A DNA stretch of 63,942 nt, the filler included, from Chrysochromulina tobinii (lineage: Eukaryota), in NCBI GenBank assembly GCA_001275005.1. It is 5 parts of 5 records of this genome, joined end to end, with 100 filler letters (N's around TTAATTAATTAA, not from the genome) between each part and the next. Parts side by side here need not be neighbours in the genome. Positions count along the whole stretch, not along the records: positions 1 to 31,805 come from JWZX01001255.1; 4 more parts are not named here. One strand, written 5' to 3'. Positions within the stretch are counted from its first letter, which is position 1. Every line of letters begins with the position of its first letter. A program made the position numbers and the translations under genes. The notes under the pieces were generated by a model. That model saw nothing but the letters and a program-made list of their open reading frames with translations, searched no databases and had not been told where the DNA came from. Positions 1-63,942 of the stretch are shown here, one piece after another.

Positions 1-32
1 CCCCGGGCAGTCTCGAGTCCAGGGCCATTCTC

Positions 33-1460
33 ATGGCCAACTTGACCCTTGCTGGAACCATCGAGTCCTTCAACTCCACGGCATTCCGCGCTGCCTTTGC
101 AAGCCAATTTCCCGGAGTGGCCCCCGGCGACATTACCCTCGACGTGACGCCGGCGTCCGTAGTCGTCGTTGTGAGGGTCGTCATGGCGTCTCTGAGCACT
201 GCAGAGGCTGCGGCTAACACTCTGACCAATGCCGGGGTGGCGGCGCTCTCTACAAGGCTTGGGGTGACAGTGGAGATCATCACCACGATAGCTGTGGCTA
301 TGCAGCACTTTCAAGCTCCTTCACCGCAACCGCCCCCGCCACCGAGCCCATATCTCCCAGAGCCTTCGCCCCCACCTCCATCACCGCTACCCCCGCCTTC
401 GAGTCCTCCTGTTCCTGCGATCCCACAAGCAGATGAAGCGGCTGTTGGAGTTATCCTCGGACTTACTGGCGTGATCATCTTCATCCCGGCACTCTTCGTC
501 ACAGCCAAGCTCTCTCGCCTTTGCCGCCGCCGCCAGAGTCCCGATAGGCGACCCCCACAGGGTCTGAAAGGCGGTCAGAGGCAGTCTGAGACAGCACCAG
601 TGGGATCCCACAGACCCGAGCACCAGGAATACGATTCTGAGACTGCAGTCAGTCCTTCAGTCAGTTACCGCGGTCCGACAGCTACAACACGAGCAAGCGT
701 GCGTACACAGGCGTCTGGGAACGCGAGGAGATCCCAGACGCCCAAGCAGCAGGAAATCCACTCTAAGGCCGCTGCGAGGACGAGGAACGCGCCAATCCCC
801 AGGCTCGGCCTAAGGGCCCTAGTAGATCATGACAAGTCGATTGCTCTCGCAGTCGCACCTTCGCCGCCTCAGCCACCGGGACGGCGCTCCGATTTGGAGA
901 TTTGGCTCAAGGGCCCGGAAGAGACTTTGGCGGTGCTCAGCCCTGCGGCTCGCAGTCTGCTCAAGCAACGGCAAGCACGTACCTCACCGCACGAGCGGAG
1001 ATCACGGACAGATTCCCCGCCGGAGCTGAGAAGAGAGGAAACCGCAGGCGCTGTATTGGGCGCAGTGTCGCCATACGCGGCCACCGCCACCGACTTTCCC
1101 CCCGCTTGGGTCGCCCCCTCTCCCGGGGGTCCGGCGGGGCTCATTGTGATCGCCTCTGCACCCAGGCACCCGCCCGGGCACGTCGCGCAGCTCAACGCGC
1201 AGCTCGTTGGCGGCATCTCGCCAAGGATGCCGTGGTTCCTACAGGTACAGTCGCCAATTCCAAGAGAGGCCGAGGCTGATCTCACAACACCCAAACCCAG
1301 AAGGCCGGCACCCGCCGAGACTGTAGCGTCCACAGCATCAGCACCGGCACTGACACGGGCGTCGACACCCGCGGCACTGGCACGGGCACGGGCGTCGACA
1401 CCAGCAAGCGCATTGACACCCTCTAGATCTCGCGGCGAGACCACCGTCTACTACTTGTGA
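33..1460 (+). CDS. Single-pass membrane protein: SEA-like/ferredoxin-like ectodomain, Pro-rich stalk, TM helix, disordered tail (probably 5'-incomplete)
   Basis: FRAAFASQFPGV...ITLDVTPASVVV...LSTRLGVTV segment, PPPPSP stalk, hydrophobic VGVILGLTGVIIFIPALFVTA followed by basic RRRQ. Confidence 0.6.
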   Translation: MANLTLAGTIESFNSTAFRAAFASQFPGVAPGDITLDVTPASVVVVVRVVMASLSTAEAAANTLTNAGVAALSTRLGVTVEIITTIAVAMQHFQAPSPQPPPPPSPYLPEPSPPPPSPLPPPSSPPVPAIPQADEAAVGVILGLTGVIIFIPALFVTAKLSRLCRRRQSPDRRPPQGLKGGQRQSETAPVGSHRPEHQEYDSETAVSPSVSYRGPTATTRASVRTQASGNARRSQTPKQQEIHSKAAARTRNAPIPRLGLRALVDHDKSIALAVAPSPPQPPGRRSDLEIWLKGPEETLAVLSPAARSLLKQRQARTSPHERRSRTDSPPELRREETAGAVLGAVSPYAATATDFPPAWVAPSPGGPAGLIVIASAPRHPPGHVAQLNAQLVGGISPRMPWFLQVQSPIPREAEADLTTPKPRRPAPAETVASTASAPALTRASTPAALARARASTPASALTPSRSRGETTVYYL

Positions 1461-1838
1461 ACATGTGAAGCCATCAGCCATCAGAGCCGGAAATGACGTC
1501 GTTCTAGTTCAGGACCATCATCGACGGGTGGCGCTATCCGGAAACCATCCGGCGAAAAGGAAATCGGTTCTGGCTCACATATTTCCCGGGCGGGTTTTTC
1601 TGTCATTCACAACGAACATCTCGGGTATGGTTCTTGTGAGTCTTAAAAAGTCATCACGTCGTGACGTGAGACGATGGACAAAAACAAAATCGAATCACAA
1701 TCAAATCTCAACAAACGATTCAAATTTGGATACCGATTCCACATCGCCGGATCGCGCCTTTTTAGGAAAACATTTTCCCTGGAAATCGTGGCATCCGAAG
1801 GCTAGGCAAAGCTCAAGGCAGAACTCAAGGCAGTCAAT

Positions 1839-2723
1839 ATGGTTGAGACATCGCTGGAGGACTTTGTTGATGATGCGGAGCTCCACGCATACGCACAACA
1901 TACGCTTATTTGCCCGAGATCTTGCACGGAGCTGCACACGCACAACATGGACGAGGCGAACAAAAATGCTCTGAACGATGGCTCGGTGTACCAGAAACAA
2001 ATCTTCACAAAAGATCCCAAGCTTTCACGCAAAGACAAGCAGCGCAGCTGCACAATTAGCAGCAGGCCGATGCACAGCGACAGCAAGAGCATCCGGTACA
2101 CCCAGAAAGCGACGAGCCTGAATCGTCTCAACCCCTGCCTCTGCCAAGGCTGCGCCCGCCCACGCACAAAGGAACCCTTGATGAATCCAGGGATTGAGGG
2201 CATCGGCCTGGACACCTATCCTCTTGGGATTGGTCCCGACATACGGCCCATCCTATTGTCCAACGAGGCACTCGACAGCGAGACACTCGAGAGGTTTACA
2301 ACCTGGGGATTTGTAACCGAGGAGATCTTAGCAGCGTTGCCTGCCGAACTGGTGGATCCATTACGCGCGCTTGAGAATGCTATGGCGGCCCTGCATCATG
2401 CCTGTGGTGCGACGGCACTCAACGTTGTCTTCAACATCTTGACCCTGAGCGCGTGGGGCAACCTGCGTGCGTCCGAGCTGCTGCCCGCGTTCTGCGCGTG
2501 GGTCGAGACGGGCGAGCGCACCGGGATGCTCGAGACGACGCCGGGCTTCGAGACCCCTATCGAGTGGCCGGCGGCGTGGGCAGTGCGCCTTCAGGTCGAA
2601 GAAGAAGCGGTGCCGTTGGACCTCTCTTGCCCCCTCTTTATCCTCACGCTCCGGAATGCCCTTTGTCGACCCACGGTCAGGGAGCGCCTCTCGCCTGTAA
2701 CTGAATTCGACCACGACTTCTAG
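1839..2723 (+). CDS. Hypothetical protein, 294 aa, with Cys/His clusters
   Basis: ATG-initiated ORF after an AT-richer spacer; CPRSCTELHTH and CLCQGC clusters; no recognised family. Confidence 0.4.
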   Translation: MVETSLEDFVDDAELHAYAQHTLICPRSCTELHTHNMDEANKNALNDGSVYQKQIFTKDPKLSRKDKQRSCTISSRPMHSDSKSIRYTQKATSLNRLNPCLCQGCARPRTKEPLMNPGIEGIGLDTYPLGIGPDIRPILLSNEALDSETLERFTTWGFVTEEILAALPAELVDPLRALENAMAALHHACGATALNVVFNILTLSAWGNLRASELLPAFCAWVETGERTGMLETTPGFETPIEWPAAWAVRLQVEEEAVPLDLSCPLFILTLRNALCRPTVRERLSPVTEFDHDF

Positions 2724-3333
2724 CGAGAGCGAATCTCGCCTCTCTCGTCTCTTCACAGGCACGCCCTTGCCCCTTGCCTATCCCTTGCCCGGGTACACCT
2801 GATCTGAAGCCCATGCCGAAATGACGAATGAGAAACTTAATGTATTGCACGAGCCAACGCTGTGTCAACATTGTCAACACTGATGTGACAACAATGTACA
2901 TGTTCTGTGTACCCCCTATGTGTGTCCCGGCTCCCCCAAGTGCCTGTTTACCGGTAAGGGGGTCGCTTTTCTGGGGTTTTATGTCGACAAAAAAGTTAGG
3001 ACGGTGCGAGATCGGAGTGTGTGCGCGTTGCGTCTTGCGTGTCTGAATGACAGCAGCTGCAGCAGCGCGTGTGGTGTATGTGCCACCACAGGAGGCGCCG
3101 CGCGTGGTGCACGTGCGACAGGTTACACTATTACTCCGAGGGAGACGACACCGCGGCGCGCGCGCGTGCGCGCGCGCTGCCGCGGCGGCTGCAGCTGCGA
3201 ACAGCAGCCCGATTGGTACTATCGGTTTACTCTAGAGGGGGAGGCTGCGCCTCCCCCCCTTGCCGCCGACTAACGGTCTGTGTAATAGCGGGTTGTGTCG
3301 GCCACACCTCCGTCCATAGCGATAGAGGTCCTC

Positions 3334-4455
3334 ATGCTTGGGGGTCCGGAGAGTTTTCGCTGCTGTGTTTCACAGCACTTTGTGCGATGCAGACTCACAT
3401 GTGCGATGCAGTTCCCGTCTGCCTGTCGCAACGGTGCCTGGAAAGCGATGGCGTGCCTCTCAATGCCTCGAGGCTTCCCTCGCTGTGCGTCTCGTCTGCC
3501 TACCGTACAAGTCTTCGATGGCGTGCTCTCTCGGAGTTGCCTCGCAGAGTTGACCGCGCCCCCAAATTATGACATTGGACCTGATATCTATCGCCGAAGC
3601 GATGGCTCCAGTTCTCCGCAGGAGGTCCTGATCGAGAGCTTGCTGACCGGCTTGAGCTTCGAGAGTACGCGTGAGGTCGAGTGGTGGGGCCGTTCCGAGT
3701 GGAAGACCGTTGAGGCTCACCGTGACGTCGACGAAGAGGCGGCAACGGCACGCAGTGAGAGACGATACCCCACCCACTCCATCGTCGTGTACCTCAGCAT
3801 CGAGCCCGGGCTGCGTGCACCCACCTGCCTGTGGGTACCCGGCGACGAGCCAGGGCGCAGTGCGCTGCTCGCTGTGCCCGCCGTTGCAGGGCGCATGCTC
3901 GTCTTCCCTGGCGAGCTCTTGCATGCGGTGCCATGCCCCACACTCAGCTGGCTGGGCAAAGGCGAGGCGGGCGAGGCTGGAATGCCGAAACAGCCGCGCG
4001 TACGGCGCAGCGGCTCGCGACGAGTAATGGTGCTCAATTTATGGGATGACAGTGCTCCAGCTGACGAGTGTAGACAGGAGGAAGAGGAGGAGGCGGAGGA
4101 GGCGGAGGCGGGCGACGAAGAGTCACTTGAGGTGGTGGAGTTTATCGCCAGTCGGGTGGAATGCGAGCCTCGCGCCTCATGGCGACCTGTACCGTTCGAA
4201 GGTCCTTGCGGCGGCGTCGGGGAGGCCGAGGGCCTTGACTCGGGCACGCTGTGGCCGACACTCGTCACGTTTGCCCACGGAGCCGACGAGCCTCTCGCCT
4301 CGAAGGTGAGGGCGTCCGTGGGCGCGCTTGCGGCTGCCTTGAAGAGCGAACGAGTGCCCAGCTGGTTCTGGGCCGACGTTGACGTGACGAACCTTGAGCT
4401 CGGCGTGCCCTCCCTCGCTGGTGCAAGGGAGGAGCGTAGGGAGTCTGCGTATTGA
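3334..4455 (+). CDS. 2-oxoglutarate/Fe(II)-dependent oxygenase-like protein
   Basis: HxD motif (EAHRDVDE), distal His (GRMLVFPGELLHAV), 2OG-binding Arg (RRVMVLNLW); start uncertain. Confidence 0.7.
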   Translation: MLGGPESFRCCVSQHFVRCRLTCAMQFPSACRNGAWKAMACLSMPRGFPRCASRLPTVQVFDGVLSRSCLAELTAPPNYDIGPDIYRRSDGSSSPQEVLIESLLTGLSFESTREVEWWGRSEWKTVEAHRDVDEEAATARSERRYPTHSIVVYLSIEPGLRAPTCLWVPGDEPGRSALLAVPAVAGRMLVFPGELLHAVPCPTLSWLGKGEAGEAGMPKQPRVRRSGSRRVMVLNLWDDSAPADECRQEEEEEAEEAEAGDEESLEVVEFIASRVECEPRASWRPVPFEGPCGGVGEAEGLDSGTLWPTLVTFAHGADEPLASKVRASVGALAAALKSERVPSWFWADVDVTNLELGVPSLAGAREERRESAY

Positions 4456-5020
4456 ACAGGAACAGCGCAGGTCAGGGAACGAGTATACGAGAAACTCAGT
4501 TACTAGAGTACCGAGGAAGCTGTACAACACTTATCACTGTAAAAAGTGGTAAGTGCGTCTCCGGGCCCGGTCTCACTCTCCTCCGCTGTCGTTTTACTTA
4601 CAGCTTAACGCGCTGAACCTGAACCTTAATCTTACATATAAACGGGATTCGCGTTTATGATGGCTAGGACGTATATCATCTCTTCTGGCCTATGGGCACA
4701 TCACGAACCCGATCCCTCTCGGGTCGATTCGCTGCCTTCCATGAGTCTAATTGATGCGTCAGGTCTGCGAGCCTTGCACTCGTAGGGTCCACTGCCGGTC
4801 TTCGCCCCCTCTGCCGTGCCAGCAGGGCCCTGATCTCGGTATCATCTCGGTCGAAGAGTACAGTATCTCAATCATGAGCGAGCGCGAGAGCCCCTGCCAG
4901 GGCCCCTGACCGGAGGGCCCACGTTAGGGCCCGTGCCAGGAGTACCCCACCCCCTCACCAAACCCAAGTCTCTGCCGCCTGCAGCGCACACGCTCTTGGC
5001 CGTGTGGCCCCCTGCAGTTC

Positions 5021-5097
5021 GAGGTCGCAATCTCATGCCTGAGATCGCAATCTCATGTCTGAGCTCGCAATCTCATGTCTGAGATCGCAATCTCATG
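5021..5097. repeat. 20-bp tandem repeat x~4 (GAGATCGCAATCTCATGTCT consensus)
   Basis: Four near-identical adjacent units with no spacers, just past the 3' end of the folate-receptor-like gene. Confidence 0.9.
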
Positions 5098-5183
5098 GAC
5101 GGACGGCTCCCGTTCGGGTACGGCAAGCACGCACGTGGAATGTGCGCGCCGCGCTTGAGCACCCGGGGGGGCGCGCGCGCCCT

Positions 5184-6314
5184 TCAGACCGCCTTCAGAC
5201 CGCCAGGATGGCCGGGGCGGCCAAGGCTGGCGCTGGTCTTTGAGACGGTGGAATTGACAGAGTTGGTCTTGTCGACGGGATCACCGAGGGATTTGAAGAC
5301 TGGCTCGCCGGACTTCTCCTTGCAAATGAGGAAGATGGTGAAGCCGCAGAGGACGAGTAAGAGGATGGCGCCGACGACCGCCACCGGGATCACCCAGTCC
5401 TGCAGCGACTGAATGTACGCCAGGGCGGCCAGGGCGCTCGTCATATTGGCCACCCTCTCAGCAGCCAGTGCGGCGAGACGAGCTTGCTCTGAGTGGTAGT
5501 CGGTGGCGCAGCTGAAGTAGTCGCCCGTGCCGCAGAAGTAATCCTCTGCGCACGCACGGTACCACGAGTCCGCAAACGACGCCTTGATCGGCATCGCGTG
5601 CAACTGCCACTGGTTCTCATTGCCGGTGCAAGTGTAGTTGAGAGTCGCGTTGTAGGTACCGGTGTTGCAGTTCCAGCCCTGGCAGCAGAAGTTGTACTGA
5701 TCGTCGGTGTACTTGCGATAGAAGCCAGTGTTGACCTCGCACTCGTAGAAGCAAGCCTCCATCACGAAGAAGCTCTCGCAGGCGTGTGAGAGCGGGCCGC
5801 ACCTGTCCCACTCATAGCCCGGGCCGTAGCTGTTGCGGAGCTGAGTGGTGGTGGCCGTGGTCTCCTGCTGACAGCACGCGTTCGCGTGCCACGGGTAGCA
5901 CTCCGAAAAGTTCGAATCCGACTCGGGACCCGGGAAATCCTTGTGGAAGTATGAGAGGCCACAGGTGTTGGGCGGCGTATAGCCAGCGATGAGCGATGCC
6001 GCAGCAACGTCGTTCGGGTTGAGGGTACCGTCAGCATTGCCGGCGGTACCGCCCTCAAACCACCAGAGGCTGTAGCCCTTGGTTTCGTTCGGCTGGTAGG
6101 TGAACGCGCCTCCCCACATCACTTCAATGAGCTCCCTACCATCAGCATATATGTCGCTGAACTTTTGACAATTCGCCCATGCGTCAACGCCTTGGGCACC
6201 AAAGGCAACGAGACCGAAGAGGGAGATGGTCTCGCTGGGAAGTGGGCGCTGAGCCTCGGCACCACCCGCGAGCAGAACCACGAGGACGCACATGAACGAG
6301 GAGGACTTGCGCAT
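5184..6314 (-). CDS. Folate receptor family (FOLR/JUNO-like) type I membrane protein
   Basis: Signal peptide MRKSSSFMCVLVVLLAGGAEAQ; Cys pattern CYPWHANACC, WDRCGPLSHACESFFVMEACFYEC, PIKASFADSWYRAC; C-terminal TM WVIPVAVVGAILLLVLCGFTIFLIC. Confidence 0.85.
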   Translation of the reverse strand: MRKSSSFMCVLVVLLAGGAEAQRPLPSETISLFGLVAFGAQGVDAWANCQKFSDIYADGRELIEVMWGGAFTYQPNETKGYSLWWFEGGTAGNADGTLNPNDVAAASLIAGYTPPNTCGLSYFHKDFPGPESDSNFSECYPWHANACCQQETTATTTQLRNSYGPGYEWDRCGPLSHACESFFVMEACFYECEVNTGFYRKYTDDQYNFCCQGWNCNTGTYNATLNYTCTGNENQWQLHAMPIKASFADSWYRACAEDYFCGTGDYFSCATDYHSEQARLAALAAERVANMTSALAALAYIQSLQDWVIPVAVVGAILLLVLCGFTIFLICKEKSGEPVFKSLGDPVDKTNSVNSTVSKTSASLGRPGHPGGLKAV

Positions 6315-6866
6315 CGGACCACACGACGAGTGGACTGATGTCCGAGGACGAATCTCCAAAATCTTACCTTGCGGACTACTATGTCTCGGTTTCTCAGGCG
6401 ATAGTGTACAATTGCTCTGTCTCAAATTCCTCGCGAGAAAAACCACCGCAAATGGAGCAACGTGGGGAACACTCGAACACACAACGCGTTATTAATACCG
6501 GCTGCTCAACAAGATGGAAGCAGTCAGCCGGTCGGCACTGATCGTCTACAAGTACACCCTTCCCCCTCTCTACACAGGAGCTCCTTCACACATGAGGACT
6601 TCCCCACAAATTGCACGCCACGCCAAAGTCACGAGGGCGTCGCCGCGCGCTCAACACACGCGCGCGTCTCTTAAAGCCTCCTCCGGCTGTCCGGCATCCC
6701 TGATTTTATCCTCCAATTGTAGAGTCTAGAAATACAAGTCGAAGTTGTTCGTATCCGCGTTCAGGACAACGGAGATCAGTTGGAGATTCCAAGTTTTTCG
6801 GCCGACGGCTGCTCCGAAGTTGCACAAAACGAAGCCCCTCGGCATCGCCGATAAGCAATCTTCGCA

Positions 6867-8858
6867 ATGCTGTACACCGTCGCTGCCCTGGCTGCCCTGG
6901 CCGGTACGAGGTACCAGGTACCATTGGCGGCGCCTCCCGCCGAAGGCTTCCCCAACCCAAACGCCGGCAAGGTGAACGACAAGATTGAGCATTTCGTCGT
7001 GCTCATGATGGAGAACCGCACGCCCGATCACTTCTTCGCGTGCATGGGCCTGCCCAAGGGTGATTGGGTCAAGGAGGGCCACGTGATCCCGATGGATCCC
7101 AAGGACCCGTCCAAGGGTGGCGCGACCATCAAGTGCGGCGAGGCCGAGTATGCGTGCAAGTCGGGACCGGGCTACGACATGTTCGCGGGCAAGGTTGAGC
7201 CGGGCGGTGAAGACAACTTTTACCCGTACGGCGCGCAGTCGGACGACAACTCGTACGCTCACGGCGCACACGGCACGTCGATCCAGCTCTTTGGCAAGGA
7301 CGCGCTCCCCGTCAAGAAGAAGATTGCGGAGGCCTTCTCCATCTTCAACAACTACCATTCGGCCGTGCCGAGCTTCTCGATGCCCAACCACATCTGGGCA
7401 CAGTCGGCCACGTCGGCCGGCATCAACGACAACATCGACTACATCGAATGCGGTGGCATCGACCCGCTCTTTCCGCAGCGTACCATCTACGACAACATGG
7501 CCGAAGCAGGCGTGAGCTTTGGCCTCTATTGGAACTCGACGCCGCCCGATGCGTACATGGCGGGCGTGCTGCGGCACGCCGAGAAGAACTTCAAGACGTC
7601 GAAGACGTTCTTCAAAGAGGCGGCCGAGGGCACGCTGCCCAAGTTCAGCTACATCGTCTCCGGCTCCGATCCGCGCAACGGCCACCCAAACGACGACCAC
7701 CCCTGCCACGACGTCGCGCTGGGCGAGCGCAATGTGAAGGATCACTACGAGGCGCTGCGTGCAGGCCTGGGCTGGAACAAGACGCTCTTCCTCGTGACGT
7801 ACGACGATGCGGGCGGCTGGTACGGCTGAGCGCGGGCACATATGAGTGCCACCAAAGAGTGCCACTCAGATTGCCAATGGCTGCCACCGGTTGGCTCCCT
7901 GAGTGCCACCTGATCACCTGATTGCTTCCCTCATGTCAGGTACGACCACGTGGTGCCGCCCACGGAAGGCATTCCGCCTGACAACTCGTCGCACACGTTG
8001 CCGTACTCGCGCACGCACGGGTGCAAGAACAAGTTCGACTTCCGCCGCGTGGGCTCGCGCGTGGTCTCGTACCTCATGTCACCCTGGATCCCCGCGGGCG
8101 TCATTGAGGGGCCGCCCAAGCGGCCGGGCCCACTCAACACGGGACACACCGTGTGGGAGCATTCGGCCATCTCGGCGACCATCGTCGACCTCTTCGGCCT
8201 CCCCAAGTTCCTCACCATGCGCGACTCATGGGCTGGCTCATTCGCAGAGCTCCTCACCGAGACGAGTCCTCGCACCGACACACCCATGCACTTGCCCGAC
8301 GCGCCAGAGCCAACGTCCAAGGTGACCTACCACGGGTGCGGCACCGCCGCGGACATCACGCGGCGCCAGCGTAAGCACGTGAAGCTGTGGCAGACGCTCC
8401 TCGGCAACGAGCCGCCCGCGGGCTGGGAACAGATGGGCTTTGATGAGCTGCAGGTGCGGCTCGGCGAGTTGAGTGCCCCTGAGGGCCCCTGAGTGCGGCC
8501 TCTTGTTACACACATGTATGCGTGAGTCTGAGTTCACCGGATGGCCCTTGATGGCCCTTGATGGCTTCATCAGGTGTGGATCGACGAGCAGTACAGGATC
8601 TTCCGACGCGGAGAGGACACGAAGCGCGTGCCGCTGCCGTACACGGATGAGGATGAGATGGTGCAGATGGATGTGCATCCGCGCGCCATCGATCAGTTCG
8701 ACGACGACGACGACGCTGGCGACGAGGATGGCGACGACGACGGCGACGCGGATCACGATGGTGATCGTGCCCGCGACAGCGGCCTCCCTGGATCGACCGC
8801 GGACGGACCTTCCCACGCCACTTGCCACGTGCCCACCCCGGCGAACAAGCGGGACTAG
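6867..8858 (+). CDS. Secreted phosphoesterase / non-specific phospholipase C family protein; exons 6867-7819, 7940-8453, 8574-8858
   Basis: IEHFVVLMMENRTPDH, SAVPSFSMPNH, NDDHPCHDV, TYDDAGGW|YDHVVPP restored by splicing, GSRV..SPW, EHSAISAT; signal peptide. Confidence 0.9.
7820..7939 (+). other. GT-AG intron, 120 nt, with TGAGTGCC/TGATTGC-type repeats
   Basis: Removal restores GGWYDH; ends CCCTCATGTCAG; both junctions read GGTACG. Confidence 0.9.
8454..8573 (+). other. GT-AG intron, 120 nt; 5' end resembles the downstream exon
   Basis: CAG|GTGCGG...CTTCATCAG|GTGTGG; joins ELQ to VWIDEQY in frame. Confidence 0.8.
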
Positions 8859-9799
8859 AAAGCTCTCAGGGCTGCGCCGCTCGAGACCCCTCCGGCCGCC
8901 ACTGCGCACCATCGAAGGCGGGAAGGGCCCCCTGCAAGGAGCTAGCACAAGTTAGCCCCGTTTGCGGCCTGATCCACCAAAGCCCCCCGCCTGTCCGGCT
9001 TCCCCCAGCGTTGGCTCGCTCCTGGAGTGGTCCTAGTAGGATGATCCGTTCTCTTTCCTGGTGGGGTGAACTACGCCAAGGGGCCACGTGCATGTGCTTG
9101 TGCCAGCCGGTGCGTCCACACCCGTGGCCTCTGGAGGCCCCACGTGGTCTGTCTGTCTCCCTCGCCTCTGCCTCCCGCTGTGACCCGCGGAGGTGCTGGC
9201 CGAGCATGTCTCGAGGCATGGTTAGCCCACGGCGGGGCTGTTGTGAACCGCGCGCGCCCTGCCCTTAGCGATCCCCCGCTCCGGGCACGACGCCTTTATG
9301 ATGGACGCCTTCGGCCTTGCGTGTCGACGTGTCACTCGCACCCGAATGGTCCGCGTCTCTGACGCCTGTGTGCGCACGCTCGCTCGTGTTGTTGGTGTTG
9401 AACTTGCGGGAGTGAGTGAGTTATTTGAGACACAGACCCACACCGGAGGTACAATACGCTTTACGGGGTACAAGTCGAGAAACTCACTCAACTCACTCAC
9501 TCCGCTCACTCCACTCGCACTTGTACCGGGGAAACAGACTGACTTGACTGTGTAGCGACCGAGCTCCGAGGGGGTCAGGCCGAGGCCCGCGCGCGCGCAA
9601 CGTAGCGGAATACCGAGATTGCAGTTTCTTGTTGATCCCAGGCGCAATTACATCCCTCATCAAGGGGCGCTTCAAGGCGAGGCACCCTTCTCCTGTGGGG
9701 AAACAAACGTACCGGTAAAGGCCTGAGGTGATCCGAAGGGCTTCTTGGCTTCGTACACGCGGACGGTCGGGTTGTGGCCGACCGCTCGCTCATTACCAC

Positions 9800-11512
9800 A
9801 TGCTCGTTAGCGCCGCATCTCTGGTCACAATACTTCCGCTCCTTGTGCCACATGCTCGCCAAGCAAAAATGGGGCTGGTCGACACGCTCAGCAGCACGAG
9901 CGCCTTCGCAGAGGCTCAATCGGCCGTGTGGCACGGGAACGTTGAACTTCTCGAGCAGCTCCTGGAGAGTGACAGTACGTTGGCCGTTGCCTCAGACAAC
10001 GGCGGTAGGACCTTGCTGCATCAAGCTGCATTCGAAGGTCGTGTCGAGGCATGCACGGCACTGCTCAGAATGGGTGCCGACCAGACAGCTGTCGACGAGC
10101 TCAGCATGCGTCCGCTCGACTGGGCGATTCTGCACTCAAGGGCGCCTGTGGTGAAGCTGCTCGCCGAGGCAGACTGCACGGTTGCATCCACAGCAGCGCC
10201 GTTTGCAGGCTCGTTGCCGCCAGTGCATCTGGCCGCCGCTGCTGGTGACGCCGACACACTGGGAGCGTTGCTGAGCAGCGACGTGACTGCCCCCAACGAC
10301 TGCATCTCGGCAGTTGATCTGGCCCGTGCGATGGGTCATGAGGGGGCGGTGCAGCTCTTGATGGACCAACCGCCCCCCGCAAAGCCGAGCGCGAGGCGTC
10401 CCGCGTCCAAGGGCCCTTCGGCTAGTACGCACGGGACGATGCGGATTCTGACCGCCGCAGAGCTCGCCGTCAGCCCGTCCGCGTGGGATGCTGCGCTCGC
10501 CGACTCAACGCCGGTGCTCATCAAGGGCCTCGGCAAGGACTGGTCGGAGATGGTCCGAGATTGGTCCGCCAGCGGTGAGCTCCGGGAGCGCTGGGGGCAG
10601 CTTCGTGTTCGGGCGGGGTTCTCGCCGGACGCCCTCTACCAGCGCTTCGAGCGCGTCACGTCGGTCGATGGCGAGGACGTGCTGTGCGTGCTCCGTCCCC
10701 CGTCTCAAGAGATGAGCTTCGCCTCCTTCATAGACGAGCTGCATGCTGCCAAGTCTTCGCCCATTTCGTCCGCCAGATCACTGGCGGCGGATGCGGCCGC
10801 CGCAGCCCCCGACGCCGAGGGCGGCCGGCTTGAGCACGTGGCGGTGCAGCAGTCGCGTACCTCGGACCTCGGAAGCCTCTTCGGGCAAGACGGCAGTGCT
10901 CTGCCGCCACTCGCGGACAGCCTGGTTCGACGCTCCACCTTACAGCTGGCCGACGCCGACAGCGACGGAGACAGCGACGGAGACAGAGACAGAGACGGAG
11001 CGATGCCGCCTGGATTCCACGCGAATCTCTGGGCCTGCTCACCACCGAAGCTCTCCCAGCTGCACTATGATGGGTATGACTCGCTCTTGATCCAGTTGCA
11101 GGGATCGAAGCGTTTCACTCTCATCGATCCGACGCCGATTTGCGGACTCGCACCCTGCCCGGCTACCGTTCCAGCGGCCAGCGTGGTGCGCCGTGGCCCC
11201 GGCCAGTATGAGATCGAGCCTCTGCCGAGCGCCGACGAGCGCGCGACGTACGACAATTTCCCGCTCGTGTGTGCCGGCGAGGCCTCACGCGCGCCACTCG
11301 CGCCTCTGTTTGAGCACGCACACCTGACCACCGTGGACGTGCATGCGGGCGACGCACTGCTGCTTCCCGCCTTTTGGTACCACGAGGTCGACTCCTTATG
11401 CGACGGACCGGATGAGCTCAATCTGGCGGTCAACTGCTGGTGGCACTGCGGCACCGCCATCTCCACCCGTCATCGCATCCTGCGCGAGCAGCTACGTGCC
11501 AACCCGCAATGA
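9800..11512 (+). CDS. Ankyrin-repeat + JmjC (cupin_8, FIH/JMJD5-like) hydroxylase
   Basis: Ankyrin repeats GRTLLHQAAFEG, RPLDWA, PVHLAAAAG; JmjC LHYDGYDSLLIQLQGSKRF and GDALLLPAFWYHEV, AVNCWW; start uncertain (9800 or 9869). Confidence 0.85.
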   Translation: MLVSAASLVTILPLLVPHARQAKMGLVDTLSSTSAFAEAQSAVWHGNVELLEQLLESDSTLAVASDNGGRTLLHQAAFEGRVEACTALLRMGADQTAVDELSMRPLDWAILHSRAPVVKLLAEADCTVASTAAPFAGSLPPVHLAAAAGDADTLGALLSSDVTAPNDCISAVDLARAMGHEGAVQLLMDQPPPAKPSARRPASKGPSASTHGTMRILTAAELAVSPSAWDAALADSTPVLIKGLGKDWSEMVRDWSASGELRERWGQLRVRAGFSPDALYQRFERVTSVDGEDVLCVLRPPSQEMSFASFIDELHAAKSSPISSARSLAADAAAAAPDAEGGRLEHVAVQQSRTSDLGSLFGQDGSALPPLADSLVRRSTLQLADADSDGDSDGDRDRDGAMPPGFHANLWACSPPKLSQLHYDGYDSLLIQLQGSKRFTLIDPTPICGLAPCPATVPAASVVRRGPGQYEIEPLPSADERATYDNFPLVCAGEASRAPLAPLFEHAHLTTVDVHAGDALLLPAFWYHEVDSLCDGPDELNLAVNCWWHCGTAISTRHRILREQLRANPQ

Positions 11513-11905
11513 GCCTCTCTCTCTCAGTATAGCAGCCTCTCTCCCGTCTCCGCTGCCTCTCCGCGGAGCGCGGTGGAGTGACCAGTGAGTCGCTGCCATA
11601 AACTACGGTACTCTGCCGACGCTCCAGAGGTTCCAAGTCGCACGTCGTGTTAGTATCTCTGTTATCCGGTCGGAAGGCGGCCCCTCGTCAGGGTCAGCCC
11701 CTCGCGGGTATGTACTGGCAGGCGGCCCCCGGAGATCGGACAGTGGAGACAGGGTGCCTGGACGCTCGGCCCACGTCAACACAGTGTCCGGTCCTCCTCG
11801 CTCCTGTTCCCGGGAATCCCGGCCGTACCGATAACTTCATGTAGAACTTCTACAAACTTGAAGAATACGTCGTAAATTCACTCGCCCCCGTAATCTATCT
11901 CGTCT

Positions 11906-13042
11906 TCACACGATCTTTTTGCTGGCCTCGCCGGTTCCCTCCGAGCTCGGCCTCGGAGGTCCGATCTCGACGAGGAGCTTGCCGATATGTCCACCTGTGA
12001 ACATCTTGATCATCGCGGGGGCGAACGCCTCGATGCCGCGCTCGAGCTGCTCCGTCATGAAGATCTTGCCGCGGAACATCAGCCAGAGGATGTGCACCAT
12101 GGCCCCCGGAAGCCGATGGAAGTAGAACATCACGTTGAACCCGATCATTTGCGCTCCCCTCTCTGCGAGCTTCAAGTACTCTGACGGGCCGCGCACTGTG
12201 CCGACGTTAAGGTTGCCATTGTACTGCGAGGAGGCGCCGCAGATGACCACGCGCGCGTTACGGTTCAGCCGCCGGAGCACCTCGTCCAGGAGCTCGCCTC
12301 CCACCGTGTCGAAGTAGTAGTCGATCCCGTTGGGGCACAGCTTATCAAGCTGCTCGCCGATTGTGAGATGCGTATCCTTGTAGTCGATGGCAGCTGCGAG
12401 TCCGAGTTTGTCGAGCAGGTAGGCTTTCTTGTTTTCTCCGCCGGCCACGCCGACCACGCGGGCGCCAGTTTGCTTGGCGAGCTGTGCGGCAACGGATCCA
12501 GTCGCACCTGCCGCTCCAGAGACTAGGGCGGTCTCACCTCGGCGCGGCGGCTTGGTGACGGCATGGATCCCGACCCACGCGGTGAGGCCGCTCGTGACCC
12601 CGAGGAGCCCGAGGAAGGTTCGCGGCTGCACATACGGCAGCGAGAGCATCGGCATCGCCATGGCGGCCTGGTCCTTGCCCAGCTTAGCATAGGAGCAAGC
12701 GCCGAGCATGCCCATAACACGGGACCCACATCTGAGCTTCGGGTTGGCCGAGGCGACGACCTTGCCGTAGCCAAGAGCAGGAATCGTATCACCCAATGCG
12801 ATGGCGCCGTGGTAAGCCTTCTCATCCAGCATCGTGCGCAGAAACGCGTCGACTGACAAGACCTCACACTGGATGATGGCCTCGCCCTCCTTCAGCGCCG
12901 AGGTATCCAGTTGCTCATGGACGAGCTTTACGTCGTCGAGCTGCATCAGGCCCGAGGGCCGAGCGACCAATGTCCACCGCTGATTGTCTATCCGTTCCGG
13001 CAAAGTGGCCGTGGCCGCTGCCGTTGTGAGGAGGGCTCCCAT
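11906..13042 (-). CDS. NADP-dependent MDR oxidoreductase, prostaglandin reductase/CurA family
   Basis: LSVDAFLR, GLTAWVG, VSGAAGATGSVAAQLAK, AIDYK, CPNGIDYYFDTVGG, CGASSQYN, GKLLV. Confidence 0.93.
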   Translation of the reverse strand: MGALLTTAAATATLPERIDNQRWTLVARPSGLMQLDDVKLVHEQLDTSALKEGEAIIQCEVLSVDAFLRTMLDEKAYHGAIALGDTIPALGYGKVVASANPKLRCGSRVMGMLGACSYAKLGKDQAAMAMPMLSLPYVQPRTFLGLLGVTSGLTAWVGIHAVTKPPRRGETALVSGAAGATGSVAAQLAKQTGARVVGVAGGENKKAYLLDKLGLAAAIDYKDTHLTIGEQLDKLCPNGIDYYFDTVGGELLDEVLRRLNRNARVVICGASSQYNGNLNVGTVRGPSEYLKLAERGAQMIGFNVMFYFHRLPGAMVHILWLMFRGKIFMTEQLERGIEAFAPAMIKMFTGGHIGKLLVEIGPPRPSSEGTGEASKKIV

Positions 13043-13599
13043 AGTCCGTGAGCGTTCCGGGAAGAGGACCTACGCCTAGGCCCACCCGAGCCGAGCTGCC
13101 GCGGTACCGGAGGCGTTCCGGCGGATGCGGATGGTCACATCCGAGAAGATTCAGAAAGGCGGTCACCTCTACCGTTCGCTGCCCGTAGAAGCTGCTGGGC
13201 GAGATTGTGACAGATTATCAGCTTGGGGGTGGGGGGGTCCGCGAGGTCGTCTCTGCGGGCGTGCACGATACGTATAAGTAACCTAGTAGGCGTAACGTAA
13301 GTAAGTAAACATCGGACGTGGGAGCCGGGACGCCTACTAATCGCCTACAGGCAGCGTCTGAGGCAGCGTACACGTGGCGAGGGGGTCACCCCCAGGCATA
13401 CTAAGCGTGGTACGGTGTTCGGGCGTGCACGATACGAAAACGCGAAACCAAACAACTTCGATTACCAGTTCGGTTCTTTTAACGGTTCTTTTTAGGAAGC
13501 TCGCTTATTCCTTATACTCGCCAGTTGGACAGTGTCGCTGAGTGTCCGATGGAACACAAGATGAGGGGAACAAGGAACCCCAAAACAGTGCAGTTATAT

Positions 13600-14748
13600 T
13601 CATGTCGACGAATCTCTCTCCGTAGTGCTTGCGAGCGTGCCGGGTTCGAGCCTCGGGAAAAGCACGGTCAACACGAGAGTCTCCATCCAGTTCCTGCTCA
13701 CGGCACTGTGCAGGCAAAAGTGCGAGCAGTCCGATACCAAGTATGACGAAAAATTCCCTACTCGCTGTGTCGTCGCACGCATCGTCGGAGCAACCTCCTC
13801 GAGCTCGTCGCGCTTGCCACGCGGGTGCTCCGCGTGATGCGCCACGTCGTGTTGCCATGTGCTCATACGCTCAAGGCGTGCTGGCGCGTTCGGCGGCGCG
13901 CTCAAGAGCGGCGCGAGGAAGCGCTCTGCCAGCCGGTTTCGCTCATTGGCCAGCGGGAAGAGGTGTCCCTTGATGGGCATGCAGCTTCCTGCCGACGGCC
14001 AAGAGGCGTTGCGAAAAGTCGGGAAGTAACCGCTAGGTGTCGCATAGTGCTGTGGCGTGTTGTCGCGCCAGATGAGTCGCCGCGCGCGCCAGCGCTGCTC
14101 CGCGGCGACCGCCGAGAGCGTTGACGCGAAGCGCATGAGATCGGAGGCGTACGCGTCGCTCCCCATGGCACGCTCGCACAGCCGGCGGCGGAAGGCGTAC
14201 GCAACGTTCTCAAGGTTACCCGATGGGTTGAGCATGCATGCGTTCGTCGAGCACGCTTTGCCGAGAGCGCCGCCGTCGCCAAGGCCGCGCGCTAGACAGG
14301 TCTCCACAAGCTGCGGCGTGAGACTCTCGTCCACGCCCTCGGAAACGACCGCCGGCGGCTCGAAATTGTACCACAGGCCAAAGTTGAAGAGCACGACATC
14401 GGCTGTGGACAGCACCAAACGCAACTGCCGTGCGAGCGGCTCGTGGTGCGGCACCAAGTTGAGCGCAAACGCGACTGTGCCGAACGGCAGCAAGCAGTTG
14501 GCGAGAGTGTGCAGCTCGCCCATGAGCGAGTCGCCAACAAAGGCCACTGTGAGGTTGCGCAGCACTGGGATGGCACTACAGTCATGGGCAGAAACAGATA
14601 AAGAGCTGTCGTCGCAGGTGGAGCATGCATATTGCCGCAGGTAGTCTCGCTGGCTGGATTGGTTGATGCAGCCGAAAATGTGACGCCGAGTGAATGGCAG
14701 GACGTCGCAGGACTTCCGCCATTCTGTTGCCAATCCTTGCGACGGCAT
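13600..14748 (-). CDS. TBL/PC-esterase (SGNH-like) O-acetyltransferase family protein
   Basis: GDS motif (FVGDSL), FNFGLWYN, WRDNTPQHY, DCSHFC (DxxH); start uncertain (alternative ATG at 14801 in another frame). Confidence 0.8.
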   Translation of the reverse strand: MPSQGLATEWRKSCDVLPFTRRHIFGCINQSSQRDYLRQYACSTCDDSSLSVSAHDCSAIPVLRNLTVAFVGDSLMGELHTLANCLLPFGTVAFALNLVPHHEPLARQLRLVLSTADVVLFNFGLWYNFEPPAVVSEGVDESLTPQLVETCLARGLGDGGALGKACSTNACMLNPSGNLENVAYAFRRRLCERAMGSDAYASDLMRFASTLSAVAAEQRWRARRLIWRDNTPQHYATPSGYFPTFRNASWPSAGSCMPIKGHLFPLANERNRLAERFLAPLLSAPPNAPARLERMSTWQHDVAHHAEHPRGKRDELEEVAPTMRATTQRVGNFSSYLVSDCSHFCLHSAVSRNWMETLVLTVLFPRLEPGTLASTTERDSST

Positions 14749-14805
14749 CGTGAAGTCCGTGAAAGAATCGTCGCGGGGGCCACAAGGATCGACAACTGCA
14801 TTTCC

Positions 14806-14828
14806 TCAAGTCAAGTCAAGTCAAGTCA
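14806..14828 (-). promoter_or_regulatory. (TTGAC)4 array in a divergent promoter region
   Basis: TCAAG x4.6 on the + strand between divergently transcribed TBL and uL15 genes; function inferred. Confidence 0.35.
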
Positions 14829-14940
14829 TTTCCTTTGCTTTCGTGATGTCGGGCTAAAGTTAAGGTTCTCATGTGAATAGGGCGAGTTACGGCGCTTCAA
14901 GTTACGGCGCCCTAACCTGACTGAGCACGTATCTCTGTCA

Positions 14941-16089
14941 ATGCACCTCTGTCGCGCTGGGCAGCGGCTCGCAGCTGGGCTCGCCAGGCGAAGCCAACTT
15001 GCGCCTCATACTGCCGCATTCAGCACGCGGAGCTGCTCGCTGCTGCACCTCTCCTCGTCAATCACCGCCTCCTCTTCACCTCTGCCGCTCAGAGGCACCT
15101 TCTTGCCCCAGCTCCGCGCCTCCTCGTCGGCCGCAATGGCCGCGCCCATGCTGCTCAACCTGCCGGTCGGCGTCGGTCCGCTCGCGCTGAATAGAATCCA
15201 CGACAATATTGGTGCGCGCCCGGTCAAGCGGCGCGTGGGCCGCGGCGTCGGCTCCGGCCGAGGCCGGTACTGTGGACGCGGAATGAAGGGGCGCAAGGCA
15301 CGCGCGGGCAACCACGGGCTGCTCAGGCACGATGGTGGCCAGACGACCTTACAAAAGGGCCTTCCCAAGATGGGAGCCTGGCGCCCGAAGCTCGAGTATG
15401 CCTACATCAACCTGTGGCGCATCCAGGAAGCTGTTGCCAGCGGCCGTCTGCCGGTACCAGAGGAACGACCGATCGATGTGCGCGACCTCTTTAACGCGAA
15501 GCTGGTGACGCTGCGCCAGCGGCACGCGGGCATCCAGCTGCTCGGGCGCGGCCACGAGAGCTACAGCACGCCGCTGCGCCTCGAGGTCCAGATGGCTTCG
15601 CAGCGCGCGATCGAGGCTGTCGAGAAAGCGGGAGGGTCAATCGAAACAGTCTACTACTCCCGGCTGACGCTGCGCAGCCTGCTCAAGCCGCACCGCTTCG
15701 AGGCCGCGCCCGTCGGCAAGCGCCATGGTGCCATGCGCCCACGCCCGGCGCTGCCGCCGCCCAAGCTCATGACCCGCATCTACATGTCGGAGAGGCATCG
15801 CGGCTACCTTCGCCAGCTGCAGCCCGGAGACGTAGTCAGACCTCAGGAGCATCCGGCGCACGTCGACCTGTCGGTGCGTCAGAAGCCGCGCTACCCGGGA
15901 TGGGCGGCCGCCGACGCCGACGCGATGGCCTCCGGGCGGCCTTACATCAAGGCCGACGGCACACGCACCGCTTCTGGGGAGAAAGCGGTCGTCGACGCTG
16001 TTGGCAAGGCGCCTTCGTCTCGCGCGATTCAAACTGCCAACCCGCGCCGCCGGGACAACCGGCCCTACGTGCCCGGAGAGCGCGCGTGA
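14941..16089 (+). CDS. MRPL15: Mitochondrial ribosomal protein uL15m with N-terminal presequence
   Basis: RVGRGVGSGRGRYCGRGMKGRKAR, DGGQTTL, GIQLLGRG, ASQRAIEAVEKAGG...YY; Arg/Ser/Leu-rich N-terminus lacking acidic residues. Confidence 0.88.
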   Translation: MHLCRAGQRLAAGLARRSQLAPHTAAFSTRSCSLLHLSSSITASSSPLPLRGTFLPQLRASSSAAMAAPMLLNLPVGVGPLALNRIHDNIGARPVKRRVGRGVGSGRGRYCGRGMKGRKARAGNHGLLRHDGGQTTLQKGLPKMGAWRPKLEYAYINLWRIQEAVASGRLPVPEERPIDVRDLFNAKLVTLRQRHAGIQLLGRGHESYSTPLRLEVQMASQRAIEAVEKAGGSIETVYYSRLTLRSLLKPHRFEAAPVGKRHGAMRPRPALPPPKLMTRIYMSERHRGYLRQLQPGDVVRPQEHPAHVDLSVRQKPRYPGWAAADADAMASGRPYIKADGTRTASGEKAVVDAVGKAPSSRAIQTANPRRRDNRPYVPGERA

Positions 16090-16392
16090 GCGTGCAAGCG
16101 CCGGCCACTAGGCAGCTCTCTCTCTCAGCGCGCTGCGTAGTTGGGGGGCTGCGTAAGCGCGCGGCGCGCCGCGCCGTGTAACTGGAACGCCAACGCGCGT
16201 CTCTTCTCCTTGACGGCGAGACCGACGCATGTATTGACATGTTCTCAGAGTTACGTGAGAAAGGCTTTGGCGCATGGCCCTAAAAGCAGTTCGTGGCTCG
16301 TTCGACGGCCGACAGTCTCCTGGTGCGTCACCGGGGTCTCCGTCCCTGGCGGTTTTTTCTTTTCACACAGGCGGAGCTACCTGTCAATGTTC

Positions 16393-17043
16393 TCATGCTG
16401 GTGGCGGCGCGGACGGCGCGGTGATCTTAATCGTGAACTGGCATCGCGGCAATTCGCTCTCGATGGTGGCGGAGACGGAGGCAATCACGCCCAAGCCCGA
16501 GAGCGCCCCGCGAATGAGACCACTCGGGAACTTGATGTGCAGAGCCGCCATCTGCTTAGCGGTCGTGGCGGAGGTGGCGGTCGGTGCGGAGCAGCGCGCG
16601 AGCGTGGGGTGGCTGTTATCCTGTAGCATATACACGCCCTGCGCATTCCCGTCGCACGCACAGCAGAAGCAGCACGTGAGTGGGGCACTTCTTGATAATG
16701 GAGGTCCCAAAATGGCTGAGGAGGGGCGGAGCAGTGCACACACCCGGTTGTTGGTTTGAAGCTTGTCGATCTGCTTGCGGTACACCTCGACCCAAAAGTC
16801 CTTGCAGATGAACTTGATGATCTCGAGCGTGTCCGTGAACCGCGGTCGGTCCTTTGTGTACCTTTCCACTAGGCGCTGGCCGACCTGGAAGCCGATGGCC
16901 TCAATCTTACGGCTCGCCAGCTGCAGCTGAGACGTCGTGGGCGTTGCGCTATTCGGGCCGAGCGCCATCTGCACCAGCTCCATGTGCAGGAAGCTGAAAG
17001 TGGACTCGGCCACTTGATGTCGTCCTTGCGACAAGGCCGACAT
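16393..17043 (-). CDS. TRAPPC6: TRAPP complex subunit Trs33/TRAPPC6; exons 17043-16744, 16638-16393
   Basis: IEAIGFQVGQRLVER, LEIIKFICKDFW, KQIDKLQTNNR|GVYMLQD, FPSGLIRGAL; 105-nt in-frame GT-AG intron 16639-16743. Confidence 0.93.
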   Translation of the reverse strand: MSALSQGRHQVAESTFSFLHMELVQMALGPNSATPTTSQLQLASRKIEAIGFQVGQRLVERYTKDRPRFTDTLEIIKFICKDFWVEVYRKQIDKLQTNNRVCALLRPSSAILGPPLSRSAPLTCCFCCACDGNAQGVYMLQDNSHPTLARCSAPTATSATTAKQMAALHIKFPSGLIRGALSGLGVIASVSATIESELPRCQFTIKITAPSAPPPA

Positions 17044-17474
17044 AGATGTGAGTTTCGTTCAATGATGCGTTCACAGGTCAGGACTGAAGAGGCATGAAGA
17101 GGAAAGTCTCACTGTCCGAGCTACATGTATCTGAAACGCGCTCGCGGCGGCCGGCGCGGCGCCCCCAGCGCTAGGGGAAGTGCACGTAGCACACGAGACT
17201 CGCCGTCTTGTTTGATGACTCAATCTGTCAAGACACGACGTCTGGTCGTCTGCGACGGCTTCTCCTGAGACTTGACGGATACTCGACTAGGACTCTTGTT
17301 TCTCGCGTGATCAGGCCATACCCCGCCCAATTGCCCCCGCCCTGACACGACAGAGATCAGGTTCTCCTAACATTCCCTGCATTCCCGCTATCATCATCCA
17401 TCTCGCTACAACATCCGATATTGAGCTGTTCTGAGGCATCTGGAATGGATTCTCAGTCTGAGGTCCTACAGTAG

Positions 17475-18731
17475 TCACCTGCGTGCTTCAGGCTGCCCGT
17501 GTGCCGCCCGCCGACGCCCATGGCCATGCCACTTGCTCCGCCCACGGCGCCACTTGCGTCCGTGGCGGCTGCCCTCGGCCGCCACCTCCTCCTGCTGCTG
17601 CTCCACGAGGCGCGAGCCGTCCCAGCGCGAGTGCGTGCGGATGCTCCTGCCGAGTTGGCTGAAGAACATGTCCCAAAAAAGGGGTGTGTAGCAAAAGTGG
17701 GTGCAGTCGCAGCAGCGGCCAACCTTGACTTGGTTCGAGTACGAGCAGAAATGGCGCCGATGCATGTCGTGCCGTGCCGCCGTTAGGTTGTAAAAGGGCA
17801 CCATGCCCACACCGTGCTTGGCCGCCGCGCGCTTCGCTAGACGGTTGAATTCCACATTCTGGTTGCCGAGGGTGCGCTCGCTACTGTCGCGCGCGGCGCG
17901 CTTCTGGAGCGGCTCGCACTGGCAGGGCGTGCCTGGCGCCGGCTTCTCCGCGCCCGGGCTGTACGAGCCTCCCTTGAAGTGCTGCGCCGAGAGCTCGCGA
18001 AACAAGCTCACGCGCCCCGCGCCGGCCGCCGCCCAGGCCTCCATAGTGCTGAAGAGCGTGTGGAGCATCTGTCCAAAGTTCGCGTTCGTGTGGTAATGAA
18101 GTCCGTAGTTGATGAGCGCCACGTCCACGCCCGCGCCTCGGAGCACTGCCGACACCTTTTCGTGCTCCAGCACACCTACCGCAGTGCAGAGCAGCCGTGC
18201 GCCGTTGGGCAATCGTATCCCGCGTATCTGCATGCCGATGCGCGACGCGAGCTGATTGATCTCGGGGCACGGGACGGTTTCTGCCGCAAGGTCTCTCCCC
18301 GTGCACAACGGGGGCTGCGGCACCACGTGCGAGCGCTGCAACGAGCAGATGGCCGCCTCGCACACCTGCGTCATGATCGAATCGCCATGCATCCACAGCG
18401 TCCTGTTGGGCATCATCGAGAGCACGTTCTCCCAGATGCCGCCGAGCCCGGCAGGGCGCACGAGGTGCGGCTCCAGCGTCGGCCAGTCCTCGTCGCGCGT
18501 CCACCGGCTGCACTTGCTCCCGCCGTCCCGCGCTGCGCGCTCGGCCGACCAGTAGAATTCGTGCGAGAAGAGGAACTCGGAGACGCACGGTGCGGGCAAG
18601 GTCTCGCACAGCACTGACTTGGTCACCTGGTGCGCGCGATGCGCGTCGACATTGCGCCTACGGTTCAGCGCTTCACACTCGTCGATGCCCAGCGGCACCG
18701 CAAGTGCGGCGTGGATGGCGGCGCCCAGCAT
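17475..18731 (-). CDS. Second TBL/PC-esterase (SGNH-like) O-acetyltransferase family protein
   Basis: Hydrophobic N-terminus, MHGDSI, INYGLHY, FRELSAQHF, DCTHFC. Confidence 0.8.
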   Translation of the reverse strand: MLGAAIHAALAVPLGIDECEALNRRRNVDAHRAHQVTKSVLCETLPAPCVSEFLFSHEFYWSAERAARDGGSKCSRWTRDEDWPTLEPHLVRPAGLGGIWENVLSMMPNRTLWMHGDSIMTQVCEAAICSLQRSHVVPQPPLCTGRDLAAETVPCPEINQLASRIGMQIRGIRLPNGARLLCTAVGVLEHEKVSAVLRGAGVDVALINYGLHYHTNANFGQMLHTLFSTMEAWAAAGAGRVSLFRELSAQHFKGGSYSPGAEKPAPGTPCQCEPLQKRAARDSSERTLGNQNVEFNRLAKRAAAKHGVGMVPFYNLTAARHDMHRRHFCSYSNQVKVGRCCDCTHFCYTPLFWDMFFSQLGRSIRTHSRWDGSRLVEQQQEEVAAEGSRHGRKWRRGRSKWHGHGRRRAAHGQPEARR

Positions 18732-18992
18732 CCGCCGACGAAACTTACCCGGAAGAGGTTCCTCCTGAAGAAGACCGCGCGCTCGTGCCGGGTCGACGTC
18801 CCCCGGTCGCGACCAAATTTTGGGGCATCAGCCGAACTTCAAAGCGTGTCTTCTCGGGGCCGCGTGGGCTCTCGCTCATCTCACTTTTCCCGCGGTCCGC
18901 GTGTGTCGGTGTGTGACAGCACCTGCGGTGCAGTTGGCGTCGCTCGTGGCCGACAGGACTGTGGAGAGTGGCACGTCAAGCTTTGGGGCATC

Positions 18993-20492
18993 ATGTTCGC
19001 GGGCGCGAAAGAAAAGGTGTTAGGTACGGCGAGGCGACTTGTAAGCCAAAACAAGGTGCGGCTCAAGGAGGATGGGTTTGACCTCGACCTCATCTACCTC
19101 ACCGAGCAAATCATATGCATGGGCCTGCCTGCTCAAGGGTCCGAGGCGCTATACCGGAACCCGATCGACTCGGTCGTGCGCTTCCTCGAGAAGAACCACG
19201 GTGGGCGGTACAAGGTGTTCAACCTGTGCAACGAGCGGACGTACGACATCAGCAAATTTGGCGACGCGTGCGCATCCTTCCCCTTCGATGACCATGGTGC
19301 GCCTCCTCTCGCGCTCGTGGTCGCGTTTTGCCAATCGGCCAAGAGTTGGCTACTGGCGGGCATTGATAACATGGTGGTTGTGCATTGCAAGGCGGGCAAG
19401 GGGCGCACGGGCCTGATGGCGTGCTGCTTGCTCATGCATCTGGGCTACCATCGCACTGCAGCTGAAGCGATCGCCTTTTACAACGGGCGGCGCACCAAGG
19501 ACGGCCGCGGGCTGACGGTGCCGTCGCAGCGGCGGTACGTCTATTACTACGAGCGCGTGCTGCGCGGCGTCAGCTTCGAGGGTGCCCAGCGCACGCTGCG
19601 CGCGGTGCGCCTATCCGGGCTTCCAGCAAAGAAGGTAGCCAAGTTATCGCTTGGGAACAGCAGTGCATTGGGCGAGGCCAAGTTTACGCGGCTGGTCGTT
19701 ACCATCCGCAAAAACGGCGCCGCGATCCCAGAAGCCGGCGTGGTGATCGAGATCGACCCTCGGCTTCCGCTGGGTGCACCGCACACGGCGCGCTGCAATC
19801 TACTGGTGAGCGCTGACCTATGCGTCAGCCTGGCTGATGAGGCAGGCCATGAGCTGTGCAAGCTGTGGATGCATCCTAATTTGGAACCGGAGGAAGCTTG
19901 CTTCGTGCTCGCGAACGACAAGTTCCGGAGCGAGGTGGACGTGAGCGACAAGGGTGCGCTGCCCGACGGCTTCACGCTCGCCTTTCTCTTTTGCGACGGT
20001 GCCGCAGACGAAACCTCGGGCAATACCTCGGGCAATACCTCGGGCAATACCTCGGGCAATACCTCGGGTAGAGACAGCAGCTTCGAGCTCGGCGTGTCGG
20101 CCAATACCTCGATGAACTGCATGAGCGACGCCATGACTTCGAGCTCCTCCTCAAGCTCCTCTCGCCGTGAAGAGGCGTGTGAAGAGGCGTGTGAAGAGGC
20201 GTCCTCGTCGCGCCGAGAGGAGCGCCGAGAGGAGTCCTCCGCACCCGCAACCGCAAACGCCTCCATTTCCACGATGCCGCCGCAGCCGCTGCCCCCGCCG
20301 CCGCCGCCGCCGCCTCAGGGCTACGTCGGCGCTCACGTCGGCGCCAACGAGGCTCCTTCGATCCCCTCGGGGGGCGAGGTGCTCGAACAACCGCCGCCCC
20401 CGCCTCGGGCCGCGTACGCCGACAACGACGCGGGCGACTCGCCGGGCGCTGCCCAGGACACGCCAGGTCACAGCGCGCGAGACGAGTCGTGA
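18993..20492 (+). CDS. PTEN: PTEN-like phosphoinositide phosphatase with C2-like domain and low-complexity tail
   Basis: RRLVSQNKVRLKEDGFDLDLIYLT, YRNPI, YKVFNLCNERTY, FDDHG, catalytic HCKAGKGRTG, PSQRRYVYYY. Confidence 0.93.
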   Translation: MFAGAKEKVLGTARRLVSQNKVRLKEDGFDLDLIYLTEQIICMGLPAQGSEALYRNPIDSVVRFLEKNHGGRYKVFNLCNERTYDISKFGDACASFPFDDHGAPPLALVVAFCQSAKSWLLAGIDNMVVVHCKAGKGRTGLMACCLLMHLGYHRTAAEAIAFYNGRRTKDGRGLTVPSQRRYVYYYERVLRGVSFEGAQRTLRAVRLSGLPAKKVAKLSLGNSSALGEAKFTRLVVTIRKNGAAIPEAGVVIEIDPRLPLGAPHTARCNLLVSADLCVSLADEAGHELCKLWMHPNLEPEEACFVLANDKFRSEVDVSDKGALPDGFTLAFLFCDGAADETSGNTSGNTSGNTSGNTSGRDSSFELGVSANTSMNCMSDAMTSSSSSSSSRREEACEEACEEASSSRREERREESSAPATANASISTMPPQPLPPPPPPPPQGYVGAHVGANEAPSIPSGGEVLEQPPPPPRAAYADNDAGDSPGAAQDTPGHSARDES

Positions 20493-21256
20493 TTTGAGCA
20501 CGGGCGCCGTCGGGTCTGGATAATGGATGTGAGCCTGGGCACAGGGCAGCCACGCCCACCCAACCGCCAACGTCAGGCGAGACCGGACGGCCCGACGGGA
20601 AACGGCGAAGCTCGGACGTCGGAGTGCGGAGTGCGAAAACCCTAGTCTGTGCGTCACGACCTAGAATTAAAATGTGCGTCACGACCGCCATCGGCACATC
20701 CACAATCATCCGATCCACCGCGTGGGCACAGCCGCGCGGCGGCCGGCGCCGGTACCGCGACATGCGATCCCCCAGGTGCGCCGTGCGCGGTGGGACCCGA
20801 GCCCGTGTCGTGCCCGCACGACACCCCTCTGGTGCGCGAACAGGCGAACAACGTCTCGACTCTCGCCTGTCGTCTCACACCCCGACAGTCGTCATCGGCG
20901 CATGGCATCCCGCCGCACACTCGACGACTCGAGCACGCCCGCGCCCACGCTTGTCGTCGTCGACGAACTCGATGGCCTCCCTGCCGTATAAGCTCCCTCC
21001 TGCGGCTGCGCTGTCACCATCACCAAACCGATCCAGCAGCTTCAATACATGCACGTCACTGACGTATGTGCGCTTTCTCGACTCCTTGTCGCACCAGCTT
21101 GCAAAGCCCTCGGACCAATTGGTAGTCTCGCACCCCACCCACTCCAAAGCGCCAAAGCGCCAAGATATTGGTCACGGCCCGCTCGTGTGCCCAAGGCTCA
21201 TGTTGGCCACGCTCCTGCGCCCACTGCTGCGGCCTGGGCTTGCGTACACGTGGCTC

Positions 21257-23796
21257 CTACTCCTCGGCCTCCTCACCCTTGGGCTTTTTGACCTCTCCGC
21301 CCTCCTCCTCCTGCAGCGTCGCTTCGAGCGCCCCGTAGTCGACCGTCCCGCGCGGACGCTTCGAGCGGCGCGCGGGTGCGCCATTGTCCTGCTCCGGCGG
21401 CGCCGGCGCTGCGCTGCCGCCCGCGGAGCCCTTCGCCTTTGCTTCCATCATGGCCAAACGGTTGGTCTGCCAGGCGTCCTCAAACTTGAGGGCAGCCTCT
21501 AGGCGCTCCGTCGCCTCGTCCGCCCTCCACGTGGCGCCCAGCAGCGAAGGCTGCGTGAGCGCCGACACATGGCTCCCTACCGCGCGCGCGAGAGACGAGA
21601 CGAAGCCGCCGGCGACCTGGTAGCCCCCCTCGAGCACTGAGACGAGCCGCCCTTGCGCACACGCCTCAGCGATGCGCACGAGCTCGGACGTCATCCAGAC
21701 GTAATCACGATCATGCAGCCCGCCGGCCTCGAGCGCATCGTGCGCATGGGCATCGAAGCCCGCTGAGACAAGGATGAGATCCGGCGCGAACGAGCGCAGG
21801 GGGATGAGCATCTGCGTCAGCATCTCACGCCGCCACGCCGCCGAGCGTGTTCGAAGGCGTACGGGCACGTTCCGCACGATGGGTCCGACGCCCACATCCG
21901 TGCTGCTGCTGTTTGGACCCCCGCTCCCAGGGTAGAAGGCGCCCATGGGCCCTTCATACTCTGCGGCCTCGCCGGGCGGCGCATCGGCGCCATACCCGTG
22001 GATGGATGCAAAGAAGATCCGTTCCTTGTCCAAGGGACCGAGCCACGGCTTGTAGGTGACGCCGCTCGCGCTGACGGAGCCCGTGGGAGTCTCGACCGAT
22101 TCGGTCCATGGCTGCGGCACTACGGCCTGCACGCACGCCTCCGTCCCGTTCCCATGGTGGACGTCGAAGTCCACAATGGCTACTTTGTGGATGATATTGC
22201 GGTGCACTGCCATGCCGTACGCCGCGCCGATGGCAGCGTTGGCCAGCACGCAAAACCCCGCCGATTGCCCGCCCACGGCCCCGGAAGGCCCCGCGTGGTG
22301 TCCTGGCGGGCGCACGGCGCAAAAGGCGTTCCGCGCCTCGCGAGGGGTGACGCACACGGCACGCACCGCTTCGACCACCGCGCCCGCGCCGCGCATCGCC
22401 GCGCTGAAGGTGTGCTGCGTCACCTCGGTATCGCAGTCGAGCGACGCTTTGAATGGACGTGACGGCGGCGGCGCGAACGGGTCGTCAGTCGCCAACCCCT
22501 TGGTCGCCGCCGCCTTGGTCGCCGCCGCCGCCTCGGCGGCCGCAGCAGCGGCGAGCCCGTCACACAGCTTGCGCACCCGCTCGAGATATGTGTACTCGTG
22601 GCATCGCAAGACGTCAGTGATGTGCGCGAGGGGCGCGGGCCGCCATTCGAGCTCAGCGTAACGGCAGCCGCGCAGGTGCCCAGCGGGAGAGAGGAGTGCG
22701 CGGAGCCGGGCAGCGCACTCTGGCTGCCCGAAATGACGCCGCTCGGCCGTGCCGGCGAACATATCGGCCTCCACGCCAGCCGGCGCGTTGTGGAGGAGCG
22801 ACGCCGGGTGGGCCAACAACCACGTCGGCAACTTGCGCCCACAACCAAGCGAGTGACGCAAGCTGTTCCCAACGTCGGCGAGGTCGGACGGCGTGCGCCC
22901 AATGGTGTCCTTGGCGCGCGGATCCGCGCCCAAGGACAGCAGCTCCTTCGCCACGCCCTCGAGCCCAGCCGCCGTGGCGAGATGGAGGGGCGTGAGGCCG
23001 TCGGCATCCGCGGCGGTCGCGGCGGGCTGACCACCGCTCGCGAGCAGCGGCAAGGCATTGGGCACACATGCCTTGCCGCCGCGCAGCGCATCGTGCAGCG
23101 CGGTCGCGCCCGACTTATCGACGAGCGCCGCCGCCTCTCCGGCCGACGGATGGCCGAGGAGCAGCTTGAGGGCGCCTGTGCCCACGGCGGCATAGAAGCC
23201 CACCGCTGCGTAGTGCACGGGGGTCTTGCCACACGTGTCGACCTGGGTGATCGAGGCGCCCGCCGCGAGGAGCAGCTCGACCGCCTTGGCGGCAAAGGCG
23301 GCGAGCGCCGGCAGCGCCGCGCACGCGCACGCGAGGTGCAGCGCGGAGCGGCCGTACACTTTGCGCTCGGGTTCTGCACCGGCGTCGAGGAGGAGCTTCA
23401 TGCATGCAAGGCGCGCCTCCGCGTCCGCGTTGAGTGCAGCGGGCGCTGCGTCCTCGGACGCGAGTGGCGTGGGCGCCGCCGACCCCACAAGCCGCACATC
23501 GTCGCGTGCGGACTCACGCTTCCAAGGATCGTTCGGTGGCGCTGAGGCGAGGGCCAAGTCGTTCGCCGCTGCCAAGATCGTGGCGTGCAGTGGATACTCG
23601 CATTGCTCGTTGGCCTGGTTGAGGTCGAACATCACCGTACGAGCCGATCCGTCGGGATTCTTCCCGATCGTGATGCTGCCCGTGCGTGTACCCTCGCCGA
23701 GCACCGCGGTGAGGCTCTCCACCTTGCCGGCGCACGCCAGCTCGTGAAGAGGCAGGCGCGAGTACGTCGCCTGTGCAGGACTGTCATCATCGTCCG

Positions 23797-23830
<34 letters not shown>

Positions 23831-23995
23831 TTCGTCCTTTCCGTCTCCCTCGTCAAAGCTGTCGTCGTCGTCGTCGTCGTCGTCGTCGAAGTCGCCTGCG
23901 AGGAGGGCCTCCATTTGTTTGTCTGATCGCGTATTAGGAGCACGCAGAACAGGACTTCGCGATGTGTTTGACGGGGTGCCAGACCGTCTTTTCAT
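21257..23995 (-). CDS. Ankyrin-repeat + class II-type histone deacetylase
   Basis: Acidic N-terminus; ankyrin repeats (GRSALHLAC, GKTPVHYAA, GLTPLHLA); HDAC RPPGHHAG, GFC, DFDVHHGNGT, SAGFDAH, LEGGY. Confidence 0.92.
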
Positions 23996-24084
23996 CTATC
24001 TCAAACTCACGTGCCTGGGACACCCGCGTTCCGGGTGTCCGGTTCCCCCCTAGGCCGGTTCTTGAAGGGTGTCCCCTCTCCGTC

Positions 24085-26491
24085 ATGGACGCCGCAAGGG
24101 AGGCGTGCGCGCGCTATGGCGGCGCGGCGCACGCCGTGGGAGTCTTAGACCCTGGCACGACGTCCTACGGCACCATGCCAGTGGCGGCGTACGAAGCTTC
24201 GGCACCGCCTGCCTACGAAGTGTCGGGGGCGCCCGCCTACGACGCCGCGGCCGCTGTGTACACGTCAAATGCGGCCATGTATGATGCCGAGGCGGCAGCT
24301 GCGTACGGAACCGCGTCCGCGTCCGCCGGCGTCCACGGCGCGGACGACTCACTCTTTGACGATACGGAGCTGAGGCAAGGCCGCAAGCCCAAGCTTCCGG
24401 GCGAGCCGGCCAAGCCTCGCACGGCGGCCATGTTCTACGCGGCGCACCGCAAGGAGGAGATGCGGCGAGAGGGTCACGGGTTCCAGATCTCCCTATTCAA
24501 CGCGCAGTGCCGCGAGGAGTGGCGCGCCATGTCCGATACGGCGAAGCAACCCTTTGAGTATCTCGAGCGCAACGACCGCGCGCGGTTCGAGGAGGAGGTG
24601 CAGCGCTGGCAGAGCATGCCACAGCCGCAGGCCGTGCCGGGCATCGACCCGTCGCGCTTCACCAAGTGCGGCCGTCTCAAGAAAGACCCGCAACGCCCGA
24701 AGCATCCGCACTCGGCGTACTTTTACTACATGGAGGCGCATCGGCAGACCGTGATGACCGAGTATGCGGGTGCGAGCGTGCCCGATATCACACGCATGCT
24801 CGCGACGCAGTGGAAGGCCCTCGGCGCCGAGCAGCGGGTGCCGTTCGAGCAGCTCGCCGTGCGCGACAAGGAGCGTTTCAACGCCGAGATGGAGCAGTGC
24901 GCTGATTGCCATCTGATTGCCATCTGATTGCCATCTGATTGCCATCTGATGAGCTCATCTCAGTTTGCCATCCTCGAATGGGCGCTGATGAGCGCGAATG
25001 ACCACGGATGACTGCTGACGGATGACCTCTGAGGACCTCCGACGGCCTCTGACGACCTCTGATCATCGCTTGAGTGCCTCCCTCATCAGGTACCAGCCGA
25101 GCTCCCTGATTGCCTCTGATTGCCTCTGATTGGGCCTGAGTGCCTCCCTCATCAGGTACCAGCCGAGCTCCCTGATTGCCTCTGATTGCCTCTGATTGGG
25201 CCTGAGTGCCCCCCTCATCAGGTACCAGCCGAGTGCTGAGTTCAGCGCCATGAAGGAGCAATACCATCATGCCAAGGAGCAGCGCAAGCAGGAGCGACAT
25301 GCGCATGCAAGCCCCGGCTTCGGCGCGGACGGCAGCTTTTCGGGCAGCAGTGCGGTCCACGCCACCTACTACGCGCACGACGCGGCGGCCGCGGAGGCCG
25401 CAGCTTCCCTCTCCCTAGTGCCGCTCGGCAAGACGCGAGATTCGTCACACCTGTATGCACAGCATGTGGACGCTGACGAACCCGAGGGCGATGCGGTGCT
25501 CCTCGTAACCACCATCGACGAGAATGCGGCCGCGGCCAGGGCGGCCGCCGCCGCCGCCGCCGCCGAAGGGCATCCGTACGGGCATGCGAACGGCTACGAG
25601 TACGAGCCCGATGAGCGAGAGCGGCGAAAGCGCGGCCGGCCGAAAGGCAGTAAGAACAAGCCCAAGGACCCGAACGCGCCCCTCAAGCCGAAGGCGCTCA
25701 TCGGGCCCGACGGCCAGCCGCTGCCCAAGCGCAAGCCGGGGCGGCCAAAGGGCTCCAAGTCTCGGCCAAAGGGGGATGGGGCCGACGGGGGCGCCGTGGT
25801 GAGCGCCCTTGGGCCCGAGTGCGCGGCGGCGGCGGCGCTCACCACGGCGCTCACGCAGCCCTTCCCAGGCGCGTACGCGAGCGCCGTGGCGAGCGGGTAC
25901 GCGAGCGGGTACGCGAGCGGGTACGGTGGCAGCTACTCGGCCACGTATGCAAGCGGCGGGTACGGGGGCTTCGCCCAGACCGGAGGTGCGACCTCCGCAG
26001 CCGCCGACGCCGATGGCAACGGAGACGCCGCGCACTTGTTGAGCTCGTTTGGAGGCGCCAGCAACGGCGGGTACGGGTATGTGGCCGCTCCGCCGACGAC
26101 GGAAGCCCCCGCCTACGCTCCGCCTTCGTCCTCCTCGGTCGCCTCCTCGGTCGCCCGCATCATGAGGACCGTCGGCGTCGGCGGCGGCGGCGGCGGCGAC
26201 GGCGCCGGCGCCGGTGGAAGTGGCGGCGGCGGCGGTGGTAGTAGCGGCGGACGAGGTGGCTACAGCAGTACGGTTGCCGCTGGCGGCGGCGGCGGCAGCG
26301 GCGGCTTTGTAACCTCAAGTGGCGGCATGCTGATGGTGTGTGACGATGTAGGGCGCGCCACAGCGGCCCCGTCGGCCGGCCTGCCCGCGCGGGCGCCGCC
26401 GCCCACCACGGCGCCTCGGCATGATCCTCATGATGATGAAGCAGCTGCTCACTCACTCTCCTCGCTGTACGGGTTCCTCCAAGGCGACTGA
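24085..26491 (+). CDS. Protein with two HMG boxes and AT-hook-like motifs; exons 24085-24896, 25222-26491
   Basis: PAKPRTAAMFY...EWRAMS..KQPFE and KDPQRPKHPHSAYFYY...WKAL...DKERFNAEMEQ|YQP; KRGRPK and KPGRPK motifs in exon 2. Confidence 0.88.
24897..25221 (+). other. 325-nt GT-AG intron containing (GCCATCTGATT)4 and a 66-bp tandem triplication of the acceptor/exon junction
   Basis: CTCATCAG|GTACCAGCCGAG at 25089/25090, 25155/25156 and 25221/25222; only the last gives an open frame. Confidence 0.85.
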
Positions 26492-27731
26492 TGCACGCCA
26501 GCTACCCAGCCTTTGACTGACCAGGCGCGACTGAAGTTGCGTAGAGGCACGATCGAGGGGCTAGGCACGTCCTGGCTAGAGGCACACGACAGGGCCGACC
26601 TAGACCACAGGGTACGAGGTGCACGTCGGTACACGTCGGCGTACACGGTAGACAAATCTGTCTGCGTCGTGAATGCATCATGGGGCATCATATTTCATCT
26701 TGTTTGCGCGTGCGAGCGGCGAGCGGGTCTGTGCCAAGAAGTTCTCAGATCGGATCGGTGAAGTTTAACTAAAGTTTGTAAGAAGTACCGTTATTAAGGC
26801 GTTATCGTCGACCGGCGGCTGTGGGCTGACGCGATCTGTCATCTGATTCTACATGTAACGAAGTAGGCACAGTAGCAAGTAGGGCCTTAGCCGCCCAGCC
26901 TTACACGTACTCGTAACAGCTAACACGAAAACGAAGAGAAAAGCGGTAAGTAAGCGCATACGATAACGGGATACGAAAGACTAGTAAGTAGAAGGGAGTA
27001 GTAATCGCCCGGGCCCCGGCTAGGCGCTTGTGCCTGCCACGAGGCACGAGCCAGGATCGATATCCGTGCTTGGTGATTAATCCTGGCAAAGAGATTCATT
27101 CATGACGACAACTGAGATGGAGATTTGGAGAAGTTGTTGACCACCGCCGCGCCTCGTGCTTCACAAATCCGGAGAAAAATTCGGATCGCTTTGACGAAGT
27201 TACATCTCCGCCGCATGAGCTCAACGACTAAATATGGCCATGGGCCGGGATTTGCTTGGCGTTGGTCCGGGACCAAAAAGCACTCGCGAAAGGTTTGCGC
27301 CGCACGTGCGGAGCTGCGCGCTGCCGCCCCCCGGGCCTGCGAAGCTGGGATGCCCTGGGTTGCGCCAGGTACCTCCTCACGCGCGCACGTCTGCGCCTTC
27401 TGCATGGCCGCCCCCTTCCGCACTGACTTCATCGCGTGCGCGACATGTCGTGTTCGCAGTGTCGCTTCGCAGGTCAGATGATCTCCGCTCTCCTCGTCGC
27501 AGCGGCGTTTGCACTGCCAGAGCCAAGCCGAGCGAACGATCTGAGGCACCGACGAGGACTCGGAGCCCCGCAAATGGAAGCCGAACACCGTCTACACGAT
27601 CGCGATCGATGATGGCGCCATCATCCATGGCGCAGGCAATCAGGCCAGGTTCCAACCTCCCTCACCACCCTCCGCTGGACGCCGCAAGCTCGAGGATGCA
27701 GACGCCGCCGAGGCTGCAAGTGTGACGCTGC

Positions 27732-28202
27732 ATGCGTATCTCCATGTGCATCTCCCGTAACCTCCAAGGGCGGTATCTTCCCTCGTGCGCTCCCATGCAC
27801 GACCCCCCCCGAATCTGCCCAGCACCCCCCTACAAGCGTGTCCTCCCCTCTTCACACCTCCCTCTCTCCCCTCTTCGCCTTGGCTCCGTGATCATCACAG
27901 CTGTCATAGCCGTTCCCGTCGGCTCCATCGCCTCCGGCATCACGAACGCTCTCGCCACCACACTTGGCTCGACTTCGGCCGCCATCTCCTTCCTCGGAAT
28001 CCCCGTCACTTCAGCGCCAACATTCACGACCACCGACGACAACATTCGCAAGACTAGCAATTCGCTCGCCCTTCCTCTCGGGCTCGGCCTCGGTCTCGGC
28101 CTCGGAGGCTGCCTCGTGCTCTCTGCTCTGTTTGTGCTCATCAAGTGGCGCAAGGTTCCAGCCGCCGAGCCCGCAACGAAGAAAAAAATTCAGACGGTCT
28201 AG
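27732..28202 (+). CDS. 3' part of a small membrane protein (SEA-like segment + TM); gene structure unresolved
   Basis: GSVIITAVIAVP...ISFLGIPVTSAP then TM LPLGLGLGLGLGGCLVLSALFVLI with basic tail; architecture like the 33-1460 product. Confidence 0.45.
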   Translation: MRISMCISRNLQGRYLPSCAPMHDPPRICPAPPYKRVLPSSHLPLSPLRLGSVIITAVIAVPVGSIASGITNALATTLGSTSAAISFLGIPVTSAPTFTTTDDNIRKTSNSLALPLGLGLGLGLGGCLVLSALFVLIKWRKVPAAEPATKKKIQTV

Positions 28203-28271
28203 AAGGACGCGGAGCACAACTTGAGGTTCAGGCCGGCGTTGCGCACAGGGGGTCGGGTGAGAGAGCGCAGA

Positions 28272-28525
28272 GAGCGTTGGGACGAAGCAGGTCCACCCTG
28301 GTGACGTGGACAGGTGACGTGGCAAGGTCCACCCCGGTGAAGCGCGCTGGGGGCCGCGGGTGGTGGGGCATGTTAGAGCTGGGAGGGGGAGCGCTGGGAC
28401 GAAGCAGGTCCACCCCGGTGAAGCGCGCTGGGGGCCGCGGGTGGTGGGGCATGTTAGAGCGGGGAGGGGGAGCGTTGGGACGAAGCAGGTCCACCCCGGT
28501 GAAGCGCGCTGGGGGGCGCGGGTGG
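28272..28525. repeat. G-rich 81-bp minisatellite, ~2.5 copies plus a partial unit
   Basis: AGGTCCACCCCGGTGAAGCGCGCTGGGGG at 28325, 28406 and 28487 (81-bp period). Confidence 0.9.
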
Positions 28526-29063
28526 CCTCTTATCGATGGAGGGGCATTGGAACATGGGGGACAATCCACTAGGGCTAGAGCTCACGGAGGCTGCGGAGGG
28601 GGGGTCGCGCTGCCTTATTGCAGAGGTCGATGCCCGGGTGGGCGGGAGCGAGAAGAGCGCTCATGGCTGGAGCTCACGGAGGCTGCGGTGCGACTGGACA
28701 TTCGTGCACGGCCCTGTCGCCTGGCTGTGTAGTGTGTAGAGGAAACGCTCAGCAACCCTCGTGCGGGTCGCGGAGCCGAGTTGGTGCTTCGTATGTGGAG
28801 AAGGAATAAAGCGTCTAGGCAGTAAGGAGAAAAAGTTTCCGTTCCCCAGCGTGCAGCGAGCGCCCAACTAGTTATGTGACGGCATTCGCTATTATTCTAT
28901 ATTCATATCTAGTCATGTGACGTGTGAAACTCTGATCTCTAGCCATCAATCTCCTGTGCACTGCTGTGGCAGCTTGCACTGACCTGTCGTAGCTGCCATG
29001 AAGTATAGAAGCCACAAGCCTGAGCTCCCGTGTGACCCTCGAGCATGCCCTCGAGATGCGATC

Positions 29064-31758
29064 TCATGCTGGGAAAATGGCGGCCGTAGTTGCCGTGTGG
29101 AACTTCATCAGGGGCGAGCTGGGGGGCGAGCCCGCCGCCTTGCTGGTCGGGGAGCCAGTCGGCCTGACGCCGAGGCCGACTGGCACGTGTGGTGGCATCT
29201 TGATAGGGGCGCCTAAGCCGCCTGGGCTTGGCGGGTGGGCGTCGTGGTGGGCGTTGGCGGAGGGCGTAGGGGCGTCAGTGACGCCCGTCGGCTGCGGCGG
29301 CGGCAGTGGACCGAAAAGTGTCGCGTTCACGTTCACAGCCACCATCGCGACGCCCTTGAGCTTGCTCGCGCTGCCCAGCACGACGCGCGTGATGCGGTTC
29401 GAGATGGCGAGATGGTTGAGCGACACCGCGGCGGCAGCTTCGGGCGCGCTCGGCGCGATCGCCCCTTGGTCCCACGCAGCGTCTGCAGCAGCATGTACGC
29501 TGTCAATCCTCTCGCCCACCGCGGCGCTCCTCTCGCCCACCACGGCGCTCCTCTCGCCCACCACGGCGCTCCTCTCGGCCTCCGCCGCCGCGGCCGCCCA
29601 AGCACGCCACGCCGTCCCGGGCGCCCTCGCTGGCGGGTCTACGTGGCCAAGGAGCTCGAGCAGCGCGGCCGCCTGCGCGCGCAGCCAGCCGACACGCCCA
29701 TACGCGAGCGTGACGAGCGGATCGGCGCAGTTGGACTGCAGGAGCACCCGCCGCGCCGCCGTGCTCCGTGCGAGGGCGCTGAGCGCGGCGAGGGCGCCGC
29801 CTTGGGCATCGGCAGAGCGAGAGAGGAGCGAGACGAGCGGCGGCACGGCCCCTGCCGTCAGCAGCGCCCTGCGTTGTGGTTCGTCCGTGCTCGCGACAGC
29901 GCCCAGCAAAGCGGCCGCATGCCGGTGCGACAGCGCGGCGCGCTCTGTGCCGAGCATGGCGACCACGTGGCTCAGGCAGCCTGGCTGGCTTAGGGCGGCG
30001 AGGACGCTGGCGTCGTGTTGGCGAGCGAGTTCGACGAGCACCGCCGCAGCCGCCTGCTGCGCCGCCTCGACGGGCGCCGGCGGCGCCGGCGGCAGCACGG
30101 GTGGCGAGGCAGCCACTGCCTCCTTGCCGCCCGTGGCATCGGCCAATGGCGCCGTCGCGGGCGCGGCGGCGGGTGGGATCCATTCGAGCATGCGCAGCAG
30201 GGGCGCGAGGCCACCTACCTTGAGGAGAGTCGCCGGCGCACCGGCCGATCCGTTCACATTCACACCGGCCGATCCGATCAGGAAGCCCAGCAGCCGCGCA
30301 GCCTGCGTGCGCACCTGTGGGGAGAGAGGGCGCCGTGGTGAGCACATGCATGCAGGAAGCCCAGTAGCCGCGCAGCCTGCGTGCGCACCTGTAGTGCCTG
30401 CGCCACCGCCCACGGATCGTCCGCAGGGTCGGCTGCCTCACCCAAGACGTTGACGAGGTGCGATAGCGCGCCGTGGTGAGCTTCGAGGGCGGCGCAGACG
30501 CGTAGCGAGCTGGCGAGCGAGGCGAGCGAGCCAACGGCTGCGGCGCGCGCCGAGCCGAGCGCCGAGCCGAGCATGTGCGCGAGCGGCGCCCCCGCCCCCG
30601 CCAGCACGCACGCATCTCGACGCTCGGGACGGCGCGAGAGTACCGCGAGCAGCTGGGCGGCCTCCTCGGCCTCGCGGGTGTGAATGTGAACGTGGCCCAA
30701 CAGCCCAATGAGGGCCGGTAGAGTTTCGTCCAATTGAGCGAGCGCCTCGAGCTCAGCGTCGGAGCGGGCGGCAATGCTCGCGAGGGTCTGGATCGCGGCG
30801 AGCGGCGCATGCACTCCGTAAGGGACCCGGCCGGTGGCGCCCACGACGGCGCTCAGCAGCGCCTTTCGGTGGCTTGCATGTGCGCCTTCGCAGAGCATGC
30901 CCAGCACGGCGCTCGCGTGCTTGCGGCATGTCTCGACGGGTGCACCGAGCAGGCGCACAAGCGGCGCAATGGCGCCCGTCTCGAGGCAAGCGCGCTGGTT
31001 GGGCGTGCAGTCGCGGCAGAGCGCGGCCAGAGCGGTCACACCATCAGCCTGTAGCGCAGGACTGCTCGCCGAGAGCATGCCCACGAGGTGCTCGAACGCG
31101 CCCGAGACGGCGCCAATGGCGAGCTGGTTCTCAAGATCGGCAGCAAGGGCAGTGAGCGCTCGCGTCGCATGCTGCGTGCACGCCGGTGGCATCGACGGCC
31201 TGAGCAGAGCGACAAGCGGCGTGAGGCCGCCCTCGACAGCCACCAGGGTCTGGTTGAGCGAGTGGCCCTGGGCCAGCGCACCGAGTGCGGCTGCTGCCCA
31301 TGAGCGCGCACTCTCCGCCGGCCGGCCGCCGGCCTCCACACTCGCCAGCATGGCGACGAGGTGGCCGATGGCGCCCTCCTCGCTGATCGTCGTCTGCATC
31401 TCGCGAGATCGAGCGAGATCGCACAGGGCGCGCGCAGCCACCTCGGCGCCCTCGGCCACCAGCGTCACCTTGTCGCCACTCGAAGCGTGGCTCGCGCCCT
31501 GGGCGAGGGTGCCGTCCGTCGCATGCAACATCTCAATCAGCGCGCCAACCGTACCCGCATTGCATAGCAGTGCGTGAATGCCGCCCTCCGCCCCGCGCGC
31601 CGGTCGAGATATGTGCGATCGCAGTCGCCGCATGCCGCCGGGTCGTCCCACGTGCAGAGCGCAGCAGCGCCACGAGCGGCCCGATGCCACCCGCACGGAC
31701 GACGAGAGTCGCGCCGCTCGCGTGGTTCGACTCGCCTTGCACCCCCGCGGCGGCGGCA

Positions 31759-31805
<47 letters not shown>
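29064..31805 (-). CDS. Armadillo-repeat protein, 5'-truncated by the gap; intron 30315-30388; apparent frameshift near 31590
   Basis: Repeated GAI/GGLxPLVxLL ARM signatures across ORFs 31533-31742, 30278-31696 and 29064-30413. Confidence 0.85.
30315..30388 (-). other. 74-nt GT-AG intron = 36-nt copy of the downstream exon + 38-nt CATGCATGTGCTCACCACGGCGCCCTCTCTCCCCACAG module
   Basis: Direct repeats 30279-30318 and 30353-30392 (39/40 identical); removal joins two ARM ORFs in frame (ALQ|VRTQAARLLG). Confidence 0.9.
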
Positions 31806-31905
31806 NNNNNNNNNNNNNNNNNNNNNNNNNNNNNNNNNNNNNNNNNNNNTTAATTAATTAANNNNNNNNNNNNNNNNNNNNNNNNNNNNNNNNNNNNNNN
31901 NNNNN
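31806..31905. other. Synthetic contig linker N44-TTAATTAATTAA-N44
   Basis: Identical 100-nt spacer, with stops in all six frames, occurs four times. Confidence 0.98.
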
Positions 31906-33164
31906 GCCGAGGCTAAGGCAGCTGCAGAGGCGGCGGCGAAGGCCGAGGCTAAGGCAGCTGCAGAGGCGGCGGCGAAGGCCGAGGCTAAGGCAGCTGCAGA
32001 GGCGGCGGCGAAGGCCGAGGCTGAGGCGGCCGCTGCCGCGGCGGCGGAGGCGGCTGCAGCAGTAGCAGCGGCCGACGCACGGGCGGAGACGTCTGCGGCC
32101 GCGTTGGAGCGGGAGGCGCGATTAGCGCGCGAGAGGGAGCAGGCACAGGCTACGGCGGCCGCCGAGGCGAAGGCGGTAGCCGAGGCGAAGGCGGCGGCTG
32201 AAGCCAATGCGGCAGCAGAGGCCAAGGCAGCAGCTGAGGCTAGAGCAGCAGCAGAAGCCAAGGCAGCAGAGGCCAAGGCAGCGGCGGAGGCCAAGGCGGC
32301 AGAGGCCAAGGCAGCGGCGGAGGCGAAGGCGGCAGCAGAGGCCAAGGCAGCGGCGGAGGCGAAGGCGGCAGCAGAGGCCAAGGCAGCGGCGGAGGCGAAG
32401 GGGGCAGCAGAGGCCGAGGCAGCGACGGAGGCGAAGGCGTCAGCAGAGGCCAAGGCAGCGGCCGAGGCGAAGGCGGCGGCAGAGGCCAAGGCAGCGGCGG
32501 AGGCGAAGGAGACGGCCGAGCTGAAGGCGGCGGCCGACATCGCCGCAGCGCAAGTGAAGGCGTCAGCCGAGGCGAAGGCAGCGGCCGACAGGGCGGCAGC
32601 GGAGGCCGAGGCGAAGACCAAGGGAGCACCGCCTGTCCCAGTGGAGCTACGTCCAGCCGCCGATGCGCCGTGCGCGTCGACCAGCGACGCGGTGGCACGA
32701 CCAGGCTCAGTGACTGGTGCAAAGCTTCAGGACGCCCGCGAGCGCGACGCGCGCCTGAACTCCACCGCATGGGCTCCACCACCGCCGCTGCCGTCCACAC
32801 CGGCGCCGTCCAGGGCGAGCGTGCCGCGCGCCGAGGGCAGCGGCCTCGATGGTCCCAGCTTTGAGGTAAGAGGCAAGGGAGCGCTGCCTGCAGGCGCGCG
32901 CCAGCCGCTCGACGCGAAGGCGGCCTACATCCGCACTGCCGAGACGATGCGGCGCAACGCGGAGCGCAACGAGGGCACCATCGGCGATCTCGCCCTCAAG
33001 CTCGCGGAGATGCAGGCGACGACCTGCGAGCTGCGCACGCGCTCGGCCATCCGACGGCCCGGCGGCGCGCCCGAGACACTCGGAGCAGAGGGCGCGAGCG
33101 GTCGCCCACCCACCAACACCGAGCGCACCAGGCCACACCGCCCCGCTGGGGAGCTGGCTGGATT

Positions 33165-33198
<34 letters not shown>

Positions 33199-33294
33199 CC
33201 GCGGCGCCATGGCAAGACCGGCAACATGCTACAGTGGCACGGTACGCGCTCATACTTGGAGCAGGACCTGCACCTTCATGCGGAGCGCCGCTAA
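31906..33294 (+). CDS. AEAKA-repeat low-complexity helical protein (5'-truncated)
   Basis: Open frame from the gap with many AEAKAA repeats, then a Pro-rich segment and a short coiled coil. Confidence 0.65.
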
Positions 33295-33991
33295 ACATCG
33301 GATCCACTTGTAACGTTAGCCCGGCACCCAGTCCGCCCACACCCGCCCGGCCCGTCCAGCACCTCGCCTCTCCCGGCGTCCGAGCGTCCGCTTCCGGCGC
33401 GCCGGACCACGAGGACCGACAACTGGCCGAAGTGAGCGAACACTCCGAGTGTAACACTGCAGCGTAAATCCTGCGTAATACGGTACGTTCTTGTGGCCTT
33501 GTCATTGAGCTCTAGAGGTAGATGTACACGAAGAACGACCGAGCGGATCTAGCACCGCACATCCGGCATGTAAATGATTTGAGAAAAGGATTCGGCGCGC
33601 GCTCAGAGCGTGTTGCATACGATACCTTGTACGATTTGTAAGTAGAGAACACGCGACGATCTACATGTATACGACATCTCTCCCTGTCTTCCACAACCAC
33701 ATCAACCGCCCACCCCGACTTCCTTGTTGTGGTGTTCCCCTGGGTTCATCCTTGTGGTGCTCCTTTGACTCCTCTTATGTTCCTGTACAGCGCAGTAACA
33801 GCGCAGTGCTTTCAGTGCTTCCAATGCGTCCTTGTTTTCCTTCCCATCTTGTCCTCCATGAGTCCTTGTACATGTATGTTCCTTGTGCCCCTTGGCCGCT
33901 TGGGCTGCTCACCTTGTCTGTTAGTTTCCTGGAAGTACTTGCTCTCGCGAAAGACGAGCTGCGCCTTCTTCTGATCGTGTCTGATCCCCCT

Positions 33992-34035
33992 CCCCTCCCG
34001 TTACCCCTCCCGTTACCCCTCCCGTACCCCTCCCG
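33992..34035. repeat. 12-bp tandem repeat CCCCTCCCGTTA x~3.5
   Basis: Seen directly. Confidence 0.8.
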
Positions 34036-34107
34036 GGTTTAAGGGGGGTACATAGGGGGCGAAAGTAAGGGCGAAAGGGGGGGCGCTGAGGTTATCCGAC
34101 AGGCCCA

Positions 34108-34743
34108 TCACACCGACACCCCCATACTGCGAGCACCAAGTAAGAACGTCATCCAAAAAGCGTTGTCGCCCAACGGTGCACGATGCTGCAGTCTGCGCTC
34201 GCGAAGTACGTTTCCAAATCCCTCAGCAGCGGATGCTCGGATGAGGCGATTGATCTCGTCTGCTTCGGTTGGGTGTCTGCCCGTCTTATTTGTGGAGCGG
34301 CTTGCTTCACCTGTGGCTTGCAACTTCGAAGTATTCCGTTTGTGAATCGATTTGCGAAGTGTCTCAAGATCAGACTCCCTCTCCTCATCCTGCGCGAAGA
34401 GCTCAGCCATTTCGATTTCGGCTGCTAACCTGGCGTGGAGTTCAGCATCTAAACGCCGAGCAAGCTCAATGTCAAGTTGTGCTTTAACGGATGCCTTCAT
34501 GCTCCGTCGCCAGCTCCGAGGTGCCGAATAGAGGACTTCGATAGAAGTGCGTTTGGCTTGCGGAGGCTGTCGCGAGGCCGACGGGAGTTGTACTTGGCGC
34601 GGCAACTCGAGGCTGCTCCTGCTACTCATACTCCCCCGAGCACGGAATTGTTGGGTCGGCATCTCGATGCTGGAGCTTCTGCTACTCATACTCCCCGAGG
34701 GGCGCATGCTCCATGAAAGCTTGTCACGCAATTTTTTGGACAT
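34108..34743 (-). CDS. Hypothetical protein with coiled-coil segment in a lower-GC region
   Basis: ORF with internal 60-bp-spaced duplication (GSMSSRSS x2) and helical ELARRLDAELHARLAAEIE; no family recognised. Confidence 0.4.
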   Translation of the reverse strand: MSKKLRDKLSWSMRPSGSMSSRSSSIEMPTQQFRARGSMSSRSSLELPRQVQLPSASRQPPQAKRTSIEVLYSAPRSWRRSMKASVKAQLDIELARRLDAELHARLAAEIEMAELFAQDEERESDLETLRKSIHKRNTSKLQATGEASRSTNKTGRHPTEADEINRLIRASAAEGFGNVLRERRLQHRAPLGDNAFWMTFLLGARSMGVSV

Positions 34744-35135
34744 CCGTCCGGTCAAACACAATTTTAATTAAATTCGAACAGAAAGTAACGGGAGGGCATG
34801 CATGCTTACCTGCTCATGCTTACAAGAATTGGTGACCCGTCGAGGACCTTATCGAGGACCACGACGACGCATGATTCTTTCAAAATGCTTCCAGCCAGTT
34901 GTTCGTAATCTGATTGTCATCGAACTTAAATCGAACGATTATGTAACCCAGAATCCCACCCACACCCACACGGCGACCTGCTGCTCACGGCCCCACGACA
35001 CACCACAGACAGAATTCCGCGTCTCTCACCATACATGTATACCGTACAGTAGTGTCTCTCGGCCATTTGTCGCATGCACAAAAAAGGGGCGCTCGCATTC
35101 GCGCATGTACTCTTTGCATCCTCTGAATCCTTCCA

Positions 35136-36037
35136 ATGAAACAATTCTTCGTCACACTGTTGCTTCTCCGAGCCATCACTGCCGGTGCGAGCTGGGTAGG
35201 CTACACGATGCATACACGCGTCGAGGCATGCAAGTCCCTGACCCCGTCGAGGCGCTTCGGCCACGTGCATGCCTTGATGGTGGAAGACCCTGAGCAAGGT
35301 TGGAAGGCATCGCTCGACGAGCTGCACAAATTCGCTGATTCGTGGGGCAATTCAAACGCGCCTATGAACACGCCGCTCGGTCGGTGGTGCGCCACCCAGA
35401 GGCGCTTGAATACGCTCGGGCAACTCGTTGATGAACGCGTGGTGCGCGCCAGCCCTTCCCGAGAGTGCGACTCGTGCGCGCTGTGTCCGCTGTGATGCCC
35501 TTCATCCCTCCCCGCCGCCACATCTTCCTTCGTTTCGCGCAGCGAGCTCTCGACAACTTGGGCTTCCTCTGGGACTCACCCACCGACATAGATGACCCCA
35601 CGGCTGAATTTCCGGGCGGTGACAGTTGGGACACCATGTGCGACCGATTCGCCGGGTATCGGCAAGAGTACGGTGATGGCCAAGTGCCCAAAAAGTTCAA
35701 CCTGGATCCGGTGCTCGGCGGCTGGGTGGCGGCCGTGCGCCGCCGTCGCGAGGCGCTCGGCGCGTCACGCGTCGTGCAGCTCGAGGCCTTAGGCTTCGAA
35801 TGGGTCTCGACGAGGCAGTGTGGTTCCGCCTTCATGGAGACGTTTAGAGAGTTACGGTGCTTCTACGATGAACATGGGCACACCGAGGTCGCAAGAGTGC
35901 TGGGCGAGACTTCGGATTTGGCGCGCTGGTGTGACGCGCAGCGCAGTGCGAACGCGCGAGGGCTGCTGCCTGATAAGCGGCAGGCGTATCTGGAGGGGAT
36001 CGGCTTCGCGTGGTGCAAGGATCCGACGCAACTGTGA
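35136..36037 (+). CDS. Helicase-associated (HA) domain repeat protein with signal peptide; exons 35136-35441, 35543-36037
   Basis: Three HA repeats (W...L..F...G...P...LGRWCATQR...R|RALDNLGFLW; LGGWV..VR..LEALGFEW; LARWCDAQR..LEGIGFAW); 101-nt GT-AG intron. Confidence 0.85.
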
Positions 36038-37013
36038 ACGCAACGGTGATCGGTGCAGGCGCAAGATGTTGCCCGCAGTAGGCAAGCAATGGTGGCCATC
36101 GCGGCATCGGCGGTTTCAGCGTAGGGGTCACAAGGAGGTCTGTGGTGTCGCAGAGACCGAAACGGACCATGAGAGCGGCCCGGACCGACGGAACGACTCT
36201 GATGCGCTCGGCCCTGGCGGCCCTCAGGCTCAGCCACCCGACCCTACTCAGCACACTTACTACGGTGTATGACTGATTGACTGTTTGTAGAGCACTCAGA
36301 TTAAAATCAGGGTATGTGGATTGTGTGCAAATCCAGATATTAATTCCTCCCCTACCCCCACTTGGGTAAATCACATTTATAATCACTCATATTGATTATT
36401 GTTTATTCGAAATTAGGCATAGCCATAGGATCGGATTGGATCGGATTGTACATTATTGTGTGCAAATCCACAGAGCCTCGTTGCCTGCGGCGCGCCATGC
36501 TGTGCGCGGGCTGGTATCGTGTGCGTCCTGTGTGCGAAGCGCACGCGCAATCAGAGTGCTAGTACTACAACATGCAAGACTCCATGTCGACTTCGGGACC
36601 CACATTTAGTAGTACTAGCATCAACATTTTCCTTGTTTTCCGTCCGGCTAGCGGCCAGTGCGGCTTCGCTTGTTTTAAATCGAACGTCCGGCGTATTCGT
36701 ATCTAACTGAAATGAACAACTCTGACATCATAAAGTAACTCGTGAACGTGAAAACTGTTAGTGTATAGACTATAGTGTTGTACGTCGGGGCGAGGATGCG
36801 GGGATCGCGCATCGCGCCTCGTCCGACGTCGGCACGGGCTCGCGTCGTCGCGTCGGCACACGCAACGATACGCATATCCCGCGGATACGGAATCCCCTAG
36901 TACCGCCCTACGACCCCGTCACCTTATTACGGTGTCCTAGTGGTCCTACGGATCCAGTTTTCGCCTTCTTTCGATCTACCTCTCTGAAAGGCACAGTGGC
37001 ACATAGGTGTTGC

Positions 37014-38585
37014 CTAACAAAAACTGATGCCGCACTCGCCGCTGCCGGCCTGCCCGCTCGTGGTCCCGGCCGAATTCTTGACCTTTATTGCAGGGCCGCG
37101 AACCTTGCTCGGCGAAAGCATGCGCGTCCGTTGCTGCTGCTGCTGCGGCGGCGGCGGCGGCTGCGGCGGCGGCGGCGGCGGCGACACCGGTGGCGGCTCC
37201 TGCTGCTGCCCCGCGGGGGCTTGCGCTCGGGGTGATGCCCAGCCAACGGGCGGCGGCGGCGGGTGCTCAGCTTGCCGATGGAAACCCTGTGCGACGAGCG
37301 TCCGTACACGCGCTTCGAGGTGGTCTGCTAGGGCAGGCTGCTCCGCCCACCTTCCGCTGCGCAGGCTGTCGACAGCCTCGACGATAAGTTCCTCCACCTC
37401 GGCACGCGAAAGGCGCGCGAGGTGCTGCGCGATGCCCGAATGGCGCGTGGCCACCTCGGCAGCCGCACTCGCTGCCGCCAGCAAAGCTGGATCGATACTG
37501 AGGCCCCGTTGTGGAACATTCGCGCGCTGTGCCGGGCGCTGTTGGGCAGGCGCGCACGTGACGGGCGTCGCAGTGCGAGGGGCTGCAGGGGCCGCAAATG
37601 CGGCCGCGGCCTGCGTCGCTGCCTGTAGGGCCGCATGTGCTGCTGCCTCCCGCTCTGCCGCCAGCTGCGCTGCCGCTTGCTCCACTGCCTCCTTCTCCGC
37701 CGCAGCCCTCTGCGCTGCGGCGAGCTCTTCAGACGCCAGAAAGGCCGCCGCCTTCAGCCTCGCCGCCCGCTCCGCCGCCGCCTGGCGCTCCACCACCAGC
37801 CTGCGCTCGGCCGCCGCCTTCTCGGCCGCCGCCTTCTCGCCCGCCGCCTTCTCGGCCGCCGCTTTCTTCTCGGCCGCCGCTTTCTTCTCGGCCGCCGCTT
37901 TCTTCTCGGCCGCGGCCTTCTCGGCCGCCGCCTTCTCGGCCGCCGCCTTTTGGGCCGCCGCCTTCTCGGCCGCAGCTTTCTTCTCGGCCGCCGCTTTCTT
38001 CTCGGCCGCCGCCTTCTCGGTCGCCGCCTTCTCGGCCGCCGCCTTTTGGGCCGCCGCCTTTTCGGCCGCCGCCTTCTCGGCCGCGGCTTTTCTCTCGGAA
38101 GCTGCCTTCTCTGCGGCCGCCTTCTCGGCAGCCTTCTTCATCTCCGCAGCCGCTCGTTCGGCCGCAGCCTTCTTCTCCGCGGCCGCCTTCTCCGCGGCCG
38201 CTTTCTCCGCGGCCGCCTTTTCCGCAGCCGCCCTCTCTGAGGCCGCCCTCTCCGCTCGCTCTGCGGCCGCCTTCTCAGCCTCAAGGCGTTTCGCCGCTGC
38301 CGTATCCTCCGCCGCCCACTCAGCAGCTGCCCTCTCGGCCGCCTCGGCTTCAGCCGCCTTCATCATATTGGCAATCTCGGCCTCATCGTCGAGCCCATTT
38401 GTAGGTGTCACCTGCTCGAACCTCTCCACGAATGCAGAGCAATAGGGACACTTGGCGGCCACCCGCTTGGCATGCGTTGCCTTGAGAGCCGCGGCGCATG
38501 CTGCGCATAGGCTGTGCTGGCACGGCATCATCACCTCTGCGACGCATTCATCCGCGCAGACACCGCACAAGTCGTCATCGTCCAT
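37014..38585 (-). CDS. C3HC4 RING-finger protein with AEKAA repeats
   Basis: CGVC...[10 protein letters not shown]...CPYC RING pattern followed by a long [11 protein letters not shown] helix. Confidence 0.8.
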
Positions 38586-38778
38586 CGACGTCGCTGAATG
38601 CGTAGCGAAGCGAGGAAACTTGGCCTTTCCTTTCCCCCGAATCTTGACGAACCCCAACTAATTCCCACTGGAGGCCCACGCCCCTCCTCAACACCTACTC
38701 CTGTGAGTCCAGGTTTCCATTGGTGTACCGGGTATTCACACATTCTATTCGGCGAAAACCGAGACTTTCTACTTCAGC

Positions 38779-40923
38779 ATGCCCGCTGCCATCAAGCTGG
38801 GCGCCCTCCACAACGCGCCGTCGAGCGTGGACCCGGCATTTGTGATGGCGCTGTGCACACCACAGCCCTCTTGCCTGCTCAATTCGGCAAGCGAGCGCGA
38901 ACAGATGGCACTGAAGACGCTCGCGCGAGCGCATGCTGCCAACAAGGAAGGTGCGACTGTGAAGGCTGCGGCGCTGTTCTACGAGGCGGCGCAGCTCGAG
39001 CCTTACCGTACGTCTACACTCTTGTCGCATTTGAGCATGCGGTTCAAGCTTGGCGAGGCTGAGCTCGTTGTGGCGAGCTACTTATGGCTGCTTGAGCATC
39101 GAGAGCTCAGTGAGCGAGAGTGGGAGCACGTGCGGTGCAAGCTTCGTGAGGTTAGCCAGCGCGTCGTCGAGACGGAGGAGACGCGCCGCGCGGCCGTGAC
39201 CATCCAGCGCATCGCGCGCGGCCGTTCGGCGTCAACTGCGGTACTCCGGCGGCGGCATCAGAATGAGGCCGCACGGGTCATCAACCGGTGCTGGTTGCGA
39301 CGGGCGCGTCAGCGCCACGACCTTGGCGTCGCGCCGCTCGTGACGCATGTGGTGCTGCTCTGCCTGCCGCCTGCCTTGGTCGACTACAACGGCGGCGCGC
39401 CGCTCGACGAGGCGGACGGCGAGCCGGCGCGTTGTACAGCGCGTCAGCCTGCGAGCGTGCTCGCGTCGTATGCGCTACCGAACCGCCGCCATCTGGTCAG
39501 TCCGGAGGCCCTCGCCCCGTTTGCGAGCATGGCGCTGCCGACGAGCCAGCCGCCGCACGTTGGTGGCGTCCTCAACTTCGTCGTCACCACGCGCAGCGGT
39601 TTGGCGCTGCAGGGGTGTGCCCTCTCCTTCGCGGAGATGCAGCGGCACCCATCGAGCGCCGTTGCGGGCGCTCTGCTACCACACTCGCCCTCGCCCTCGA
39701 TGTCGCCATCGGCATCGACGTCGCCGCGGGAGGTGCTCGTGCTGCTGGGGCAGCGCTACTTGCCCCGCGCGCTCGCAGCGTGCGCGCACGCGCTCTTGCC
39801 GCTTGCCTTGCCCCTGGCGAACGCTGCCGCTGCGGACGCATCCCGTGACGAGTCGTCAGCGAGGTGCGCGAGGTTGCGGGCCGCATGCCGTGCGTTGCTC
39901 TTACAGCCGGCGCCACGCGCCACCGGCTGGCCGTGCGTCGTGGAGTGCGCAGGCGTCCGCGTCACGTGCATCGTGCCCACGTTCCCGGCAGCCTCCACCC
40001 ATGCGAGCGTCGTCGTCGGAGCGAGTGCGCTGTCGGCGGTGCCACCGCCGATGCCGCCGCCAGTCGAGCCTCTCTGCGAGGCGATCGCGCCGATGGGCGT
40101 GGAAGCGCTCACGACGGTGCTGACCGCGCTGCTGCTTGAGCAGAAGGTGCTCCTGATCTCAGCGCGAGCGAGCCGTCTCACCGCCGCTGCTTACACACTG
40201 AGCTCTCTACTCTTCCCCTTTCGCTGGTGTAACACCTTTGCTCCCCTTCTGCCACCCTCGCACGAGGCGGTCACGGCCATGCCCTTCCCATATATCTTGG
40301 GGATCGTGCGCGGCGCGCAGCACGCCCGACACGGCGCCCGACCGACGCCGGCCGCGCACGCCGGCGCCGAAACGGCGCCGTGTTGGGCGCCCGAGACGGC
40401 GCCGTCGTCGCCGAGCGAGGCGGTGCTCGTCGTCGGGCGCGAGGTGGTGCGCGTCTTCCTGGACGAGGGGCGTGTCGAAGGCAAAGAACTTCTGCCTCTA
40501 CCTGAGCGCGAGGGCGTCGCCTTCCGCGCGCGCTTGCGTGCGGCTCTCGACGGCGGCGGTCGAGCATTCGGGTCCAGCGCGGCGAGCGATGCTGCTGTGC
40601 AGGCCGCATGCCTCGCCCTCACCAGCTCGTTGCTGTGCGACTGCCCGGCGCGTCTCGCTGTGTCGCGTGGCGCCCGTGACGACGCGTACGGCTCGAGCGC
40701 GGCGGAGGGACTCGAGACGCAGGACGAAGAGGTACGCGAGATCACCGACGCTTTCATACGCAAGCAGCCGGTGCTCTCGCGTGCCTTCGCGCGCAAGCTG
40801 TCCGAGACGGCCTCGTTCAAGCACTTCGTCGAGGTGCTTGTCCAACCCTCGTGCGCATGGCCGCGCTGGATGCACCTGTTCGCAGCGCACGCTCGCCACG
40901 AGGCGAAGAGGCGGCCGACCTGA
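38779..40923 (+). CDS. DENN-domain protein (Rab GEF-like) with IQ motifs
   Basis: IQ AAVTIQRIARG; cDENN TALLLEQKVLLIS...LLFPFRWCNTFAPLLP...PFPYILGI; dDENN F..K...ETASFKHFVE. Confidence 0.85.
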   Translation: MPAAIKLGALHNAPSSVDPAFVMALCTPQPSCLLNSASEREQMALKTLARAHAANKEGATVKAAALFYEAAQLEPYRTSTLLSHLSMRFKLGEAELVVASYLWLLEHRELSEREWEHVRCKLREVSQRVVETEETRRAAVTIQRIARGRSASTAVLRRRHQNEAARVINRCWLRRARQRHDLGVAPLVTHVVLLCLPPALVDYNGGAPLDEADGEPARCTARQPASVLASYALPNRRHLVSPEALAPFASMALPTSQPPHVGGVLNFVVTTRSGLALQGCALSFAEMQRHPSSAVAGALLPHSPSPSMSPSASTSPREVLVLLGQRYLPRALAACAHALLPLALPLANAAAADASRDESSARCARLRAACRALLLQPAPRATGWPCVVECAGVRVTCIVPTFPAASTHASVVVGASALSAVPPPMPPPVEPLCEAIAPMGVEALTTVLTALLLEQKVLLISARASRLTAAAYTLSSLLFPFRWCNTFAPLLPPSHEAVTAMPFPYILGIVRGAQHARHGARPTPAAHAGAETAPCWAPETAPSSPSEAVLVVGREVVRVFLDEGRVEGKELLPLPEREGVAFRARLRAALDGGGRAFGSSAASDAAVQAACLALTSSLLCDCPARLAVSRGARDDAYGSSAAEGLETQDEEVREITDAFIRKQPVLSRAFARKLSETASFKHFVEVLVQPSCAWPRWMHLFAAHARHEAKRRPT

Positions 40924-41201
40924 TGAAGATTGCGGCTGACCTGATGAAGATCGCGAACTTACAACTCGGCGTGTTTCATTCAAATATCGTAGGAGCAGTG
41001 GGTTGAAGGTATCCACACAACAAGAATATGCTTCCAGGTGGAGTACTGTTCAGACACAGAGTACGTGCAGGCTTTTATTTATCCATTGAAGGATTTGATT
41101 TGACTTGACTTGTCATCGAAGGCTTTGGCGGACTTGACTTGTCTTGACTCTCTTGGCGGGCGCTGTGCACAATTTGGGCTCAGCTTGCCGAGCGCGGATT
41201 G

Positions 41202-42341
41202 ATGTCCACGAAAACGGCCAGCAGCCCAGCGGCGCCCAAGTCGAACCGAAAGGGGCCCAAGTCGACGCGGGGCGAGTCCCCTAAGCGCTCCCAAAAATCG
41301 GCACGCAAGAAGGGTAAGACACCACGCGCCAAGCCGACCGGGGCGGGCGAGGGGCTCTCGAGCGAAGCTGCGATCCTGATGTCGGAAGTGTTCAAGACAA
41401 ATCACTCATCGGCACCGTCGGTGTCGGGCGTGGAGGATGAGACGGAATTGCAAGCCAAAGGCCTGCGCGAGCAAGGCAAGTATGGAGACGCCGAGCGGCT
41501 CTGGCGGCAGGTGCTTGCGGCACGCCGCACGGCCCTCGGGGATCGGCATGCGAGCACCGTGTCGACGCTCGACCAGCTGGGTGCAACGCTGTACATGAAG
41601 GGCGACCTGGTGGGTGCCGAGGAGCTGCTGCTCGAGGCACTCGAGGCCCGTCGAGCGACTCTCGGCGACCAGCACCCTGACACGGTCGCGTCCGTCTCCT
41701 CGTGCGGAATGCTGCTCAAAGATATGGGAGACCTGGCGCGCGCGGAGCCGCTGCTGCGAGAGGCAGTGACGGCGATGCGCGAGTCGATCGGCGAGCACCA
41801 CCCAGACGCGCTCATTTGCATGGCGAACCTCGGCGTCCTGCTCAAGGACAAGGGCGATTTGGATGCTGCGGAACCGTTGTTGCGCGATGCGTTGCGAGCG
41901 ATGCGTGAGACGCTCGGCGACGCGCACCCGGCGACGCTGGTCAATATCGTGCAGCTGGGCCTCGTGCTGATGGCCAAGAAGGAGTACGGCGTAGCAGAAG
42001 GGTTACTGGTCGAGGCGCTCCAGGCATGCCGCTTTCATTTTGGAGACGCGCACCCCCAGACGCTCGCCTCGATCACGCACCTCGCCTCGCTCTACGAGGC
42101 CACGGGCGACATTGAGACCGCGCTGCCACTGCACCAGGAGGTCCTCGCCGGCTTCGAAGCGACCAACCACCCGATGACCGTGCGTTGTGCCGACCATGTC
42201 TCGACCCTCCTCCGTGCCATCAGCCGGGAAGACGAGGCGGATGCGCTCTTCTCAAAGTTCCGCGAATGGACGTTCGAGCCTGAGACAGATGCGGCGATCG
42301 ACGCGGTAGCCGAAGATGATGAGCCCGAGCTTCTCAGCTGA
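41202..42341 (+). CDS. TPR protein (kinesin light chain/NPHP3-type 42-aa repeats)
   Basis: Repeated GDLxxAEPLLREAL..RETLG..HP.T units; basic N-terminus. Confidence 0.88.
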   Translation: MSTKTASSPAAPKSNRKGPKSTRGESPKRSQKSARKKGKTPRAKPTGAGEGLSSEAAILMSEVFKTNHSSAPSVSGVEDETELQAKGLREQGKYGDAERLWRQVLAARRTALGDRHASTVSTLDQLGATLYMKGDLVGAEELLLEALEARRATLGDQHPDTVASVSSCGMLLKDMGDLARAEPLLREAVTAMRESIGEHHPDALICMANLGVLLKDKGDLDAAEPLLRDALRAMRETLGDAHPATLVNIVQLGLVLMAKKEYGVAEGLLVEALQACRFHFGDAHPQTLASITHLASLYEATGDIETALPLHQEVLAGFEATNHPMTVRCADHVSTLLRAISREDEADALFSKFREWTFEPETDAAIDAVAEDDEPELLS

Positions 42342-42791
42342 GCTCGGAGTGAAGCTCGGAGCGAGCGGTGGGCTGAATCTCTTGAGGCGTAACAACTGTC
42401 TCTCGACTGTGTTCTGTGACGCTCACGCTCGCAGTGGCGATTCCTCAGATCATCGACGACGGCTCGATCGACGTATCACCGGTGGACGGTGATATTAGGG
42501 CTGTTCGGGGGCATGAGCTCAGTGAAGGTTTTCCAGATTTGTTATACACGTGAATTCAACAATTGGAATATAATTTGTGAAACGAGGTCAAGCGAAGGCG
42601 AGGGCGAGGACGCCAGCTCGCCAGGTGGTGAGGTGCGGTGCAGCGACCACGCCAGGAACAGCAGGAAGTACGCTGGCTATAGTACGGGACGGCTTCAAGA
42701 AATGGAAGCTGTGCGCTCCACATCGCGAGCTTGAGTAAGAAGCGTTGTTGAACGTCTACGAGGTGTGAAATCCAATGGGTGACTTGTGAAT

Positions 42792-44525
42792 ATGAAAGGT
42801 ATCTTTGCCAATGTAAACCGTCAAAAAGCGTCAATGGACTCGGACCTCTCCCGCTCCGTCTGGCACACGGCATGTGACCACATCTTCTCCGAGCTGTGCG
42901 AGAGCCGCGGCGTGGCGGTGCCCGATCTGGGAACCTTCTCGATCGACGTGATCACGACCTTCCACGGCACACAGGGCACACGGATTGAGAGGCGCCCAAG
43001 CCTGACACTCTCGGCCAACTTTGAGAAACTCGGCGTGCGCCTGCCGGCGGCACGTCCAGCGGCCGGTGGAACGCGTCTCATCGGCTGGCAGCAGATCGCC
43101 CTGAAATGCGGCGAGGCTGTCGACCGGGATCTGGCGCGGCGCTTGGTCGCCTCCTTGCTCGCCGGGTTTGCGAGCCAGGTGGCTGCAATGGCCGCGTCCG
43201 GCGCGCGATCGAGCTCAAGCCTCGACCTCGGCCGCTGCGGCACGTTGCGGATTGTGCGCTGCGGCGAGCCGAGCCGGCCTCGCTGGCGAGAGCCACGTGT
43301 GCAGTTTTCGTCGGAGCTGCTCGACGCCGTTCGACGCGGCGGCGGACCGCACGCCACATCCTCGGGTGTTGCGGCGGCGGTGGAACCACGCCGTGTTGCG
43401 CTTGGCCTCGCCTCCTCTGGTCGACCGCTACGTAGCGAGCGAGAAAACGACGAGGCCGACGACGAGCGAGGCGGCGTTATCGGCGACGGAGCGGACGCCG
43501 CCGCTGACGATGAGGGTGGCAGCTCTTTCATCTCTCTGGAACGTCTGAGCCGACTCATGGCGCTCGGTGGCACCGCATGGGCTGAGACGGTCCAGGCGGC
43601 CGCACCACCCGACGCGCGTGCAGCACAGCTCGCCCCGGAGCCGCCAGATGTGGGCGAGGCCGCAGCGCTCGCGGCGCTGGCCGCGTCGGATGAAGCGCTC
43701 GCTACCGAGAAAGTCGCCGCCGCCGGCACCGCCATCCTCGTTGACAAAGTTGCCAACCTCCAAACTGCGCGCCCGTTCTCAGCCGCCGGCAGGTTGCGCC
43801 TGCCGTTAGACGCGTTGCCGCGGGCGCCACCCGAAGCGGACGAATGGGCCGTGTACAAGAACATGAGCGCATGGCACTACGAGGTGCCGACATGGCTGTT
43901 GCCTACCGCTGAGCGGCGCCAACGTGCGCTGCTCGATGAAGACAACCTACGCGCCGCACGCCTCCGTCGCGCCTTCAGCGCCAAGGCGACCGCCCGCGGA
44001 GCGCCAGGGGCGCCCGTGCGTCACTCGGGCGAACGCGCGGAGGCGGGAGTGCTGACGCTTCTTCGTCGTCTCTCGCCTCGCATGCAAGTGCTCACCACGG
44101 CGCACCCCGGAGAAGAAACGCTTCGTCGTCGTCTCCCGACCCCATCCGGCCTGGCGGCCGAGGCACCGTCGGGCAAAGGCGCCGCCACACGTGCGGGCGT
44201 CACACGTGCGGGCACGGCGCGCGAGAAGCCACGCGAGCCTGACTCGACGCACGATGACGAGCCGTTGGACGAGACGCCCCTCACGTCGGAGGTGCGAGCT
44301 CTGCTCGAGCAGAAGCACGTGCTCGAGGCGAGGCTGCTCACGCTCGAGCTGCAGCTCGTCGAGACGGCGAGTGTGCACTCCCGAGCCTCTACCCGAGCGC
44401 CGTCCCGAGCATCTGCGCGAGCGTCCGTCGCCTCTGCCCGCTCGTCGAGGGCGACGGCACGCCGCTCGGAGGCTGCGAGCATGCATGCGTGCATGCGCCT
44501 TTCGCAGGCTTCGAGCATTGCATGA
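42792..44525 (+). CDS. Protein with CCDC81-like HU/IHF-fold N-terminal domains
   Basis: VWHTACDHIFSELCESRGVAVPDLGTFSI and IALKC...LDLGRCGTLRI resemble the two CCDC81 HU domains; C-terminal coiled coil; gene model uncertain. Confidence 0.55.
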   Translation: MKGIFANVNRQKASMDSDLSRSVWHTACDHIFSELCESRGVAVPDLGTFSIDVITTFHGTQGTRIERRPSLTLSANFEKLGVRLPAARPAAGGTRLIGWQQIALKCGEAVDRDLARRLVASLLAGFASQVAAMAASGARSSSSLDLGRCGTLRIVRCGEPSRPRWREPRVQFSSELLDAVRRGGGPHATSSGVAAAVEPRRVALGLASSGRPLRSERENDEADDERGGVIGDGADAAADDEGGSSFISLERLSRLMALGGTAWAETVQAAAPPDARAAQLAPEPPDVGEAAALAALAASDEALATEKVAAAGTAILVDKVANLQTARPFSAAGRLRLPLDALPRAPPEADEWAVYKNMSAWHYEVPTWLLPTAERRQRALLDEDNLRAARLRRAFSAKATARGAPGAPVRHSGERAEAGVLTLLRRLSPRMQVLTTAHPGEETLRRRLPTPSGLAAEAPSGKGAATRAGVTRAGTAREKPREPDSTHDDEPLDETPLTSEVRALLEQKHVLEARLLTLELQLVETASVHSRASTRAPSRASARASVASARSSRATARRSEAASMHACMRLSQASSIA

Positions 44526-44962
44526 GACGATGAGCGCTGATGGTGATGCCGGTCCCGGCCCCGGTGGCCCCCGGGTGGTCCCGGTGTTGCAAACAGACTG
44601 CGGACTCCTGAATACCTCCGACATGACCTCTCGCTCCCGTCATACTGAGCGATGACGCGGTCCGAGGCGAGAGGGTCAGGGAGCGCGGCGACGGAGCTCC
44701 CGGTCGACGTCGTAGTACTGGCGACGCGAGACGTAGGGAGAGGAGAGAGAGGAGTCAGATTCCCCGGCGCGGTGTCGGTCTACCCCTGGGCGCTGGGCCG
44801 CCCCCCGGGGCTCCGCGCGGGTCGGCGGACGCGGAACCGTTGAAAACCCGCGTTACGTCCGCCCGCGTCCGCCCCCGCGCGACTGTGTAACTAATGGTTG
44901 CAGCTCTCGCCGGGTTCCCAAATTCTTGCCATTACCCACGCACATAGCCCTTTACACCTACG

Positions 44963-46639
44963 TCATGCCATTTCTGGAAAAGGCAACGCCGGGCGGAGCT
45001 CGCTGGTGCCCGCACTCAGGTCCCAAACGCCATAGCTCAGGGGCGAAACGGTGGTGACGCGCTCGAAGGCGTCCCGACGGATCGGTGCGAAGGGCTCGGG
45101 CGGCAGCAGATGCATGAACAGGATCGTGTGCATCGGAAATTGCGTCATGTGCGCGTCCCAGACGGCGTCTGTGAAGGCGAAGACGGTGGCGCGCTCGCCC
45201 GCCGCGAAGTGGTGCGGTGCGCACAGCAATTCCCCTTGACGATCGTAGTAATAGCTCTGCGCACCGTCGCGCTCCGAGAAAAACATGGGCGTCGACGCGT
45301 TGTCGTGGCAGATCAGCTCGTCCGCCGCACGCGCCATCAGCGCAGCGCGCAGCGCGGACACGTCTTCACACCAGCGTGGGGCTGCCTGCTGCATCGTCTT
45401 CACACCTGCCTGCAGCATCGTCGGCGCGCGCGTACAGTTAGCAATGCCCAAACCGAAGCTGTCGGGATGTTGCTCGCCGCGGAGGAGCAGGACGCCAGTG
45501 AGGCGTGCACGGTGGCTGTGCAACCACGCGGGTGGCACAATGCGCCCTCCGCTCGCCATCGTCACCGTCCACCACATGAGCGTGGGGGACGGGCTGACAG
45601 GATAACGTGCGAGCATATCTCGTTCGCAGGCGGCCGTGTAGGGATACCAGATGAGGAGCTTGCCGATCGGAGTGCACGGCGTGGGCGCGAGCACGAAACG
45701 CACGCGCAGCCAGAAGCGCAGCGGCGACGGCGCGACCGAAGAAGACGGCCGGGAGTCGACAAACTGCGCGAACACGTTGAGGGGCTCAGCGCCTCGCACG
45801 CGGCAGAAGCCCGCAGGCGTGGCTGTAGTGTAGCCGCGCTCCGTGCGGCGGTAGTCGCCGTGGGTCTCCATGTAGTGCTGCTGTGAGCCCGCTGCGAAAA
45901 GGGTGCCTCGCACCACGTGGATGTGGTGTACGTGCAGTGGCGGGAAGGTCAAGGAGACGCCGGTCTCGTCCACTCCATCGGCTGTGAACTCGAGCACACC
46001 CTCTGCCTGGGCGAGTGGGTTGGTGGGGAGGCTGTCGAGGATCTGCTGGGGCAGCCATGCGCTGATCCACTCACCTGGCATGGTGCTAATGGGGCCGAAC
46101 CATAGTGTGTGCTTCGAGGGCGACGAGGCGCTTGTGACGAAGGCACGGTGCATCCCGTCGACGCCTTCCTGGCAAGCGTCCGGCGTGCTCTGCATGAGGC
46201 GGATGCACTCATCGAGCTTTTCAAATGGAGTCGACTCCACAGCATCGTGCACGCCGTATGGAGCAGCGATGCGGGGAGCCGAGGGGTCCGCGAAGGCGGG
46301 CAAGGATAGTGTCGGAGGCAAGGCTGGCAGAGGAGGAGGCCGTGCCGGGTATGCTGCGTCCACTGGCCGTTGGGACGACTTCAACCGAAAGAAACTTGGA
46401 ACGCCATGTTCGGTCTTGAGTGCGTACAGCAGAATGCCCGCACCAAGCACGAAACACAGCATTCGGGACGCAGTCCGGACCCCAGGAGCTCGCTGCTGAC
46501 AGAGCCATCGCACACGCGGGCGTGAATCGCGGCCGCCGTGAACCGTGCTTTCGGCAGCGGCGACATCCTCCCCATCAGCACCTGCCCCGTCGACGATGGT
46601 GAGCGGTCGGAACGAGCCCTTCCCCAACGACGGCGACAT
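44963..46639 (-). CDS. Type II membrane protein with His-rich motifs, resembling copper type II monooxygenases (PHM/DBH-like)
   Basis: TM MLCFVLGAGILLYAL; PPLHVHHIHV, METHGD, WLHSHR, YYYDRQG, FPMHTILF. Confidence 0.55.
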   Translation of the reverse strand: MSPSLGKGSFRPLTIVDGAGADGEDVAAAESTVHGGRDSRPRVRWLCQQRAPGVRTASRMLCFVLGAGILLYALKTEHGVPSFFRLKSSQRPVDAAYPARPPPLPALPPTLSLPAFADPSAPRIAAPYGVHDAVESTPFEKLDECIRLMQSTPDACQEGVDGMHRAFVTSASSPSKHTLWFGPISTMPGEWISAWLPQQILDSLPTNPLAQAEGVLEFTADGVDETGVSLTFPPLHVHHIHVVRGTLFAAGSQQHYMETHGDYRRTERGYTTATPAGFCRVRGAEPLNVFAQFVDSRPSSSVAPSPLRFWLRVRFVLAPTPCTPIGKLLIWYPYTAACERDMLARYPVSPSPTLMWWTVTMASGGRIVPPAWLHSHRARLTGVLLLRGEQHPDSFGLGIANCTRAPTMLQAGVKTMQQAAPRWCEDVSALRAALMARAADELICHDNASTPMFFSERDGAQSYYYDRQGELLCAPHHFAAGERATVFAFTDAVWDAHMTQFPMHTILFMHLLPPEPFAPIRRDAFERVTTVSPLSYGVWDLSAGTSELRPALPFPEMA

Positions 46640-46859
46640 GATCAAGAAGAAAGAAGACGAGCATTAGGGACGAAGTGGTTACCGGTACTGTACTGTACCG
46701 GTAAGTGTCTTTTAACAGCTCCATCCTCCAAAAGTTGTTCCATGAGATCATACCACGTGGGCAAACGACACGGTGAAGTCACGCAGTCGCCTCATTGGCT
46801 TATTTCTCACTGAATGGAACTCACTACTTGCTCACTGTGCTAAACCTGAAGCCTCACGC

Positions 46860-48818
46860 TCAGTTCGCGTCAACGACCTCGAAGTCGTCCTCTGCCGGCG
46901 GGGCGGGGGCCTGCTTCGCGACCATCTCGAACGCGCCTTCCTTCGGCGCGAACGCGTAGTCCTTGAATGGACCCGCCTCGAGGGCCGCGAGTTGCAGGCG
47001 CACCGCGTCGAACACGGCATCGTCGAGCGCCGTCCGGAGGGTCTGCTCGGGCGTCGGGCCGGAGCGCACGACCTTGGTCGTGGTCTGGATCGAGCCGTCG
47101 GGCATCACCGCCGTCTCGGTAACTTCCTCCTCGTCGCCGACCAGGTCGGCGCCCGACACGACCAGCTTGAGCAACGCCGGCGAGTAGCCTGAGAGGAGCT
47201 GCACGTTGGGCGTGTCCTTGGCCACCGGGAAGCCTACCGTGTTCGCGCGCAGGTTCCAGAAGATAATGCGCGGGGCCGCGTACGGCGCACCGCACACTCG
47301 CTGGCCCACCTCGGCGAACCGACGCTGGAGGCGCTCGAAGGCGGTCTCCCACCTTCCGCCATGGCCGCGCGCCTCATCGAACTGCATGTCGCTGAAGACG
47401 ATCAGGTTGGGTACCTCGTCGGGCGGCAGCTTGGCCGCCTCGGCCGCCCCGAGGATGCGCTCACACGCGGCCTCGAAGTTGGTCGACCCCCCCCAGGGCG
47501 CCTGCTCGCACGCGCGCACCTTGTCACGGATGCTCGTGTGCGACGACAGGTCGACCCAGTTGGGCTCCGACTCGAAGGTCAGCACGCGATCGCGGAAGGT
47601 TGGCGCCGCGAGCTCGGACACGAGGATTCCGAGCGCGATAGCAGCCTCCATCGGCGTGCCACTCATCGAGGCCGAAACGTCGACCAACGCTACGAGCTTG
47701 CCCAGGTCCACGTGCTTGGGCAGAGCCCGCTCGAGCGCCGCAAGCGAGCCGAGGCCAGCTGCAGCGGGTGCCGCCGCCTCGAGGACTTGGAGATCGCGAA
47801 GTTCCGCAGCCTTGCGCATCGCCTCGAGCGTGCCCGCGCGAAGCGATGCCCACTGCGCGTTCATCAGGTCCGCCTCGAGCGTCGAGAGCGAGCCCCCCAT
47901 GCAATGCTGCACGATCTCGTGCGGCATCAGCGCCTTGCCCTGCACGCCCTTCTTGCTCACGATCGCCTCGCGCAGGTGCAGGCGGGCGGCGACGCGGGCG
48001 GGGTCGTCCGGGTGCCGGTTACCCGTGGCATCCTGAGCCGGCTTGAGCACACCCTTAAGCTCCTCATTGAGGAACGCCTTGCGGTGGCGCTGCAGGCAAA
48101 GCGACGCGACACGATCGAAGCGAATCTCCTCCCACCGGCCCGCAGCCATCAGCACCTCAGTTGTGCAGAGCTGACTGTTCAGGCACGAGCACAGCTTGCG
48201 GTACTTGCGTGCTGAGGCAGCCGGGTTGGCGGAGCCGAAGAGCCGCTGCGCAAGGCGCTGGGCCAAGCGCAGCGGACCCTTGTCAAATTTCGTGCCCTCT
48301 CGGGGTGCATACTTCGCCACCAGCGAGAGGCTCGGGATTCGCTTATCCGCCGTGGCAGCTGAGCTCTCCGCCTCGTCCGCCAAGAGTTGCTGACAGATGA
48401 GCTCTTCGCTCTTGTCGGCTAGCGCCCGAGGGCAGTCGTCCGACGCGAGCAGGTGAACGAGGTCCTTCCAGTATCCGTAATGCGGGAGCAGGCCCAGCAC
48501 TGCGGCCACGGATTCCTCGCCGAACTCCTTGGCGCAGAGCTTCAGGAGCTGGTACGTGAGCTCTTTCTCACCCTTGCCGTGGCCACGAGTGGCGCGGGTC
48601 TGGAATGCGAGCAAGATCAGGTCCGCCTTTGCCTCCGGCTTGGTCGCCTCGGTGACCGCGGCAGAAAAGAGGCTTGCCAACTCTTCGGCGTCGAGCCCGC
48701 GAACGAGCTTGAAGAAGAGGTCGAGCAGGCCCGAGCTGGTCTTCTTCAGGCACGCGTCGCCGTTGGAAGTGACGGTGCGCGAGTCGACGAGGTCCATGGT
48801 AGCGATGAAGGCGCTCAT
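46860..48818 (-). CDS. DUF2828 + vWA domain protein (TROVE/Ro60-like architecture)
   Basis: TSNGD, LDLFF, RATRGHGKGEK, YGYWKDL, AKYAPRE, VDVSASM (MIDAS), WGGSTNF, VFSDMQFD, IIFWNLR, LSGYSP. Confidence 0.88.
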   Translation of the reverse strand: MSAFIATMDLVDSRTVTSNGDACLKKTSSGLLDLFFKLVRGLDAEELASLFSAAVTEATKPEAKADLILLAFQTRATRGHGKGEKELTYQLLKLCAKEFGEESVAAVLGLLPHYGYWKDLVHLLASDDCPRALADKSEELICQQLLADEAESSAATADKRIPSLSLVAKYAPREGTKFDKGPLRLAQRLAQRLFGSANPAASARKYRKLCSCLNSQLCTTEVLMAAGRWEEIRFDRVASLCLQRHRKAFLNEELKGVLKPAQDATGNRHPDDPARVAARLHLREAIVSKKGVQGKALMPHEIVQHCMGGSLSTLEADLMNAQWASLRAGTLEAMRKAAELRDLQVLEAAAPAAAGLGSLAALERALPKHVDLGKLVALVDVSASMSGTPMEAAIALGILVSELAAPTFRDRVLTFESEPNWVDLSSHTSIRDKVRACEQAPWGGSTNFEAACERILGAAEAAKLPPDEVPNLIVFSDMQFDEARGHGGRWETAFERLQRRFAEVGQRVCGAPYAAPRIIFWNLRANTVGFPVAKDTPNVQLLSGYSPALLKLVVSGADLVGDEEEVTETAVMPDGSIQTTTKVVRSGPTPEQTLRTALDDAVFDAVRLQLAALEAGPFKDYAFAPKEGAFEMVAKQAPAPPAEDDFEVVDAN

Positions 48819-49018
48819 CCGTCGGAAAAGTGCGCGGATTGAGAAGGACTCGAGCACACACGGGAAAAAGCGCGCTCGCTTTTCCACCCCCAGAAAATTT
48901 GTCAATTCTCTCACCGATCCGTACCTGCTGTAACGCACCGGGTGACCGGGATCGGACGGTTAGGTTACCCCCCTCATACCAGTCGAGTGGGCAAAGGTCA
49001 CGGTCGGAGTCACGGGTG

Positions 49019-49953
49019 TCACGCAGAGGCGCTTCGTTGACTCGCACCCTTGCCGCCACTGGCTGCGTTGCCAAGTGCTCCTTGCCCTGGCTGCTCTGCT
49101 GCTCGTCCTCGTGCGCGCCTTTGCAGCCAGGGGCCGAGGATGCCTTTGAAGACGAGCCTCTCAATCGCGAGCATGCACAAGCTGACGCCGCAACAAAGAA
49201 CGACGACCGCCACACAAATGCCGATGAGGAGAGCTTCCCAACCCCACCTCCGAAACAAGGTTGCGGCGCTCGCGGCTGCAAACGTCAAGAAGCCAAGATG
49301 TCCACAAGCAATGAGGGTGATGAAGTACTTATAGTTGCCCTTCATTCCCTTGCCGGCAATGCACCGACCGAGCACTCCGCAATGGTGGTCGAAGTGCACC
49401 ACGCAGCGCTGGCACGTGCGGCAGTGATGCACGTCGACGTCGTCGGGCCGCCACAGGTGGCAGCGCACGCAATACACACGACCATCCACGCCGTCCAGGT
49501 TACCGAGGAGCGGCGGAGCCTCACCTCGGAGCACGCGTGCAATCTCTTCGGGCACGGGAAGGCATGTGTTCTTCGTGCGCTTGATTTCGCCAGGATCCCC
49601 GAGCTGGACTTCACATAGGCACACGAATGCAAGGAGGGCCTCGGACCAAATCAAGCCGCAGCATAACCACGTGTACCACGACTCGAGTGCGGCAACTGAA
49701 AAAAACGGGCGAGCGGGAACGCGTGTGTGAGGTCATGGAGACAGAGCACAGGTTCGGTTAAAAACTGACCTTGAACGAGAGCCGTCGTGCACGCAACGAA
49801 GATCGTGATCAAGCTGAGGACGAGCGTCGTGCCTCGCACGCGCTCCAGGTTCTGTGTGGCATAGTCTGGCGTTGGGAGTGGCGGCAAGTTTTCTAAAGGG
49901 TCGGCTATGGTGACGTTCGTCGAATCGTTGCCAAGCTGCGGCGTGAGTGCCAT
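49019..49953 (-). CDS. DHHC palmitoyltransferase; exons 49953-49770, 49695-49019
   Basis: CVRCHLWRP..VHHCRTCQRCVVHFDHHCGVLGRCI..NYKYF; TM helices; 74-nt GT-AG intron 49696-49769 joins the frames. Confidence 0.9.
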
Positions 49954-50768
49954 GCGGTCTTTTGCGACTGGTTGACAGCTTTCTCGCGACCTCCCGCGTC
50001 CGCTCGGCGATTCTGGCTTGGCTGAAAGCCACACCCTCTGTCGCCTGTTCTCCACCACGAGGGAGTCCGTGTGTTCGTTCTTCCCGAACTGTGAACCGAG
50101 TAAGTTTCGTTTCTGTCCTATAAGTCCCGTGCGTGTCCCGGCTCCCCCCGGTGTCTTTGAGCCCTCAAGCATCGCCCATTAAGCTGCCGTAACGTACCGG
50201 TACACAGACCGAGCGGAGCCGGAGGTGTGGTGGCGCGGCGTGGCGGCTGGCGCGGGCCGCGAGGAACGGGAACACGGGCCGGGGGTTACCGACAGTATCT
50301 CTAGAGCGAGTAAAGGATCCTTCCCGGGTGACTAGCTGCTATGTACGTACGGCGCCTATGCGCGCTACTGTGTCTACAGTGCATGTACTGCTGATCGCCT
50401 ACAACTTTACAATGGGAACGGGATCAGATCAGGTGAACTCTCCCCTCGCGATGCATCAACTTGTCGGCGGCCTCCATGTCAACAAGGGTCTCCTCAACCG
50501 TCCCGCGCCCGGCTTGTGCGACGCGCGGCTCTACAAGGACCAATGCGCATATAGCTCAGAGAAGGGCACTTCGTCGCGAGAACCGGCGAAGATCTTATTC
50601 AGAGTCGCTTCCACAAGCTCCGCTAGATCCCTTGCCGTAATCGGACGCCGGTCCGGTGCTGCGGTGCTTTGGTGTCGAGTATAACCCTTGGCTGTGAATC
50701 GCACCGCCCAGACTGTGAATCGCGCCGCCCAGACCCGGGATCTCGCCACGCCGCACGCGACCCAAGAC

Positions 50769-53035
50769 TCACGAGGCGTCGCACTTGCAGGGCACAAGGC
50801 CACAGGGGATGACGACTGTATGGATGGCTTTCCACTCGAGCACGTCGCTCACCCAGCCGACGCCGTCGCAGCCGACCGTGTATTGCACCTCCTTAGACTT
50901 GAAGACGCCCGGGTTGAGCGAGCCCTGGCCCTTGGCGAGCTCGTCGTAGATGAGCACGCCCGCGCCGCCCGCGTAGTTGGGCACCGCTGTTACCTCATCG
51001 CTGGTCAGGACGAAGACGAGGCTGTTCGGCGTCGAGGTCGCATTCACAGGCGTGACAAACGCGGCGACGTTCTCGCAGTACTTGCTGGAGCTGAGGGTGC
51101 AGCTCACGACGCTCTGTTCGAGTAGTCTCGATCCGCGTGGGAGGAAGCGCGAAAAGTGCGCCATGTGGAAGTAGGAGGGGTTCTGGAGCAGCGTGCTTGC
51201 GTCCTTCACGAGTATGGGTGCGTCCACCTTGTTCCCGCTGTGGTTGGGCCCTCCAGAGAGGTCGAGCGCCATGTTCCAGTCGACCCATCCGGTCGCGCCA
51301 TTCTTGAGCTGCCACATGATGTCATGGCTGTACGCGTAGCTGCGAGAGACGCGAGTCGCACCATCAGTGGTCATCAGTGGTCATCAGAAACGCGAGTCGC
51401 ACCGAGACGTATTGGCTCGATTGCAGGCTCACTCAGCCGAGGAGGCCTTGGAGCATGGCGCGAAGAGGCGGTGTGAAGAGGCGGTGTGAAGAGGCGGTCA
51501 CGGGCATCGGGACGTTGGGATGTGGCCACGGGCATGATCGGGTTCGATGCCCGAGCCACGCGCCCATAGCCCCAGTCTCCGGCCCGCGGGCCCACCATCG
51601 ACGTTCCCAGTGCGAAGCCGTTGCATGCCTCCGTCATCAGAAAAAACTTGTCCGGGTGCTGCGCGCCAACCGTGCGCACCTGCGCGCCGCCGCCGACGGC
51701 TGGGATGTTGAGCCACTCCGAGACAGGGCCGAGCGCGGGGCCACCCGCATCGTTCTCATAAAGGCCCTCGAAGTGCGTGTACCAGTGATAGGCCACACCG
51801 TCGACATACTGGCTCGCTTCGGGGTCATTGAGCACTCGGTTGGCAAAGTTGGTCAGCTCGTTGGTCGCGTCGTCGTGGACCATGATCTTGACGTTCGGGT
51901 ACGCCTTGCGCAGCGCTGGGCCGAGCGCATTTTTGACGAAGCTCGCCTGCAGTTCCGGCGTGAAGAACATGCCGTTCCACAGCCCTGTCTGCGTGAGCGG
52001 CTCGTTCTGCACCGTCAAACCCCACATCGGGATGCCAAGGTCCGCGTACGCGTCCAGGAATCGCACGTACAGGTCGGCCCACGCCTGCTGCTTGCTCACA
52101 TTCCCGGAGAGCATACCTGTGTTGTAGCAGTTGCCGTCCGCATTATGTCGGAGCAGGCCCTCGGCCCACGCCTCCGTGTCATGGCCGCGTCCCGGCCCGA
52201 CGTACTGCGGGTCGTTGAAGACGCTCCCATCGGACTGCGGGCATCGCGAACCGATCGTATTGTCGTTGCAAGGGGTGACGACGGTCGCCGTGCACTCGAC
52301 GAGCGGCGGCGCCGACGCGTTGGCATGGCAGCGGGCCAGCCCGTCGGCTGCCGAACAGCTCATCCACTGGTCCTTCATCCAGATGGGGGGAGACCACGCA
52401 CTGGTGAACAGCCGGAGCGCCGGTTGCGAGTTGGCCCGCAGCGCCGCCTGCGCCGCGAGGATCGGTTTCGTCTTGTAGTCCGTGCCACACGCCACCGGGG
52501 CCGCGCTGTCGTCGCGCAGGCAGAAGCTTGTCAGCTCGAGGTCGTCGGTGCGGTTGAGAAGCACATAGTCCATACGGGAGAAGTCGGAGGCACCCATGGG
52601 CACGCGTCCCATCGTGTAGCCGAGGCCGGTGGCTCCAAAGTGCGCCTCAATGAATGTGTCGCGCGTCGCTTCGTCGAGCCGATCAAAATTGTAGGCCATC
52701 GCATCGGTGAAGGCACCACCAAAGCCGTCCAATGGGAAGAAGCTTCCGAGGCCGTTGGCACGAATGGTCATTGTGGCATTTGACACGGCGTCGAGCTCCT
52801 GAAGCCGCTCGCGCACTTGCGATATTTTCCTCTTCTCGATCATGAAGAAGCCGCGCGCGAAAACGCTCTTCACCACCAGCGCCACACCCTCTGGCGACGC
52901 AAATGAGCCGCATGATCCTGCTCTGCACTCGCAAGCGTACCCGTAGCTGACATTCACCGGATGAGGGCACGCGGCCGTCGGTTGAAAAGACGCATGTTCG
53001 ATGGCGCTCACGCCCGCGAGCAGCGTGTGGAGCAT
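50769..53035 (-). CDS. Glycoside hydrolase family 30 (glucosylceramidase-like); exons 53035-51564, 51339-50769
   Basis: GFGGAFTDA, RVPMGASDFS, SAWSPPIWMK, acid/base VQNEP, nucleophile MTEAC, GWVDWNMALD..GGPN, MAHFSRF; GC-AG intron 51340-51563 restores WGYGYAYSHDI. Confidence 0.92.
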
Positions 53036-53136
53036 CGAAGGTCGCAAGACAAGAGGGGGCCGGCTGTGGGAACTTGCCTTTCAGGGCCGGCCGCGCGTTG
53101 ACCCCACCGTGAAGAGGGGAAAAGAAGAGAACCCAC

Positions 53137-53236
53137 NNNNNNNNNNNNNNNNNNNNNNNNNNNNNNNNNNNNNNNNNNNNTTAATTAATTAANNNNNNNN
53201 NNNNNNNNNNNNNNNNNNNNNNNNNNNNNNNNNNNN
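53137..53236. other. Synthetic contig linker
   Basis: N44-TTAATTAATTAA-N44. Confidence 0.98.
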
Positions 53237-53687
53237 GCCCGCCATCGTCAAAGGCAAGGGCAAGGGCGGCGGCGGTGGCGGTGGCGCCGGAGGAGGCAAA
53301 GGTGGTGGCGATGGCGGCGGCGGTGGCGACGGCGGCGGCGACGCCCCCAAGAAGCCGGGCTGTATGAAGGCCGTGGTCTCCTGGGCCGACGCGACACACA
53401 TGCGGCTGGGCCCCAAGATCTACGATACCGGCGCGATTGCGGATTTCTACTCGCTCGACCAAGATCACTGCTTCCCCGTCCTCCTGTCTCACATGAAGGG
53501 CAGCAACACGCTCGCCCTGTGCCCGCACTGGGGAGAGCCGGGGCACACGTCGCTCACTTCCGAGAAGCACGTGGCGCCCAAGAACTTCGACCTCGCCTAC
53601 GTGCAACGGCACTTGGCGAAGGCGGCGCCGAAATCGGACGGTGACGAGGGGGGCAACAAGAAGAAACGAGCCAAGCTTGCCAAGTGA
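53237..53687 (+). CDS. Gag-like ORF1, C-terminal part
   Basis: Gly-rich linker, C...CPH..EPGH...H putative Zn knuckle, basic C-terminus; directly upstream of the RT ORF. Confidence 0.45.
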
Positions 53688-53732
53688 GGCGAGCGCGGCT
53701 ATGTCTGTGACGGACATCTGAACCAGGGCTCC

Positions 53733-56431
53733 GTGCTCTTCCTCCTCTCTCTCCCACTGCTCCTCGTGCCGTGGCTCCTCTGCTGGATCTGGAGGGATCC
53801 TAGGGCTGCGGGGCGGCGAGCTCACCTTCTCTCAGAAGGCTTCATTCCGGGCGTCGGTCTCCCCCGCGGGGACCTTCGCGAGTCGTCGGCTGGACTAGCC
53901 GAGGACGGCTCAGGGGCGGGGCCGCCTGCCCCTCGAGCCGCATCCCCTGCAGGGCAGCGCAGGGGGTGCTCAACGTCTATCTTGCCGCAATGTGTGTCAC
54001 CAGCTGGACGAGCTGGCGACGGCCCAGGCGCGGACGCGCCTCGGGCTGGCGACAGCCCGGGAGCGGACGTGTCGCGGGCTGCGATCCCCTTGGGTCGTGT
54101 ACACGCGGCTCGATTCCTTTCGATTCCTTCTCGGGTGACCCCCTTGGGCCCGTCGGTGGGCTCTGCGCCTGCTGGCTCATCACCTCAGCCTGGCGACTCG
54201 CGTCGAGTAACGCGCGCCCGTGGAGGTGGTGAGCCCGAGGAGGATGGTGTGCCCTCGCACCAGAGCGTAACAGACCGGTGGCTCCGGCCGTCGCCTGCGC
54301 TCCCGCCGCCACAGAGCCGGGAAGCGCAGGGCTCTGCGAACGATCCGGCTCCGTCGCCCTCTCGCACTCTGGGGCACCATGGATACATGGGCACGGAAGA
54401 GGGGCGTAGCGAGGCGGCGTCTCGGCCTCTCGTCGTTCACGATGTTGATCACGGTGATTGCGATGTTGCCCCGCCCTCTTGCCCGGCTGAGCTAGCGCCG
54501 GCAGAGCCTCCCCTGATTGCGCTGCCCTCGCTGACCGCGACTGACACCGCAGACCTGCGGAGCCTCGCGACGGCGCAGCTGGTCACGCTCGGCGAGCTCA
54601 CGGCCAGCGGGGTAGCTCTCTTCTTTGTGACCTATCTCCTGCAGCCGCTTGTGTTCGCCCACGTGAACGGCTTTCAGGTGTTGGGGGCTGAGCTCCCCGC
54701 CGCCGCGGGTCGGGCCACGCCCATGCGGCTGCTCGAGCGCTGGGCGGAGCTGGCCTTCTCGGCGGACGCCACAGCCACGACCTTCATGATTGGCCGCTAC
54801 AACGGGGGTGGACCTCGCTTGGGAGTGTGCCTGCTGCCCTTTGTGCCTGCCGCGGCGACGGTTGTACGCACAGCCGTCCAGCGGCGGGCTCGCCTCGGCC
54901 TGGGCGCCACCTTCCTCTGGTGCACTCTCGCCAGCATGGCCGGCACTTTGTTGGCGGATCCCATCGCACGTGCCCTGGCCAGCGTCGACGCTGCCGCCGG
55001 GCCCGTCACTCACATGGCCGACCTAATGCACGAGGGCGAGCTGCTCCGCCCGATCTTCCGGATTGGCGCCACTCCGATTGCGAGCATGGTTGGAATGCGG
55101 CCGATCTCGTACGACCCGGGGTCGGTGGGCGAGGCGCTCCACCGAGATGCCGCTCATCAGATGCTGCTCCGCCACGAGCTCGAGCTGGGCACGGGAGCCA
55201 ATGATCCCCTCCTCAAAGGGTGGGCCGAGCGCATTCGCCCGCCGCCCCGAGAGCTGCTCGATCTGGTGCAGCTGCAGCTGCCGGACATGTTCGCGAGCGA
55301 TCTGCTCAGCCTCCCGTACACGCCAATCTACGTGCCGCCGGAGACGCCGTACCTGCCACGCATGCCTGCCCAACTGCCGGCAGCGACACCTTTCTGCGTG
55401 CGCTACGCGATGGAGCTGCTGACGGACTCGGCACGCCTGGGCGTTCACGCGTGGCTTTCGAAAGCACTCGATCAGCTCCGCTGCATTGAGGAGCACCCAC
55501 GTGAGCACACGGGCTGCGAGCTCCTACGACCGCCGCCGCTCGTGCTGGGTCAGGAGGCGTTGCTGCCGTGGGCGCGAGGGCGGGTATGGGACCTCACCTT
55601 TGAGCGAGCCAACTGCGCGGTACCGCTCGACATGACGCTACCGCTGGACTCGAACCTCAACCTGCACCGCCTGCGCGCACGGCTTCACGGCTACCCCGAC
55701 CAGAACTTGGTCTCGAACCTTTTAGAGGGTATTCGATTTGAGGCTGACGTCGAGCTGCAGACGGTGTTAGTACCGCATCTAATCTCGTTGCCCATGGGCT
55801 TCACCTCCGTCCGGAACGAGCTGTACAGGCTCCAAACGCTGGGGTGGTACAAATTCTTCGACCACCTGCCGTTCTGGCCAATCTACGTCAACGGCCAGGG
55901 GGCGACGTCACGCAAGATGGAAGATCGCTACAGGCGGACGACGGAGTGCGGCGGGCCGAGGCGCCCCACGTTCGACGGCGGCAAGCTGCGCGCGCTCTCG
56001 CTCAACGAGGCCTCGAGCGTGCGCCACATGCCGGCCTGGTACAAATTCCGCCACGACGCGCCATGGCAGAAGTACCTCCGCGAACGAGCGCTTCACGAAC
56101 CGCTCGAATGGGGCACGCCCTCGCAGCGGCCGCCCGAGATCAAGCCGACGCTCAAGGCTGTCATGCGAGACCTCTCGATCCTGCTGGCGGCGGCACGTCA
56201 CCTTGATGAGCCCATCTACGTCTTCGGCGACGACGCCAAAGACTATTTCAACCAGCTTGCAATAGCCTCGGAGGACTGGTGGAAGCTGGGAGTTGTCTTC
56301 ATCCATGCAGACGACGTCGCAGCGCCTCGCCCGGCGCACGAGCGGCTCTTCTTTGTCTCTGAGCGGCGGCTAGGCTTTGGCGCGCGGCCGTCTTCCAACA
56401 TCGCGCAGCGCTTCAGCGAAGCCCTGCTGCA
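53733..56431 (+). CDS. Pol-like ORF with reverse transcriptase N-half (3'-truncated by the gap)
   Basis: RT motif A-like YVFGDDAKDYFNQL and motif B-like LGFG...SSNIAQRF; the YxDD motif would lie beyond the gap. Confidence 0.7.
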
Positions 56432-56531
56432 NNNNNNNNNNNNNNNNNNNNNNNNNNNNNNNNNNNNNNNNNNNNTTAATTAATTAANNNNNNNNNNNNN
56501 NNNNNNNNNNNNNNNNNNNNNNNNNNNNNNN
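56432..56531. other. Synthetic contig linker
   Basis: N44-TTAATTAATTAA-N44. Confidence 0.98.
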
Positions 56532-57104
56532 CTATTATGGTCCCGATCGTACAGTACACACACACTAGTGTGCCTACCTGGCACACATGCGCACATGCTG
56601 ATATACATGCCCTGTGACACGGCGGCGAGGGCGGCCGCGGCCTGGGCGGCGGCGAGGGTGGCGGTGGTGAGGGTTGGGGGAGGCGAGGGCGGCGGCGGCG
56701 AGGTCGGCGGCGAGGGTGGCGGTGGCGAGGGTGGTGATGATGGTGGCGGAGGTTATTGTGACGGTGGGCATGGCGGCGGCGAGGGCGGCGGTGGTGGCGG
56801 CCTTGTATGAAGTACTGTCGGCAGACGCGCCCGTTGGCACGCCTCCCGGAGGAAACGCAAAAGAAGTCACTCGACGCCGCCGTCGCGTGACGACGGCGGC
56901 GTCGAGTGACGATGTGACGATAGTGTCGTGGCTATACGGCAGCTTGCCAGCCGTGGCGGTGGCGAGGCAGGGGAGGCAGGGGCGGCCTAAGCAATCGTCT
57001 GGAGCTCACGTCCGTCGGGGACCACACAAGAACTCCAGATCAAATGGTTCTAGTGCCGCACTGCTCCAGCGGCCGCTGTGAAGCACGCGGCGTTTGTGCA
57101 CCGC

Positions 57105-57326
57105 TGCCGTACTCGAGGAGCGAGAGTGCTTCATGCCACAGACCCTCCCTGGCGCACGCTCTCAGCATACGGCGGTAGGCTCCTCGAGCTCGTCGAGCAG
57201 CTCGAGAGCTCGCTCCCACTGCCCACCGGCAGCGCACGCGGCGAACATGGCATTGGACGTGGTGTACGGATCGCGCGGCGCGCCCGCCTCGCGCATGTCG
57301 GCAAGCGGCTTGAGCGTGATCTTCAT
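57105..57326 (-). pseudogene. Degraded PPR-repeat gene fragment
   Basis: LADMREAGAPRDPYTTSNAMFAACAAGGQWERALELLDEL, then a stop/frameshift into YRRMLRACAREGLWHEALSLLE. Confidence 0.7.
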
Positions 57327-57818
57327 CGATCCGACTCGTTGAAGCGTGTCGGGTCAGCCATGACTGCGACAAGGAATACCTGCACAGCACCGCCATCACG
57401 GCATCCGATCGCACTGGGCTTGGAGAGCATCCATTCACCTCAACATGGGGCGAATCGCGTTACCAATGCTTGGCCAATGCGCCATGTGGAGAATAGCGTG
57501 CGCGCTGGCTTGGTAATGCGATTCTCCCCATGGCGGGTCGCGATCTCCAACAGGGCGAGTCTTCGACCTTTTTCCGAAACCGTCAATGGGACGCAGACAA
57601 ACCCCCTCCATCAAAACACGTGGCCGTGCGGCCCAGTAGGACAATTGTTCTCCGGACCATAGAATGCACATTCAACCGACTTCTATAACTTGCGGTTTCG
57701 GTGGCGGCATCATATTGCGCGAAACGCCAAGATGGGCGCGCGGGCTATTTTCGTACGCATGTTCCTTGCGCGAACGCATTTTCCTCGCAAGGCCCGCGCG
57801 GTCCTCTGCCACGGGGAG

Positions 57819-58760
57819 ATGCCGCGCACGGAGGAGCGCATCGCGCCGGGCGAGCTGGAGGCACACACCGTATACCTCGTCCGGCTCGAGAGCCACCTCG
57901 GCAAGTACCCGAGCCCCGATACTACTCTCGCTTTCAGCATCTGCACCAAAAGCTGCGCGAGACGCACCCGACGCCGCGGCTGCCGGAGCTGCCGCGCTCG
58001 CGCCCGCGCTAGCTCAATACTCTCCACCCCGGGTGCGTGCACAAACTCGCCGAGGAGCTGCGCCGCTACCAGCGGCGCCTGCTCGCCTTCCGGATCCAGG
58101 CGCACGGCGGCTTCGACAGCTTCATCGTGCAGCTGCATGCGCTTCGCACCAACGATGACTTGCCCCCGCCCCCGCACAAAGTCGACGACGGCGAGTCGCC
58201 GCTCGCCTCCCTCGGCCCGGGCTCACCCCCAACGGCGCTCGCAGGCGCATCGACACTCTCAGCGGTGAACGGCGCTTTGCCGCTGGCCGAGGAGGACGAC
58301 CCGGCTCTGCACGAGGCGCTGTGCTGGCGCGAGTTCGAGGAGCATGTCGTGCGGCTGCTCGAGCTCGGCACGGGCGTCGCCGAGACGACTCCGTTCGAGG
58401 AGGATGCAAGCCTTGCTCTTGATCGGGCGCACGAGTGGCGAGTCGTCGGTTCTCCGTCCACCGCGTCCCGTTCGAGACGCGACGGTGCCGCTCAAGCTGC
58501 ACACGACCGACGCGTACATCCTGCTCGTGCCGCCTCCGCCCAAGCTTGCCGACGGCGCCGCCGCTGCCGCCGCCCCGCCGGTGCATGAGCCACTATACGC
58601 ACCCTATGTTGGCGTCCTCGTTGCAGCTGGTGCTTGGCGTAGTCGCCTTCTCGTCTTCCTTGCAGCTCGGCCTGTCACTCGGACATCAGCCGCTGTCCCT
58701 CGTGGAGATTGGCGAGCTCGAGCTGGCGCAGCGGCGCGCGACCATGGCCGTGTGATGCTT
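57819..58760 (+). pseudogene. Degraded PX-domain protein gene
   Basis: HTVYLVRL (one frame), frameshift to YYSRFQHLHQKL..LPELPRSRPR, in-frame TAG 58010-58012, then KLAEELRRYQRRLL; further frameshifts downstream. Confidence 0.7.
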
Positions 58761-59237
58761 GCCACGTCCATCTCTGGTTTCGCAAGGAGGCGGAGAGACG
58801 TGCCGCGTTCGCGAAGGCAGATTCTGGATGTGGGAAACAGATTCCGAATTGCTGGATTCACAGATGGGGTTCGCCCGCTCAGGTCTGTGAAGCGCACGCT
58901 CGCGAGACACCGGGACAGGTCGGTGTAGGTGAGGGAGTGCTGGGCCTGTGCAAGTGCGTCCCGCCTAAGCCTGTGGTGGGCGGTTGGCTACGCCTGTGGT
59001 TAGGTTCCGTAACTGCCCGCCACGAGCACAGCGGATTCGGTGCGAGACGGATTCATCACATGAGGAACCAGGAGGGGCCCTCAACGAATCTCTCCTCTGC
59101 GACGAAGGACCCGCGCGCGCGACCTGCATGCATTTGGATTTGCACAAAAATCGAGTCGAAGGACAGCACTTTTCCTGTCTCAACGAGAACACAGCGGAGC
59201 CATGGCTTCCGCTCCTCGCATGCCGCGCACGAGCGAG

Positions 59238-60884
59238 ATGAACACAGATGGCATCAAGGCTCTGCTCAAGGCGGAGCTCACTGACGCGGTCCAAGCGCTG
59301 GAGGCCCTCCTTGCCCCTCACCCCGCGGCATATACGGGCGGGCTCACGCTCCTCACCATCGAGGACTGTGAGGCATACAAGGAGAAGCATCACATCGATG
59401 ATGAAGAAGTTGACGAGGAAGACATTGACTTCTGGCTTGCTGTGTCCGAGCACTCGATGCCACACTTCGCTGATCGAATGCAGCGCTTGATCATGCGCAA
59501 CAGCGCGATCATGCAAGGGCGCAACCAACAGCAGGAGACGACAGCTGTGCTCAAAGCACTTCGCGAGATCCAAGCCAAGCAGAAGGAGTCGGAGCGTCAG
59601 GTGCAGGCGACGCTCGAGGCCATACGCTCCGAGCTCGTGACTTTGCGTGGCGGTCGTGCACATGCTGCTGCTGCGTGCGAGGCTGGTACGAGCGCGAGCG
59701 GCGCGAGCAAGCGGCAGCGTGCTGACGAGCTCTCGCGCGGAGCCGCGGCGAACATGTTGCGCACGGCGGTCGGCCGCGGCAGCGGCGCTAAGGGGCCACC
59801 AGGCTTCGAGCGTTCAGCCTTTGACGACGAGGACGCGGAGAACGTCGACGAGCAGACCAACACGTGCATCAAGGTCAACGACCCCTCCTCGGCCAGAAAC
59901 TCGGCAAGACTCCTGGCGCTCAAGCTCCAGACGGACCGCGCGACGCAAGCGCGCTTCTACATGTCTAACTACTTGCAGCCGTGGCTCTTCCAACGGCGCA
60001 CCCACTCGATGCCCGATCGCAAGGAAATCCTCGTCAAGCTGATCGGGCGCATGGCGGACGAGCAGAAGCCGCTCGTCTCCAAGAACGAGCTCGACGAGGT
60101 CGACGCGGACGATCTCCTCGGATGGGCAGAGCTGCTCATTAACAGCGACGAGCAGCTCAAGAAGGAGTTCGAGAACTTGGAGTCGGCGGCGTGGCTGGCC
60201 TTCGGCCTGCGGGCGAAGGCCCTTGTGCTCGACAACATGCCCATGGCGATGCGCGGCAACATCCACGACGGCTTCTCTGCACACTTGGACTCGCTTCTGG
60301 CGAGCGCGAAGTACGAGCAGCTGAACCAGCTGCTGCAGCCACTGCAGAACTTGGCGCGCATGCCGCCTGTAGAAGAAGATGGAGGAGCAGACGACGAGGC
60401 GCAGGAAGCAGCGCCTGGGCCGGTTCTTCCTCCACGCCCGCGGCAGCGTGCAGTCCAGGGCGCCGTCAAAGGCCTCGTCGGCGTGGATGGCAACGCGGCC
60501 CAGATCGAAGAGCTCGACAAGATCTCGTCGGAGATGCTCCCGACCGCGCGATCGCTCTTCTTCACGGACGGCAAGTTCCTCAAGACGCCCGACGGCTCGA
60601 AGCACTTTGTCCTTGAGCTCGCCCAGAAGATGCACAGTGAGTTCATCGGCGGCGTCTACAAGCTCGAGCGCACGGGCCTCGCGGTCACCATCTTCTACAT
60701 CCACCATGCCCTGGACCTCGCGCCGAAGGCTAGGGCACCGCACAAGGGCGAGCTGTGGTTCACCCCGAGTCCGAGCTTCCGCACCATCCCCGCCAAGCTC
60801 TCCGCGATCGCCGCCTTCCTCAAGTCGTCCAAGTACGCGCCCACCGAGGTGGCCGAGCTTGCCGCGCTGCAGACACGCGCGTGA
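59238..60884 (+). CDS. Orphan intronless protein (~548 aa) with coiled-coil segment
   Basis: Long ORF with strong C/G third-position bias and normal amino-acid composition; no family recognised. Confidence 0.65.
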   Translation: MNTDGIKALLKAELTDAVQALEALLAPHPAAYTGGLTLLTIEDCEAYKEKHHIDDEEVDEEDIDFWLAVSEHSMPHFADRMQRLIMRNSAIMQGRNQQQETTAVLKALREIQAKQKESERQVQATLEAIRSELVTLRGGRAHAAAACEAGTSASGASKRQRADELSRGAAANMLRTAVGRGSGAKGPPGFERSAFDDEDAENVDEQTNTCIKVNDPSSARNSARLLALKLQTDRATQARFYMSNYLQPWLFQRRTHSMPDRKEILVKLIGRMADEQKPLVSKNELDEVDADDLLGWAELLINSDEQLKKEFENLESAAWLAFGLRAKALVLDNMPMAMRGNIHDGFSAHLDSLLASAKYEQLNQLLQPLQNLARMPPVEEDGGADDEAQEAAPGPVLPPRPRQRAVQGAVKGLVGVDGNAAQIEELDKISSEMLPTARSLFFTDGKFLKTPDGSKHFVLELAQKMHSEFIGGVYKLERTGLAVTIFYIHHALDLAPKARAPHKGELWFTPSPSFRTIPAKLSAIAAFLKSSKYAPTEVAELAALQTRA

Positions 60885-61500
60885 GGCGATCATGAACGCG
60901 GTTGTGGATACCGCGCGCGGCAGGCGGGCTAACACCCTCGAGGCGAAGGTCGCCGATCTCACGGAGCAGATCGCCCAACATCTCACGTCGCACGGCAGCT
61001 TCGACCTTTGTGCTGGTGCGGAGCGTCCGAGCGACGTGAGCAGGAGCAGGCACAACATCACGGTGCACCGTTTTGATTTGTGTACCGAGCGTGCGCTCTG
61101 TAGTGCTGTGTACCGACGCGAGCTTTGTGTACGAGCTCAGAAGATGTACTACAGTAATGAAAGTCATTCGAATCTGCGGCGGAGGACAACAACAACAACC
61201 GGCCGAGAGATGGAACGGTGTCTCGGACGAGAGTGTCTCGACTGACGACTGTGTAGTTCTTGTACGCGGCGCACAGGCTGCTCGTCGGATGCTATTTATA
61301 AATAAAAGTAACTTTATTTATCACGCACCGCACGAAGTCACTCTGCATGCGAGTGCTCACCACAGTGCCCTCGGTAACGGTACTCTCACGAGCGGGCGCA
61401 GGCGTCGTGCTGGGCGTGCCCTCAGTACCGGTACGCTCACGAGGGCGCCTGACGCCACGATCAGGCGTCGTGCTGGGTGTTGTGCTCGGCGGCTGGCTGC

Positions 61501-61600
61501 NNNNNNNNNNNNNNNNNNNNNNNNNNNNNNNNNNNNNNNNNNNNTTAATTAATTAANNNNNNNNNNNNNNNNNNNNNNNNNNNNNNNNNNNNNNNNNNNN
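61501..61600. other. Synthetic contig linker
   Basis: N44-TTAATTAATTAA-N44. Confidence 0.98.
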
Positions 61601-63902
61601 GGGTTCCCCCTCGACTGCGCTTCCTCTCATTCGCTGTCTCTTCCAGTCTAGCCATAACACTCGACACTGCACGCCCAACATTTTCATAATGCGTCTTCAA
61701 CAGGTTCGACTGTTTCACTTGCGGGGCATAGGAAGCGCTGTACTTCAGGGCCATTGAGTACAACACATTCATAGCGCTGACAAGGTCTTCGTAGTACGAC
61801 AGTGCCATTCGCTCGACATTTCGTAACTCGTGTAGCGTCGTTGCCTGAAAGGCCTTGGTCTCCATCCTTTGTAGGTTATTTTTCCATGTAGTGTTGACCA
61901 GCGTGCTTGTTCTTCCTTTGATATAATCGAATGCCGCTTTCGCACCTCTCTGAGCATTTGCTCGAGCAGCTTGCACATCAATATGCTTCAGGACGCCAGC
62001 GACGTCAAGCGCGTCGAACGTCGGAGATCCTCCGAGGCCTAAAGCTTCAGACAACGACTCCACAACTGAAGCGGTGTCCACATCAAGCATGTCCTCTTCA
62101 ACAGCCATCTTTGGGTTCCTTCCAGATGATTGGCCTTGCTTTGGATTCAGTGATGACATGCCTTGCTTTGGTTTCGCGAGCTGCGTCGACTTTGAGCCAG
62201 CGGAGGACTTCGAGCAAGATGAAGCCACTGCTGGCGATGATGCGGCGAGCGCGGCGGCGGGGCGGGCTGCGGCGGGGCGGGCTGCACTCTTCGGGGCGGA
62301 AGACAACGCCCCAGCCGCCACAGAGGCGGGCCCTGAGACCTTTGTCGTCTTCCTGCCTCCCTGAGTGGCCGTCACGGCCGGAAGCTGAGAAACCGACTCT
62401 GAACCTTGGTGACCACTGTCGCCAGCAGTGAAAGCACTCTCCGCCTTGAAAACGTCAGTCGCCCATCTCATCGTTTTAAGCTGTTGGACGTTCACTATTG
62501 GTTGTCCAGATCTGTCGTGATTAAAGAGAAGCCTGGTCCCGTCCTCGCATCGCTTCTCTTGCATATCGATGATTAGATGTCTGGCCTTCTGGAGAAGACT
62601 GTTTCTCCCCTTCTGGAAGATTGCCTCTTTGCTTCCAGGAGACATGTCTTCCACGCTCGCTAAAAGGAGTGTATCAGCGAGTGAATTTTCATTGTTTGCC
62701 ATCACGATCGCTGCTGGCTTGTAAAGTAGAGGTACGAGATGAGGGTAGTTGTCACATAGCCAGGCCTCGTCCTTTTGGAATGTGGCCTCGTGAGTGAAGC
62801 ACTGGAGGAAGGTGAGCACCACGTAGCCATGGTGGCCTACTGGCTTCAATGTCACCATTTCGTGCATGCCGCGAATCACGCTCGCCAACATAGCGTGGCC
62901 CCTCTTCTGTGCCTGGCCATCACACAATATGAGATCGATTTCGTCACCTGGGATGCCCGCCTTACCATTTCGGGCAAGGGCCTCCCTCCGGACACAAATG
63001 GGGGCGGAGGCGAGCAACAACGGGCTGACACCTGGTCGGAGCAATCCCACGCCTGCAAAGATCTCCTTCGTGCAGAACGTCGGTTCACCGTGTTCCATGA
63101 GGAACAGTCGCCATGCTGATTGCGAAGCGATGTTGACCACGAGGTGGTGATTCTGCAACCACACCACGCTCCGGTCACCCTCTGGATCAGAGGGCGCGAC
63201 TCGAAGAGCTGGCATCGAACAGTCTTTGGCCAAGATCGCCATTGCAATAACATTCGTTTCCGCGACTCGTTCAAGAGCGTCAGAAGTGCGTTTATGTCCA
63301 GCACGTGCTTCGGCTCCCGCGTTTCGCCTCCGCCTTGCGCCATCTTCCTCATCAGAGTCATCTGGCTTGGGGTACGGGTCCACGTGTGAGTCGACCGCCT
63401 TGTCTTCGGGAGTCATCTTCTGCTTCCCCTTGCTGGCCGATTTGGCAGTGGCCGTCTTCAAGGCAACGGCCGCCGTCGAGGCGGCGGGCGAGGCAGAGGC
63501 GGATGCGACGGCGGCAGACGAGGTAGAGGCGGATGCGATGGCGGCAGCAGCAGACGGGTCGGCAGTCTTTCCTTCCTGTCCCCCGTTTCCTGCCTCGACA
63601 TTTGCAACCGCTGCCGCTATCACTGCCGCTGCAACTGACGCTGCCACAGCCTCTGTCGTTGCCTCTTCCGGGTTCGAGACGCCGTTGCTATTGTCGCTGT
63701 CGCATTTTCCCGCATTGCCTCCGTTCTTGTCACCTAGCCATGCTTGCCGGAGACTTTCATTGATAATAATGCCCGTGTCCATCAGCGGCTTCAGCTTGAC
63801 TTCTATCTCTTGGCCTAATGCTTCCGTCAATCTTGCCTTCTTATGAGATGACGCTAAGAGCTCCTCAAGATCGGTACAGTGACCCACCTGAAAGGCTGGC
63901 AT
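61601..63902 (-). CDS. Orphan protein >765 aa (3'-truncated), lower GC than neighbouring genes
   Basis: Uninterrupted ORF to the gap; visibly more A/T-ending codons; no family recognised. Confidence 0.6.
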
Positions 63903-63942
63903 CTTCGAGGCCGTTTTTCCTGACTCGATGCTGTACCCCTGC

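Follow-up and report, generated by a model that had tools for sequence, protein, structure and literature searches.

Tandem 66-nt acceptor units stacked in an intron of an HMG-box gene of Chrysochromulina tobinii, and similar stacks at sister loci

The window, a stretch of 63,942 nucleotides from Chrysochromulina tobinii (GCA_001275005.1), carries on its plus strand an HMG-box gene whose coding exon 1 (24085..24896) opens at the ATG at 24085 and is covered by an RNA contig of run X13 spanning 24078-24896. This exon encodes an HMG box that matches Pfam PF00505 in two stretches (E 4.9e-23, best at residues 205-271), the second of which ends at the intron. As assembled, the intron is a GT..AG sequence of 325 nt (24897..25221, plus strand), and the RNA joint from 24896 to 25222 that removes it is absent from all three DNA runs. 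Coding exon 2 (25222..26491, plus strand) runs to the stop codon and completes an ORF of 693 aa; the X13 contig is unbroken over 25222-25771. A search for homologues of the HMG-box protein found P0001 as the sole relative, and the first 35 codons of exon 2 align to residues 227-258 of P0001, directly after its HMG box, with 13 of 35 identical (E 0.004, for a single pairwise comparison). The best named relative of the neighbouring oxidoreductase is from Prymnesium sp. (58% identity). GC content in the window is 57-69% per 2 kb; that of Chrysochromulina tobin is given as 63.4% in the accessible part of PMC4580454.

Within the intron, an older body of 193 nt (24897..25089, plus strand), containing the donor, microsatellites of 11 and 10 nt and a first acceptor at 25088-25089, is followed by two 66-nt units. 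The first, which we call T-type (25090..25155, plus strand), consists of a 12-nt copy of the start of exon 2 (25090-25101) and a 54-nt 3' module (25102..25155, plus strand) made of CTGATTGCCT repeats and an acceptor, which is common to introns of unrelated genes. The second, C-type unit (25156..25221, plus strand) differs from it at a single position, with T at 25145 and C at 25211; it likely stands for 5-6 tandem copies, the last of which supplies the acceptor of the mRNA. The original of the 12-nt copies lies at positions 25222-25233 of exon 2. Tandem Repeats Finder reports a period of 66 nt with 2.5 copies, 98% matches and a score of 319, and this period covers 25071-25233, crossing the exon-intron boundary at 25221/22.

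The earlier note had placed AG/GT sites 66 nt apart at 25089/90, 25155/56 and 25221/22, had described the units 25090-25155 and 25156-25221 as GT...AG sequences that each open with the first 12 nt of exon 2, and had predicted that the first or second AG leads to an early stop whereas the third restores the protein. All of this was confirmed. In translation, donor 24897 joined to either of the first two AGs gives 283 aa, with the stop 13 codons past the joint, and joined to the third gives 693 aa. The 12-nt copies were considered as micro-exons and rejected, as there is no GT after them, and no donor within 25090-25221, whichever AG up to 25400 it is joined to, gives a product longer than 500 aa. 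The 'zero-length exons' of the earlier note are an interpretation; inner-site use is seen nowhere in the assembled contigs of the locus.

Six RNA runs contain the stretch, and five of them (X13, X14, X15, X16 and X18) were examined as assembled contigs. The joint from 24896 to 25222 is present in four of the five (X13, X14, X15 and X18), where its shorter side is 255, 47, 30 and 137 letters long and in every case extends past the 12-nt copy; under a 31-letter side rule, three of the five runs qualify. The intermediate joints named in the earlier note, from 24896 to 25090 or 25156, occur in none of the five, in assembled contigs that drop rare forms and may prune a 66-nt side path. X16 has no joint at the intron, and a contig of this run (24921-25109) spans the first AG/GT uncut and without differences. 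The end product, a join at the last acceptor, is settled; the route of removal is not fixed by contigs. All five runs also contain a 96-nt cyclic contig, with one full turn of the C unit and then another unit, which the window lacks. Its depth is 2.7-7.7 times that of the exon contigs, or about 0.5-1.5 per copy, and could reflect retention, excised intron, library DNA or shared words. We did not accept circles or stable lariats as its source, because about 10 of the 66 words lie in the module common to other introns and because intronic reads are common in another haptophyte, where they were found in 89% of 535 introns according to the available text of PMC4028052.

Five locus-specific pieces of the C unit stand at 4.75-6.33 times the depth of single-copy flanks in three DNA runs (flank depths 82/78, 41/37.5 and 43.8/42.3), and a T-specific piece stands at 1.57 times flank depth, where 1.3 is expected for one copy. 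The depth fit is based on unbranched single contigs containing the gene-specific 12 nt, summed depth not being equal to copy number, and excludes one X1 value (376.2, piece length not given). The reads contain a word joining the C unit to a further unit, which the window does not have (8 of 24 words absent). When model arrays were compared by word counts, one T plus five C units gave a sum of squares of 2.4, one T plus six C units 3.2, and the assembled form 99. An array of 6-7 units, and so 7-8 AG/GT sites, is likely, the copy number being an estimate from three DNA runs that may come from one culture. The duplication claimed in the earlier note is thus real and not a single unit, with its copy number understated at two; the 325 nt hold for the intron as assembled, the true length by the depth fit being likely about 590-655 nt; and the proposed removal in 'three steps' has the wrong number if the depth is right. 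The assembly likely collapsed a minisatellite at the array. There are 352 N letters in the window, with one run from about 31806 beside a GCG repeat, which indicates a scaffolded short-read assembly and is consistent with collapsed repeats. The same gene in another sample, L009, was assembled with two units, both T-type, and one fewer 11-nt repeat; its count of two is that of the assembled form. No empty allele of the HMG-box locus was found, L009 having units too. A gap in DNA cover at 24958-25023 was dropped as a finding, as an RNA contig matches the gap exactly.

The unit can be described as the 12-nt exon start plus the 54-nt module or, equally, as 35 foreign nt set within a local repeat of 31 nt: 31 of its 66 nt are a local copy, and the remaining 35 nt are without an upstream source in the gene and match other introns. 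Other single-copy contigs match 25106-25157 (52 nt, one difference, X12) and 25114-25157 (44 nt, one difference, X8). The sister loci L016 and L070 end in the same module as the HMG-box intron, and L070/L078 have an identical build, in which an inner acceptor is followed by 14 nt of exon copy with CCGAG at its end, and then by the same module start. CTGAT is a putative branch-point motif, as the earlier note labels it. Words of the 10- and 11-nt microsatellites (24902-24950 and 25106-25132) reach a summed DNA contig depth hundreds of times that of single copy, and the genome must therefore hold these modules in great numbers. Two copies of the reverse complement of the acceptor octamer CTCATCAG lie in the intron's 5' portion, at 24946 and 24985. 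Folding of the intron gave no unusual stability (z +1.17), and masking of the inner acceptors by RNA structure was rejected, 90 of 100 shuffles folding equally well. When the window was scanned for direct repeats in general, coding repeats dominated the result and nothing was added.

Elsewhere in the window, the 74-nt intron of an ARM-repeat gene (30388-30315, minus strand) begins with 36 nt that copy the start of the next exon with one mismatch. It has a different 3' module, of 38 nt, and an exonic AG before it, so that it is a single unstacked case. The logic of 'exon copy + 3' module' that the earlier note saw in both introns holds for the ARM intron, with its different module, and for many introns of the lineage. 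An intergenic 81-nt tandem repeat at 28325-28525 (2.5 copies, 97% alike) is C-rich on the minus strand and may be collapsed. A 21-nt tandem repeat in a DENN-domain ORF (40911-40955), with two acceptor-like sites on the minus strand, is probably coding and unrelated to the stacks.

Metagenome contigs scanned with the 19-nt acceptor yielded at least 122 loci in 27 of 64 parts, with full flanks for 80, and the same pattern gave no match in viral_contigs. Among the matches listed, the at least 122 loci represent 70 distinct sites, with at least two allele pairs left split and one site, L083, that looks like a chance match. Introns at these loci were read from sequence and reading frame. A stack rule, calling for an inner acceptor, an exon copy and the module, flagged 15 of the 70 sites among the matches listed; dropping L032 (end mis-set) and L062 (AG/CT) leaves 13 of 70, the HMG-box gene included, with units of 39-258 nt, mostly 62-98. 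L050, L120, L023 and L024 look stacked on inspection and were missed by the rule. Bare acceptor repeats of at most 30 nt, mostly 20-22 nt, are present at 12 of the 70 sites among the matches listed. Given that many-copy loci are likelier to match the pattern, we recounted the sites whose last acceptor is the exact pattern, and found 7 of 50 stacked and 4 of 50 bare among the matches listed.

A copy of the exon start (at least 10 of 12 letters) lies at the likely intron start in 26 of 66 sites among the matches listed, against a mean of 1.8 and a maximum of 6 in 200 control swaps. Exact exon copies at other sites measure 10-54 nt; that of the HMG-box intron is 12 nt. Exons beginning with GT or GC make up 59 of 66 among the matches listed. 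Free-standing introns of the family, 68-96 nt long, are found at L001, L064, L016, L007 and L075. A whole intron of 77-78 nt is present as one copy in L019 and as two in L060/L093, three 74-nt units occur in L057, and L050 has an extra 74-nt unit that L038 is without; this extra unit fits plain tandem duplication of neighbouring sequence.

Bare 20-22-nt repeats of a branch-like motif plus acceptor are seen at L018, L122, L047, L059, L012, L046, L032, L102, L004 and L072, with as many as seven in a row, and their copy number differs between assemblies (7 in L018, 4 in L122). An inner AG/GC of L023 reads AA/GC in L048/L094, and inner exon copies of L099 and L116 have GT changed to GG. From such letter changes, older stacked sites appear to decay. 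The alleles L026 and L042 of one gene differ by an extra internal duplication in L026, and L054 and L073, again alleles of one gene, have different module text; these differing interiors suggest fast turnover of intron content.

On the reading that we lean towards, the stack is neutral for splicing, a side effect of duplication that goes on throughout the lineage, and it leaves the transcript mostly in a single step. This duplication process would have placed the 3' module of another intron after the opening 12 nt of exon 2, probably through a template switch in repair or replication at the short shared word CCGAG, with the exon start copied again. With an existing acceptor as the target, the new intron-like unit would abut the old intron, and the 31-nt direct repeat left by the duplication would then have seeded tandem expansion. 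The same event on an exonic AG/GT would give a new intron; on an existing acceptor, or by misalignment of direct repeats, it would give a stack. The module start CTCCCTGATTGC is found at two sites among the matches listed (at least 122 loci), in both after a CCGAG that comes from unrelated exons; because different letters precede the module start at another locus (loose contig ends), the CCGAG microhomology is a matter of these two cases. From the variable copy lengths, the shared 3' end and the short joint words, we infer templated copying in the course of repair or replication, or primed insertion of intron 3' ends, to which a cut-and-paste transposon with fixed duplication seems the less fitting alternative.

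As to the route of splicing, removal in one step is the reading that we favour, with reserve. The exon-adjacent acceptor would win, as the outermost donor does in the human F7 minisatellite, so that the inner acceptors would likely be skipped and the whole array would leave at once. The array is self-similar, and any pairing of donor and acceptor would remove whole units, with the same mRNA once splicing is complete; since the mRNA would be the same whatever the pairing, we propose that the array is nearly neutral and that stacks accumulate for this reason. Some of the sister loci bear directly on this point. Inner acceptors followed by CT (seven in L018, six in L047) or GG (three in L116) are predicted from the frames to lead to early stops with no donor left, the frame of L116 being weakly set (47, 44 and 40 open codons). 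On this prediction, the spliceosome has to be capable of passing over inner acceptors that are intact. However, these dead-end acceptors lack the GT that is usual after true acceptors, and may be weak sites with little bearing on CAG/GT. Emiliania has a GA donor in 1 of 13 verified joints, according to the accessible portion of PMC4028052, which weakens AG/GA cases such as L012 as evidence for skipping, and inner use keeps the frame open in L004, L102, L045 and parts of L032 and L099, so that those loci favour neither route. Since GT or GC opens 59 of the 66 exons among the matches listed, splicing would regenerate donors routinely, and re-splicing likely must be suppressed. In flies the EJC suppresses re-splicing (PMC8184009, in its available part), and human lariats indicate that short introns lean to the conventional route of removal rather than the recursive one (PMC10156609, likewise in part). 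Counting against removal in one step, each unit is sized and built like the free-standing introns of the family, with its donor in a CAG/GT context, and the accessible text of PMC7138796 describes a fungal complex intron in which splicing starts with the smallest internal intron that can be formed.

That last point belongs to a different account, stepwise removal, which we regard as possible and as the less probable of the two. Each 66-nt unit would then be an intron, excised one or several at a time until the AG/GT sites are exhausted, either by recursion that starts at exon 1 or, as every unit donor is in the pre-mRNA, without a set order. Units do match single family introns in size and build, and L060 consists of two copies of the intron that stands alone in L019. 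Fungal stwintrons show a choice of the shortest intron (PMC7138796, in the part available), and recursive lariats have been found across a range of intron sizes (the portion of PMC10156609 at hand). Among the matches listed, inner units of at least 55 nt make up 11 of 16 that start with GT versus 6 of 27 with neither GT nor GC (p 0.004), but this contrast is gone without module-only repeats (11/15 versus 6/12, p 0.26, among the matches listed), and unit length points to selection for spliceability at a significant level solely with those repeats included. The intermediate joint appears in none of the five RNA runs, a point of little force as contigs drop rare forms, and the contig of X16 crosses the first AG/GT uncut. 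Stacks that are unable to ratchet exist, and inner sites decay in alleles (AG/GC to AA/GC in L048/L094 versus L023; GT to GG in L099). Extended to the family, the stepwise account would have about 1 in 7 introns of a large young family consist of stacked, abutting introns of 60-100 nt, with zero-length exons, routinely removed unit by unit, a generalization that we hold to be doubtful. Recursion would then be a neutral outcome of intron birth, the stacks forming when a duplication that creates introns falls on an acceptor already present.

Two further explanations have lower standing. Acceptor choice might be leaky, with all acceptors used once and most products keeping at least one unit; these products, which stop 13 codons on, would be degraded or left non-coding, so that mRNA accumulates from last-acceptor products only. 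The inner acceptors are identical to the last or one base from it, their use gives a stop, the unit is present in all five RNA runs at 2.7-7.7 times exon-contig depth, and early duplication experiments, as told in the available part of PMC1557585, used the proximal copy. Yet the joint of exon 1 to a unit is absent from all five RNA runs, the intronic reads pervasive in a haptophyte (89% of 535 introns; PMC4028052, in part) explain the RNA cover, and 6-7 competing sites would waste most of the output, whereas the array persists in two samples; we consider this explanation unlikely. Hardly credible is an assembly artefact, with a single true acceptor and units that are misjoins between module-sharing introns. 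The module is indeed common to many loci, which tangles the assembly graph, but in three DNA runs the depth of pieces with the gene-specific 12-nt exon copy is 4.75-6.33 times that of the flanks, the cyclic unit contig is in all five RNA runs, and the independent assembly L009 has units with other variants. Between the skipping of near-identical acceptors and recursive removal, both offered in the earlier note, skipping is favoured by sister loci that hold inner acceptors unable to ratchet, and recursive removal has no intermediate joint among those listed.

If it leaves in one step, the array is an oddity in the evolution of introns; should removal be stepwise, recursive splicing would be extended to a new lineage and size class, and if unit-by-unit removal holds for the family, it would be an everyday property of short introns. 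The 6-7 near-identical AG/GT sites in a short intron offer a panel for acceptor choice and a testbed for recursion in short introns, together with dozens of sister loci whose units vary in length and number and in the letters that follow AG. The rebuilding of intron 3' ends by repeated exon-start duplication bears on intron birth. The case is also a warning that introns of this kind will be collapsed or mis-called by short-read assemblies and gene finders. A full-text literature search found no report of stacked acceptor and exon-copy units in haptophyte introns, though the supplements of introner papers may hold the family; the accessible part of PMC12130899 makes no mention of haptophyte, Chrysochromulina, nested or recursive.

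The closest likeness at the level of splice sites is to the 37-bp VNTR in intron 7 of human F7 (PMC1557585, as described in its available part), where the tandem unit also spans the boundary of exon and intron and an identical splice site returns with each copy, and where the exon-adjacent copy is used, as in the joint from 24896 to 25222 here. In F7 it is the donor alone that is reiterated; here it is the acceptor, and as the units also begin with GT, each is a possible whole intron. The layout seen here is moreover found again in many genes of a single lineage. Copy-number variation between alleles is seen at our other loci, and the HMG-box locus has 6-7 units by depth and two as assembled in L009. 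The juxtaposition of acceptor and donor with no exon between, found in recursive splicing and in abutting U2 introns (PMC10156609 and PMC6616335, both in part), is found here as well. The known ratchet cases in those excerpts are mostly long animal introns of unique sequence with lariat or sawtooth proof; the present intron is shorter than 700 nt and made of young tandem copies, with no intermediate joint in five RNA runs. A very long host intron is not strictly required for recursive splicing, according to the same portion of PMC10156609.

Among mechanisms of intron gain, the introner-like elements of Symbiodinium and of Polarella classes 4, 5, 6, 8 and 10 (10.1101/2020.10.14.339549 and 10.1101/2022.06.06.494994, in their accessible parts) resemble our units in that the insert supplies the acceptor and duplicated gene sequence the donor. 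They show similar sequence at unrelated genes, which here is true of the 3' module only, and have fixed duplications of 3-8 nt, often with inverted repeats, where the copies here measure 10-54 nt. The Chrysochromulina introner of Gozashti et al. (10.1101/2022.06.06.494994, available text), with 4-bp duplications and its own 5' site, is the reverse of what we see. As for the presence or absence typical of introners, stacked units vary elsewhere (L038/L050, L019/L060), and the HMG-box locus in L009 has units. In the Rogers model (PMC3265369, in the part at hand), duplication of an AGGT segment gives a spliceable GT..AG unit with the protein unchanged, as here; however, that model and that of Hellsten involve only neighbouring sequence, whereas here an existing acceptor was hit, 35 nt are foreign and the unit was then amplified. 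Fungal stwintrons (PMC7138796, PMC8469720 and PMC6616335, as far as their available text goes) are likewise short and complex and contain two or more U2 units that can be removed consecutively, but they are nested in a splice signal, which forces the order, whereas our units abut at AG/GT and one-step removal gives the same mRNA. We do not class the stack as recursive splicing, as a classical introner or as a stwintron; it is a real feature, larger than first noted and lineage-wide, that joins splice-site minisatellites and duplication-born introns.

What the first reader, a model, noticed from the sequence alone, without database searches (positions are those of the whole stretch)
30279..30392. 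Intron caught at birth: 40-bp exon duplication plus a portable 3' splice-site module
Seen: on the minus strand, the 74-nt intron 30388-30315 begins with a copy of the first 36 nt of the downstream exon. Direct repeats 30353-30392 and 30279-30318 are 39/40 identical and span CAG|GT. The intron ends with a 38-nt module, CATGCATGTGCTCACCACGGCGCCCTCTCTCCCCACAG (CTCAC branch-point-like, pyrimidine tract, CAG). Splicing restores the ARM frame exactly. Established: tandem duplication of an AGGT proto-splice site and introner transposons are both proposed intron-gain routes, and described introners usually carry short target-site duplications. Inference: this is a hybrid mechanism in which the duplicated exon donates the GT and a dispersed module donates the branch point and AG. 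The 40-bp duplication would fit an insertion by target-primed reverse transcription or by repair at a staggered break.
Basis: partly seen in the sequence, partly recalled or inferred. Interest (0 to 1): 0.9.

Follow-up and report, generated by a model that had tools for sequence, protein, structure and literature searches.

The report
Exon-copy intron with shared splice tail
A gene of a haptophyte alga carries a 74-base intron, cut out of its RNA, whose front half is a copy of the next exon and whose back half is a short sequence shared with other genes; it likely arose when DNA repair pasted in that shared piece, a route to new introns that standard searches would likely miss.

Summary
The repeats are 39/40 identical, DNA contigs join both copies to the module, and contigs of 2 of 4 RNA runs skip exactly the 74 nt, a third in part. 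The gene is an ARM-repeat gene of Chrysochromulina tobinii.

The 38-nt 3' module is highly repeated. It ends 4 of 4 distinct metagenome loci at AG|GT, with exon-start copies of 6, about 15, 25 and 36 nt.

'Caught at birth' is too strong. All 9 other same-species records that reach the site carry the intron, and a sister orthologue (87-90% identical) has a 66-nt version. Only a distant orthologue reads straight through. At another site of this gene, two 99%-identical alleles differ by such an insert, so the process looks recent.

Best reading: a duplication with a templated filler copied from existing introns, likely by break repair (0.45). Rivals are reverse transcription of excised introns (0.25) and a remodelled older intron (0.2). 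A published introner screen scored this species zero. This scan noted the same footprint earlier on other DNA of this genome (e1-2577349).

The parts
30389..31804 (-). Upstream exon of the ARM-repeat gene, ending CAG at a codon boundary (phase 0); the gene runs on into an assembly gap at about 31806
   Evidence: orthologues P0187 and P0002 extend further upstream
30353..30388 (-). 5' half of the intron: copy of the first 36 nt of exon 2 (35/36), supplying the GT donor
   Evidence: RNA carries the exon-2 base at the one difference
30315..30352 (-). 3' half of the intron: 38-nt repeated module with CTCAC (candidate branch A at 30339), pyrimidine tract and CAG acceptor
30389..30392 (-). ACAG at the exon-1 end, identical to the module's last 4 nt (microhomology that lengthens the repeat to 40)
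29064..30314 (-). Downstream exon; its first 36 nt (30314-30279) are the template of the intron's 5' half
30239..30276 (-). In-frame 24-nt insertion in exon 2: 14-nt duplication plus 10-nt filler, no module; absent from sister orthologue P0187 and from P0002
30468..30481 (-). Exact 14-nt match to the module core inside exon 1, 138 nt upstream; role unknown
24897..25221 (+). Related case: spliced intron of an HMG-box gene whose 3' end holds three copies of a second module type, each followed by the same 12-nt exon start
   Evidence: RNA contig 18 of X13 joins 24896 to 25222
44055..44138 (+). Related case: 3'-cut module core inside an open frame, between imperfect repeats (18/20) 63 nt apart; splicing untested

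Best explanation
This is a spliced, young but established intron that likely arose in one insertion: 36-40 bases of exon were duplicated and a filler, likely copied during break repair from one of the many introns ending in the same module, was placed between the copies. Inferred steps: (1) a strand end 36 nt into the future exon 2 switches template to a module copy elsewhere; (2) it copies to the module's CAG|GT end; (3) that end pairs back with the look-alike ACAG|GT in the target exon and synthesis resumes, duplicating the 36 nt. Re-entry at CAG|GT makes the first copy a donor and the module an acceptor, so splicing removes exactly what was added (shown). Each new intron would be a new template, so the module would spread without a transposase. 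Selection would keep only sense, acceptor-complete or in-frame products in exons.
For: Anatomy and exact splicing. Exon-start copies differ in length among 4 distinct loci: 36 (here), 25 (L005/L009), about 15 with 1 mismatch (L012, inside a compound intron), 6 with 1 mismatch and a GC donor (L004/L007/L010). All 4 modules are followed by GT although the search pattern ended at CAG; so is L016. Distant orthologue P0002 has one copy, no break. P0159 and P0187 are 344/347 identical up to a site where P0159 has a repeated exon start plus module peptide and P0187 and P0002 read straight on. Module-free duplication-plus-filler events: 7 in the window versus 0-1 in 30 simulations, one 36 nt downstream of the intron and absent from the sister orthologue. 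Module cores cut at the 3' end occur (44055-44138; RNA contigs, table 5c), which fits exit from a DNA template at any point. Short duplications from ectopic donors are a described outcome of break repair (PMC7407515, passages).
Against: No donor copy was identified and no whole genome was available. No empty allele of this very site was seen at DNA level; polarity rests on one distant orthologue whose DNA I could not read. A fixed 3' end with variable 5' extent (module part 38-67 nt) is also the classic mark of reverse transcription. Only 4 distinct loci were read as DNA, and 1 of them (L004) has no long duplication. The P0159/P0187 comparison is at protein level only. The 44055 copy could be a decayed intron rather than a 3'-cut insert.
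Confidence: 0.45

Rival explanations
1. Reverse transcription of excised introns. A host LINE-type enzyme would prime on the CAG 3' end of a debranched intron RNA at a nicked CAG site, copy part of it, and close the insertion with a long, variable target-site duplication.
For: The fixed end is exactly the intron's 3' end; the 5' extent varies; duplication lengths vary; 2-4 bases before the junction match the module end at 4 of 4 loci. Module-bearing RNA contigs are common in the RNA runs. Non-LTR elements make up about 5% of classified introners (PMC12130899 section 6).
Against: No poly(A) or repeat tail; 3'-cut cores exist; the same duplication-plus-filler pattern occurs without the module. 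Copies run 13-42 nt past the candidate branch point, which needs debranching first (inference). No reverse-transcriptase family among 51 long ORFs of the window, which says little about the genome. A 36-40 bp duplication is long for LINE-type insertion (recalled, not tested).
Confidence: 0.25
2. An older intron was remodelled. Its 3' junction (module plus exon start) was duplicated and the original 5' part later lost, or a spliced cDNA overwrote the 5' part in an unfinished intron loss. No new intron position would have been made by this event.
For: The intron at 24897-25221 looks like the intermediate: old 5' part, then module plus 12-nt exon start repeated. L012 is compound too. The sister orthologue has the same position with a different length.
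Against: P0002 reads through both this site and the P0159 site; P0187 lacks the P0159 insert at 99% identity. The sister intron follows from the same ancestor by one 9-nt deletion, 1 substitution in the copy, and at least 3 substitutions and a 1-nt insertion in the module, so no rewriting is needed. Two steps are needed instead of one.
Confidence: 0.2
3. A conventional DNA-transposon introner (MITE) that carries the acceptor and takes the donor from its target-site duplication.
For: Same division of labour as Symbiodinium introners and Polarella classes 4, 5, 6, 8, 10; other Chrysochromulina genomes have introners.
Against: Those classes have fixed 3-8 nt duplications; here lengths run 6-36. 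The 5' boundary varies and no terminal inverted repeat is visible in the four aligned copies.
Confidence: 0.05

Closest known systems
Intron gain by tandem genomic duplication of an AGGT-bearing exon segment (review PMC3443670, passages)
   Same: The duplicated AG|GT supplies the donor and splicing restores the coding sequence exactly.
   Different: In that model the intron is all exon copy. Here half the intron is a foreign module shared between genes that brings the branch-point-like motif, pyrimidine tract and acceptor.
Introners that carry the 3' splice site and take the 5' site from the target duplication: Symbiodinium; Polarella glacialis classes 4, 5, 6, 8, 10 (10.1101/2020.10.14.339549, parts 1-2 of 4; 10.1101/2022.06.06.494994, passages)
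   Same: A repeated sequence supplies the acceptor; the duplicated target supplies the donor; one orientation.
   Different: Their duplications are fixed at 4 or 8 nt and the whole intron is the element (the Symbiodinium ones have terminal inverted repeats). Here duplications are 6-36 nt, the 5' boundary varies, and no inverted ends are seen.
Introners of marine Chrysochromulina metagenome-assembled genomes (legend; table)
   Same: Same genus label; repeated intron families; the figured example has no inverted repeats.
   Different: The figured family has a 4-bp duplication, carries its 5' site and co-opts its 3' site, the reverse of this case. The module motifs were not found in the stored (cut) supplement.
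New introns from staggered double-strand-break repair in Daphnia pulex (PMC4202315, passages)
   Same: Insert flanked by a direct repeat shared with an adjacent exon; repeated events at one intron; many parallel gains.
   Different: Repeats there are 4-12 bp and the insert source is mostly unknown. Here repeats reach 40 bp and the insert is one recurring splice module.

Membership tests
Spliceosomal GT-AG intron | Removed from RNA at GT..AG | tested here: met
   Joint in contigs of 2 of 4 RNA runs, partial in a third, no cover in the fourth
Spliceosomal GT-AG intron | Branch point used | not testable with these tools
   CTCAC with A at -25 is a candidate only
Introner (repeated intron-making element) | Many similar copies at unrelated loci | tested here: met
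   4 distinct loci among 9 hits; summed depth 7019 versus about 40
Introner (repeated intron-making element) | Similarity spans the intron from boundary to boundary (criterion) | tested here: not met
   Only the 3' 38 nt or so are shared; 5' parts are locus-specific
Introner (repeated intron-making element) | Empty site in a relative | tested here: inconclusive
   Protein level only: P0002 empty here; P0187 empty at the P0159 site; P0187 filled here
DNA-transposon (MITE) introner | Fixed-length target-site duplication | tested here: not met
   6, about 15, 25 and 36 nt at 4 loci
DNA-transposon (MITE) introner | Terminal inverted repeats | tested here: not met
   None visible by eye in the four 3'-aligned copies; no dedicated inverted-repeat search of them was run
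Non-LTR retro-insertion (SINE/LINE type) | Variable duplication, fixed 3' end, variable 5' end | tested here: met
   on 4 loci; 3'-cut cores also exist
Non-LTR retro-insertion (SINE/LINE type) | Poly(A) or tandem-repeat tail; structural-RNA head | tested here: not met
   Module ends in CAG; no Rfam family over the intron, one chance-level match elsewhere
Non-LTR retro-insertion (SINE/LINE type) | Partner LINE in the genome sharing the 3' end | not testable with these tools
   No genome held; none among 51 window ORFs
Pure tandem-duplication intron | Intron consists wholly of exon copy | tested here: not met
   38 of 74 nt are module

The most novel reading that the evidence does not exclude
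A self-spreading half-intron. Only the 3' splice module is inherited between loci; the 5' half is made fresh from each target. Pairing of the module's CAG|GT end with exonic CAG|GT aims it at proto-splice sites, so products are frame-neutral by construction and each becomes a new template. It needs no transposase or element ends, may account for hundreds to thousands of introns in this alga, is still active, and escapes whole-intron similarity screens. In its boldest form the template is excised intron RNA.
Probability: 0.35. Interest if true: 0.85.

Novelty: new variant of a known kind. Interest (0 to 1): 0.62.

Why it matters
Where new introns get their sequence, and why they sit at AG|GT proto-splice sites, are long-open questions. 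Here both sources can be read in one 74-nt intron of a cultured alga with a published genome, and RNA confirms the splice. A screen of thousands of genomes lists zero introner families for this species (PMC12130899 supplement file 7). The earlier screen asked for similarity near both intron ends, which an intron with a locus-specific 5' half would likely fail. So this route may be undercounted elsewhere. A census of one genome can tell DNA repair from reverse transcription.

Tried and rejected
Misassembly: rejected. Chance repeat: rejected. Single-copy module: rejected. Whole-genome census: no genome held and metagenome contigs could not be opened further. Prokaryote genomes: 0 hits with two patterns. 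Viral contigs: 3 hits in coding sequence unrelated to the module, 4 of 5 hits were proviral chance matches and 1 (L016) a true module cut by the contig end, 0 hits for the second module type. Closer orthologues with an empty site: three protein searches and one HMMER scan gave only same-species records, P0002, P0159 and generic ARM proteins; P0187 came from a cluster look-up. RNA contigs cannot give splicing efficiency or strand. Rfam: nothing over the intron. A module copy in X15/X16 matches up to 8 nt further into the end of the duplication with 1 mismatch somewhere in 33 nt; too weak to name a donor. Loose ends showing GTGCG after other copies are biased by laying on this window and were not counted. 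Paper searches; none listed a paper on this module, and the motif itself had 0 hits. Most subscription papers are not in the library; bioRxiv supplements were not seen; 2 of 14 supplement files of PMC12130899 were not searched; the PMC9860276 supplement was cut when stored.

Full report
What is there. On the minus strand an ARM-repeat gene (Pfam Arm on both sides) is interrupted at a codon boundary by 74 nt, 30388-30315. The first 36 nt copy the first 36 nt of the next exon with one difference (30365 versus 30291). With the four bases ACAG shared by the exon-1 end and the intron end, the repeat is 39/40. In 30 simulated windows the best comparable repeat was 14-19 nt. The last 38 nt are a module with CTCAC (A at -25), a pyrimidine tract and CAG. 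A cluster member identical to exon 1 over 381 of 381 residues is named Chrysochromulina tobinii by its sources and is annotated with this junction spliced (P0179).

It is real and spliced. In DNA run X8, unbroken contigs cover 29548-30339 and 30327-31700 at depth 38-41, so each copy is joined to the module and no fork for an empty allele shows (X8 may be a source of the window). I laid 6 of the 6 listed RNA runs over two calls. In one search, contigs of X11 (depth 7.15, shorter side 115) and X16 (6.39, side 94) skip exactly 74 nt with GT..AG ends; X14 has a 10-nt exon-1 overhang; X15 does not cover the junction. In one search, X12 had a contig ending at 30366, next to the diagnostic base, and X13 showed no junction row in a table that was cut.

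The module is dispersed. Its 14-nt core occurs 5 times exactly in the window against at most 0.012 expected; with up to 3 mismatches the 16-mer has 20 matches against 2.8. Summed DNA depth in the bin holding it is 7019 against about 40 for single-copy contigs, with loose ends at 30309-30319 and 30353. The tool warns this is no copy number, so 'hundreds or more' is inference. One metagenome scan gave 9 loci, which are 4 distinct genes. All 4 have GT after the module. Splicing from an upstream GT or GC restores an open frame in each (no RNA test for the three others). The intron start copies the exon start over 36 nt here, 25 nt in L005/L009 and 6 nt with 1 mismatch in L004/L007/L010. L012 is a compound 210-nt intron with a 14/15 copy just before the module; part of that match may be module sequence.

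It is young but not newborn. L006 and L008 differ from the window at 2 of 1430 bases, L011 at 10 of 731, and all carry the intron. Six of six unannotated same-species proteins that reach the site read through copy and module (P0001, P0048, P0178, P0180, P0181, P0182); five of them show one changed residue in the copy. The sister orthologue P0187 (368/409 and 349/401 identical) has a 22-residue insert at the same place, a 66-nt in-frame version. One 9-nt deletion, at least 4 substitutions and a 1-nt insertion link the two, so shared descent is simplest; a second insertion at the same site is not excluded. The distant orthologue P0002 (46% and 44%) has a single copy in one 1552-residue frame from a 12.4-kb contig.

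The process looks recent elsewhere in the same gene. P0159 and P0187 are 344/347 identical, then P0159 repeats the start of the next segment around a peptide that matches the module's second frame, while P0187 and P0002 read straight on. This is the best empty-site evidence I have, at protein level only.

Mechanism. Duplication plus filler is common here without the module: 7 events in the window against 0-1 in 30 simulations (17 array intervals were left out first, and the focal repeat itself did not pass that script's filters). One lies 36 nt into exon 2 and is absent from P0187 and P0002; P0187 has its own in-frame insert between repeated residues. Module cores cut before the acceptor also occur, one between 18/20 repeats in an open frame at 44055-44138 and others in RNA contigs. 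A second module type shows serial events at one junction, 24897-25221, spliced in X13. I therefore favour templated insertion during break repair, with re-entry at CAG|GT microhomology (0.45; all steps inferred). Reverse transcription primed on the 3' end of excised introns fits the fixed 3' end equally well and stays a serious rival (0.25). Remodelling of an older intron is suggested by the compound cases (0.2). A fixed-duplication DNA transposon is unlikely (0.05). That the intron was gained by duplication plus module, whichever enzyme did it, I put at about 0.75.

Comparison with the literature. Tandem duplication, break repair and intron transposition are reviewed in PMC3443670 (passages). 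Daphnia neointrons share 4-12 bp repeats with an adjacent exon (PMC4202315, passages). Polarella and Symbiodinium introners that carry the acceptor have fixed 4 or 8 nt duplications (10.1101/2020.10.14.339549, parts 1-2 of 4). The figured Chrysochromulina introner has a 4-bp duplication and the opposite polarity, and that screen required similarity near both intron ends (10.1101/2022.06.06.494994, passages). C. tobinii was in the 2022 input list (PMC9860276 supplement rows) and has 0 families in the 2025 table (PMC12130899 supplement row; section 6 and passages read). Break repair giving short duplications from ectopic donors is described in PMC7407515 (passages). PMC4580454 (passages) gives about one intron per gene; PMC8469720 (passages) added nothing. 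Nine searches listed no paper on this module; the library lacks most subscription papers. Typical LINE duplication lengths are recalled, not checked.

Earlier notes of this scan. e1-2577349 reports a 66-nt intron with a 15-nt repeat on another piece of this genome and more than a hundred relatives in lake metagenomes. It pointed me to the Polarella paper. I could not check its count or whether its module is the same one.

Verdict. A confirmed, spliced intron of a hybrid build that known introner classes do not match on duplication length or whole-intron similarity. It works like an acceptor-carrying introner but is not a member by the published criterion. New variant of a known kind; interest 0.62.

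Noticed in passing
window 24897-25221 (+): HMG-box gene intron, spliced in one RNA contig, with an 11-nt satellite at the 5' end and three copies of a second acceptor module, each followed by the same 12-nt exon start; each inner junction looks like AG|GT and could allow stepwise splicing.
   Followed up: partly
window 44055-44138 (+): Module core without acceptor, in frame inside an ORF with a CCDC81 HU domain, between imperfect repeats 63 nt apart; possibly translated.
   Followed up: partly
window 30468-30481 (-): Exon 1 holds an exact 14-nt match to the module core; the sister orthologue keeps the same residues, the distant one does not.
   Followed up: partly
window 61399-61477 (+): 16-nt direct repeat starting CAG|GC, 63 nt apart, with CTGAC in the spacer and a partial module just upstream (61353); candidate GC-AG intron of the same build next to an assembly gap.
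   Followed up: partly
window 25791-25850: Two module-core matches in opposite orientation about 30 nt apart.
   Followed up: no
window about 7820-7940 (+): Candidate 120-nt intron in a phosphoesterase gene: starts with the same 5 nt as the next exon and ends in a variant of the second module type.
   Followed up: partly
window 34619-34696, 51349-51403, 28573-28688, 20648-20686: Further direct repeats of 14-24 nt around unrelated or satellite-like fillers.
   Followed up: partly
window 30591 and 30596: The window differs from L006, L008, L011 and from contigs of X8, X11 and X13 at these two bases; possibly errors or private variants of this assembly.
   Followed up: partly
window about 31806-31905, 53137-53236, 56432-56531, 61501-61600: N runs around a TTAATTAATTA linker: the window is several contigs joined, so neighbours across them need not be adjacent.
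   Followed up: no
L012 521-730 (+): Compound intron in a likely glycoside hydrolase gene (family guessed from the peptide, not tested) holding two copies of the exon-1 end, three of the exon-2 start, and satellites.
   Followed up: partly
P0031, P0033, P0034, P0035 N-termini: Other ARM proteins from metagenomes start with module-like peptides read through an intron end, so gene callers likely mis-annotate these introns.
   Followed up: no
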